Source: Rhina ancylostomus (taxonomy: Eukaryota). Taken from it: a DNA stretch of 64,000 bases. Made by a program: the position numbers and the translations under genes. Every line of letters begins with the position of its first letter. Position 1 is the first letter of the stretch. The notes below the pieces were generated by a model, which saw only the letters and a list, made by a program, of their open reading frames with translations, did not search any database and was not told where the DNA came from. Shown in pieces: positions 1 to 64,000 of the stretch. Location: the NCBI GenBank assembly GCA_030265395.1, contig JARFYF010000017.1:42839889-42903888 (forward strand). The letters run 5' to 3'.

Positions 1-16
1 TTCTTTTTAATGGATA

Positions 17-150
17 TAAAAGGACCCATGCCACTTTGAAGAGTAGAGATCTGGCAAATATTTATCCCTTAATCTGCATCATTCTGTACAGATGATCTGA
101 TAACTGTCACATTGCTATATTTGGGACATTGTTATGCTCAAATTGTCCCT
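17..150 (+). mobile_element. Decayed DeuSINE-like (SacSINE1/AmnSINE1-type) fragment; related pieces near 17030-17255, 19940-20225, 23350-23480 and 45200-45285
   Basis: aaaggacccatgccactttgaaga...ggcaaatatttatccct...tcacattgct...ggga, matching the recalled Deu-domain pattern. Confidence 0.5.
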
Positions 151-589
151 TTCCAATTTTCCACAGTCACTGTAATTCAAAGGTAAAATTAAAGAAAATG
201 CTGGAAATTCCCAGCAGGTCAGGCAGCCACTGCAGAGAGAGAAACGAGTTAACATTTCAGGTTGATCGTCTTTCATCAGAATATATTCTGACCTGCTGGT
301 TGATTTCAACATTTACTATTCTACTGCAGACACTGGATATCCAAAATACTTTGTATTGGCAGTTTAGAAATACTTTGGGAAGTCTTAAATTTGTGAAAGC
401 ATCTAAATAGATGAAAGTCTTTTTTAAAATTGGCAAACCAAGTTACTTTGCATGTTGGGATTGTACAAAGCAATGGACCACAAAATTGAAATAATCTTGA
501 GAATTGATGCTTTATCAGTGTAGTACATTCAGGTTCTTAGTTGTTGCACTTCTATTTAAAATGTTAATTTGTTTTTCTTTGCACATCAG

Positions 590-639
590 GCAACTGCAAT
601 GTCTGTGAACTGCCATGGCCAACTTGCAGTGCTCTCTGG
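590..639 (+). CDS. WDR59: WDR59 coding exon 2 (ATAMSVNCHGQLAVLSG); exon 1 is upstream of the window
   Basis: cag|GCAACT...TCTGG|gtaagc, 50 nt; matches recalled human ATAMSVDCLGQHAVLSG. Confidence 0.92.
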
Positions 640-1474
640 GTAAGCAGACCAGCAGGGATGAGTAGCAACTGAATGTAAACATTGTTGTAGGTTCCATCCT
701 CGTGCATGTCCTCAAGATGCAACTACCAAGCTATTTTGTATCTTCGGGCATGTATATCAAGGGATGACCAAATTGTTTTATTCGTTGTAGACCTGTTAAT
801 GTTCTTGAAGTATTAGTCTAACTATAATTGCAGTCATATATAACTGTAAAATGGAGAGGAGAGCTCCAATTAATTGTGATTTTCCTCCAAACCTTGAAGC
901 AAATATATATAAGTGTAGTGTCCATGGGAGTATGGGGAGCACTGAAGTATGACTACAGGGCAAACCTGTGCAAACTCCACTCAGACAGACGAGGTCGGGA
1001 TTGAACCTGGGTTACTGCTTGAGTGTGATTAAATTTTTGTGGCCAAATTATGCTGAATTTTGGGCAGTTGTGTGGCCTGGGCTTGTGCTGTAAGGTAGTT
1101 CTTCCAGGTGAGCAATCCACGGTAGTCCTTACTGCCATTACCATTCAGAAGCAACTACAAGGAGGTCGATGTTACATTTTTGCTGCTGGCTGTTTGGAAA
1201 TACTTGCCATCTGGTGAGCACTAATAGTAATGTTTGAGGAAGCTAAAACCGACATTCCACAAAGACAGGATATAACTTTTGTTAGGGACAATGTGGGAAT
1301 ATGGCTTATGTGTCTTAAATTATCTGTCTGCAATTATGCTCACTAGAATACATTGGGATCTGTAACTATTACCATGACGGGTGAGAGTTTGGAGTTTGGC
1401 TGTGGTTGGAATGTAGAAAGTTGCCATTTTATGGATGTATTGGTTCATCAGTGGAAATGTTTATTTCTTCATAG

Positions 1475-1610
1475 GCGCCGCTTCTTGTATGTTATAAATT
1501 TAGATGCTCCTTCAGAAGTACCAAAAAAGATTGCAAGGCAGAGTAAGTGGGACATTGGAGCTGTGCAGTGGAACCCACACGAGACCTCATCTCACTACTT
1601 TGCAGCTTCG
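1475..1610 (+). CDS. WDR59: WDR59 exon 3 (RRFLYVINLDAP...SKWDIGAVQWNPH...YFAAS)
   Basis: tag|G...TCG|gtaagt, 136 nt, frame continuous with exon 2. Confidence 0.96.
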
Positions 1611-1832
1611 GTAAGTAGAAAGTTGCACTTAACTCTTTGGAAATCCTGGCATATAAAATAGTAAATTAAGAATATCACAAACAATCATCATCTTTGTTAC
1701 CAACATTAAAAACAAAACTAAATGGTGAGATTCTTGTAAGAAACACTTAAAATGCTAAACAGATTGACTAAGATCTGAAAATACCAGGTACTATTGGCAG
1801 TCTCACAGATAGTGATGAGAGTAATTGTTGAC

Positions 1833-2121
1833 TTGGCATGGTAGTGTTGAGGTTAGCTTAATAGTATTGCAGCACCACCGACCTGGGTTCAATTCCGGCT
1901 GCTGTCTGTAAGGAGTTTTTATGTTCTCCCTGTGTCTGCGTGGGTTTCCTCCGGGTGCTTCGGTTTCCTCCCACATTCCAAAGACACAGGTTAGGAAGTT
2001 GTGGGCATGCTATGTTGGCGCCAGAAGCGTGGCGACACCTGTGGGCTGCCCCCAGAACATTGTACGTAAAGATGCATTTCACTGTGTGTTTCGATGTACA
2101 TGTGACTAATAAAGATATCTT
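1833..2121 (+). mobile_element. tRNA-derived V-SINE (HE1-like), near full length
   Basis: A-box-like ggtagtgttgaggtt, B-box gggttcaattcc, V core gtgggtttcctccgggtgcttcggtttcctcccac, tail catgtgactaataaagatatct; further copies elsewhere in the window. Confidence 0.85.
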
Positions 2122-2129
2122 CATGGTGA

Positions 2130-2790
2130 TGTAGACCGGATGGTGAAATGGGCAGAAGCAATTAGACAATTAGATTGGTTAAGAAGTCGTATAAGTTATT
2201 GATTTATCTGAAGAAGCATAAAATGTAAAAGCAAAAAAATTATGTAAGATCTTTATGAATCAGTGTTTAGTTCTCAGCCAGAATATTGTGGACATCTTTA
2301 GGCATTCAATTCAGGGAAGATACAAGGGCTTTACAAAGTGTGCAGATNNNNNNNNNNNNNNNNNNNNNNNNNNNNNNNNNNNNNNNNNNNNNNNNNNNNN
2401 NNNNNNNNNNNNNNNNNNNNNNNNNNNNNNNNNNNNNNNNNNNNNNNGTGCAGATGAAATTTACCAGAATGTTACATCATTGGGGACTTCATTGTGAAAT
2501 TAAAAACATTATGATTGTTCATATTGGAATAGATTAACGCACAAATAGACCTGCTGAAAATAACTCCTTTGGATGAATGGATTGGTAAACACAGGTTATG
2601 GAAAAAGATGAAAAGGGGAAATGGGAAGTTTTTTTCCATTTTATGTTGTCAGGATATTAAAGATTACATATGAAAATGTGGTGGAATTTGATTTCATAAA
2701 TAATTTTAAAAGTGATTTGAAGAGATACTTGAAGATGAAGAGTTTACTGGGTTAGATGTAAAGAGAACAATTGGAACTAAACACACTCTT
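2130..2790 (+). mobile_element. Highly decayed CR1 3' fragment
   Basis: tggtgaaatgggcaga...gtgcagatgaaatttaccagaatg...tttgaagagatacttgaa pattern of CR1 ORF2 ends. Confidence 0.5.
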
Positions 2791-3227
2791 TCCTTCAAAG
2801 AGAAAGTAGGGGAAGCACCTTAGTTTCGATGCATTAGTTCAAGATTTGACCTTTCCGTTCTGATATTTAAATGAGTTCATGCAATTAGGCTTTTCAAAAT
2901 ACTTTTTGCAAAATTATTGGCTAGATAATACAAATGTACTTTTTATTACCTCCAAACCCTGTAACAGAGGAAATAATTACTTTGTTTTACTTTTGTAAAA
3001 TAACAATCCTTGTTTTTTTGCAAAAGGCTCACTAATAGTGGTCTTGCTGGGCTCATGGAAGTTCAAGAAAAGATGCAAGAATCTCTGTAAATGTTCTAGT
3101 AGTGCCCTGGAAAAATGGATTCTGGGCTTATGCCTACTTTTCCTAATATGGGGTCCAGTAATAAAGCAGTGGCATTAGTGAGGTAAATATTCAAAAGATA
3201 CAACACTGACAACATTGATTTTGTGTC

Positions 3228-3420
3228 TGGAGACACATGAGACTGCAGATGCTGGAATCCGGAGCAACAGACACGAAGGAACTCAACAGGGGAAGCAGAA
3301 TCTGTGGGAGGAAAAGAATTGTCAACATTTTGGGTCAAAACCCTGCATCAGGGCACTCCTGAGACAGTCTTGATGTCTTAGGACTGCTTGACCTGATGAG
3401 TTCTTCCAGCAGATTGTGCG
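3228..3420. mobile_element. Older fold-back Penelope terminal-repeat element; related single or collapsed arms near 190-310, 38130-38241, 39610-39660, 40705-40763, 41030-41120 and 47550-47650
   Basis: gactgcagatgctggaatc...ggaactcaac... followed by inverted ...gacctgatgagttcttccagca. Confidence 0.65.
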
Positions 3421-4722
3421 TTGATTTTTTTTAGGTTTGCTTCATTGGCCAGTTGAAACGATCACTTTTGCACAATTGCAATATACCTATCTGACACCTA
3501 TACCACTTGAATTTGCTCATTCTCCTGTCACATTTATGAGGTAATTTTCTTAGAAATCAGTGTTTGCTGTAGATTGTAGGGAAGCACACATCCTACCCCA
3601 AAAGAGATTTCAGATCAAATATCAGTTGACCAAGTATTTGTGAGGTTGGGATTAAGTTTAGTGTTGTGTTGAAGAATGGGGAACGCAAGTCTGAATTTGA
3701 AAGGAGCCTAGTTATTTTTCCCTTAATTTCTCACGTGATTGCTGAGTAGATTGAGAGGCTGGCAAGTTGTCATTTACAAAAGCTGGTGTTTGAACTAAAC
3801 AGAAGAATGGGGAAGTGGGAGGGATAAGTCACAAGGAGATTGGGGTAAATTATGGGGAGGAAAAGGGTGTATAAATCATTTGGGGGAGAGAGATCAATCA
3901 ATAAGTTTCATCAAAGGGATGGAGGCTGAAGTTGAGAAGGTGCATAAGGATGAGGTGAGGCAGTTGGACAATTTCAGGAAAGGTGGAAGGATAGCTTGAG
4001 GAACTGACAGTAGAATTCTTGTCCCCTGTGACCCCAGCAGTTTTATGAAAATGAATATCAGTTGCAGCTTCACTTCAAGTGTTGGGTTATCTGATCTTTT
4101 TAAATTTGGACAATGCAGTTAAATCCATGTGGTTGCTGAAATCTGAGGCATGCACCATTGTTTGAATATTAAAATCCTTGTCGTTCACTGGGTTGGATTT
4201 GTGTCTTAATTTAAAGCCATACTTGTCTTGACTGTCTTCTCCCCCCACCTGGCCCCTACTTTTGCTCGATGTGGCTTATTCATTGTCTTTGTACAAATGA
4301 TACACTACTGACAACAGATTAGCAAGGGTTTCGTACACAATATGAAAAAGCAAAAAAGGAGATAATGGCATCAGTAAGAGTGTACTTTGAACAACATATT
4401 GTGTCCATGAGTGTAAAGTTTGTTTTCCAGCTTCATATCTTTCATCACAGCTGGGAAAGACATTCAGAAAATCCTTTTAAGTATGTGCATTAAAAATAAA
4501 TGTTCTCTGATTTCCAATGCATCAGTCAAAATATGTGCATAAAAAGGTACTTTTCACTTAAAAATAATAACGTTATTGGAAGATATCTTATGGCTGTCCT
4601 CTGTTGTCCACTGATTGCCAATGAAAGATTGGTTCCGATACTGACTTCTTTGGCTGAGAGAGAGTTTTGATGTATATCTGTCTGGTAGTTTATGTGAAGT
4701 GATGTCTGAATGTTTGTTTCAG

Positions 4723-4808
4723 TGTAACCAGCGGGTGGACCTATACAAATGGCTTGATGGAAATGGCGAGATCCACACTTCATTGCAGGGTCACACCCGT
4801 GTTATAAG
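4723..4808 (+). CDS. WDR59: WDR59 exon 4 (CNQRVDLYKWLDGNGEIHTSLQGHTRVIS), WD40
   Basis: cag|TGT...AAG|gtattt, 86 nt; GH motif of a WD repeat. Confidence 0.95.
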
Positions 4809-5468
4809 GTATTTTATTTAGAATTATATTCCCTGCAAAAGTAGTGTGGATATATTATGTTTTCTTTCTTCCCAGATACTATCAGCAGCTGCTTGCTCGG
4901 TTCAATTGTTTTATGCTTTTCTTTTGGCTTCTTGGGTAACCAAAGTCATGTCATTAACACTTCTCAGCATTAAAGAGTGTTTTTTTTCTCCTGCTCATCT
5001 TTATCTCCAAGGCTGAAGTTCTGTGGCCTTGAGCAATCTGACAAGGGACTTAAAAACTGTGCTTGAAGTCTGAGGCTATTGTCCCCGTCAGGATGTGTGT
5101 TTGTGTCGGAAAGTGTGCATGATTTAGAACGAAGATGACGGTGTTTGTTGATGGATTGCAGCATATGGCATGAGAACATATGTACGGGTATAAGAAATGT
5201 GTACGGTAAAAGATCTCCCACTATGGGATCCACTTTATCAGTAACATTAAAAGTAGAGAACTGTGAAAGGGATGATTTCCATGATAGAAGAAGATATCCA
5301 AATGCAATTCTATTTGAATTTTACTCCACTTGTCCCGTAGAACCTGATTGCAAGCATGTAGAAATTCTTTCTCTAAAATTAATCACTTTTCTAGAGCCAT
5401 AGAAATCCACATAAATATGATAAGTCAGCATTGATTTTTTTAAATCTTTTAATTCATTTTGTTTGCAG

Positions 5469-5549
5469 TGATTTGGAGTGGTCATGGTTTGAACCTGAGC
5501 TACTTGTTACAAGTTCTGTTGACACCTACATCTACATTTGGGACGTCAA
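5469..5549 (+). CDS. WDR59: WDR59 exon 5 (DLEWSWFEPELLVTSSVDTYIYIWDVK), WD40
   Basis: cag|T...AA|gtaagt, 81 nt; WD dipeptide. Confidence 0.96.
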
Positions 5550-6247
5550 GTAAGTTCATGGCTTTGGAAGAGGTAAAAATATGAATNNNNNNNNNNNNNN
5601 NNNNNNNNNNNNNNNNNNNNNNNNNNNNNNNNNNNNNNNNNNNNNNNNNNNNNNNNNNTGCTCAGTAAAGTGTTGGGTGTACTTGCTCACTCACAAAGTA
5701 CTAATAATTAGAATGCTAAGCAATGTATTGCTAGAAAGTAATTTGCAATAATTCTGAGAGATTGTTTGAATTCAATGGTGTGGGAAGTGGTTACTGGAGA
5801 CTATATTTGCCTGCTCGGTGGCAGGGGCTGATGTAACAACTATAATTCTGTTTAATGGTGGGATTGATGTGAGACATTTGAATTCCTGACCACTGGAAGT
5901 CCCTCCCTATGTCTTTTTACCTCTTTTCAAAATTCCTTAAAATTGCCTTCTTGACCACAGTTGTGGTCACTTACCCTACCATTTCCTGATGTGACCTTGA
6001 TCGTGCTTCTGTGAAGCCCCTTGAGACCTTTTGCTGTGATGAAGGTGCTATATAAATACAAATTGTTGCATTATTATTAAGAAATTGGTATTCATGTTTC
6101 TCATTCACAGGCTTTCTGGCAGGCCTGAACATATGTAGGTTCTAATTGTAAAGTTAAGCTTTGTAGTCATACATCTGAATATTAAACAATCACTGTTATC
6201 GTTATGGATTGCGTTCCCATGACTAAATGTTTTTTTTCTCTCTTTAG

Positions 6248-6285
6248 AGATACACGAAAGCCATCGGTGTCATTGTCAGCTGTAG
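6248..6285 (+). CDS. WDR59: WDR59 exon 6 (DTRKPSVSLSAV)
   Basis: tag|A...G|gtgagt, 38 nt, phases match both neighbours. Confidence 0.93.
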
Positions 6286-6317
6286 GTGAGTTTTCTGCAC
6301 CAATGCACTAACGGGAT

Positions 6318-7335
6318 GGAGACACAAGACTCCAGATGCTGGGATCTGGACCAAAAAACAAACTGCTGGAGTAACTCAGAGGATCAGGCAGTATCTGTAG
6401 AGGGAATGGAATGGTCAACATTTAAAGTTGAGACCCTCCATTGGGATTGAGAGCATAGGGAAAGCATAGCCAGTGTAAAGGGGAGGTGTGGAGAGTTGAG
6501 GCAGGCACTGGTAGGCAATTGGTGGACCTAGATGGAATGAGCGATGCTGGGCAGATGGAGCCAGGTGGGAGAGGGGAAAATGAAAGAGACAGAGGCTGGA
6601 GAGTGATAAATGGAGGCACAAGAGGTGCTGGACTTATCAGAGCAAGGGAGGTGATAAGTGGAACCAGATAAGAGAGGGCTGGTGGGTAGCTGGAACTTGA
6701 TGAGGGCGGCGGACAAGACCAGGTGATGGGAGGCTAGAGTAGTGTATGGAAAAATGAGAGGGGGAGAACCTGAGTGGATTGGTAGGAAAGAGAGAGAAGC
6801 GTGGAGCGCTGGGTAAGGGTTACTTGAAGTTGGAAAATTCCATGTTCATGCCATTGGGTTGTAGACTACTCAGGTGGAATATGAGGTGTTCCTCAATTAT
6901 GCATTTGGCTTCACCCAGGCCAAGACTGAACATGTTAGTGTGGGAATAGGAAGGGAAGTGGAAACGGCATGCAACCACCAGCTCAAGATGCTATTGCAGA
7001 CACATTGCAGGTGCTATGCGAACCAGTCGCCTTGTCTCTGCTTGTTCTTGACGATGTAGAGGAGGCCACATCGAGAGCACCAAATTCAGTCGATGAGGTT
7101 GGAATAAGGCATGTGAATGTTTGCCTCAGCTGGAAGGGCTCTGTAGGTCACTGGATGGTTGTGAGGGAGGAAGTGTAGAAACAAGGATTGCACCTCCTGC
7201 GGTTGCAGGGGAAAGTGCTGGGGCAGGTAGGTGGGGAGAAATGAATGGACCAGAGACAGCACAGTCCCTTTGGAAAGCGGGGAGGGAAGGTGTGGCTAGT
7301 GGTGGAATTTTGTTGCAGCTGGTGGAAATGTGCTG
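6318..7335 (-). mobile_element. Penelope-like element 3' remnant (GIY-YIG region plus terminal repeat)
   Basis: Minus-strand translation TFPCNRRRCNPC..TSSLTTIQ...IWCSRCGLLYIV, with stops and frameshifts; ends in the cagatactgcctgatcctctgagttactccagca repeat. Confidence 0.75.
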
Positions 7336-7344
7336 AATACACAG

Positions 7345-7430
7345 TTAAGTCATTTCATCTACTGCATTTCATGCTCTCGATGTGGCCTCCTGTACTTCGT
7401 TGAGACTAAGTGTAGACTAGGCGACTTTGT
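7345..7430 (+). mobile_element. Inverted Penelope GIY-YIG fragment
   Basis: HFIYCISCSRCGLLYFVETKCRLGD, a degenerate 'xIY...YIGET..RL' motif. Confidence 0.7.
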
Positions 7431-7531
7431 TACTCATCAGAGTCCAGCACTTGCTTTTTCTACAGTTATGGCAAATTGTAGTCGCAGTGGTGTACCTTAT
7501 GAGTTGAAACTGAGATTTTAAATCAGGAGCA

Positions 7532-8079
7532 CAGTAAAACTTTGTTAACTTTGACCATTTCAATTATTCAGAAATCATGATAGTTTGGCATCTGGCTTAC
7601 TGGGTGACGTTTCCAGCTCTCCCTTTAAACTCACTTGGGTCTGCTTACTGCACTCCCTTTAAATTTGTTTGGGCCCTCTTTCCCACACACCCTTTGAATA
7701 CACTGGGCTCTTGTTTTCTGCACAAAATTTACTGGGGCCTTGCTTTCTGTGCTTCCTTGAAATACACTGGGGCTCTGTTCCTCAACCTTCCTTTAAATTT
7801 GGAGACGCAAGAAACAACAAATGCTGGAATCTGCAGCGAAAAGCAAACTGCTGGAAGAACTCTGACCTGCTGAGTTCTTCCAGCAGTTTGTTTTTTGCTC
7901 CCTTTAATTTTACCTGATTCACTGGAAAATTTACTACACAGCTGTGTAACATCTTTTTAAAAAAAAGTGAATTAAAATTGCACTGGGGTATTAATAGGAA
8001 TAACATATATTGGTTCGGAAAATCTGCTGGTTTGGCACCATCAAAGTGTTGAGCCTGCAGAATTAACTGAGTTTTACTG
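7532..8079. mobile_element. pogo/Tigger-like MITE with an internal degenerate ~37-bp tandem repeat and a nested Penelope mini-element (7800-7900)
   Basis: TIRs cagtaaaactttgttaact and aattaactgagttttactg (16 of 19 complementary); internal ccctttaaa..cactggg repeats. Confidence 0.6.
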
Positions 8080-9880
8080 CAATAAACTTAAGGTTAATAA
8101 TAACTGTGTAACATTTCTTAAAATACACTGGATCTCACAGTATGGAGCTTATCTCTTTGGGTGGTAAAATGCTTACATTCAATGACTAACATAGTAATTA
8201 TACTAAAACAGTACATAGAAGCAAGTTGAGTAGTTAGATATACAGCAATGTGGTATTTAGCCTTCAGTGATGGTTTCAAAAAATTTACTGAATTCAAAGT
8301 AACAGCATTTTGGTTTCTTAAAATTTGATGAGCACAATATGACTAATTACATGGAATTCTTTCATCTCTACTGTGGCATGAAATATTTGAACAAATGATC
8401 TAAATACTATATATTATAAACTATATACGGCTTCATTTCCTTTGATGTAATGTTCGATTCCTTTGAAGAGCCCCTTGATTGCTCATTGAAGCATATCCCA
8501 GTCATTTTTAATTCATACATTCCTCTTATCATTATAATGTTCCTGTGCAGGCTCTTTTATGATATCCTGAACAAACTTTGACCTGTAACTTTGAACAGGT
8601 TGCTGGAATTTGAGTGCAAAACTCACTGCTGTATCAAGGTTTGGTTGAAGAAATATCATAAAGAAGAATAGAATCGTTCCTCACAGAAACAGCCGGTTTT
8701 GCTCCAACTCATCCATGCCAACCTTGATGCCTATCTAAACTAATTACGTTGCTTGAATTAGGCCTGTATCCCACTGTGCCGTACCTATCTAAGTACCTTT
8801 ATAAATGCCATGTAAACATCGTAATTATATCTGCAGTTGTGGCATTGTTTTACCTGTATGATTCACTGAATGGTATATTTCCAAACGTTACACACAAGAA
8901 AGTTGTTAAAATCATAGTGAATTGCCTCCTAGTGAAACCCGAGATTGATTTATCTTGACCTGCATTCAGGTGCACGTGACTGGGAAGATGGATTTATCAT
9001 ATTGTGCAGAGGGGTTTAAAGTAAGAGGAAAGGGCCAGACTGTATTTGAATCTGGATTAAAATTATCAATTAGAACAAGATAGGTCAATATCAATTCATT
9101 ATAGGGGTGAAAGAAAAGGTTTAAAAAGAATTTACTTTTAATTGCCTGATTGTCTCTAATAATTCTTCTGCAGCTGGAAAGTGGTTTCTCTTTATTTGTG
9201 TTATCATATTCTGCATGATTTTTAACATTTCTCTTGTTGATCCTTCTGCGTGGTGAGGAAACAATTTCAGCTTTTCCTGTTTTTAACATAACTGAAAGAA
9301 TGGTCTACTACTAAAGCTTGGATATCCTTCCAGAAGGAGCTGTGCTGAAAATGGACACAGTACTTTAACTTAGTCCTAACCTATCACAAACTGCCATGTA
9401 TTAGCATTCTGAGGCTTTATTTTTAAAAGCAGGGACCCCAAAAATTTGTTTCGAACAGCTTTCTCAACTTGTGTCCTATCTTCAATCATTTCTGTATGTA
9501 ACACCAAGATATTTCTACTCCATTTTCCCAGTTTGATTGCTAGTTTTGTTATTGTTCTGTAACCACTCTTTCAGAGTGTATGTAAATTGACAAAGAAAGA
9601 GGATTTTGTCACCAAAATTTAGTTGAACCTTTGCGGAAAGTAAACTGATATTTGTACAAATGTTGATTTTGTGAAACGGTAAAGTTGTTAGGATTCCCCA
9701 AGTGATTACTGCAGTAGAGACTTCTACACAGATAAGGCAGTGCAGTAAAATCCTTCGAGAAGGAAATTAAGAATATTTTGGTGTGTTGGGTTAAGCAATA
9801 TAGGTGAATAAGAATTGTTTGTAATTTAGTTGTTTAAGTGGCTAGTTCAGCTTTCTTTTTCTCTTTTCCACATTATACAG

Positions 9881-9969
9881 CTGGAGCATCTCAGGTGAAA
9901 TGGAACAAAAAAAACTCTTGCTGCTTGGCAACGAGCCATGATGGAGATGTCCGAATCTGGGATAAACGG
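9881..9969 (+). CDS. WDR59: WDR59 exon 7 (AGASQVKWNKKNSCCLATSHDGDVRIWDKR), WD40
   Basis: cag|CT...CGG|gtgagt, 89 nt. Confidence 0.96.
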
Positions 9970-10859
9970 GTGAGTGGTGCGAGAGATGAAAGTCCTGCTT
10001 TGGTGCTGTCAAGTTTGGGAGAGATTGAGCTTGTGTGCTTGAGTAGATTTATTTTAGAAAAGCACTTCGGCCCTTTGAATTACTTTTCATGAATACCCTG
10101 TGTGTTACTGATGCAGTTCACAGGTACAGTGAGTTTGTTCTGCCCACTTTTCAACAGAGAAAGAATCCATAGCACAAAATTGATTGCTCTTAACTAATTT
10201 AGAGCATGCGGTTTGAGAGCTGTAAACATGGTTAAAGGAATTTCTTACTGAAGGGATTAGAAATGCATATTAGTTGTTGGAACAGTGTACTGCTTGGCCT
10301 TTCTCGTCCCCCTTATATATACATATGAAATGTGGTTCATCCTCAAGAGTAAACAATCCTTTGGATTGATATCATGACTAAAATATGAGTGTATGTTCTC
10401 AAGCTCAAGCATTGCCCAGACTTCCATTGGTGACTATGTGAACTGGAAGGAGGCCCAAAAATGAAAACAAACAAGTAGACCGAGCTTGTTGAGGATATGG
10501 GGTTTTAGTATGCTTCATCTACTGAAATTTTAACTTTTATGCCATTGGGGGAAATGGTTCTTCCTTGCCACAAGTATATTGTGTGGTTTTTTTTATGTTG
10601 ATGATTTGATTGGAACAGTAGTGTAGGGAAAAGCAAAGAATGACTTTACCTGCAGCAAAGATTATGGATCGAGGAGTTCAACAAACTTCTGGGGAAATTA
10701 ATAATTGAGACTGATTTAAAAGGGGAAAAAAAAGGAGGGAAAACCTTATTGGACCTTTTTATCAGTAGTCTACCTGTGGCAGATATATATGACTGTGATA
10801 GTATCGGTGCACAGTCTTTGTGGGGACAAAATCCGAACTTCACAATGACGATGCTCTCC

Positions 10860-12540
10860 ATTGGAATGTGTGGTATTGCAGACGTGCTAAATGAGATGTA
10901 ATCAGAACAGATCTAGCAACTCAAAACTGGACATCCATGATGTGTACCATTCGCAGCAGTATAAATGTAATCTGAAACTCATGGCTCAGCATGTTCCTTG
11001 CTGTACCTTTACTCTTAAAACCAGGGGGTCAATGTGGTTCAATGAGTATAGCAGAAGGGCAATCCAGGAGCAGCACCAGGCAAACCTAAAAAGGATGAAG
11101 TGCCAGCCTAGTGAAGCTGCAACAAAGGCCTACCTGTGTCCAAAATAGCAAAACCAGCATGTGATAGACAAAGCTGAACCAACTCACAACCAATAGATCA
11201 GATCGAAGCTTTGCAGTCCTACCACATCTCGTTACGAATTGTGGTGAGCAGTTGAACAACTGACAGGAGGAGGAGGCTGCACTAACATTCCCATCATAAG
11301 TGAGTGCTAAAGAAAAAACTGAAGCATTCACAACTGTTCTCAGCCAGAAGTGCCAAATAAATGATCCTTCTCAGCTTCTTCCTCCCCATCACTGATGCCT
11401 GTCTGCAATCAATTTGACTCATTCTTCATGATATCAAACAACTGAGAGCACTGGATACCATGAGGTTTATGAAGCCAGACAACGTTCCAGCTGTAGTATT
11501 GAAGCTCTGCACTCTAGGACTAGTTGTATCTGAAGCCATCCAGCTATAACTTTGGCATGCATCTGATCGTCTGGAAAAATGCCCAGATGTATCCTGTTCG
11601 TAAAAAGCAAGATAACTATTTCCCTTTCAGCCTCCTCTCAATCATCAGCACAATAGTGCGATCAAGCAGCACTTATTCACCATAATATGTTCACTGATGC
11701 CCAGTATGAATTTTGTCAGGACCACTCAGTTCTAGATCTCATCACGTGCTTGGTCCAAATATGATCTGAAGACTTGAATTCCAGAGGTGAGATCAGAGTG
11801 AATGCCCTTGACATCAAGGCAGCATTTGATCAAATGTGGCATCAAGATGCCCTGGTACAAATAAAATCAATGGACATCAAAGTGAAAGCACTCCAGTGGT
11901 TGGCATTGTGGCAAACACAAAGGAAGACTGTTGTGGTGATTAGGGGTCAGTCATCCCAGTAGCAGGACATCAAAACAGACAGTGTCTTAGGCCCAACCAG
12001 CTTCACCATTTTCATCAATAACCTTCCTTCCATAATAAAGTTAGAAGTGGGGATGTTCGCCGATAATTGCATCATGTTCAATTCTACTTGCAATTCCTCA
12101 ACAAGAATCTGCATGCAGCAAGCCTTATGCAATGTTCAGGCATGGGCTGATAAATGGCAAGGGAGATCTGTGCCACAGAAGTGCCAGGCAATGACTTTCT
12201 CTGATGAGAGAGCCTAATCACCTACTCTTGACATTCATTACCGTTGCTAAGATACCATTGTCAATATCCTGGGGATCGCCATCAGTCAGAAGTCCTACTG
12301 GACCACGCATATAAATACCTTGGCTACAAGAGCAGGTCAGAAGGTGGGCATCCTACATTGAGTGACTCATCTCCTGATTTGCCAGGGGTTTTCTGTCATC
12401 CACAAGGCTCAAGTCAGGACAATGATGAAATGCTCTCCAATTGCGTGCATGACTACAGTGCCAACAATACTTAAGAAGCTCTACATCATTCAGAAGAAAA
12501 GATGCTGCTTGACTGGCACCACATTAACCATACTAACCAT
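10860..12540 (+). mobile_element. Decayed CR1/L2-group LINE ORF2 (reverse transcriptase) fragment
   Basis: ALDIKAAFDQMWHQ, SVLGP, FINNLP and GMFADNC (FADD-like) motifs, with stops and frameshifts. Confidence 0.8.
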
Positions 12541-12826
12541 TGAAAGATTACAAGAAGCAAATATGAACAATACTGAGCAAGGTGAAGAAACATGCAGGTG
12601 TACAGCAGGGAATGAATATAATCTACTTCTTTTGTACTGGAAAATATGATGTGTGCTGAGCAATCAGCTTCTCCAGAACAGAGAGAATGCATAGAGGAGT
12701 ACTAAGGGAAGGTTCCAAAGCTGGAGAAAAGGTTAAGTAAAAGTTTTGTGAAGATTTCAAACACAATCTGTACCAGTTAGTTAGACAGAATTTAGACAAT
12801 AGTCTCTTTATTGTTTTTTTCCCTAG

Positions 12827-12943
12827 AAACCTAACACAGCAGTAGAATATATAGCTGCTCACTTGTCAAAGATCCATGGGCTGGACTGGCACCCAGAGAA
12901 TGAACACATCTTTGCTACATCAAGCCAAGACAATTCAGTCAGG
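12827..12943 (+). CDS. WDR59: WDR59 exon 8 (KPNTAVEYIAAHLSKIHGLDWHPENEHIFATSSQDNSVR)
   Basis: tag|AAA...AGG|gtaagt, 117 nt. Confidence 0.96.
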
Positions 12944-13034
12944 GTAAGTACTGGATCCCATGAGTCTTTGGTTTTTATTCCATATGTTAAGATGGAGGTA
13001 CATAAGTCATTTTTCTCCCTCTTCTGGTCTCCAG

Positions 13035-13112
13035 TTCTGGGATTACCGCCAGCCACGGAAATATCTAAACATCCTCTCTTGTCAAGTGCCAGTGTGGAAG
13101 GCTCGGTATACG
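13035..13112 (+). CDS. WDR59: WDR59 exon 9 (FWDYRQPRKYLNILSCQVPVWKARYT)
   Basis: cag|TTC...ACG|gtaagg, 78 nt; preceded by a 91-nt intron. Confidence 0.96.
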
Positions 13113-13802
13113 GTAAGGAATTTTTCCAATTTGATGTCAATGATTGAAAGGTGGTTATGTGTTGCCCTCTTCCCTACTAATTTTGATATTAATTATATTG
13201 AGCTTAATTGTGTATTTAGCACGTTGATGAACTTGCTGTTGATTTTGGCAGTCAGCACTAAACTGTTAGGTATAAAATGATCATTCCAGTTACGGGAAAC
13301 AAGTGTTGAGCCAGGTGGAGTACAGTATACTCTATATCCGTTGGAGAGTTTAATTGGGATTTTTGTTCGTCGCCCTTTTCGTACTTGTTTTCAATCTAAT
13401 TGCACAGAAATTTAGACAGTAGCTTGCTGTGATGACAGCTCTTTAGAGAACCTGTTTTATTTAAGAGCAGCTGTGGGTAACTTTTTATTCCTTTTGCCTT
13501 CTCTCTGGTGAGAACAAGTTGCTACTTAATTTTTCCCCTTCATAACACAACAGAAAGCACAACTTGCCAAGTTTCTTTGAGATGTTCTACCCAAGTCTTA
13601 ATAGGAATCAAAGGCAGGAATAAGCTTGATTAATTGAATAACATTCACTGCTGCCAAATAATTTGTTTCCAATGTATGACCCTATGGTAGATACTGAGGT
13701 GATTTCTGTGTGTGAAATCCAACAATGCCATTTTCCTTTTAGGATTAACTGTAGTTTACAGTTAATAAAACTTGCATTAGAATTGCTTTCTTTCCTTGGC
13801 AG

Positions 13803-13962
13803 CCTTTCACCAATGGCTTGGTGACAGTGATGGTCCCACAGTTACGTCGTGGTGAGAACAGCCTTCTACTCTGGAACATATTAGATTTAAATGTTCCAGT
13901 CCATACCTTTGTTGGACATGATGATGTGGTACTAGAATTTCAGTGGCGTAAACAGATGGAAG
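13803..13962 (+). CDS. WDR59: WDR59 exon 10 (PFTNGLVTVMVPQLRRGENSLLLWN...GHDDVVLEFQWRKQME)
   Basis: cag|CCT...GAAG|gtaaga, 160 nt. Confidence 0.96.
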
Positions 13963-14660
13963 GTAAGAGCTCCAAGGTAAAAACAAGTGGTTCTTGAATC
14001 CTTAGATGAGATTTAATCTGTAAAATAGCTTTGATATTTTGTTCTTTAATCTGTTGACTGTTTCCCCTCTCTCTCCCTTGCTATCTTTTTCTTTATGCCT
14101 CTCTTTTATTGTTGAGCTTGATGGGAGCTTACTATTCAGTCCAGCAAAATAATCTGCATAAATGCTCTTCTCCCTCTTGATTCCTGTACTGCTCTTGTGC
14201 TGTCAGGCTATTTCTCCAGTGCTGAGTAGTCGGTGAGCAGTCAGTTCCTCCAACTTGCCAAAAACCCACAACCCTCACCTAGAAACAAAACACTGCCGAT
14301 TCTGGAAATCTGCACAAAATACCTCAAATACTTAGTAGGTATAGAAGCATTTGTTCAGAAAGAAACAGAAGTAATGTTTCTCAAGCTTGACCTTTATTTG
14401 GTAATACCTTCATCCCTGAATAACGCCCATCCCCTAGTCAGGCTGTTCACAACCTCTGGATCTCACTGAATCAATAATTTTCCCCATCACAACAATTGCC
14501 TAATTCTCAATCTGCCATAGAAACCCACGCTAATGCAAAAGACCTCTCCAGACTTGCTTATCCCAATGAAGTTCTGGCCACCATTTTATCTCTATTTTAA
14601 AAGTCAGATGCTCATTTCCTAACCTGCCCAAAGTCGTGTTCACTTTTAACCCTATCCTTA

Positions 14661-14944
14661 TAAGATAGGATATCTTTATTAGTCACATGTACATTGAAAC
14701 ACACAGTGAAATACATCTTTTTGCGTTGAGTGTTCTGGGGGCAGCCCGCAAGTGCAGCCATGCTTCCTGCACCAACATAACATGCCCACAACTTCCTAAC
14801 CCGTACATCTTTGGAATGTAGGAGCAAACCCACACAGACACGGGGAGAACGTACAAACTCCTTACAGACAGCGGCAGGAATTGAATCTGGGTCGCTGGCG
14901 CTGTAATAGTGTTACACTAACCGCTACACTACTGCGCCTGCCCT
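14661..14944 (-). mobile_element. V-SINE, same family as 1833-2121
   Basis: Reverse complement aligns with the 1833 copy from head to tail, with part of the V core deleted. Confidence 0.85.
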
Positions 14945-15621
14945 AAACCTGAAGTGCTGAAGATTACTAATTCCTTCTTGTTACTTAAGTATGTCACTAT
15001 CTCAGCAATCTCCTACATGCCTCTTTTGAACTGTTCTTTCCTTTGACTCTAATCGGTGCATTTCCACCTTTCTTGAACCACCACTTTTGTGACAATTACC
15101 ATTATGCAGGAATTCCAACATTGGAATTAGCTGCATAAATTTCATTAGCTCTCCACCTCTCTTTCATATCACCCACTTCTTTGACTAGGCTTTTAACCAT
15201 TTCTCAACTATCCCTCTTTAGCTTGCTGTCCTTTTGCCCTTGTACTTTTGATAAATCCAAACAATGTAGAAATATCCACCAGATAAATGCAAGCTGCTGT
15301 AGTTTTCCTAGGTTTACATATATATCTACAGCTAGTGAGTTTCTTGTAAATAATCAAATTCTGAAGAATATTCATTGTTAAATTGCATTGCTAATTAAAA
15401 TAAATCGTTTTGGCACATCCTGGGCTTGGATAGACTAGTGTCATTGTACTGAAGAAGAGACTCCTTTTTTTCCCATTTCATGCACTCTTATAACAAATAC
15501 TTTTAGGTTGTATATAGCAGAGTCAGAAGGTTATTTATTCTATAACCCAAGTCCAGAAGAACTCTTATTTCTCCATTTTCCTCCTCATTTATCATTGTAG
15601 TTTATTAGTAAGATTGTTAAT

Positions 15622-15804
15622 GTGAAAAACACTTTGATACTGGAGGAACTCAGCAGGCCAGGCAGCATCTGTGGAGAAAAGCAGGCAGTCAACGTTTCGG
15701 GTCAGAACGTTGACTGCCTGCTTTTCTCCACGGATTCTGCCTGGCCTGCTGAGTTCCTCCAGCATCATAGAGTTTTTCATCCAGATTCCAACATCTGCAG
15801 TCCT
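15622..15804. mobile_element. Fold-back (palindromic) mini-element derived from the Penelope terminal repeat
   Basis: ~75-bp inverted arms (15622-15696 and 15706-15780), about 6 mismatches; flanking direct repeat ttgttaatgtg at 15614 and 15805. Confidence 0.8.
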
Positions 15805-16379
15805 TTGTTAATGTGGTGTAACTCGAAGCTTGTGTACCAAATTGCTTTCCTCTCGCCATACCTGAGAACTACTGTAGTCGTTATCTAAAGTACTATATTA
15901 GGATCATTTACCTTTAGTAAACTTACCATTAAAAAAATTTCGACGATTTTAATGTGGGTATAATTGGATAGTCATTAGAGAGGATGTACTTTTGTAGTAC
16001 CCTTACTACAACTCAAAGTACATCTCAAAGGATGCTTCATTGAACAATATGAAAGCAAAATGGCTCTGAAACTCATTGTCTAAGAAACAGAAGCTTTAAG
16101 ACAAAGCCACGGATACATGTTCTGGCATTGTTTAACATGATTTGAATAGTTTTCCGATCTGAACTTTCATTTGGGGTGATTGTAATGATCTTGACTGTGC
16201 AATTTTAATGATTTACATTTTAAACATAGTGTTCCCCATGTGCAAGCACCGTGCCAAGTGTTTGTGCAGTTCATCTGTCGACAGGATTTTTTTGGCTATT
16301 TTTTCATGGTAGTTGTAGATGCATAGAATATTTTATCTGGAAGGAAACTCCATTAACTCTGATCTGCTGTTTCCTGCAG

Positions 16380-16459
16380 ACATGAAGGACTATCAGTTAG
16401 TTACCTGGTCACGTGACCAGACACTGCGGATGTGGCGGATTGATATGCAATTACACAAG
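16380..16459 (+). CDS. WDR59: WDR59 exon 11 (MKDYQLVTWSRDQTLRMWRIDMQLHK)
   Basis: cag|AC...AAG|gtcagt, 80 nt. Confidence 0.95.
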
Positions 16460-17405
16460 GTCAGTGGTTTCCCACTTAATGGTGTACGCTGCTGTTCCCA
16501 TGCCCTTGTTTCAACCATTCCTTTACCTTACCAATAATTGGCAGTTCCCTCGGTGTAGAAAATGTTCAGAAAATGGTTTTACAAAGGTTGAGGGCCATGT
16601 CAGGTTTCTCTAACAGCAAGATTGACATGTAGATCTTGACTATATTGCATTCCTGTGCTTGACTGGAGGGGATAGAAGGTGACCAAATTCCATTCCTTAT
16701 TCAGTTGTTTGAATACAATTTTAGAGTAAGTGTGACTTTTTCTCTGAATATTATATCAGCTTATCCCTTTTAACTAAACATTGCAAAGCCAGAAACTGGA
16801 ATTGAAAGTGGTTATATATTGGTAAACTAAATTGCTACTCAATGCTTATGCATGAGGCTACATTGTACATATAGCTTATTTAATAGTTGGAATGGGCATA
16901 GACTATGCCTATTAAAGCTTTCCTCACAGGGATGGAGTAACATACAAGTGTCAACTGTGGTTTTAATAGTATCACCCATGTCTCTGCTAGGTGTTTGTAG
17001 GTTCAAGACCCACTTTGGGGACTTGAGCATGACCAAGGCAGGCACTACAGTTCAGTACTGATAGCATCTCCAACAATGTAGAATTCTATCTTCCAATGAG
17101 GTAATAAACTGTAGCTGCAGTTTAAGTAGACATAACACATCACGTGATACTACTTTGAAGAAGAGTTAAGAGAATTATTCCAGATGTCTTGGTCTAAATT
17201 TATCTTTCAAAAATATCTGGTCATGGTTACATAGTTGTTCATAGGGGTTTGCCCTTATTTAGTAATTGAAATGGGGAAGACGGTGCGTTGGCAGGCTTTG
17301 ATTGTGTGGCATTTGGAATGTGGAGCCTATGGTTATTTGTTTTACTGGTTGAGTTTTCAATGCATCTTCAGCAACATGAGGTTTTGATCAGCTATTTTGT
17401 TCCAG

Positions 17406-17541
17406 CTCTGTGCAAATGACATGTTGGATGGCGATGAGTTAATTGATGGTGTTTCCCTGCTCCCAGAGACAGATAAAGCCCTTCATTCACAGGATACAGA
17501 TCCTCACCCACCGTTAAGTCACGTAAATGAGGAGGATGAAG
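17406..17541 (+). CDS. WDR59: WDR59 exon 12 (LCANDMLDGDELIDGVSLLPETDKALH...EEDE)
   Basis: cag|CTC...GAAG|gtaagg, 136 nt. Confidence 0.93.
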
Positions 17542-18791
17542 GTAAGGCTGTTGCTAACTTCTAATTATCTATACTGTGCTTGTTTCTGTGAACCACTGAC
17601 TTAGTATTTGGAAAATGGAGACTTGAAGGCCAAACGTCAGCACTGAAACTGGTTAAAAACCCAAAGTCTTAGAATTTAAGAAGCTAATCTACAAAATCTC
17701 CTGATCTAATCCCAACTTTTTTTTGATTTTCAGTTATTTGCCATTGTTCTTCATTTCTTATTCAGATGCGTCCTTTGTACATCATCAGTTGGAAGTACAA
17801 ATGTGTTGTCATATATTGAAAGGGCAGCAAAAAGGGGGATTTAATGATATTTCCATTATTTTGCTTCAGTTTAACTATCTGCTGGCCATTGGCCATCTTG
17901 AGTCTGACTCTGGTTGCCAGCCAATGGTTATGCAGAACTGAGGAAGAAATGCCTACTAACCTACTAATTATCACCATTGAATTGGAATGTTTTTTTGTCT
18001 GATTTCTACAGTTCATTTGGCTGTAGTGTCAGCCTTTCGACAAACACAGGCTGCATCAGTCTCGAAACCAGCACTGGCATCACGTTTGCAATTTAAAAAG
18101 TGACCTATCTTTGCCGCACTAACTAAATTATGATGAATGTATTCTGCAATGATTTTGTAAAAGTTCTTGATAATGAGCTGACGAAGCAGTAGCTATAACA
18201 ATGAGCAAGTTAATTTGGAATTTTATTATCTATATTATAGATTTAAAATAGAGAGGATGCAAAACCTCAGTGCAATTTTAAAAGTTTTTTAAACTTGAAA
18301 GACAAATTAAAAGAAGGACAACTTAAAAATGGACAACTGCAAATATTTTATTTCTTGATCATGTACTGAGTATAATTCCCTTTGCATTGTGCACTTAGCA
18401 GATATGTATCTATATTGAGTACTTGTTGCTCTTTCCTGTGTTTGTAATGTTAATTTTATACTTACTAATTTGCGTTTGGTAGCCATTTTGAGGAACTATA
18501 TATGATATACCTGTGAAATTGGGAGGTAGGAATATTTTAGTAATAAAATTTACCAAGTGAATTTCTATATAATGTACATGGGTTGTCCACTATAGGAGTT
18601 CATTCATTATGTTCTCTTCCAGTTAAGCAATAGGTCTTGGTCACAACTCTCTTCCACTGCATTTTATGAGACATAATTGTGTTCCATGCTGTTGATCACC
18701 ATTTTTGTTTTCTGCCCACCCATTTGTGTTTCTTTAATCAGTTATATGCATTGTTTGGACTAAAGTAACTCTCCATATCCCTTTACTTCAG

Positions 18792-18919
18792 CACTGAGGG
18801 AAGATTTTCATAATCATGCAACTATCAGTTCTAAACCAGATTACCTTGGACTACCGCAGACATTGCAACAAGAATTCTCATTGGTTAATCTTCAAATCCG
18901 CAATGTGATGGTAGATGAG
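18792..18919 (+). CDS. WDR59: WDR59 exon 13 (LREDF...LGLPQTLQQEFSLVNLQIRNVMVDE), start of RWD domain
   Basis: cag|CA...GAG|gtatga, 128 nt. Confidence 0.94.
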
Positions 18920-19694
18920 GTATGATTGAAAGCATTGATTCATTGCAGTAGTGATTGGGCTGACTTCCTCTGGTCTTTGCAGGCCCAACTCAATCTCCAG
19001 CAATATTTCTTAAAATGTTAAATGAGAAGAATATGTCTATTTTAAAGAATTTGAGACTTGTGTTTTTCTTTGTATTTTCCTTTTATTCTGAATTGTACAC
19101 ATTAATAGTACAAAATAGGTTTGCCACTAATGAAATGGAAGTATTACTAATACTAAATATATTTACACCTTATTACACAAGGTTTCCTTTACTAAAACGT
19201 ACCTGACAGAGTGCCTCACTTTACAACAAAAGTCAGTGGGGCCATTCTTGTTAAGAATTGAGTTTTGAATTTAGAAGTTCAGACTTTGGGAAATCAGTCG
19301 TGGTTTGGAGGCAAGTGTGTGTGTGTGTATACTCCTTTCTCTTTGCCTCCACACGACTGATTCACTGACTCTTTTATTAGGGGTAGCCACTTCTGTTTTT
19401 AATCAACTGACTTCCAGAATAAATTTGATGGAAATAATAATATGGGATGTGTTGTGCCCTGTGTATATCTATATTTGGACTCATTCAAGTACTGAGTTAC
19501 TGTTGAACTTTTATTGTACTTTCCAATTTTTAATAGAAAATCTATCTTCAAGAGTGGTGCAAGATATATTCCATTTTAGATACAAGTTCAGTGAAAATTA
19601 AATTTCTCCTGAATGTCTTTTGGATCATTATAATTTTAATCTTTATTTACACTGGGCAAATAATACAAATGTTGCAATGTTTTTTATGGTACAG

Positions 19695-19859
19695 ATGGAT
19701 GCTATAAATCGCAACTGCACAGTCTCGGTGCATTGCGGTAATCTACGAGTGAAGATGGTTGTGATATTTCCAGTGCAGTACCCAAACAACGCTGCCCCTT
19801 CTTTCCAGTTCATTAATCCCACCACCATCAGTTCCAGCATGAGGACTAAACTCCTTAAG
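19695..19859 (+). CDS. WDR59: WDR59 exon 14 (MDAINRNCTVSVHC...FPVQYPNNAAPSFQF...KLLK), RWD domain; GC donor
   Basis: cag|ATG...AAG|gcaag, 165 nt; YPxxxxP RWD-type motif. Confidence 0.94.
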
Positions 19860-20502
19860 GCAAGNNNNNNNNNNCAAAGAATCTGGCTGTCGACTTCCAT
19901 ATTCTACCCCAAAATCCTCCCCACCCGCCTCACTCCACACTGTTAAATGAGTGAAGAACACTCTGTGAGAATGTTGATAATAAGTGTGCTAATTTCAAAT
20001 GCAGTGTTAAGATGAGGTTCTGTCTGCCTTTTCTGATGGATTAGTTGAAGAGCTTGGAGCTTTCCTGGTATTCTGTCACTACAAGCAGATTAATTGGTCC
20101 ACTTCATCACTTTTTTGGGGGTTTTTGCTGTGCACAAAATGGTTGCTTTTCCATTTAAGCAATCAAATTAATGAATTGCATATGAAATGTTCTTGACCAG
20201 ACAATAACGTACTATGTAAATGCTTGCGAGTGTGTACATTGCTGTGTGTGCATCTTAAGTGATTGAGGTGGTATATCTGTGGTTGATTTTACGTGTGGGT
20301 GCTTTTATATATCCTGTCTGTATGGTGTTAATTTTATTTGCCTGTACCTCTCACTTTCTCTTTATTTTTGTCATTATTACTGATGTTGTGTATTTTGTGT
20401 GTCTCTGTGTAAGGGAGTATGGTGTATTTTTGTGGTGGGCATGATCTCTGCTGTCCATTTGTTCCATTGTGAATTTTATAAACCTGTCAATTGTTGCTGC
20501 AG

Positions 20503-20598
20503 ATTCTGAAGGACACATCGCTCCAGAAGGTAAAGCGAAATCAGAGCTGCTTGGAACCCTGTCTACGCCAGCTGGTGTCTAGCCTGGAAGCCATTGTG
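20503..20598 (+). CDS. WDR59: WDR59 exon 15 (ILKDTSLQKVKRNQSCLEPCLRQLVSSLEAIV)
   Basis: cag|ATT...GTG|gtcaga, 96 nt. Confidence 0.95.
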
Positions 20599-22059
20599 GT
20601 CAGAGCACTTTGTGCAATATCATTGTTCATTACTGTATGGTAGATAAAATTCTATAGTATTTTCAAATTCAAAGTAGCTGGATGCATTTGTGCATGAGAT
20701 GGAGTGTCACAAGAATGGAAAAAGTCTTATTTACATCTGAAATGGGACCACAACTTAAATAATCTAATAGTCAAGTTAAGTGAAGCTCAGTATTTTTTTT
20801 GTCTTGTGAATTAGAAGGACTGCAACTGGTGAAAATATTCTGCCACCCAGCTTTTAACAAAAGTTGTTTTAAAAGTAATTTATTTGTCTGTTGTCTGCCA
20901 TCTCTGCTGCTCTTCACCTGTTTAGGAACTAGGCATGTGAAATTATGTGTCATTAATACTTGCTATTTTTATTGCAATGAGATGGCATAGAATTCCCTTT
21001 TTTTTCTTACCCCACTGGTGACAGGAAACAAGTTGAATCTTTACCTGTAAGGGGAAGGTAATTTATCGTTGAATATTGTCAACACATAAAAGAAACCCAG
21101 TGATGCCTGTCAGGATACACTAATCCTGGTGTTCTGGGGAGCTAAAATTGTCAAATGTCAGACTAGAAAGAGAAAGATTATTTCCTGCAACAGTAGGCTG
21201 CTTCTATCTCTGGCACTGTATAACTGTGTACAGTTGCATATAAAACTTCATGGGGCAATGCTGTAAATGCAAATAATTTACAAATTAAGAATTATATAAA
21301 AAAAATCTGTTCAAGTCAAAGCTTCATGGAAAAAATAGCTGTTGGTGATCAAAAAAACAATTCTGTTGGCAATTTAAAATGTACAGATTTTCAGAGAAGC
21401 TTTGCATTTTTGTATGCTTTATTTCTAATTGGCAGGATTGGATTGATAAAGGCAAATGCTTGGAATGAACTGTAGAATATGGATTTCCACTTTTATTTAC
21501 TTATTATTGTTTTTGCTGAGTTCCTGTAGAGATAGAACCTAATCAACCTCAAAACAAATTGAACTCACTGAACAGTCACCATTGTCCAAGACATTTCCAT
21601 AGATTATCTGTACTGCACAATAGGCAAAGAAGTCATTCAGGAATCCATGTTAGTAAAAATATTTAATCAGTAACGTACTTGGATTTAGCATTCTATCTAG
21701 AAATTCATGCTTTAAAAATCCTATTGACAATATCTCATAGGTGCTAAAAAGTTTAATGTACATTTAAAACATGTAATTAGTTATTTTGTAAAAATAATTT
21801 ATGAGTTAATCTTAGTGCATTATGTAAAATGCTGTCTCAGTTTCTGTCTTTTCTGAGACCTTGTTTCTGAAACAGATCACATCCCAGAGGCAAAATCTAG
21901 TCTAGTCTGTCTGCTTTTTCTCTATCTCTTTTGCTCTATCGCTCTTAGGCCACAGGATTAGAAAGATACAGCATTTACACCAATCCTACATTAATCCCAT
22001 TATTGTCCACAGATTCTCATCAACTCTCCCCAGATTCTCCCACTCACCTTCAAACCTGC

Positions 22060-22300
22060 AAACTACCTACACATGTAAATTTGGTATATTTGACAATAAT
22101 AAACCAATTTACCAATATTAGGAGCAACTTAGAGTGACCAATTAACCTCCCAATCTGCATGTTTTTGGTATGTAGGAGGAAACCTGAGCACCTTGAGATA
22201 AGCCACGTGAACACAGGGAGAATGTGCAAACTCCACACAGATAGGACCAAAGGTCAGGATTGAATGTGGGACTCTGGCACTGTGCTCTAGTGCTGTCCTA
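22060..22300 (-). mobile_element. Older V-SINE copy; similar fragments at 930-1020 and 48470-48655
   Basis: gtaggaggaaacctgagcacc...acagggagaatgtgcaaactccacacaga...ggattgaa. Confidence 0.65.
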
Positions 22301-23272
22301 AAATTGAAGATGACCTGCTACACTTCAGCTCTGCAGGCTTTGAGGTGTTTGCTGAGACATCTGCATGTTATGCCATAGCTGGGTCAGGAGTTTCTTAATG
22401 TGGGGATGCTTGGATTGTGTGAGAAATTCTATATCCCTGCGATTTTTGCTCTAATGGAAGAGGCTCAAGGTGCTTAGCATGTTCCTGGATGTTCCTTCTC
22501 CATTTTGATAGGTCAAGGTCCAACAATTCCCACAATACAATTCCGACAATTACTTTTTTTTTTAAGGAGGCTTTGAAAGCGTTCTTGAGGTTGTTTCTCT
22601 GTCCTTTTGGAAATCTCTTGATGTGATGGGGTTTGAATAGAGTGCCTTTTTCACAACTCTGGTGTCACTTAGTCCACTCCCCCCCCCCAGATCTGCCAAA
22701 TGTAATGGAGTGCCAGTGATGGAGGTGTTGGCCTAGGAGAGTTCACTTATCCTGCTCATGGATATGGTGGATTTTGTGGAGACAGTGTTGATCTGACATT
22801 TCCAATATCTTGAGATTTCTGTTTTTGGAGGTCCATGTCTCTGAAGTGTACAGCAGGATGGGGATCACTGCTTCCTGAAAGGCCATGAGCTTAGTGCTGG
22901 GTTTGAGGTTTCGATCTTTGAGCATTTGATGATTGAACTATTGTGTATAGATGATGCTTATGTTTGTGCACAATTGGAGGCCGAGTTCCACGTTATTATC
23001 GACTCTCTCACTGAGCTTACAAGTGAATGGACCTTACACTAAAAATCTGTATGATAAAGGTTCCGTACCAATCTGCCTTCTATATACAGCAACATCCTCC
23101 AGCAATAAAGATCCACAATAAGGTGAAGGAAAATGTAGTTCACTTTCCATACCTCAGGGCCACTTTTCATAAAGGCAAACATTCATGATGAAATTCATCT
23201 TTGCCTCTACTGCATCAGCACAGCCTTTGACTTTCTAAGGAAAAGAGAGTTTGAAGATCAAGATATCAAACT
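22300..23272 (-). mobile_element. RTE-clade LINE remnant with inverted 5' segment
   Basis: Minus 22925-22300 reads KDRNLKPSTKLMAFQEAVIPILLYTSETW; plus 22931-23272 reads ELLCIDD (YADD-like)...HFPYL...FEDQDIK. Confidence 0.65.
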
Positions 23273-23637
23273 CCATTGGTGTACTACAGAAGATAGAGGC
23301 TCGGCTTAGGTGATTAAATCATGGGGCCATTTGCTGCCTTGAGTGGATGTAAAAGAATCACATCTGTGGCAGAGTGTTGAGTTCTCTTGATGTCTTCTCT
23401 CAATGGGTCGCATCAAAACTAACATGGTGATTATTTTGTCTGTGAAAGTTTGCAGATCGGCTGCCATGTAATATCAGTGAATGTACAATTATGTTTCTGA
23501 GATGTGTCATTTTACTTGTTTTGCTTGGGTCTTCGTAGAAATACAAATTTCCATTTATGAGTGCTAAATAGAAACTGCAAGAGTGGCGTTTTCATGTTAT
23601 ATCACTGTTATCATAGCTTATGTTCTTTGACTTCTAG

Positions 23638-23803
23638 AATCAGGACAACAATGGTTCTGCTAACTCCCAGAATCCATTTGTCCTCGGAAACTCTGTGACT
23701 CCACCACTGCCGACTTTCCCAAGAGTTACTAACACGTATGGTTCCTACCAAGATGCAAACATTCCCTTTCCTCGCACTTCTGGAGCACGCTTCTGTGGAG
23801 CTG
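23638..23803 (+). CDS. WDR59: WDR59 exon 16 (NQDNNGS...YGSYQDANIPFPRTSGARFCGA)
   Basis: tag|AAT...GCTG|gttagt, 166 nt. Confidence 0.95.
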
Positions 23804-24019
23804 GTTAGTGACCTTAAATGGGTTTTATTTTATTTTATTTTATTTGTCATTTAAAGTAGGCTTCACTTGCCACGACAAAGGGCTGGGAAAACAGGTCCAT
23901 GAGAAACGTTAATATTTAAGTCTTTTTGATCAAGCTAATGGGAAGGAGTCTGTGAAATAAACAAGTCATTTGAAATGGGAGGGGGGAACCATCTTGGGCA
24001 CCTGTGTTCTTCCAGATGG

Positions 24020-25142
24020 CAACAATGGCCATTGGATGAATGACTTGGTGTAAGTCTGTGGACCTGATTGGAGGTTTGTAACCAGTGGTGTACCACAGGG
24101 ATTGGTGCTGGGACCTTTGCGTTTGTGATGTATATTAATGAATTAGATACAAATGTAGGAGGTATGGTTAGTAAGTTTGTGGATGACATGGAAATTGGAC
24201 AAGAATAGCGAGGAGGGTGGTCAAAGGTCACAGCAGAATGTAGTTCACCTGGAAAGTTGGGCAGAGTATTGGCAGTTGGAATTTACCAAGAAGGGTGAGG
24301 TATTGCATTTTGGGAAGTGAAATAAGGGTGGGACATGTCCAGTAATTGGGAGGGAATTAAGGAATGTTAATGANNNNNNNNNNNNNNNNNNNNNNNNNNN
24401 NNNNNNNNNNNNNNNNNNNNNNNNNNNNNNNNNNNNNNNNNNNNNNNNNNNNNNNNNNNNNNNNNNNNNNNNNAGTAACTGGGAGGGAATTAAGGAATGT
24501 TAATGAACAGCAGGAACATGGAGTTCAAGTCCATAGTTCCGTGAAAGTGGCAACATGGGTAGATAGGGTGATGAAAGGGGCATATGGCAGAGAATATAAA
24601 AGTTAGGAGGTTATGGTGCAACTTTGCAAAACACTTATAGGCTGCATTTGTAGTATTGGAAGGATGTGATTGTGCTGAAGAGCGTGCAGAGGAGATCCAC
24701 CAGGGTGTTGCCTAGAATGGAGGGCTTTAGTTATGGGGAGAGACTGGATAGGCTGAGCTTGTTTTCCCTGGAGTGAAGGAGGCTGAGAGGTGACCTGACA
24801 GAGGTATACAAAATTATAAGAGGCAGAGACAGGATGGATCATCAGATTCTCTTTTCCATGGTGGGCATATCGAAAACAAGAGAGTATAAGTCTTAAGGGG
24901 ATCTGAGGAGAAAATTTTATACACAGGGAGTGATTGGTATTTGGAACTTGCTGCCAGAGAATGTGGTAGAATCAGATAAAATCACTACATTTAAGAAGCA
25001 TTTAAACAGGTACTTGAATAGGCAAGACATAGAAGTATATGGACCTGATGTGGGTAAATGGGATTACTGTGGATGGGCAACAAGGTTTGCATTGATGGAG
25101 TGGGCCAAAAGGCCCGTTTCTGGGCTGTACAACTCTATGACT
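24020..25142 (+). mobile_element. 5'-truncated CR1 LINE
   Basis: SGVPQGLVLGP, YINELD, SKFVDD motifs; WNLLP near the ORF end; 3' tail aactctatgact. Confidence 0.85.
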
Positions 25143-25527
25143 TGTTTGAGATTATCAAAAGAAGTGCAATTTGCTTCTGTTTTATTGCAGTCTTACTGTG
25201 AGGAGATTGACAAGCTTTCAGTTTCTTGCCATCCACAGCAACTGGTATACACTGTGAAAGTCAAGGGTTTGCTGTACCTCCTGTCATATGAAATTTTGCA
25301 TTACAAAGGGTTCTTTGGAAAGGACAAAGTACTGACTGCCAGACAAGAATGCCCAAGCTGCCAAAATATTAGCAATTTTTTTAGCAAAGGAGAAGCAAAT
25401 AAATGAGAAGTATATCAAAATAAGGATAAAAGTAATGTCATTTCAGTCAGTTGTCAGAGCCTAAATCTGATTTGCATGTTGGTCCAAAACAAATGACGAC
25501 AAAATTAAGTGAATTTATGTTGTCTAG

Positions 25528-25597
25528 GTTATCTTGTATACTTCATGAGGCCAATGACTCTTCATCGGACAGTGTCTCCAACAGAACCCACGCCCAG
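25528..25597 (+). CDS. WDR59: WDR59 exon 17 (YLVYFMRPMTLHRTVSPTEPTPR)
   Basis: tag|GT...CAG|gtaaag, 70 nt. Confidence 0.95.
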
Positions 25598-26589
25598 GTA
25601 AAGAAGGACTAATATCATTAGCGAGTTTACATTTCTGTTATTTATTTTGATGTGGCAGATGAGAATCAGCCAGTTGTACATTGTAGGATCTGTTACCAGA
25701 TACCTGTGTATGATCCCTTATAAAGCTGTTCAAGTTGAGTGAAGGAAGATATTTTTGCTGGGGTGATGCAGAGGATTAAGGAGAAGGTTCTTGGGCCTAG
25801 AAATGCAGCTGTACAACACCCAAAAAAAAAAGTAGCATCGTGCAGACAAAAATCAGGTTAATGCCAAGTCGACCAATTTTGTGCATATTTCTGAGTGAGT
25901 CTAATTGTTGCAAAGCTACGGACTTTTTAGTTCAAGAATTTTACATATCCAAGCACTGCTTATCTGTTGGCCAGCATGCCCAACAGTTTGCAACTTCATA
26001 ATTCATCTCTGGTGTGATTTTTCAACCATGTTGGTTTGAGTCATGGCATGCTGTCCTCTCAAAGAAGAACTTTTAATAGTACTGAACCTCAAGCAGATTT
26101 GTGTTTAAAAGGTCTGGCATATTTTCCTACAGTGAGAGGCAAAGGTTTGTATAACTCTGTCAAACGAGCTGCAGATATACGGACCCAAACTGAGATAACA
26201 GTCTCTGGGTGATTTCAGCTGGTTTCTCCTCTAAATTAAGAGACTGGAAGTGCTAGAATGAATCCTGCAAAACCAGTTGTTCTTTCATGTTTATCGGATC
26301 AGAAATGAGTGAAGGATGTAGAGGAAATCATATGAGAATATAGATGATAATCATGAAAGGAAGTTATCAGTAAGGACATGAGTGTCCTCTATGCACCCCT
26401 CACTATTGAGAGCACTATAGCTGAAAGCCTATTCCAGTTAGAAATACAAAAGCCATATTCACCAAAAATGAAAGGTTCCCCACTTTGCTCTTAGAACTGT
26501 GGGAGCAATCCAGGCCCTTTGGTTTGGTTGCTAGATCTGTTGTGGGAAACAAATGCAAGTCCTTGCAATGTTTTATGATAAATGCTATA

Positions 26590-26949
26590 TCTGACACCCC
26601 CTTGTTCATTAATAAGATGAGAGCTCATGGAATTACAGGAAGGATATTAGAATGGGTGGAGCATTGGCTGATAGGCAAAAAGCAAAGGGTGGGAATAAAG
26701 GGATCCTGTTGTGGTTGGCTGCCAGTTACAAGTGGTGTGCTGCAAGGGTCAGTGTTGGGCCACTTCTTTTTACATTATACATCAATAATTTAGATGATGG
26801 AGTAAATGGTTTTGTGACTAAGTTTGCAGATGACACCAAGATAGGTGGAGGAGTAGGGAGTACTGAAGAAACAGGAAGGTTGCAGAGAGACTTAGTTTAG
26901 GAGAATGGGCAAAGAAATGGCAGATGAGATTCAATGTTGAGAAATGTGC
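26590..26949 (+). mobile_element. CR1 LINE reverse transcriptase fragment running into an N gap
   Basis: VTSGVLQGSVLG, YINNLDDG, KFADDTKIGG, MRFNVEKC. Confidence 0.88.
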
Positions 26950-28514
26950 NNNNNNNNNNNNNNNNNNNNNNNNNNNNNNNNNNNNNNNNNNNNNNNNNNN
27001 NNNNNNNNNNNNNNNNNNNNNNNNNNNNNNNNNNNNNNNNNNNNNNNNNNNNNNNNNNNNNNNNNNNNNNNNNNNNNNNNNNNNNNNNNNNNNNNNNNNN
27101 NNNNNNNNNNNNNNNNNNNNNNNNNNNNNNNNNNNNNNNNNNNNNNNNNNNNNNNNNNNNNNNNNNNNNNNNNNNNNNNNNNNNNNNNNNNNNNNNNNNN
27201 NNNNNNNNNNNNNNNNNNNNNNNNNNNNNNNNNNNNNNNNNNNNNNNNNNNNNNNNNNNNNNNNNNNNNNNNNNNNNNNNNNNNNNNNNNNNNNNNNNNN
27301 NNNNNNNNNNNNNNNNNNNNNNNNNNNNNNNNNNNNNNNNNNNNNNNNNNNNNNNNNNNNNNNNNNNNNNNNNNNNNNNNNNNNNNNNNNNNNNNNNNNN
27401 NNNNNNNNNNNNNNNNNNNNNNNNNNNNNNNNNNNNNNNNNNNNNNNNNNNNNNNNNNNNNNNNNNNNNNNNNNNNNNNNNNNNNNNNNNNNNNNNNNNN
27501 NNNNNNNNNNNNNNNNNNNNNNNNNNNNNNNNNNNNNNNNNNNNNNNNNNNNNNNNNNNNNNNNNNNNNNNNNNNNNNNNNNNNNNNNNNNNNNNNNNNN
27601 NNNNNNNNNNNNNNNNNNNNNNNNNNNNNNNNNNNNNNNNNNNNNNNNNNNNNNNNNNNNNNNNNNNNNNNNNNNNNNNNNNNNNNNNNNNNNNNNNNNN
27701 NNNNNNNNNNNNNNNNNNNNNNNNNNNNNNNNNNNNNNNNNNNNNNNNNNNNNNNNNNNNNNNNNNNNNNNNNNNNNNNNNNNNNAACGGGGGGGGGGGC
27801 TGCCATTTTTGGTGAATGTGACTTTGGCGTTCACCCCGGAAGAGGGGCAAAGTTTCCAAAGGTACACTCATCTATAGAGGGATCTATTACCCTTACCCAT
27901 TCCTCTCTGGCAATTTCCTGCCTTAAGTTACCAGAGAGGTATCTGTGAATACATTTGCTTTGTTCAATAAGGCTGCTTCCTCTATGAATAGTTCTTCAGA
28001 AGCCCATGCAGGACCTTCCGTACCCCTAAGAGTACTCCAACTCAACCATCACTTTACTATGCGTTCCTTCTTTGCCAACGCTCTCTGCAAACTGAAAGAG
28101 TGCTGGCTGTGTTGTGGTGTGATGCATTAAAGACTATTTTCTGAGATCAGAATTGCGATAAAAGATGTTCCTAAACTCTGAAATTTGACCCCTTAATGCC
28201 TATCGACCCCGAAACTGAGAAGCATTACATGGAGAAGCTTGCTATTGCTGTTTTGGGACCAGTGTTTGTAGATTTAATGATTTTTTTTTTTGTTAGAACT
28301 TTTTGAAGCAGCATAAGGGATACTGCTAATGTTGCGGTAATGTTGGGAAAACAGTGCATTTGAATTTCTGGGCCTTACTCCTTTGTCAGCTAATTCCATT
28401 GCTTTATCTTCAGGCCAAAAATGCTTATATATTCAATCTTGTAACTCTGCTAAGATCTCTGCAATTTATTAATATTCATACTGCCCATTACAGAATTTTG
28501 CATTTTGTGTTTAG

Positions 28515-28668
28515 GTCACTCTCAGCACTCTCTGCATATCACAGTGGAGGAATCACCCCGATGAAGATCCGTACAGAGTCACAGAGTAATCTGAGGTTAT
28601 ATAGTGGAAGTCCAACCCGCAGTGAGAAGGAGCTGGTGTCCATTAGCTCCTTCTATTATAAGGAGCGA
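28515..28668 (+). CDS. WDR59: WDR59 exon 18 (SLSALSAYHSGGITPMKIRTE...SISSFYYKER)
   Basis: tag|G...CGA|gtgagt, 154 nt. Confidence 0.96.
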
Positions 28669-30279
28669 GTGAGTAGATAACTCTATCTGTGGCCAGTCAC
28701 ACAATCCATTAATTACTGCCTTTATTTCAGATGCCATTCTCTGCTAATCCCCTTGTTTTGCAAGAGTTTCACCCAATGTGGAACTTAATGTGCACTGTAT
28801 AATACTTCCAGTGTCACATGGCTGAATTACGTGCTGCCGCAGCTGGCTGCTCTGCTGCTCAGAGTTTCTTGCTAGACTGGCTTCATAACCATGGTCAAAT
28901 CAGTGGCTCTTTATTTCTTGCTTGGCTGTCCATTTTTGAAGTCTCAGCGAGCCAGTTGCGTACTACAAACACATTTATTTGGGTAGCAAACCAGGTTTAA
29001 GAAAAGAAGTGATGTAATGGAATTTTGTTGATTTGAAACTATAATATATCCAGAAAAAAGGTAATTAGTCAAAATCAGATAAAAATGCTGAATAGTATGT
29101 TAAAATGATGCCCTAGTTAATGACCAGACCTTGGTCTATTACTTGATACATGTCAATATTCTTGAACAGATTGAAGACTGAACAGCTGCTTTGGTCAGTG
29201 GCATGTCAGCAACAAATGTCCTCTTGCAGATGAGGGCTTTTTATTTTTGTGGCTTTTGATTCAAATCAGAGGCACCCCGGCAACTCTGTCCATAAATTAG
29301 ATGTTCTGTGTTAGAACTCTCTTGTCTGTTACAATTACACCAGGTTCAACTTTGCTTTTCTAAACCTCTCTCGTAGGACTAGTGCTTTTCCACTACATGA
29401 CTACTGTCAACAATTCGTGTGATGTTAACTCTGCATTAATGTTGTGTTTGTGAGTCCCTGGTCCAATGCTGCATCTTTGGTCTGACAACAGAAGGAGAGA
29501 ATATTGATTGCAGATGCATGGTAGTTGCAGTTTGTTTATATGCGCACAGTGCGTTAAACAAATACCATCTCATTTCCCCTTGTAGCACTTGCTGTGCTGC
29601 CATCCGCAGCCTGCTTTTGTATTAGGTTAACTCCCCCTTTAACCCTCCTTTAATCCTTTAACCTGGATATCAATGCTTGCAGGGATGCTTTGGTTTAGAG
29701 CCTCACTGCTGCCTCATTTGATCTCCACTTCCTGCTTGTGCATATGTAGAATGACATCTTCAAGTCCCAAAGTGTTTACAGAGGAAGTGTTTTGGTTCTG
29801 GTGAGCTGACAATTTACAAATCTTGACTTTGGTGTTCAGCTGAAAAGGTTATTTGTTAGGATGGGACCATGTATTCTAATGACTGCAATGCTGTGCGAGC
29901 TATTGTTGCAGTCTAGTCTTGAGGAACTGCAGGATGCTGAGATTCTCCAATGAGGAAATGCTGAATTTGAAAAAAAAAAGTTGCTAATGTGGCATTTCTC
30001 ACCTTGAGAGTCACGAGGTTCACTTTCTGTTCTGTGTTCTTTTTATACCAGAAGTGGAAATTTGAAGACACGTGGTTGTATTTTTAACTGCCTGGAGTAG
30101 TTCTGATACTTTAGGGTGGTGCTCTGAAATAAGAGGATGAGGGAGTCTGCTGCACAGTTTTCAATACTGGCAGTGTAACATGGGGTTTATAAAATAAGCC
30201 TCCATCATCCCATCCAGGGAAAAAGATTAATCATTCATTAAAATGAGACCCAGTTGCATGTGTGAAGTGAGTAAGGGAG

Positions 30280-32600
30280 GTGTTTTTATTCGTGCATGGG
30301 ATGTGCCTCCATTGGCAAGATTTGCAATCTTGAACAGCTTTGCAACCTGTGGTGAATTGTACAATTAGTGGTAAACTTCAGGATTTTAACCCAGTGATGA
30401 TGAAAAAACTAATCCTATATTTCCAAGTCAAGATGTATTGCCAGACAGTTGTGGTCTTGTCCTTCTAAATTGTATGCTGGCTTGGAAGCTAGTAAAGAAA
30501 ACTTTGGCAATTAACTGCAGTGCATCTTTTGAGCTGCTTGCATTATGTCTGAGTCAAACTCATCACTCTCTTTCCATGTCTTGTAAATGGTAGAAAAGCT
30601 TTTGGGAGTTAGATGGTAGCCACATTATTTATGTTGCTAGTCCAGGCAAGTTTCTGTTCAGTTATGATCCAGAAGATATTAATGGTGAGAGATTTGATGA
30701 AGGTATTGGCAATAAATGTCAAGAGAACCGTTTAGAATTTCTTTGTCTGAATATTAGCTTGTCACGTATCAGCCCAAGGTAGGAATGGGTAGCTTCATTA
30801 CCTGAGAAATTGTGAATGGATTTGAACACGGCGTCCTTCAGCGATATCTCCACTTCTGATCATGCGATTGAGAGAAGATCATTGATGAAGCAGCTGAGGA
30901 TGATTGGTCCTGGGAGACTGCTCCACCAGTGATGTCCTGAAACGAAGATGATTAATCTCCAACCATTACAACCAACTTGCTTAGTTACAGGAGTGCCTTC
31001 AGCCGGTGAAGAACTTTCCCTTTGATTTCTGTTGGCTTCATGCCACACTGGCTCAGATACCACAGTGGTGTGAAGGGCAGTTACTCTCACCTTGCCTCAG
31101 GAAATCAGCTTCTTTGCTCATTTGGAACAATACTGCACTGGAGCAAATTAAGGATCAGTAGGCAGTTTATTACTAAAGTTTTAGCACTGTTGGAGAAATT
31201 TCCACGATTGAAAGTGAACTGATAGGGTTTGTATTTTGGCCAGCTTTTAGGAATCGGAGCATACTTGGACAGCTTTCCACTTTGTCGAGTAGATGCCAGT
31301 GCTGTGATTTTAGTGGAACGATTTGGCTAGAAAAAAGTCATGAGCATTAGAGAGACATTGTTAAGGCTCAGAACCTATGGTAATCTTATACACTAAGCCA
31401 TTTCTTTATATCATATAGAGTGAGTGAATCAAGTTGCTCAGAGACTGAAACCTGTGATATGGGGACCTTGGGAGGAGTCAAAGATGGACCATCAACTCAG
31501 CACTTCTAGCTGAAGATAATTGAAAGCGCTTCAGCCATCTGCACTCCTTTGTTTGGCTCTGCCATTGTTAAGGATGGAATATTGATGCACTCTTTTAATC
31601 CATTATTTATTTAATAGTTCACTGTCCTTCATAACTGGATATAGTAGATCTGCAGAGCTTTGATCTGAACTGTTTGTAGTGAAATCAATTAGCTCCATCT
31701 GTAGCTTACTGCTTCCACTGATTAGCCTCATCAAGTTAGCACCTCGCTTTATGTATGTCTGGTGCTGCTTCTGACATAATTTTCAACTTTATGCATTGAA
31801 TCAAGGTTGGTTCCCTGGCTTGATCATAATTGTCGACTGATGGATATCTTGGACTGGGATTTACTGTTCTGTTGTTGCTAATAGCTCAGTGATAGTGGAT
31901 GCCCAGTTTTCAACTGCTAGTTCAGTTCTCATTCCATACCATTCATCACACTGATGATATGCTAGACAGTGGTGAGGATGGCACCAACATATAGACAGAC
32001 TTTGTCACAAGGACTGCAAAGTGGTCACAGTGGACAGATGCATCTATGATTGGTGAAGATATCTATTCTTTGTGTTGGTTTGCTCACTCGTTCGTTGTGA
32101 GTCTATTCTGGCAGTTCTTTCCTTCTTGATGATGGACATTGAAAAATCCACCTGTGGTGTATTTTGAGCCCTGGTGTTTGGCTTGTTCTTCCAAGTGGAT
32201 TACACTGTAAAGGAATAGTGATTCAACGATTGACAGAGAACAGTGGGTGGTAAAGAGCAGGTTTCCTTGCTGCAGCTTGAAACAACATAGGGCCTGGAGT
32301 CTGTAAGAACTCCCAACTCTTTCCAGATTGTACAGTTCTTTGCCACTGCTTTGGTAAATCTCTCCCCTTGTGAGACAGGTCATTGGCAGGTGTGATGATG
32401 GAGAAGCCTAGAAGGTTGGCTGAAAATAATGATTCTCTGAGTATCTATGTGTTAGGGAGTTGCTTAACCACTCTGTGCTCAATTATCTTAATTTTGGCAC
32501 AGGCCCCAGATGTTGGTGAGGAATTTAGACAGTTTGCTAGTCTAAATGTGCCTTTGTCTTGCCAGGATTGATGATGTGGAGCAGTCTCTTCATTTTTATT
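30280..32600 (-). mobile_element. Heavily decayed copy of the same LINE family; 3'-end fragments also near 44770-44900 and 52850-53210
   Basis: Minus-strand SSLPGPIILSCFINDLLSI and similarity to the 10860-12540 copy. Confidence 0.6.
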
Positions 32601-33070
32601 CTTGTTAACAAGAGCTTGTGGTGTCTCAGGTGAATGGAGAAGGTGTTGTGGGCTGTGAGCATTCAGCATGTGTTTTGGTGGTTAATGACTTTCACACAGT
32701 GTCCTCGAAGTTTGGTCAGCTCGAAGTTCATCCATCTTTCTTGGGAACTTCTTAATGAAAGATAGAATGTGGCTACATCTGTCTTGTGCAAGAAAAACTT
32801 CAAATCTGGAAATAGCAGTTGACTGATGAACCTACCTTCATGCTGGTTTACAGTTTTATCTGTACAGCTTGGGTCTTGATTGTCTATAGATTAGAAACTG
32901 AACTATATTGCTCTTTATAGCCAGCTTCTCCCTGAGTGTCCCATTATGAAGTTTATCTTTTTTGTATGTTTCATTTTATTTTATGTGTGTGTATTTTTCT
33001 TCCTGTTGAGTTAATTTTTTTTATTTTCTTGGTGTTTCTCCTTTATTTTTGGTGACGTTCATACTTGCAG

Positions 33071-33127
33071 ATGTCTCCTCTCTCCAACCGGCGGCGCTGG
33101 TCCATTCAAGCCATTAATGAGTTCCCG
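33071..33127 (+). CDS. WDR59: WDR59 in-frame cassette exon between exons 18 and 19 (MSPLSNRRRWSIQAINEFP)
   Basis: Long U-rich tract then cttgcag|ATG...CCG|gtactg; 57 nt, phase 0/0, no stop, CpG-retaining; resembles the RRRWSIQAINDFP insert I recall in the longer mouse Wdr59 isoform. Confidence 0.85.
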
Positions 33128-33751
33128 GTACTGTGCACATTACCGTCCTGCGTTTGCACCCTTGCGACTTTGGGATGGCCAGTTGCCCTCTGAGTAACAA
33201 TCCTTTCACCAACACTTGGTTCCTTTCACAGAGAGACTATGATTGGATATTTTTTGTTCAGTCTTCAAAAGCCACTCACTCATGCTGGGATGGTTGCAAG
33301 TTCATGACTTGCGTTGGCCTGAAGGACCTACAGAAGCTCCTCACACTTGAATGAATCCAGACAGAAAGCATCAGTGGACCATCCAGTCATAATGGTTTTC
33401 ACAACTGAGCTTGCTTATGTACTTAATTGAGATTCACATTTGTGAATTACTTAACAGCAAGTACACTGGATCACCTTTGTTGTGATTTTATGTATTATTT
33501 TCCCTTCGCAATCCCAAGGATGCTAGTGACAATTGAAGCATCTTAGCTTCTACCCAAGATCACTTATTTCAATATAATTGGAAATTCTTAGTCTATGTGA
33601 ATCTGTATCTGTTCTCCTGATTGGAATGAGATAAGGTGCAGCTGGCCATCCCACTCTTGGGCAGTTTGAAACAACTCCTGCTTTCCACACTAATGTTTTT
33701 CCTTTTGTATGACTTTAATTCCACTAGATAGTTACTGTGCTTAAGTAACTC

Positions 33752-33775
33752 TGCATGATATGCATGATATGCATG
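33752..33775 (+). promoter_or_regulatory. Triple tandem RBFOX element (TGCATG x3) downstream of the cassette exon
   Basis: TGCATGataTGCATGataTGCATG at 33752, 33761 and 33770. Confidence 0.6.
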
Positions 33776-34284
33776 CTACTCACCGAGAGCTGGGCTTTTA
33801 TTATATGTATAATTATTTTAAGAAAATGCTGTTCCATGTGCTGTTAGAGCATTACTTAGCTCTGCTGATTCAGGAACCATCACAAAAACAAGTTTGCACT
33901 TAGAAGTGTTCATTTATTCTGTATGCGTGTGTAGGTGTTCGAATGGGACTTTTATATGCACTTTAGTGAACCTGAGCAGTATCTGAACCTCAGGACACTG
34001 GTTTCTGTGCAAAGCTGCATGATCAGTGTGTTGCTACATGGTGGCAACTGATGACAAACTAAGACCAGTGGAGGAAATTGGTTCTTNNNNNNNNNNNNNN
34101 NNAAAGGCCATGGAAGTGTGCTACAAATGTTTATAAAGCTTTGGTTCACTAGGAAAGTGCTTGACCCTGTTGGGTCTGATACATATTGATTACTATTGCT
34201 GTTAAAAAAAATTCTTAATTTGCTTTTCACTCAGGTCCACCACTTTGGTTCATAGGTTCAATATGATGTCTGAAGAACAGACTG

Positions 34285-34770
34285 ACTGACGCAAAAAACA
34301 AACTGCTGGAAGAACTCAGCAGATCAAGCAGCATCTGTGGAGGAAAAAGGATGGTTGACATTTTGGGTTGAGACCCTGAATCAGGGTGTAGAGGGAAGTT
34401 AGCCAGTATATAGAGGTGTGGGGGAGGATAGAGACAGAGGCGAGTTAGGTGATAGGTGGAAACAGATCGGGGGTGGGGGGGNNNNNNNNNNGTCAGGGAG
34501 ATGCACATAAATCTCTGTGTCACCTGGACAGCATCCCTGGATTGTGGTGAGGGAGGAGGTGAAGGGGCAAATGTTGCACCTCCTACAGTTGTAAGGGAAA
34601 GTGACTAGAGATGGTGAGAGATGGATGGGAAGGGATGAGCAGACCAAGGAGTCATGGAGTGTGTTCCCTGGGTAAAGCAGAAAGGACAGTGGGGGAGAGA
34701 GGAAGTTGTGACTGATGGTGGGATCCCGTTAGAGCTGCAGGAATGGCGAAGGCTATGCTGGATGTGGAGG
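34285..34770 (-). mobile_element. Penelope-like element remnant with internal deletion
   Basis: Minus-strand TFPYNCRRCNICPFTSSLTTIQG plus terminal repeat with a hammerhead-like remnant. Confidence 0.7.
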
Positions 34771-35269
34771 CTATTTGTGACTTAGAATATCTGTGTAGAG
34801 AATGTGCTCACATTTGAAAAGGATTGTCTTGATATCAATTTATATTCCTGTTGGTCCTGACTGGAATTTTGTAAGCAGGGCAAAATAATTAATATGTTAG
34901 TGGTGGCATGCTTCCTCCATTTCATGCAGATTGAGTGTGGTAGGCTGGGAACCACTGATGGATAAATTTCCATGGCTCCAGACCCAAAATGGGCTTCAAA
35001 TGCCATTGGGTAACATTGTCAGATTTGTGTTGATACTTTGCTGGGATCCTGCCAATCTTGCTTCCTCTGAAGATGGTGGCTCTCCTCTTTGCATTGGCAC
35101 TTTCTTGAATTCCCAAATCAGTTTCCAAAGATCCTGCAAAGCCAGTTTGGCTAGGCCAAATAATTTAATAACATAGCTGTGAATCAGTTTAAGCTGTTGG
35201 TAGTGTTTCATAAATCTTTTATCCAATACAACCCAGAACAAGATATGGTGCTCATTTTATTGTTATATG

Positions 35270-36480
35270 TTCATAGAATAATAGAATCACAGGATTGTTG
35301 TGACATAGGAGGCCATTTGTGTCCATGCTGGCTCCAAGGTAGCATTCCCATCAATTCCATTTCCCTGCACTTTCCCCCTTACTCTATGAATCATTTGCTG
35401 TCGAAACAGTTCCCTGTATTTACTCACTCTAAACATGCCATGATCNNNNNNNNNNCTCAGCTCCAAGAAGGTAGCTGAACTTGTTGAGACAATTCATGTA
35501 AATACTTAAAGCACCCTTTTTAGCATCTTCACATCTTACCTAAATTTATGTGGCCAGGATTGTTCACAGTACTCCATTTCTTCCAAGAGACAGTGTTTTG
35601 GACAGGCTGGACACAACTTCCCTGCTTTCATACTCTGGGTGTTTATTTATGAATCCAGGTGCCTATATGCTTGACTGACTACTCCCTCAACATGCCCTGC
35701 TGCTTTTAAACACTTATGCATACATGCACCCAAGTTTGTGTGTCCTTACACATCCTTCAGAACTGTGCCATTCAGTATATACAATTTAGTATATCTTAAT
35801 TTCTCTGTTCCTTCTGCCAAAGTGTATTGCTTTTGAATTTTTTGAATTTTATTTGTCACTCTTCTGCCAGCCTGCCCACGTTTAACTGCAATCTATTACC
35901 ATTTTCCTCGCTGTTCACCACTCTTCCAAGCTTTGTAGTCGTCCAGCAATTTGGAAATTTTATAATGTTCAAGTCATATATTAAAGACAGCAACAGTCCC
36001 AGCACTGACCTCTGGGTTACACTACTATCTGTTATTGAGTCTGAAAGAAATAAGTTGTTACTGTATTTCTGTCTTTAATCTAACTTCATATCAATGCTCC
36101 TGCTGACCTTCCATGGTACTCAGTTATGCTACGTAGCCTTTTGTGTGGGACTTCATCAAACAGCTTCTCAAAATCCATTTACATGACATCTATTGTATTT
36201 CCTTCAATGTCATTTTCTATTACCTCATCAAAATGTTCATTCAGGTTAGTCAAATACTGTATATTTTGTCCTTTATCAACTCAAACTTCTCTAAGTGCCT
36301 TTTTCATTCTTTTTCTGATTATTGCCTCTAACAAGCTTCCCCACAACCAAGGTTAAACTGGCCTGTAGTTGCCTGGGATGGCTTTAAGTGGTTACACTTA
36401 TTACTTTTCACTCCCCTAGCACTTCCTCACTATTTAGGAAACATTGGATGATTATGCCAAGCCTTTCTGCAGCCTTTATC
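35270..36480 (-). mobile_element. Decayed CR1 fragment; short CR1 3' ends also at 8665-8830(-), 36606-36760(+), 43387-43555(+) and 50010-50370(-)
   Basis: catagaataatagaatc tail; cccagcactgacctctgg; ttcatcaaacagcttctcaaaatccatttacatgacatc (DVxxMDFxKxFD on the minus strand). Confidence 0.6.
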
Positions 36481-36489
36481 TTTATCACC

Positions 36490-36605
36490 CTCAATCGCCC
36501 TCTTCCTTTCCAGTCCTTATGAAGCGTCTTGACCCGAAAAGCTGACTGTTTATTTTCCTCCACAGATGCTGCCTGACCTGCTGAGTTCCTCCACCATTTT
36601 GTGTG
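36490..36605 (+). mobile_element. Penelope terminal repeat with a degenerate minimal hammerhead ribozyme
   Basis: CAGTC-CTTATGA-agcgtcttgaccc-GAAA-agct-GACTG then tccacagatgctgcctgacctgctgagttcctcca. Confidence 0.65.
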
Positions 36606-38372
36606 GTCACTTTTAAGAGACTTTTGAATAGGTACATCGAGCTGAGAAAAATTGAGGGCTATGGGTAAGCCTAGTAATTTCTAGGGTAGGGACATGTTCG
36701 GCACAGCTTTGTGGGCCGAAGGACCTGAACTGTGCTGTAGTTTTTCTGTGTTTCTATGTAAGGAATTTGCCAAGTTCTGAGCAACCTTAAATATTCTCTT
36801 TGCAAAGAAAGGAAACCAGACAAAGTAATACAAATGGAAATGATTGAAAAGTACATTTACAAACAGATATTGGAAAGTGATTGAGATTTACAAAGGTTCA
36901 TAAAAGGGAATGGGAAGTAGAGTGACAGAGAGAACAATAGAGGGAAGTTCAGAGAATAGAACCGAAAGGTTCCGCTACCTGTGATTGGTGAAAGTATGCA
37001 ATGCACTGAAGGCCAATACTGTAGGAACAAGCATTTGAAGCCACAATATAACATTGAAGATGGGATTGGGATCAGCAGAAGGAGGATTTTTGAATGAGTC
37101 CTCAGGGTAGTTGGAATGTCAGACTCAAATCAGGTAGTAAGGCTCAACTGCACCCTCTTTAATGACCACTGTATGATAAAACAGCAATTTGTGACACAAG
37201 ATTCATGATTATAGTCCATGTACATGGATTTACATTGTAGAACCTCCGTTGTGGAATAAAATTTTACATGAAACCTCCAGGTTCTTATCTCTTTAAGCTA
37301 ATATCATTCAAGCCCTACTGATGGAAATCAGCATTTTATTTGTATATATAGCTTCATGTGTGCTAATAATTTATTGTGTGCTATCTTCCATTATTTATCT
37401 CTCAGTTTGGTTTAAATACAATTGGTTTGAATCACTGAGTTAAAATAACTACAAACCTTATGCGATTCAAATGACAACAAACATTGCACTAATAATAAGC
37501 TTTTAATTGCTCTTAAAGCTTCAGCAATGATTTCCTTCTCATGCTTTGTGAGTAAAAAAAAGCATAAAATGCTTTCCCGATTTGTCATTGACTTATTTAA
37601 ATTGTTATGGATCTTACCTAAATATCAAGAACAAGATGTTTCCTTTAGGCAGATGGACTGAGTCTCCTCAGGTGCATTGTTGGTTTCTGTATTTGATCTA
37701 ATAATTCTATAGGACTCTCATTATTACAGGTAATTTCGTTAATAGAATTTTCAGCATTTCAATCTGCAGTTGCAGACCCAAGACTGGGCACTGAAAATTC
37801 TCGGGTATTCTTCAGTGAACACAGTGAATATTCCACTTAGATTAGAGACAGGATTGTGAACATTATTAAAGATTTCCCTGTAGCCAACAAAAGAATACAC
37901 AGAACAAAACCCAGTAATATACATGGGTTTAATTAAAATACGGAAAATTGTTTTAGCTTCCACAACTCACAAGGCCCAGAGACTTGCTTAATTTCCAATG
38001 ACTTTCTTTTAATTTCTCATAATTTTTGTTTTAATTAGTGTACAAGATGAATATTAAAGATGTTGCTTGATAGGAAGTAATCATTAATTTTTTTTTTGCT
38101 GAAAGACAGCTAGACCCATAAAATTGAAACAGGACTGCAGACACTGGAGGAACTCAGCGGGTCAGGAGGCCCTCAACCCAAAATGTCAACTGTCCATTTT
38201 CCCTCCATAGATGCTACTTGGCCTGCTGAGTTTCTTCAGCANNNNNNNNNNNNNNNNNNNNNNNNNNNNNNNNNNNNNNNNNNNNNNNNNNNNNNNNNNN
38301 NNNNNNNNNNNNNNNNNNNNNNNNNNNNNNNNNNNNNNNNNCAGTTGACGTTGATAAACTTCCTGTTCACAG

Positions 38373-38506
38373 AAATCACGTCGATGGAAAGGAAAGCGAG
38401 AAGGGACCGATGCAAACAACAGACCAATCAAAGCTGCAGGGAAAGTCATCATCCAGGACATTTCCTGTCTCCTTCCAGTTCACAAGTCACTGGGGGAATT
38501 GTACAT
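38373..38506 (+). CDS. WDR59: WDR59 exon 19 (KSRRWKGKREG...AAGKVIIQDISCLLPVHKSLGELYI)
   Basis: cag|AAA...AT|gtgagt, 134 nt. Confidence 0.96.
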
Positions 38507-40177
38507 GTGAGTGTCAAAGCCACATTCAAGCAATGGTTTTGAGGTTGATTATCGCACGCAGACGTATTGCCTCAATGACAATAGTAATATATTCCTGCGC
38601 CAACCACCTGTATGTTTGTAAGGCGAGAAGTGGGGGTGGTCACCAGAAAACTATTGCAGTTTCCTTGGATTTGCTTCCATTAGTTTGTGTCTCAGAGTCG
38701 TAAAAATCTCATAATTTAACAGCCATGAGATACAAAGTTAGTCTTGGTGTGTGGTGCAAAGGGGACAGTATTGGATCTGATCATTATGTGCGGTGCCAGA
38801 TAGTTAACTTCATTGACTACAATGGATTTAACAAACTACCAAATGAGGTGAATTTCTAGTTCCCAGTCCCTGGGTCACACTAATGCTGTTTACAAAGGCT
38901 GCATAAAAATCAAGATTTTCTATTATAAGGTTCAAAAGGCTGTTTTGTCAATTTCCTTGTGTAATGCTGAGCAGAAACTGGCATTGTCAGATCTCAGCAG
39001 TTAACTCTGTCAAAGGGTATTACACCAAATCAACCAACACTTTTCCAACTACTGAATAAGTGGATGCTCAATGGTAGGAGAGTAAGAAAGAGTGTCTCCA
39101 GTGGGTCAGTAAGACCCTCTTCAGGAGGATGAAGAACTGTGCCCACAGATGGCATTTTCCTTGTGTGTGGAAGCAATAGAGACCTTTCAAGGCTATAGCC
39201 AGGCACTGCTGACAGGAGGTCACCCAGGGAATTGTTCATAGGAGCATGAGTGCAGCCTTTGAATGTCTGCACTTTGCAAACGCCTGCAACAAGCAAATGC
39301 CTGCACCCACTTTGTCGAGCTATGTGGGGGCTGACTGAAGGGTAGATGAAGTAACTCTCCTTGAGAAGGAAGTTTGAGAGACTTCTCAAATGTGAGCTGC
39401 ACACTGGCAGCGGCCTACAATGTTCTTGAGGCTAGGAAGCAGAAAGTGATATGCTGACATCCACAGGCAAAGTAGTCAACACATATGTAAGGCCTCATTT
39501 TAAGGTTGCAGGAAGTCAGTAGTCTCATTCAGGGCAAAGAATATAGTTTGATAGTTGGCATTGTAAATAGTGCAATGCTTTAGAGAAAACAGGTTTAGTA
39601 AAAGCTGAAAAACACAAAAAACTGCAGATGCTGGAAATCTGAAATAAAAACATGACAAAAATTGGGGAAAAACACTTGAAAACATTTTATAACCTTTGGA
39701 TGTCCTCAAGAAATTACATTCAAAAAAGGCATTTTGGAAGCTTAGTCAACATTGTAACATAGAAATATAGCTTAAAGCTCAAGGCAGAGTCAAGATTTTA
39801 TTAATTCTGAGTTGCAATTATGAGAAGTGAATGCATTGTAGTTACTTAGGGTCTAACACAATCAGATGGGTGGGACGGATACCCTGTTGCTTACCAAGGC
39901 AAGCCCTTCTGGAGTCTGGCTTGGGCCTTTTCATTAGAGGTTGAGATGTTAACAGAGCTGGACACTGAAATCATCAGCAAAGAACTTCAATCATACCATT
40001 TCAATGGAGGGAGGATGATTGATGAATTAACTGGAGTTAATTTAGCTGAGGATATATTCCAGAGGATCTCGTACAATGATGTCCTCTAATGATTGGCCTT
40101 TAAGTATTTTCAGAGGGAGCAGGCTTTTATGTTCCCATCAGTTTGGATTGTTCTCACATTTTCACCTTTCTCTGCAG

Positions 40178-40259
40178 ACTGAATGTGAATGACATCCAAG
40201 AGACTTGTCAGAAGAATGCTGCTGCAGCTTTGTCAGTTGGACGCAGAGACCTTGTTCAG
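40178..40259 (+). CDS. WDR59: WDR59 exon 20 (LNVNDIQETCQKNAAAALSVGRRDLVQ)
   Basis: cag|A...CAG|gtactg, 82 nt. Confidence 0.96.
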
Positions 40260-43200
40260 GTACTGAAGCTGTTCAACTTGTCCACCTGATAAATATATGA
40301 AAGAATTTCCACAATCTTCCCTCCCATCGGTTTTAAGGTGACTAATCTCCAGTTTCCTTGATTCATTCTATTTTCTTCCCAAATACAATTGTAACATTAG
40401 CCATCCACCCGCCCTCTGACACTCCTACCTCTTTTAACCAATTACTAAATATGTGCAATGTGTCTGCCTTCTTGCTTTGAATGCTTCAGTTAATAATTCT
40501 CTTTTTGTTCAAATAAAGTTATGTCACACCCAATATCACAGCTGCTTAATCATTCTGCCTGCTACATTCTGAAGTAGAATCACTATTTAATATTTCTGCC
40601 ATTTTGCTGTCACTGTCTGTGATTTTATACTTTCACTGAACGATCCTGTTTCTAAACTGACTTTATTTAAGTGCCTGTAGACTATGTTAATGTGAAGTAA
40701 TAAAACAGAAAATGCTGAAAACACTCAGCAGGTCAGGCAGCAGTTGTGGAAAGAGAAATGGGTNNNNNNNNNNNNNNNNNNNNNNNNNNNNNNNNNNNNN
40801 NNNNNNNNNNNNNNNNNNNNNNNNNNNNNNNAGGTAAGGTGGCAGGAGTTAATGGGCTGTTCGAGAGTGATTATGCTTCTTTGTATTATGTACTTTAATA
40901 TTGGAAAATATTGAAGTAAAGTCATTATTTAATATTTCTGCTGTTTGACTCTCACTGTCTATGATATACTATTGCTCAACAATTTTGTGCTTAAACTGAC
41001 TTGAGTACCTTGAAATATTTCAGTATACAATAAAATCAGAAAATGCTGGAAATACTCAGTTGGTCAGAGTGAAAAGAGAAACCGAGGTATTGCTTCAGAT
41101 CAAAGACCTTCCTCAGAATTGGGGGAGATGAAAAAGGTAATTTTCAGATAAGGTGGTAAGAGGGTCAAGTGAGTTAATAGGGCAGTTAGAGAGTGCTTAT
41201 GCTTCTTTGTTTTATGAGCTGCTAATGGCAGGTCTGTGGCACATGCCAAGCAGGTCAGGCTGTCCCAGCAGAGAAAAGAAACTGATCCAATATCACAGAT
41301 GGATGACTTGCAGCAGAAATGGCCAGTTCAGAATATGCAGTATATCTTTGCCTTGAAAATATTCTAAGACTCTGCCTTTTTTGAGGTTCACAGTCCTCTG
41401 AAAGAAAAAAAATGCTTCATCTTTGTCTTAAATAGGAATCTTTTATGTTTTAAACAATGATGTTTTGTTTGAGATTCTTTCACAAGTGAAAAAATCTCCA
41501 TATTTACCCTGTCAATATAGCTCAGGACCTTATTTCAATCTTTTCTCCATACAACGTTTAGTCTTGATTTTTCCACAGCTTGATGTCGTCCCGGATAGAT
41601 CTGCGCTGTTTCTGGACTTCATTTGTCTGCCAAACAGCGCTCCAAAATCTGTAATTACTTTATTATTGCTACATGCAGATTCCACCCATCCTATACCTGC
41701 TCAACCTTAAACCTTGGACTCCCTCCTCCTTTGTGCCAGTTTCCTGTTCATTCTTGGGAAATTTGTATAATAATTCTAACATGATTAATGTAAGTTTTCT
41801 GTCCTTTGCGTATGACACAATTAGGCTACCATTGAGATCTGAGTCACTATATCCATTTTTCTCTCTTTTGCTTTTCTGTGCTCAAACCAGACCCATTCTA
41901 AATCCTTTTTATGTTTTTTTTTCCATTTCACCCCTCTCGGTTATTTGGCCGCTCAAATTCAATACTTTTCAAGCTTCCTGCTCTCTTGTTGCCATCCCAG
42001 CCTTGGCTCCCTCTCAGAGAAGCTTCTATCTTCCCTGTGCCTCTCTGGCATATTCTGAAGGGCTCGTGGAGACAGAAGTGGACTGGAAACAGTGTTAAAG
42101 CTGGGGGAGACATTCAAGGAGGGGATGGTGAGGGATTAGAACAAATATAATTCCAGAAAACTGGGGAAGGGAACTTAAAAATCTTAAATAAGGCAAGAAG
42201 AAAGGGAGTTTATGACAGATACTGAAAACTCAACACTGCAGAAAGCCAAGAGGTGAGGTTAGCAGGGGAGAGAGGATCAAGGGAAAATATTTGCTGGTAA
42301 AATTAAAGGAAACCTGAAATCTTATATAAAAATGTGAGCAGCAAGAGGGTTGTAATGGAAAGAGTTGGAGCCCAAAGTAATAATTATGGTATAGAGGAGG
42401 AGTACATGAGTTTGCTTCCAATTGAAATCATTTTGTCTGATTTCACACAAGTAGAGAACAATAAACATTGATTTTAAGGAGGCAGAGTGATAAATAGAGA
42501 AGATATTAAATGGCCTAAAATTTCTAAAAATGGATCAATTGTCCAGGCTGTTGAAATAGTGGATGCTCTGATTTTTATTTTTGAATGCTTCTTGGCGAAT
42601 AGGCATGGTACTGTAAGACTGGAAGACCACTAACCCATAATCCTTGTTTTAACAGGGAGAAAGGGGCGTGTCAATTAATTACAGGCCACGCAGTGGTTAT
42701 GTTCTATTATTGGACTGATGTCTGAGGGATATAATATATTCTCATTTATTAGGCACAGTTTAATCAAAGAGAGTCATCTTGGATTTCTTAAGGCAGGCTC
42801 TTGGGTTGAAAAGTTTGAAGAGGTAACAAGGGCGGTCAGTGAGGATTGTGCATATGATGTTGTCTAAATGTGTACCTGTAAATCTCCTGTGTACCTTTTC
42901 TAGTTTAATCATGTTTGCTTTTGAACTGCCTTAAGAACTCTCTCATCCCGATCGCTAATCTCCTCTGGCCCAACAGTGTTTTAATTTAAAAATAGAAAAT
43001 ACTGGAACTAGTAGGTCAGGATGCACTTGTGGAGCAACAGTTATGTTTCAGGTTCATGACATTTCAATAAAAGAGGGAAAAGCTGGGGAAATACCTTCTA
43101 AGATTTAGAGAAGAGGTGAATTAGAGAAAGGAACAATACAGCACCCTCTTAAGGTTTTATGCCTCCTTTTCCAGGATGGGGTTTGGGCTTGTGATTTTCT

Positions 43201-43991
43201 AGTAGAAGCAAGAAAGGTCAATAGATTATTGTATATTAACAGAATCAAGAGAGATGGGGTTAGTGAAGGAAAGTGGCACTGAGGTANNNNNNNNNNNNNN
43301 NNNNNNNNNNNNNNNNNNNNNNNNNNNNNNNNNNNNNNNNNNNNNNNNNNNNNNNNNNNNNNNNNNNNNNNNNNNNNNNNNNNNNNAAGTGGATATAGAT
43401 AAATATTTGAAAGATCAAAGAACTGAAGGTTATGGGAAACTGGCACAGAAGAGCAGTTAACTCTAGCATAGATCAGCCATGATCACATTGAATGGCAGGG
43501 CAGGCTTGAGGAGCTTTGTGGCCTACTCCTGCTCCTATTTTGTTGTGTTCTTGTGACAGAGTTGGAGTTTTAAATAATGACTTTGGTTTGAGTTTCACAA
43601 CAGAAGATAAAATTTAACATTTCATATCATCTCTACTCGTGTTGGGTTCTGAGGTAAAAGTTGATCTTTTCAAATGGTAGCAGTTGAATGGCCTACACCG
43701 GTTTCTGTTTCTGCAGCCAGGGTTGAAGTTTACTGACTGAAACTGAAAGTTATTTTGACTTATTCTGTTCTGAACTTCTGTTTGTAGCATTGCCTTGAGT
43801 TTTCTTCCTGTATCCTTTGTTTTTAAAATTCAACTTTGGTAGCATCAAATTGTATGGCAATCTCAGTCTTTGTTATTTTCTTCTTGGTTTTTCATTTTTT
43901 TCTTAAATTTGCAGACACAATATGGTAAGGTCTATAACCTGCAAACTATTAGTACAAGATTCTTGACACAGAGAAATTGGTTCATTTTTAT

Positions 43992-44178
43992 GATGTAAAA
44001 CACTTTGATGCTGTAGGAACTCAGCAAGCCAAGCAGCATTCGTGNNNNNNNNNNNNNNNNNNNNNNNNNNNNNNNNNNNNNNNNNNNNNNNNNNNNNNNN
44101 NNNNNNNNNNNNNNNNAGTTCCTCCAGCATCATCGTGTTTTTCATCTAGATTCCAGCATCTGCAGTCCTTTGTTTCTC
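43992..44178. mobile_element. Second copy of the same fold-back mini-element (centre is an N gap)
   Basis: Arms match the 15622 copy; flanking 14-bp direct repeat tggttca(t/c)ttttat at 43978 and 44179. Confidence 0.75.
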
Positions 44179-44264
44179 TGGTTCACTTTTATATTCAGTT
44201 CAACCAGCAACTGGCTGATGAACCAACTAATGCTGGTCAAACTGTGCGTGGAACCCAGCATATA

Positions 44265-44378
44265 ACTAAGATAAGACATCTTTATTAGTCACATGTACAT
44301 CAAAGCACACAGTGAAGTACATCTTTTGCTTAGAGTGTTCTGGAGGCCGCCCACAGGTGTTGCCATGCCTCCGGCGCC
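44265..44378 (-). mobile_element. 5'-truncated V-SINE tail
   Basis: taagataagacatctttattagtcacatgtacatc...cacagtgaa, same tail as the other copies. Confidence 0.75.
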
Positions 44379-44446
44379 ACTTAATTCTGCTATTTCCCAA
44401 TCTCTTGGTAATTTACCAATTCATTATTCATTTGCTTGCATTCTAG

Positions 44447-44559
44447 GTGTGGTCTTTAGCTGCTGTTGCCACAGACTCCTTCCTCAGTCCGCATCCAGAT
44501 CCTGACATAGAGACACCATGGGCACGGCATCCATTTGGCAGGCAGCTCCTTGAGTCGCT
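44447..44559 (+). CDS. WDR59: WDR59 exon 21 (VWSLAAVATDSFLSPHPDPDIETPWARHPFGRQLLESL)
   Basis: tag|GTG...CT|gtgaga, 113 nt. Confidence 0.95.
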
Positions 44560-46009
44560 GTGAGAATGAATTTCTGTAATAAAGAAATGGCAGAGTGGGC
44601 AAGTGTTCAGTGACTGGAAATTACTAGAAGCATGGTTGCAACCAGTCACTAAGTAGGAAGGCTATGTGAAAAATTCTTCTGAAGCTACAATAAATGCAAG
44701 AAAAATCAAAAGCTTTATATTTTTTGGGAACTTTATGAATGAAGTATACTGTCTTTCTGTAATTTTTCAACTGTTATTCATTTGCATCTGGAATATGGGC
44801 AGCTTTTGCAAAGCCAGGATTTATTGCCCATCCCTAATTTCTCTTAAGAAGGTCTGAGAGAGTGGCCTCCTGGAGCAGATGCAGTCCTCATGGTGAGGAG
44901 CTGCTGCTGTGCAGGAAGACAGCATACCATCACCTTCAGTCATAAAGTTCTTTGGAAAATTAGGTTTTGACCTGCATTTACTGTAGTTGCAAATGGATAC
45001 TTCATGGATACTTACTGTTTAATGAAGAAGCAGATGGAAGCTGGTTTTGTGTCATTTAAGATGTACTGAACGCATAGGACTGAGCACTTGTGCAAACCTT
45101 TTTAGTGTCTTGCCCTGTTTCACAGAAAGAAAGCTTCCTCTTCTACAGTTCCTTTCACATAGTCAGGGCATCATAAGATTTGCAGTTAAATCAGTGCTTC
45201 TGAAGATTTGTCATTATTGTCAATAAGAACAGGCGATCTGGGCATTATCAAGTTGCTGATTGTGGGGTCTTGCTGTGCACCCATAGTATTACCACAAGCC
45301 AGTGAAATAAGTTTCAAGCAAATCAAAATATGTTTTTGTTTTGGTTTTCACTGTACTCCTTCCCTCAGAAGGTGGTGACTTAGAATGGGGTGCCGTTTCC
45401 TATGTTGAAGGAGCTCTGTGTTTCACCTTGCTGTGTGAATCTAAATGATAAGTGTTGGTGGATGGGTTTCTTGAACATAGAGGTGAATCCACTCAGACCT
45501 TAGCTGACATCTGCACCTGTGCAGTTTGGGAAAGGGGCAGTGGCTGTTGCCTTGTTATTTATACAGTCAGTTGTATCATTGATCCACTTGATGAGCCTAG
45601 CACCTTACCATTAAATAGGAAATCTTCCTGGATGTTTAGTTCAGTACCATGCAGTACATTTGCTCCCTGAGCCATTTGGAAAGAACAAGACAAGGAAGGA
45701 AGATGGAATTTTAACTTCTTACTTAAATCATCTTAATTATTAGAATTTTCAATCTGTGTTCAAAGTCTGATTAGATACTCAATTTAATAGTGTAAACCAA
45801 TTGAATGTATCATGTAGTTTCAAATGATAGGATGAGCTAAATGTGGCAAATGCTTATTTTTATCTGTACTTAATACTGTCCTGATCGACTGGATAAGTTC
45901 AAAGATTAAGCTGTGGTTGTTTATCAGTTCAGGGTAACTTTTAAGTGTGGTTCTGATAATGAATAGTCCCCCTTCCTGCAATGGTTTATTGATGTGTGTT
46001 TCTCCACAG

Positions 46010-46160
46010 CCTGACCCACTACAGCACGATACATGATGTTCAGACTCTAGCGATGCTATGCAGTGTGTTTGAGGCCCAATCTAGGCCTCTGGACTGCTAT
46101 GGCAGCATGGGCACGCAACTGTATCAGCGCAATTCTATCTCCACTCCCTTTCTACATTGT
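46010..46160 (+). CDS. WDR59: WDR59 exon 22 (LTHYSTIHDVQTLAMLCSVFEAQSRP...FLHC)
   Basis: cag|C...TGT|gtaagt, 151 nt; DVQTLAMLCSVF motif. Confidence 0.94.
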
Positions 46161-46913
46161 GTAAGTGTATATTTTCTATGTTCTAGTCTGGAATCTGTTC
46201 CATTTAATGCTTTGACTTTTAATCATACTGTGTAGGTGTAATTATTGGGGTCAGTCCTGCAGGCAGTTCTGTCCCTGTCACAGTGCCATGAGCTAGAATA
46301 GTTCTAAATGAAATTCTTGTGCAAACCACATGTACTGATGGAGAGAACAAGGTTCTGATGTGTTGTTGTGCAACATCCTTCCTTTGGTTATTGAATTGCT
46401 TGTATTGAGCCTGCTTAGGGCCGAATCCATTTGTGAACACACACTTCACTCTTGAAGTGATAGCAGTGAATGCTTTGGGGCAAGTAAATATTTTCAGTCT
46501 ATCAGACCCCACACTGAGCAGTTCCTCCCAGGCTAAAGATCCCGTTCTTGTGTGATCACCAATCCTGTATATTAGGGCAGAGTTGGGGTTGGTGTTCAGG
46601 TTTCAGCTTTCTGGGGCATGGGAGAGATAGAACTCTTTGGTTTAGAATGGGAGCATTGAGAGGTTAATTTTCCATTAATGATAGAGGGAGCTTAAAAATT
46701 ACAAAATCTGTTTATTTGTAGCACTGTAAAAGTCAGTTCTGTGTTTATCTGGAACATGTGCTGAACATTGTTTCATGTTATCTCAATGTTATATGTGTCT
46801 TGAATTCTGGTTCTCAATACCGAGGTTCCTGTGAACATTTTTTATAAACTAATTGTGCCAGTGTTCCTTTACCCTGCTCTGTAGACTCTAAGTATCTTTC
46901 TTATTTTCCTTAG

Positions 46914-46986
46914 TCAGGCTATGCTTCTTCAGGTTCCTATTCAAGCACATCTGAAACTATTGTTGGGTCCACTGGATGGAACATAG
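46914..46986 (+). CDS. WDR59: WDR59 exon 23 (SGYASSGSYSSTSETIVGSTGWNI)
   Basis: tag|TCA...ATAG|gtaaga, 73 nt, phases match. Confidence 0.9.
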
Positions 46987-48183
46987 GTAAGATGCTTCTG
47001 GAAGGTATTTCATAAAGAATGGAATAGCGTGTGGCATAGTCGTAAAGACATCCTGACTGAGAAGCTCCTCAGTAGTTGGAAAGGAATGCCTCGGAAAACA
47101 TTGGGAACTAGATCTAATCAACATTAGGAATTTTCTGCAGCGATGTTAATAAGCAAAATAAATTAAAGCACTCCACTCTATAATTACATCACTGTATATT
47201 CTCCACAAATCTCATTGTCCAATAATACATCACAGTGTAATCTCTACAAATCTATTTCTATTTTGGAGAACATCAATTTTCTGCAACATAGCATGCAAAT
47301 AAATAACTTGTACAACACCCTATCCATATAGGCACACCATATCCATATGATTGCCCAATCTATCTTGTGCAACCTAGAGGAATTCTTTATTCTACTTTGC
47401 AGTACATTGCTGTGTTATATCTACAAATCCCTTTTTATCTTTGGGTAGGTATCACTTCTGCTTTTTAATATAATCTGTATTTTAGGAAGTTTGGCTTCTG
47501 AGGCCACCAAATGGAATAGCACAGCATGCTGTAATTTCACAAAAAAATGAAAAACCAAGAAATGCTGGAAATACAAAGCAGGTCAGGCAACCTCCGTGGA
47601 GAAGAAGCAGCTAACATTTCTGGTCACTGAGGTTTCATCAGAACTGCGAAAAGTTAGAAATCAAATAGGTTTTAATTTGTAGAGAATGGGTAGGGTGGAG
47701 GGAATACTTGTGATTGGATGAAGGCGAAGAGAGACTAAATAGCACAAGTGCTAGTAATGTCGGTTGAGAGAGGGTGCTAAAGGCTTGTTAATCACAGTTG
47801 ATCTGTCTGGAGGAGGAAGAGACACAGTTCCTTGATGTAATGTTGGATTTCGTGGGAAGAAAGTACAAAGCCAAAGACTGTCAGGTCAGTGGAACTGGGA
47901 TGGAGGCAGTCAGAACCTTGGACTATAATTTCACCATTGCTGGAGTAATGATCCGTCCTGACTGCTCTCACAATTCTTCATTACCTGTATGATTGCAAAC
48001 TGTTATAAACCAAGTGGTGTCATGAATGACCACAGTACGATCCTAAGCACTTTGTTTCTCTAAGCCACTGAGATATACAAGACATTCAGGTAGTGATACT
48101 GAGGGTTTTCAAATCTTAACCAGCTAGTGATTGATCTGTTGCCAGAAGTTAATCCATTATTAATAATGCTAACACTATTTCAG

Positions 48184-48307
48184 TGGGTCGGGAATCAGAA
48201 CATCTCGGTTCTTGGTGCTATGAGTCACCAGATGACTACCGTTATGGAAACCACATCTATGCTGATCCAAAAGAGCGGGAGAAGGAGCAACATGAAAAGA
48301 ACAAAAA
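48184..48307 (+). CDS. WDR59: WDR59 exon 24 (GRESEHLGSW...YADPKEREKEQHEKNK)
   Basis: cag|TG...AA|gtaagt, 124 nt. Confidence 0.93.
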
Positions 48308-50535
48308 GTAAGTTTTCTCATTTCTCCTCATGATATACGCAGTCATTCTGCCCATTAATTTTATGCTGGCTCTCAGGGCAATCCTATCCCTTCCTATCCC
48401 CTTATTTCCTTGTAATCTATTCTCTTTCACGTCACCATTAACTTCCCCAAATTGTCTTAACTCCCATCCACACTGGGGGTAATTTACAGTAACTAGTTAA
48501 TCTGCCTTCCAGCCCAGTTTTGTGTAGGAAGAAACTGGAGCACTGGGGAAAACCCATGCAGTATCTGGCAGAACAAGCAAGCTCTGCAGAGCACGAGATC
48601 GAATCTGGGTCACTGCAGCTATGAGGGCAACAGCACTACCTGCTTCACCACTGTGCACATTATACCTGTTACGATATAGAACCAAGTCAGGAAAACTCTG
48701 ATAACCAATCAATGAAGCTTTGTTTTAGACTTTTTAATTCTGAAAATTGTTTTAGTAGCACAAGCACTGGCACTCAGTATCTCTTCCAAGTGGTCATTGT
48801 TTATGTTTGAATTCTGAAAATAAATTATTTAGCCTTGCAAGGCACAATAAGAATGCCCATTCCCTCCCTCACAGCTACATTTATAGATATAGTCTCAATA
48901 GGAGTTGCTGTGAGCAGAGAGAATGTGGTTGAAGTGTTTAAAGCAGTAAGTGAGCAGGCGAGTATTTGACATTGTTGGTGATTGGCTTGTGGGTATTTAG
49001 GTGTTTTGTTTAGTTGGGGATATGGGGTTAATTAGACCAAAGAACTAGAGGTAGAAGATTAATAACAAACAAGATTATTAACTATTCAAACAGCTACTAA
49101 TAACAGTTCAAAATGTTAAAACTAATTAAGTAAATTGGAAATGCAGTTTAAGCAATTGCTGGATCATGTGGAAATTGCTGGAGACCAGCTAGACAGCCAA
49201 GGATCCACAATTGCCAAAATTGTTTACAGCTCAAAGAACTTCAGCTCAGGGTTCATGAACTAGAGTTTAAACTTTAGATCTTGTTTTCTTTCCCCCCCAT
49301 CAAAGTTCCCTTTGACCTCTCTTATTCTAAGGAGAACAACCTCAATTCTTCCATCCTAACAATGTCCACTGCATTCCCTTTATTGTACTTAACTAAAATT
49401 TTAGATGAAATATCAGAGAAGTTTGTCAAATACAATCTGATTTTTATAAATATGTTCTGGCTTTCCTTAATTAATGCAAACTCTCCAAGTGCTTGTTCAT
49501 TTTTTATATTTTTATTTTTTCTAAAACCTTACCCATCTCTGATATTAATCTGATCACCTGTGAGTACTGAGAATGTCCTTGCAACCTTTCTTGGTCCACT
49601 GGTGCCTTGCCTCTGTCTAAGGGAAGATTGGAAGACTGGGCTTCCTCTGTCCTAAGCCATTGCATTCAATGTTAGTGGAAAAAAAAACCAAAAGTTCACA
49701 TTGACTATATCAAATTAATTTAATGATGAAGGGGAGGGGCAGTGGTCTTTGAAAGAGAGTGTCACTTTAGTGCTAGTTAAAGCATGCTGCATTATGGAAG
49801 GACGTGGAATGTAAGTTTGTGTTGTGATCCCTACCATTGAAAATCCTGATTTCAACATTGACATTTTGAACTTCATTGAGAGAACCAATGAGCTTCTTAC
49901 AGAAAGGAAGGAAAGCCTTGTTCACAGGGCACACTGGTGCAAACACTTCTGGCTGCCATTATTGGCAGAAGCCTCAGGCGGTCTTAACATTCTCTTAACT
50001 AATGACCTACAGCACAGAAACGGGTCCTTTGGCCCACCATGTCTCTGCCAACCATCAAGTACTTATCTATCTGAATCCTATTTACCGGTTCGTTACTTTA
50101 GCCCGCGGTGCCTTGGCAGTTCAAATGCTGCTTAAGTTTTGTGAGGCTGTCTGGCTCTACTACTCCGTCAGGCAGTGTGTTCCAGATTCCAGTCACCCCC
50201 AGGAAACTCTTACTACACACCTTAAACCGATGCCCTCTGGTCTTAGACACCTCCTACCATGGGGAGAAGTTTCTCACTGTTCCCCCCATGATATTGTACA
50301 CCTCTATCAGGTTTGCTCTCGGCTTCTTCCGCTCCAGGGAAAACAAACCCAACTCTCAGTCTCTCCTCTCCATCCAATAACCTGGGACTTTGGGAGATTT
50401 GATTGTAGAAAAAAGAATAATTGAGAAAATCGCAAACCAAACAGCTTTACAGGTGTAAAATCTGTCCATGTACTTCCCCCATTGTTTGCATCGTTTCTGA
50501 ATTTGCGATTCATCTTGCCTTCCTTCAATTTCCAG

Positions 50536-50678
50536 GCTACTCGATCCAGCCAACATGTTACAATATGATGATTTTAAGAAATGTTATGGGGAGATTCTGT
50601 ACCGCTGGGGTCTGCGAGAGAAACGAGCAGAGGTCTTAAAGTTCGTCTCTTGCCCTCCAGACTCTCATAAGGGAATTG
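50536..50678 (+). CDS. WDR59: WDR59 exon 25 (LLDPANMLQYDDFKKCYGEILYRWGLREKRAEVLKFVSCPPDSHKGI)
   Basis: cag|G...ATTG|gtaagt, 143 nt. Confidence 0.97.
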
Positions 50679-53600
50679 GTAAGTGCAGATTTTAAAGCAA
50701 TAGGCTCATTTTGGAGTGTGTTTATGCTTCAAACTCCTGATGTTTCAGTATCCAATCCACATTGGAATTTTACAGTGTAACCTTTTGTCTAACAGTACTC
50801 TCAAAACTCGGCATGTTAGTTCTGACTCAGTTGTGTTGATGCACAAGTTTTTTTTAAAGAAAATAATTAAAAAAGGGTTATGAAACATTGGTCTTTATCA
50901 CAAAGGGGTTGTAATACCTTCTGTCCTGTCTGGAGTATTGTGTCCACCACCCCATCCCCAATAGCAAATTTCCTGCATACTTATGCCCAGTACCATATTA
51001 AATTCAAGTTCTGAAGATTGCAAAATTGTGGACATCACTGAGCTACGTATATAACCACAATGCACCCAAGAACACCAAAAGTTCAAAAGCTGTTGATCAA
51101 TTCCTCTTCTTGAGCATAGCTCTTCTTTGAAAACTTGTTGTTTCATGTTCTTGTTGCGATATCATGTGAGTTGCCTCCAACTGTGAATGCTCAGAGACTT
51201 CCTTCAAAATAACCTTGGACTTTCAAGTACGGCAAGTCACAGTAACTTTTTCTGGTGCTTCATTACAGTGTTTTGAGTTTTTAAAATATTTCTATGTAGA
51301 AATGTGTTCAGTGTAGTGTGTTCCTTTTAATGAATTTTAGTGAGACAGGGCATTAGTCAAAGTAGAAACTTCTCTGATTGCAGGTCCATTAACACGTGTG
51401 TTTGCCTGAAAGCCATGCCCCAAAAGTGGGGGCCCCATGCCGGTTTGTCCCTGTGCAATAATTTGTGTCTTTAAACATTATCAATCAGTCTGCTTTTTGC
51501 ATTCATGTGCAATAACCATCTATGATTGAAGTCGTAATGGAAGACGCTCCCTACCTCCAACCACTGCGAAATGTCACTGAAGTGCTCAGATCAGCCATGG
51601 GGAGCCACACACACAGCTGATTTTACAGTGTGCTGGCTTGTCATACTCGACAGGAACCCTGAATCTTGAGCATTGCGTACTCAGGCATTCTAGAAACCTA
51701 GGTCCAAGATGAAAGAGCAGTTGGGAGGAGTTTGCATGGGGGATACTGTCAAGAGTGATGTATCAATGTTGGAAGGAGTTTAATCACGTCACATGAACAG
51801 TTCAAGGATGAGCACATCACTGAATTTCTCCTACCAGCAAGTGTATAACCACACCAACGCCTTCCATTGGAGCTGTCACCTAACTATAATCTCTTTCCAT
51901 CACTATTCCCAAACACACTCTTGCACACTTGCCACCAGTTCGACCCCCCCCCACACATAACTCCTACCTTGTACACACTTCCAGCTTGTCAGCAACAATT
52001 ATCATTTTTCCTTGCATATCTGATTTAGATGTGACATTCTCATGTGCTGTATCCCGTCATGCCAATGTTATCCTTTGTTGTTATTCTTTCAGATAACTAA
52101 GACATCAGTAATGATGATGACAGCACCTCGTCATTAAAACTTAACACGTCCCATTTACACCTACAGTCACCAGCTCAGAAGCAGGCTTTCTGAATAGCAG
52201 GTGGTGGTTCAAAGGTGGGTCACTGGACACAAGTGAATTTCAGGCAGGCCAGAGGAAATTGTAGCTCAGATGCCAGCATCCCGAAGGTGAGGTTGCACTC
52301 CCTCAGTGAAGACCATGATGACTTCACCAGAGGTTTTTGTATATGCATATAGAGATGCTTGGACCATTCAGATCTACACAAAATGTAATCAAGCGTGGGG
52401 GAAACCCAGCTTTAAACTTGTACACAGGTTTACGTAGAGCTTGGAGTCCACCTGTTTCAGTATGGAATCATGGTCGTCTCCATGTCAGTATGATCACAAA
52501 ACCTATTCGATAAAATTTCAAATTCTATGAGAATACAGGCAGAAGTCCAGCATTTTGTGGAGATTGAGACTTCTGCCACTCAATCTCAAATTGCTGTAAT
52601 TGCGGCTTTAGATTCCACATGGGCTCATTCAGACAAGGGAGGATCGGCGAAGGCATGCAGAATACAGGCACTAAGGTAGTGCACACTGACAGGACAACAA
52701 TTCCTTGCTATTGGTATGATTGCAAGTACAAAATCACTTATCATGTTGGTTTGAATGGTTGTTCTATTTATGATTAATGCTCAGGCAAACAAAGTTGACC
52801 CGTACCAGAGGAATGGCAGTTTGGGAACTGACACTGGGGTTTGAGTTTCTCTTTGTGATCACTTAAGGGAGCTGGGCATCACTGGGAGCTGAGCACGTAT
52901 TAATATCTCTCAGTAAACGTAATGAAGACATGCCTTCCATGTCCACTGCATCGCTCCCTGGGATTGTTCGGTAGCTTCAACGCAGTGAATAAGCAAGCAC
53001 AAAGGAATGAAGATTATATTCCTCAATTAGTATGACATTAGAATTTCCAGGTGACCTAGATGGTAAGTGGCGATTTTCTATGTACTGTGGAAGAAACAGT
53101 AATAGGTTGTGACCAACCATCTTGTGCATAAGGTACACTGCTGTGTTGCATCAGTGGTGGACTAGTGTATGTTCCCAGTGGACTTAGCAATGCTGTGAGC
53201 TGATGTACTGAATGAGTTAAAGCTTCATCGCCTTTCCAACTGCATTAAAAGAGGGAAATAGATGATGTGCCACTTGGAGTGTAATGTGTAGGTGGCAAAG
53301 GGAATTTAAGAATCATCAGGTGACAAAGTTGAATAACTGTGTCGAAAGATTAGTAAGTAGATAAATGCCTAGATGAGTACAAGGGGATTGAGAAGTAACA
53401 ATAAAAGTGTGTACAATTGAATGCAGTAGGGGAAGTAGTTAGCATGGGGTGAGGGAATAGAGGGATTATGGATACAATGAGTATTTAAGTAATTTGCATT
53501 AATCAATGAGTAAATAGTGTCTATTCTAACCAGCATCATCCTATTGCCTCAGTGCTCACCAGCCTACAGAAACATCTCAACTTTAAAGTTTTCATCCACG

Positions 53601-55702
53601 TTAATAAATCTCTCCTGATAATCATCCCTATCCTATCTCTGCTCCTGGAACCCTCTGAAATCTATTAGTTCTTGGGGTTTAGACTTATGTGCATTGTGAA
53701 GTTATGTAAGGGGAGACAGGAATTTAAAAATTCAATCATGTACCACCCATTTTTCAGGCATTAATCCTGCAAAATTTATTTCTACACAAAGTAGATCACA
53801 CCAGAGAATATATCCACATTCACCCCAAATGCAAAATTTCAAACCAGAGCACAGCGTCCGACGTTTATTGGTTTGCGGGGGGGGNNNNNNNNNNNNNNNN
53901 NNNNNNNNNNNNNNNNNNNNNNNNNNNNNNNNNNNNNNNNNNNNNNNNNNNNNNNNNNNNNNNNNNNNNNNNNNNNNNNNNNNNAATGGAATTGAATGTT
54001 GTACAGTCTTCATCTTCCAGCTCTGTGATGGAAGGAAGGTCATTGATAAAGAGCTGAACCTGTTTGGCCCAAGGACGCTGCCTTGAGGAATTCTTGCACC
54101 TGCCCAACTCCAGAATGAAGCCCCATAGATTACAGTGAGTTTTCCTGCAAGACGAGCCCTGCATATCTGCCAGTAATTAAACGTCTCCTATAAATAATGC
54201 AGGTCCAGGGCATCTGTCCACTTTTCAGACCTCTTTACCATGTGTCCCCTGCACTGTATTGTGTACATAAAATGTGAATCAGTGTGGCAGTGCAGGCATG
54301 CAGTGAGTGGCGTACAAGGATTGGCTTCATTCTTCAACATGGAACTTTGCAATTCAACATTACAAGTTTGCAAGATTTACATTAACGATGCATCACAAAT
54401 TGCATTTAAAAATGGACATAAATAGAGACATGGGTGCATTAAAATCTTGACCTGCATGAAAAAATTTTGATCCTGTTTTGTTTAATGTCCACGAATGGTA
54501 TTTGAGTCAGTTGAAATTTAATATACAAAGAAGGTATGTGGTGTGCATTTGCCTCTCCTTGATTATTTAAGATAAATGATGGGCATTTGTCCATATTTTA
54601 ATCAGAAATTTAAATAGGATATGATAGATCTGAGCATGGGAATGAGAACTTTTCTGAGTCTGTTGCACCTGCAAAAGAAATTCCTAATTAGTGAGAGCTA
54701 TTAAGGTTAGTGCTCCAAGGGGCAGGAAGCAAAGGCTGATGATTGGCACTGAGNNNNNNNNNNNNNNNNNNNNNNNNNNNNNNNNNNNNNNNNNNNNNNN
54801 NNNNNNNNNNNNNNNNNNNNNNNNNNNNNNNNNNNNNNNNNNNNNNNNNNNNNGACAGATTAAAAGAGGGAAACACATAGGTACAGATGGTCAGGGCACG
54901 AGAAGCATAAGAACATGAACAAGTTACTCCTCCTGATGTGTAAAATCTGTAAGCAAATGTTATGTTTTCTTGTGAATTACATCTCTAGAACATGGCAGTG
55001 ATTTGGAGAGTTAAATTTAATATGTAGTAATTTGGACAAATCTTTCTTCAACCAGGGAACATTTAGTATCTCACTTTAGATGTAATAAAAGTGAATTTCA
55101 GCTAACTGATATAAACATGGTCCTTTATCTCTGTTACAGGGGCCAATATACAGAGCTGTCAGTAACAATCTGATAGCTTTCGCTCTCACTACCACTTCCT
55201 ATACCCATAAGAGATCTGGTTGAACCATGTTTGGTGGCAAGGTTGTTCTGCCTCTAATTCTAAACACTGGCAGGGCCTGGAGGGATGAGGGGGTGGAGAC
55301 GAGAAATCATCTCAAACCTTATTATTATCTTATGCTTTGGACTATCGATGGAGCTTTCATCAAAGTGGAATCAAAAGTAAATAGATCATCAGAGAACTGG
55401 TATACTACAGCTCATGTCACTATGCTTAAGCATTGGAAATAATTATTTTGCTCGTGTTGTTTTAACCTCCGGCAACTTGCATGTTCTCCAGTGTGATTAT
55501 TCACCTCCCACATCTCCTGGAGACTTGATTGGAAGGTGGTGAAAATAGTAAGATTCAAGCCTCTGTTTTGTTTTGGAAAGGTTTATGTATTGCATATCAA
55601 TTATTGCAGACTTTGTTTTGTGCAATTATCTTAAATTACAAGCAAGTATACTAAATGTACTAATTGTAGACAGAAAAGAACAGTCTGACCTTGTGACATT
55701 TA

Positions 55703-55972
55703 TAAGATTATAAGATTTCTTTATTAGTCACGTACATCGAAACAGCCAGTGAAATACATCTTTTGCATAGAGTGTTCTAGGGGCATCCCGCAAGTGTCGC
55801 CACTCTTCCAGCGCCAACATAGCATGCCCACAACTTCCTTGGAATGTGGGAGGAAACCAGAGCACCTGGAGGAATTCCACACAGACATTGGGAGAATGTA
55901 CAAATTCCTTATAGGCAGCAGCCAGAATTGAACCTGGGTCGCTGTAATAACATTACACTAACTGCTACACTT
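55703..55972 (-). mobile_element. V-SINE with internal deletions
   Basis: Same tail, V core (tgtgggaggaaaccagagcacctggagg) and B box (attgaacctgggtc). Confidence 0.8.
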
Positions 55973-56692
55973 GACATAAGGATTGACAAATTCACCAAAA
56001 CGAGTTTGATATTTTTACACAGTTGACAAGTTAGCAGATTTAGATAGGAAGTCTTTTAATTTTAATTCAGTTAATACATTAATGGTTTTCTCAAAGCTGC
56101 AGCAGTGATTTGAATAGCTTACATGATTTCCTCCATTTAAATTGTGCATCAAAGTTGGGTTACACTGGTAACTTACTTAGCGCTATCCCAGAAGGTGCCG
56201 ATTCTTTATAGTGTTTTTGCTCGTCCAGTCTAAATAGTCATAAGTATGTGCCACTCTTTTCTTTAAAACAAATACATCCTACTGCTATGTGCTGCTGTGC
56301 CAGATATGGAAGTCCCCTACATTTCCTGCCTGTTACTCTTGTAATTGAGGACAATTGTTGGTGCTGACAGGAGCGTGGTTTCCCATTGTGACACACATGG
56401 AGGGAGGTTTTGATGTGACTTGGGGCAAAGGCATTGGGGGAGAGCTTGCATAAGGATGTGCCAGTGTGAGGAGGATGCTTCTTAACATGGAGTGATGATG
56501 GACAAAGGACATTAATTATGGAGAAGAAACTGTTACGTAAGTGAGTTTGTGGATATCACGTGTGGTACTTATTGGAAGATGTGGCAACTTTAAACTGAGT
56601 TTAAGACAGAAATATTTGGACAGTGCTGAATGTTTTTGCATTGCATTAAATACCTTTAATACAGTTTAACTTTTCCCCACTTTCTCCTTCAG

Positions 56693-56928
56693 AATTTGGA
56701 GTGTACTGCTGTCACTGCCGCAGTGAGGGACGAGGGACACAGTGTGACATTTGCAAAGGCTTCACCTTTCAATGTGCCATCTGCCATGTTGCTGTTCGAG
56801 GATCTGCAAACTTCTGTCTTACCTGTGGGCATGGCGGCCATACTAGTCACATGATGGAGTGGTTCCGGACCCAGGAAGTGTGCCCCACAGGCTGTGGCTG
56901 CCATTGCTTGCTCGAGAGCACGTTTTGA
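56693..56928 (+). CDS. WDR59: WDR59 last coding exon 26, zinc finger/RING (EFGVYCCHCRSE...CGHGGH...CPTGCGCHCLLESTF*)
   Basis: cag|AA TTT GGA...TTT TGA; Cys/His pattern of the GATOR2 C-terminal RING; C-terminus LLESTF as in recalled human WDR59. Confidence 0.97.
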
Positions 56929-59900
56929 AAGTGGCCTGGTGTCACCCACTGTTGGTCATAGGTGACCCTGGATGGCATTCCATCTTTTGCTCTTCACTGA
57001 AGCTGTGACAGCTAGTTGAACCAAGGTGTGGAAACGTCAGCCAGTGCGAAACTTAGACTGGAGCTTCATTGTTTGAGGTGCCAGGACGAAGCCCTCAGCA
57101 TGTCAGATCATCTGGCCTCCTTTCAGAGGGTGAGGTGATGTGGATTGCACATTGTCTCACTACAATGAGTGGCCAAATTCAAAAGCAAAACTTATTTATA
57201 ATTTTATTTTAAGGAACACGAACTGAAGTTGGGTATTTGCTTCCTCGTTGGTAATGGTCAATGTGCAATGTTGTGCACACTGACTATGAAGAATGATATG
57301 CAGCTACTGCAGTGCCAGAACTGAAACGGTCACAATCGAAAAGACCCAGTTCAGCAGAAGTATTACCCCTTGAGTGGCCCGTGCAGGTCATTTGTCACAT
57401 CTTTGCTGTTGATCTATCGCATACTGCTGATGCAGCGTTTGATGCTCTTCACAAGTTGAAGAGGGATAATTAAGTTGAGCAGAGGTGCTGCCTTTATTCC
57501 TCGAAACTGGATAAAAATCCAGCACAGGCCTCCATCCACTGACTTGAAATATCCGACAGAAGAATGAGTTTGCTGGTGTTGATTGTCAGATGGGCATAAG
57601 ACCAGGGCACAGCGTCCTTGAATTTGGCACTAATTTGGGAATGTCACTCAATATGTGGGAAATTGGAAAAACATTCAGCAGGGGACCCTTTCTTATGGGG
57701 ATGTTCAGGTACAGAATATGACAGGATAAGAGGGAGCTTTACTCTAATTGTGCAGTACTTGGTACTGACACTTGATGGACTATTTCTTAAAGCTAACAGT
57801 TGTGAAGAAATGAAGTGTAGGAGGGCAGTTCTTGAACAGGTTGAATGCTGTGCCATGTTTTACTGCCTTCACTGTGATCTTAAGCAGTCCTTCCAGCAAG
57901 GTTGGCCGTTTTTGTCAGAGCTAAAGAATTCTCTGGCAACTGGCTGGTGGTAACAGATAGATCCATAGTGCTGGCAGGCAATTAAGTTAACCAGATCCTT
58001 TGCCATTGTTACTTGGATAGGACCTGTTGATTTGTGCAGGAGCTGCACAGTTCCATTGCTAACATTCTGGTTTTCACTGGGCACTTTAATATTAGATGGG
58101 AGCATGTTATCATTGCTGAGAATGTGGGACTCCAGTCCGAGCACTTTGTCTGCAGAAGCAGTGAAGCTTGGGGGAGAAGCAGCACTCGGTTTACACTTAA
58201 TTGCAGTTTAATGTGGGCACCCCATATGTAGACTCAAGTTCTTGAATATGTCGGAAATGCTGAGCGGGTCAGCAGATTTCTAGCTCTGTACAGTGTTCAA
58301 GGGATACCAGAGCTGAAGTCAATTTACTCACTGACAGTAAAATAAATAGTAAGATACTTGCAATTTTATTTGCAGAACTATCCCATTTTCCTTGGCCTCT
58401 TCAATGATGCTTAAGTTAAAGACAGAACTAATCAACAGAAGCACTGTTTGCAGCATCCTAATATTACAGTTGTATGGCCATGTTGGCTTTCNNNNNNNNN
58501 NNNNNNNNNNNNNNNNNNNNNNNNNNNNNNNNNNNNNNNNNNTGTTTTTGTAGCTTCTGTTAGTAGCTACAGCCCAGAATGGAAACCCAGTATTGTAATG
58601 GTATGAAGGGAATTGCTCGTTGTGCTGTTCACTAAAATTATCCCATTTCTATCATGTGGTGATCCAAATGGTATAGTTAACTCTGGCCCAATAGCCCAAC
58701 TGCTTGCATCTCTCCTGGCCTCATGCTCAGCGGTTTTGTTCCTCATTGCTCAGGTGTCTGGCACTCTTTATTTTCAGACAGCCTGTAAACAAGTTATAAA
58801 CTTCAAAAAATAATTTGTCTTTTTTTGTGTGTATTGTTTCTGGGAGATTGAGTTAAGTGCTGCCTGGCTGCAAGTCCAGTAAAATCCATGACACAGAGAG
58901 GGTAGATTTGTAGAAGTGCTAACAGTTGTTTCTTTAGGAAATTGCTTGCACGTAATCCATTAGTTGACAACTGAGAAATGAAGGCCACACTCGTTTTGCA
59001 CTGATTATTATAAAGGGAAGAATCCATTGGACATAAAGAAGAAGCAGAAATCTGGCTTAGTTAGAAGGGAAATGTTCAGTATTAAGGATAAAATTGGGAC
59101 TGTTATTTAAATTAGTTTGACCTTGCAAAGCCTGCTTGTTTACTTGTCATTTATCCATCTAGGCAACTCTGATTGTCCACTCTGATTCTAAAGACTGGTA
59201 AGGGAACGGGAGAGAAGAACATGGTTTGTATGGACAGTTTCTTCAATGACCAGTTAAGTGTCTGTTGACTTCATTGGTTGTAAATAAGTTTACAGCACTG
59301 TTGACCTTTGGAAAGGTGAGTTATCATCAGGCCTGTGTTTTGGAATGACCCACACACAATAAAATTGTGTGCGGGTCATTCCAAAGTTGTTGTAGTTGGC
59401 CATTCTGGGTCCATGTATTTTGGAGGTTTCATTACAGTATCTAATGGGTCATTGGCATAATACTCTTCCGTCATGAAATGGAACCCTGATTCTTTTTCTA
59501 GTTGGATGATTCTTGTCCATCATTCAAACAGCCTTTGCCCTATTGCTAATATTTTGATAGCTTATAAACAAAAGCATTTAAGTAAAATAAAAGAATCCAT
59601 TTTTAATATGATTTCCCATTGTACTGTAACTAGAGATTAATCGTTAAGATTTCAGGACAACTGGGGAAGATTGGTAACCGTAAAAGCTATGCAACCTTGA
59701 GGATTTATCTGCAATGTTTTATTCTTTGACTTGAGTGCACCTGAGGATTGCATTCACAGTTGTGGTTGGTTCCCGTTCAGTGCATTGGGCTGTGTGGCTC
59801 TGTCGTTGCAAATCCTCATGATAATATCATTAAAGTAGTCTACAATGTTAACATTGCACCATTTCTGGTGTAAAACATTTAGTGCTAAGTTACCAACTTT

Positions 59901-60170
59901 AGGAACTGAAGTTAAATTTTGTAACTAAGATATAAATTATGTACAGACACTGTAAATACAGTATTGTTGAAAGTAAATGACTGCTATAGTTTGATGTCAA
60001 CTGGCATTTGATGATCTGCCAATATGTCTGTCTCCCACCTAGAAAGGGTTTCTGCTTTTAAAAAAAGGGAAATCGAGCGTTGACTTGGTCCTAACAAGAA
60101 TTATTAACTGAAAGGGTGTGATTCATTTTGATGGGAAAAGAAGATGTAGTCCAAAATAAATGCCACAATT
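56929..60170 (+). other. WDR59: Probable long WDR59 3' UTR region (true end uncertain)
   Basis: Follows the stop codon; AU-rich stretch near 57191-57212; Pumilio-type TGTAAATA at 59279 and 59951; AATAAA at 58341, 59358, 59586 and 60155; variant AGTAAA near 59972. Confidence 0.55.
59339..59385 (+). other. 22-bp hairpin with AATAAA at its apex
   Basis: TTTGGAATGACCCACACACAAT-AAA-ATTGTGTGCGGGTCATTCCAAA; 21 of 22 pairs Watson-Crick. Confidence 0.9.
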
Positions 60171-60964
60171 TTAAGTGATGTGCAGTAAAAGAGAGACCTG
60201 GGGGCAAACAGTTGGTCCATTAAGGAAATGATCAAGATCTCAGACCTGGCACAAAATTCACAGTATACCAGACAACAGGGTTCTCTGCTCCCCTATATGC
60301 TTCTGAAACCCAGACTACCCATCGCNNNNNNNNNNATGCTGTCTCCCCACAACCATACAAATTCACTGGAAGGATAAATGAACACAAGTCAGTATCGTCT
60401 CCTTGTCTAACAAGCTCAGTTTTGAGGCTTCAGTTACACTCACTCGGGGAAGCTATGCTAGACACCAGTCACTTCATTCTGAGTTCTGTCTTCAGAAGAA
60501 ATTACCAAGTAGACTCCTGCATGACTTAATCTTGGATTCACCTGTTGGCGTCAACAAGTTTAGGAACACGCAAGTTGCCCACAATTTCCAAGGTGGAACA
60601 CAGTCAACATGCAGACCATGCGGGGTAAAGTCCAGAACTAATGCAGTTAGTGCGCAGGAAGAAGCTCTACATTCAGTGCAGAGCAGATGGGTGAATCAAA
60701 TCGTGGGATTTTAGATGACTCTTCAGATCTAATTCAGATGATAGATGATGAAATTAAGGTTAGAGAGTATAGTTAGATGAGCAAAAGGAAAGAATTGGAT
60801 TTGTCTCCAGTGCAGGCAGTGGTGGGAAGGGTGAGATAAAACTAATGTAAGTAGGGAGGGGAAGTGGGGCAGGGTGCCCAGGATCCAGCAGAAGCAGTGG
60901 GTTTGGGGTTGGTTTGATGGTTTAGGGTTGGTTTGATGCAAGCAGTAGGCAGGGTGAAAGAGAT

Positions 60965-61910
60965 GACAGAAGAATGTAGCACCCAGAAGCAGGAGTTGGC
61001 CATTCAACCCTTTATGCCTGTTCCATGCTGAATTCGATCATGTCTGATCTTTTACCTTGCCATAGCTTTCCCGCACTAACCCATATCCCTTAATATCCAA
61101 AATCCTATCAGTTACTGTCTTGAATATGCTCAAGTGACTGAGCCTCTGCAACTCTTTGGGAAGAGTATTCCAAAGATCCAGCTTCACAGTTCTCTGGGGT
61201 AGAGAATTCCAATGAATCATGACCCTCTGCAAAGAAAAAAATCCTCCTGATCCCTGTCTTAAACGTGCAGCCCCTTATTCTGAAATGATGCCCCTAGTTC
61301 CATATATCTCCACTACAAGAACCATCTCAGCATTCACCCTGTCGATGCCCTTCAGACTCTGGTATGTTTCAAAACAATTACCATTTATTTTTCTAATGTC
61401 CAGTAACCTGCACAGCCTTCCTTCATAAATCAACCCCTTCATGCTAGGTATCAACCTAGTGAACTTTCTCTGCACTGCCTCCAGTGCAAACACATCCAGC
61501 CTTTAATAATGTAAGCGAAGCTGTACACAGGGCTTTCTGTGTGGCCCACCAGTGTCCTGCAAAGTTGTGACAAAACTTACCCACTTTTGTACTCCATGTA
61601 ATAAAGACCAAAGTTCTGTTAGCTTTCCAAATTACTAGTACCTGCTTCCCCGTGCCAATCTTTTTGAGCAGCAACATTATGGAGGCTCAAAACAATTAAA
61701 TGTCTGCTTTTTCATTTTTCCTTTCTAAGTGGATGACCTTATATTTCCCCATATTATTCTCCATTTGCCAACTTAACCTATCTATATCCCTTTGTTGGCT
61801 TGTAATATGTTGCAACTTGCTAACTCAGCTATCTTTGGATAATTTGCAAATTTGGCAATAATACACATGATCCCTTCATCCAAGTCATTAATACAAATTG
61901 TAAATAGTGT
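60965..61910 (-). mobile_element. 5'-truncated CR1 LINE
   Basis: Minus-strand FTICINDLDEG...IAKFAN, LEAVQRKFTRLIP and WNSLPQ. Confidence 0.8.
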
Positions 61911-61937
61911 GTGAGTTTGGAAAGGGAGAGTGGTACT

Positions 61938-62186
61938 CTGGATCCATTGCAGATTTAGGGTGGGGGTAAAGGTTTTGATCTGAATCCAGTGCAGATTTAA
62001 AGGGAGAGGGAGAATGTTTTGAATCCAGTGCAAGAATCATGCCTGTGGTTTGAAGGGGTAGGGTGGGAGAGGGATGCTGTGGATCCAGTATATAGAAATG
62101 GATTGGGGAATGCTGTGGATCTGGTACACAGTGGGGTGGGGGTCTGCAAGGAGCACATGATGTGTAAGGTAGGTGGGGGGTGGTTG
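61938..62186. repeat. Degenerate G-rich ~36-40 bp minisatellite
   Basis: Repeated (g/t)ga(a)tccagtgcagattta...ggg units at about 61940, 61981, 62020, 62080 and 62116. Confidence 0.6.
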
Positions 62187-62999
62187 NNNNNNNNNNNNNN
62201 NNNNNNNNNNNNNNNNNNNNNNNNNNNNNNNNNNNNNNNNNNNNNNNNNNNNNNNNNNNNNNNNNNNNNNNNNNNNNNNNNNNNNNNNNNNNNNNNNNNN
62301 NNNNNNNNNNNNNNNNNNNNNNNNNNNNNNNNNNNNNNNNNNNNNNNNNNNNNNNNNNNNNNNNNNNNNNNNNNNNNNNNNNNNNNNNNNNNNNNNNNNN
62401 NNNNNNNNNNNNNNNNNNNNNNNNNNNNNNNNNNNNNNNNNNNNNNNNNNNNNNNNNNNNNNNNNNNNNNNNNNNNNNNNNNNNNNNNNNNNNNNNNNNN
62501 NNNNNNNNNNNNNNNNNNNNNNNNNNNNNNNNNNNNNNNNNNNNNNNNNNNNNNNNNNNNNNNNNNNNNNNNNNNNNNNNNNNNNNNNNNNNNNNNNNNN
62601 NNNNNNNNNNNNNNNNNNNNNNNNNNNNNNNNNNNNNNNNNNNNNNNNNNNNNNNNNNNNNNNNNNNNNNNNNNNNNNNNNNNNNNNNNNNNNNNNNNNN
62701 NNNNNNNNNNNNNNNNNNNNNNNNNNNNNNNNNNNNNNNNNNNNNNNNNNNNNNNNNNNNNNNNNNNNNNNNNNNNNNNNNNNNNNNNNNNNNNNNNNNN
62801 NNNNNNNNNNNNNNNNNNNNNNNNNNNNNNNNNNNNNNNNNNNNNNNNNNNNNNNNNNNNNNNNNNNNNNNNNNNNNNNNNNNNNNNNNNNNNNNNNNNN
62901 NNNNNNNNNNNNNNNNNNNNNNNNNNNNNNNNNNNNNNNNNNNNNNNNNNNNNNNNNNNNNNNNNNNNNNNNNNNNNNNNNNNNNNNNNNNNNNNNNNN

Positions 63000-63200
63000 G
63001 GAGTTGCTTGCGGGTGGAAGCGGAAGGCGCGGCCCCCGCCGAGCCAGGGCCCTGCCGCCTGGTCCCCGCTGTCAGCAGCGTTGCGGGAGGGCGGCCGGCG
63101 GCCTGAACACACGGTGGGATCACCCGCTGCCTGCACTTCGCCCACCCGCGTCCGTACAAGGCCCATCTCGGTCCCCAAGCCCACCTGCCTTGGTGCCCAC
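63000..63200 (+). promoter_or_regulatory. CpG-island segment at the 5' end of the downstream gene (mostly hidden in the N gap)
   Basis: Abrupt GC/CpG-rich composition against AT-rich, CpG-poor flanks. Confidence 0.75.
63001..63160 (+). CDS. SLC7A6OS: SLC7A6OS coding exon 1, partial and frameshifted as assembled
   Basis: TTG CGG GTG (g) AAG CGG AAG (g) CGC...GCC GAG CCA...CTG GTC...TTG CGG reads LRV-KRK-R..AEP..LV...LR across frames, like recalled human VLRVKRKRSAEPAEALVLACKRLR; start codon and donor not resolved. Confidence 0.5.
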
Positions 63201-63781
63201 CCCCTGTCTGCCTGCCCTGTGGCTGATCACACTGTTGCTCATCCCTTGTCTACCTGTCTGTACGCCCCTCTGCTCACCTCAAGCCCGTCCATCCCTCTTC
63301 TCCCCCTCACCGGCCTGCCTTGGTGCCCAAACCAGCTCCACACTCAGTGGGGCGTGAATTTCTTTGTAATGTTTCTCAGCTGAGAAATTTTTGTGTGTGA
63401 TCGCTGAGGGTCAATTTTGGAGCAAATATTAGCAAGGCATGCAGTTGCTTTAAGTCCTGCTTTGAGTAGCAGTGATCAGAGAAATTCCCTGTGTCCTGTT
63501 TGTGACTCCATTTAACAAAAAAAAACAATTGATGGCAGCAACGTAACTCCCAGACCTCACTTATTTCTAGAATCTGTTTTTTTTGGCTTGGAATACACTT
63601 TCTCAGCACTTCTTTTTCATCTGTGATACTATGGACATTCTCTGACTCTCTTTGATCAGTGGACGAGGACTCTGAAGAGATTGTATTAATTTTCCCTCAC
63701 AAAAAGTGAATAATCTGCACAAGCAAATTGATAAATTGTATACTGTAACCGCAGAGTTTGACTGTGGCACTGTCTATGTAG

Positions 63782-64000
63782 GATGACACCGTACAGAGGC
63801 ACTTCAAAGAAGCCATCTCCAAGGACAAGGCTCTGCTGGCTCTTAAACCCTCTGGTACCAGCGCCCAGCGTGTCCAGCTCAGTGTGCGAGCCTCTCGCCA
63901 GGCAGCCAGCCAGGAAGGCCGCTACAAAGTCATTGCCAGCCACAGACGAAACCTTTTGAAATTTCAGCAGGGTGATGAGAAAACTGATGAGGAATCTGGA
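63782..64000 (+). CDS. SLC7A6OS: SLC7A6OS (Iwr1-family RNA Pol II nuclear import factor) exon 2, runs off the window
   Basis: tag|GAT GAC ACC..., 73 open codons: DDTVQRHFKEAISKDKALLALKPSGTSAQRVQLSVRASRQAASQEGRYKVIASHRR..., vs recalled human EEPVQ...[35 protein letters not shown]. Confidence 0.82.

Follow-up and report, generated by a model that had tools for sequence, protein, structure and literature searches.

The WDR59 gene of Rhina ancylostomus, studied here in a 64,000-nt stretch of DNA (the window, with the gene and its elements on the forward (+) strand), contains a real, frame-preserving alternative exon of 57 nt which is conserved in jawed vertebrates and has both included and skipped isoforms on record. 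On balance, we favour a reading in which this conserved cassette, with a likely counterpart in mouse that the cortex turns on postnatally, adds 19 residues that are likely to form a PKA-type site in a likely flexible loop of GATOR2. Public annotations already contain the exon and a published table lists it, so it is not a discovery as such; what is new is that an invariant kinase consensus and a postnatal switch come together with a predicted RNA bridge in an exon that the deposited structures lack. The familiar class of regulation and the existing annotation limit the surprise.

The window carries exons 2-26 of WDR59, numbered on the presumption that exon 1 lies upstream of it. Spliced alignment joined 25 exons and the cassette into a single uninterrupted frame of 981 aa, sharing 890 identities with a horn-shark model (P0124), the boundaries of exons 23-25 being uncertain in this alignment. 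The gene also matched the human WDR59 chain in the PDB, and local tblastn identities peaked with ray models, at 0.91 to a sawfish protein, with 0.84-0.89 to seven other cartilaginous-fish models. By the same alignment and by sequence, the upstream flanking exon 18 (28515..28668) ends in phase 0; the downstream flanking exon 19 (38373..38506) starts in phase 0 and opens onto the segment lying at the boundary of SEC13 blade donation; in the accessible text of PMC12507694 the constructs divide at residue 651/652. Since exon 18 ends at 28668 and exon 19 starts at 38373, the intron between them spans 9.7 kb (4,402 + 57 + 5,245 nt). Within it, the cassette (33071..33127) has AG on the acceptor side and GT on the donor side, is in phase 0/0 and encodes 19 residues, according to translation, spliced alignment and peptide comparison. 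An initial annotation, made from the letters alone, had placed a 57-nt in-frame exon exactly there, and all of its coordinates hold; its description of the exon as hidden is wrong in substance, because public protein models already contain the cassette. The 57-nt length is unique among the mapped WDR59 exons and the cassette region is single-copy in the 2.2-Gb genome. Sequencing runs were set aside as evidence on splicing, as the four runs cover exons and introns alike, like genomic DNA, and the listed joints are repeat-derived.

The acceptor of the cassette is preceded by a T/TG-rich tract (32950..33070). T makes up 0.61 of the 120 nt upstream, compared with 0.31-0.44 at 20 other WDR59 exons (exon 19, which sits behind an N run, was left out), making this the most T-rich tract in the gene among the exons compared and bearing out the U/UG-rich acceptor described initially. 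The nearest upstream AG had been correctly placed at 33009, but its spacing is ordinary: the AG-free zone of 58 nt is exceeded at 4 of 21 other exons and is unremarkable. The donor (33128..33136), which the initial annotation called modest, is weak, matching five of nine consensus positions where other WDR59 exons match 4-8. The donor of exon 20 (40259-40265) has the same six intronic bases, and this hexamer alone therefore does not make an exon alternative. Two Caretta caretta models (P0081, P0085) have five extra residues at the start of the cassette, as an alternative acceptor lying 15 nt further upstream would produce.

A metagenome scan for the cassette returned 53 pattern matches and two loci. 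One of these (L002) is an amniote-type WDR59 contig in which exon 18 and the cassette lie 3,757 nt apart; the other (L003) was rejected as a chance match, with 10 of 19 residues shared and no WDR59 exon 18 nearby. The cassettes of the window and L002 differ at 11 bases, eight of them at third codon positions, with seven synonymous and three non-synonymous codon changes. This dominance of synonymous changes, together with a peptide that is identical across mammals and a bird, argues for constraint at the protein level. Approximately 100 nt upstream of the cassette aligned to L002 with a score of 59, which none of 300 shuffles reached, and the first nine intron bases on the donor side are the same in both. 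A short element at 33178-33198 bears some resemblance to L002 4128-4151. Judged from sequence against this one distant locus, the intronic flanks of the cassette are conserved.

To describe the distribution of the two forms, we classified 232 proteins, made up of 120 of the 421 matches to exon 18 (searched with a query lacking the cassette) and 112 cluster members. The cassette was skipped in 128, included in 64 and included without the next exon in four; the others had no next exon (25), no anchor (7) or other insertions (4). Both forms are on record in Callorhinchus (chimaera), Stegostoma (zebra shark), Latimeria (coelacanth), Acipenser (sterlet), Danio (zebrafish), Ascaphus (tailed frog), Sarcophilus (Tasmanian devil) and Felis/Panthera (cats), these records being database models and mostly predicted XP entries, and models with and without the cassette range from chimaera to gorilla. 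A cassette-directed search, which selects for similar peptides, returned 75 proteins, of which 24 are identical over a 40-aa region; this identical set takes in a bird as well as marsupials and placentals, with gorilla and orangutan among the latter. The orthologous peptide looked for in other vertebrates was thus found, and the earlier proposal of an ancient jawed-vertebrate cassette is upheld by included forms from chimaera to primates. No jawless fish or invertebrate was among the 75 proteins. Among 46 distant representatives the loop was spanned in 42, with the motif in one of these, a fish-like sequence, and the single lamprey WDR59 model is a skip form; because this outgroup survey holds one model per cluster and cannot prove absence, a jawed-vertebrate origin is a lower bound on the age of the exon. 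The 15 cluster members listed out of 864 contain no inclusion record from human or mouse; the one human record and the Mus musculus record in this set are skip forms. In five models from fish, coelacanth and stoat (P0058, P0164, P0171, P0172, P0307), the cassette is present, exon 19 does not follow and the models end short, which suggests truncated isoforms without the C-terminal cage region. The cluster of P0234 groups fatty acid 2-hydroxylase proteins with WDR59 and is probably a clustering artefact.

Comparison of 40 distinct 19-aa cassette peptides showed RRWS followed by I, V or L, and next by Q, in all 40. The initial annotation had named an RRRWS motif; the RRWS-hydrophobic core of it is invariant, whereas the third arginine is kept in only 15 of the 40. 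Eight offset records, excluded from this count, all show RRWS followed by V or I. Conservation of W and S is partly by construction, because the peptides were anchored on W-S; the same RRWS core was present in insertions found without using the cassette as query. The PKA consensus is R-R-x-S-hydrophobic. The cassette core therefore reads as a PKA-type consensus and a predicted phosphosite, consistent with the basophilic kinase consensus claimed at the outset. W, Q and the hydrophobic residue at +4 are also near invariant, a degree of conservation beyond what a kinase site requires. No phosphopeptide for the cassette serine was found in mouse-brain proteomics supplements, which contained nothing relevant and no usable Wdr59 site table. 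No useful match came from the supplements of PMC8187152, PMC4387716, PMC12663429 (gene-set and expression rows only), PMC11814087 and PMC11914583. Full-text literature searching with the cassette peptide likewise gave no match. Insulin-regulated WDR59 sites are mentioned in a figure in the accessible part of PMC13066455. Exon 19 opens with a second R-R-W (38373-38390), so that two of these motifs follow each other when the cassette is included. A local duplication may have given rise to the cassette, or the cassette may be a competitor of the R-R-W of exon 19.

The human WDR59 chain in the PDB (974 aa, five entries), the one full-length version of the human protein among the PDB entries searched, is the skip form, and its lack of the 19 residues agrees with the earlier claim that the peptide is absent from the canonical human protein. 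The cassette would sit between R622 and K623 in human numbering. In the cryo-EM models 9DX0, 9DX1 and 9DX2 the chains jump from T581 to approximately 626-630, leaving all three without residues ~582-625, although the construct contained WDR59 residues 1-651 (boundary 651/652; PMC12507694, accessible part). The loop is therefore likely to be unmodelled and flexible, as seen in these skip-form chains, and lies just ahead of the SEC13 blade-donation boundary. The R-W of exon 19 is visible in the Sestrin2-bound 9DX1 chain and absent from the 9DX0 and 9DX2 chains. An AlphaFold2 model built from a 24-sequence alignment was set aside, because pLDDT was low (mean 49, with blocks of 20-39 over 501-698) even in parts known to be ordered. 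A tether-length role for the insert was rejected, on the reasoning that residues 521-581 upstream of the loop are in the modelled chains. WDR59 (Sea3) links two subcomplexes, GATOR1 and GATOR2, and the available portions of PMC13370336 and PMC9646525 treat its role as context-dependent and unresolved.

A 57-nt cassette of mouse Wdr59 (CA-319481-49064-52421-52478-58185) is listed as coding, known, 'under selection' and in the core of module M1+ in the retrieved rows of Datasets S5 and S9 of Weyn-Vanhentenryck et al. 2018 (PMC5989265). It shares gene, length and frame preservation with the window cassette and has similar flanking introns (3,357/5,707 vs 4,402/5,245 nt); on gene, length and intron sizes, not on sequence, it is very probably the orthologous event. 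The mouse entry differs from the present analysis in being a bare table row without function. In the same rows, cortex PSI from E14.5 to 21 months is 0.15, 0.28, 0.21, 0.32, 0.37, 0.53, 0.50, 0.51 and 0.50, a rise from 0.15 at E14.5 to approximately 0.5 from P15 onward, and a second mouse series reads 0.22, 0.04, 0.35, 0.43, 0.56, 0.59, 0.60 and 0.53, with the limit that PSI in bulk cortex can shift with cell composition. The published cortex range of 0.15-0.53 is larger than the change of 0.2 used as the criterion for a developmentally regulated neural exon, and module M1 denotes switching between P4 and P15 in the accessible text of 10.1101/247601. The tissue-regulated splicing proposed initially thus stands in so far as these rows show the exon regulated and not constitutive; the regulation documented there is developmental, in cortex. 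In the portion of 10.1101/247601 available, the 12-nt microexon of Kdm1a/LSD1 is a comparable neurodevelopmental exon that adds or removes a phosphosite. The WDR59 cassette differs from it in its length of 57 nt, above the 27-30 nt limit of SRRM4-type microexons, in that phosphorylation is predicted, and in its target, an mTORC1 regulator. A second mouse Wdr59 cassette, of 54 nt and in no developmental module in the rows seen (CA-319481-62952-63853-63907-64195), likely corresponds to exon 23 of the window near 46914.

Downstream of the cassette, hexamer and tandem-repeat searches located three TGCATG hexamers at 33752, 33761 and 33770 (33752..33775), spanning 24 nt and 625 nt from the cassette donor, as a candidate distal RBFOX element; a fourth copy lies at 34016..34021, within the first kb. 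The initial annotation had the position of the triple right, but its copies are not independent: one perfect 9-nt repeat, present in 2.7 tandem copies, makes up the whole triple. TGCATG is under-represented in the window (41 observed vs 57.9 expected), and the first kb downstream holds four copies for the cassette against 0-1 at 21 other exons; of 500 shuffled versions of the downstream intron, 15 had a close pair. The window has no TGCATG in the 300 nt next to the cassette donor, a span that takes in the approximately 200 nt of proximal RBFOX action, and none lies within 250 nt either side of the cassette in L002. Distal RBFOX sites were reportedly described by Lovci in 2013 as acting via RNA bridges. 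As far as the accessible text of 10.1101/840272 goes, the active zone of RBFOX is about 200 nt and distal sites can act through such bridges.

Complementarity searching and folding predicted a long-range RNA stem in this intron, with a 5' arm at 33171..33189, overlapping the 33178-33198 element that resembles L002, and a 3' arm at 33634..33653 (16 bp ungapped, 19 bp with one bulge). The strength of its predicted 16-bp helix (33171-33186 with 33638-33653, -32.5 kcal/mol) was matched in 0 of 600 dinucleotide shuffles, at 0 of 23 other donors and at 1 of 120 random positions, and a partition-function fold gave its core pairs a probability of ~1.0; when G-U pairs were ignored, 9 of 300 shuffles did as well as the stem. 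The arms do not belong to a local repeat, and there is one 3-mismatch copy elsewhere in the window. The predicted stem would cut the distance from donor to triple from 625 to 141 nt, with the hexamers partly paired in the folded model. As in the distal RBFOX and RNA-bridge systems described in the available part of 10.1101/840272, the cluster lies more than 500 nt downstream and a predicted stem would bring it inside the ~200-nt zone; unlike those systems, the WDR59 bridge is a prediction and the stem does not appear in L002, the one distant locus examined. Directly before the triple there is a 7-bp local hairpin (33730-33750), whose 5' arm is complementary to 33193-33198, six bases of the donor-proximal element shared with L002, and which could form a second, competing bridge.

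L002 carries a TGCATG pair at +1768 with a spacing of 9 nt, and 30 of 2000 shuffles produced a pair no more than 15 nt apart; around the hexamers, however, window and L002 show no alignment beyond chance, 225 of 300 shuffles scoring as well. Stems as strong as the best in L002 arose in 182 of 600, 35 of 53 and 109 of 300 comparisons, so none there is significant (an earlier, looser test gave 1 of 60). A bridge between L002 4415-4680 and 5526-5739, which pair at ~0.66, was rejected, as their complementarity is not above that of shuffles. Rfam gave no match in the window or L002. The direct RBFOX control claimed at the outset has found no support so far: in the published network the mouse event is flagged 0 for Rbfox, and also for Mbnl, Nova and Ptbp (PMC5989265, retrieved rows). 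That network has a sensitivity of 57-78%, and its Rbfox perturbation data come from C2C12 and HeLa cells (10.1101/247601, accessible part). The predicted RNA bridge in this genome keeps RBFOX control alive, and promotion of cassette inclusion by RBFOX in this fish is plausible on these models, if somewhat short of an even chance, and established nowhere.

Set against RBFOX, we give an even chance to control by MBNL, CELF, PTBP or SRRM-type factors that read the acceptor tract and the donor-proximal bases, with the triple a product of chance slippage and the stem incidental. The conserved intronic sequence, which lies upstream and at the donor and not around the hexamers, points this way, as do the single tandem repeat behind the triple and the lack of a significant stem in L002. 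The mouse exon is not called an Rbfox target, and its late timing fits Mbnl, late switching being more typical of Mbnl targets (10.1101/247601, accessible part); yet the retrieved network rows do not call it an Mbnl or Ptbp target either, YGCY is low downstream (3 in 300 nt of the window), and the window stem and the L002 TGCATG pair are each unlikely by chance.

Under the reading we favour, skipping of the cassette would be the default, because the donor is weak. Inclusion would rise as the brain matures and add R-R-W-S-hydrophobic between R622 and K623. The cassette serine would be the target of a basophilic kinase, PKA being the likeliest, and its phosphorylation would change docking on the loop beside the SEC13 blade and could alter GATOR2-GATOR1 coupling only in the cells that include the exon. 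In this fish, the 16-bp stem would loop out approximately 450 nt and bring the TGCATG triple to approximately 140 nt from the donor, and RBFOX might then, tentatively, promote inclusion through the bridged triple.

What the peptide does can also be read in other ways. It is unlikely, in our view, that it acts as a phosphorylation-independent docking motif, or as an alternative copy of the exon 19 R-R-W that competes for a surface of SEC13 or another partner. The near-invariance of W, Q and the +4 hydrophobic residue would suit docking, as would the second R-R-W at the start of exon 19, whose R-W is present in the chain of 9DX1 and in neither 9DX0 nor 9DX2, but the serine and the hydrophobic residue at +1 are invariant and a deletion variant (P0361) retains RRWS-I while losing Q. 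Nor do we consider it probable that the serine serves another basophilic kinase (AMPK family, CaMKII, PAK or RSK) or creates a 14-3-3 site. The AMPK-family consensus prefers a hydrophobic residue at +4, and 39 of the 40 peptides have one. The consensus motifs in question also call for L/M at -5, arginine at -5 for AKT/S6K, or proline at +2; against them, the cassette peptides have a small residue at -5 rather than L/M, no arginine at -5 and no proline at +2. In the accessible part of the review PMC12753737, AMPK already phosphorylates WDR24, which counts in favour of such a kinase here and is in any case a precedent for kinase input on a GATOR2 subunit that alters mTORC1 output. That site is demonstrated and is described there without isoform dependence, whereas the WDR59 site would be splice-gated and is predicted. 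That the insert leaves mTORC1 signalling untouched, its conservation reflecting splicing or something else, seems very improbable: WDR59 constructs numbered 1-974, the skip length, do rescue knockout cells and form the cage (PMC12507694, accessible part), but synonymous changes dominate against L002, and mammals and a bird share one and the same peptide.

Phosphorylation of the insert by PKA remains our preferred reading of the peptide. In adult mouse cortex approximately half of the transcripts appear, from the retrieved PSI rows, to include the 19 residues and with them the invariant kinase consensus, yet human WDR59 in the PDB is the skip form. The two isoforms and a single serine mutant would offer a direct probe of whether nutrient sensing is wired differently in the mature brain. 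A bolder and decidedly unlikely version would have maturing neurons, since the origin of jawed vertebrates, splice a PKA site into GATOR2 via an RNA-bridged distal RBFOX element, giving a cAMP-to-mTORC1 input at WDR59; the deposited structures would then represent the other isoform, and the switch would help to explain context-dependent activation or inhibition of TORC1. Literature searches on splicing, Rbfox, structure, phosphorylation, isoform and peptide, judged on listings and the starts of abstracts and reaching few subscription papers, returned no paper on the WDR59 cassette, and the accessible parts of PMC12130464 and PMC9934350 held nothing bearing on it.

Other features of the gene were noted in passing. 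In the spliced alignment the donor of exon 14 appears to be GC, not GT (19859-19861), with an N run close behind. Introns 16 and 17 contain ORF fragments (24000-26900) with a resemblance to reverse-transcriptase pieces of a LINE element. The intron downstream of the cassette carries short high-copy repeats in opposite orientations (34298-34372, 36553-36602 and 38172-38241; 84-90% identical), and these could form long-range stems in the pre-mRNA.
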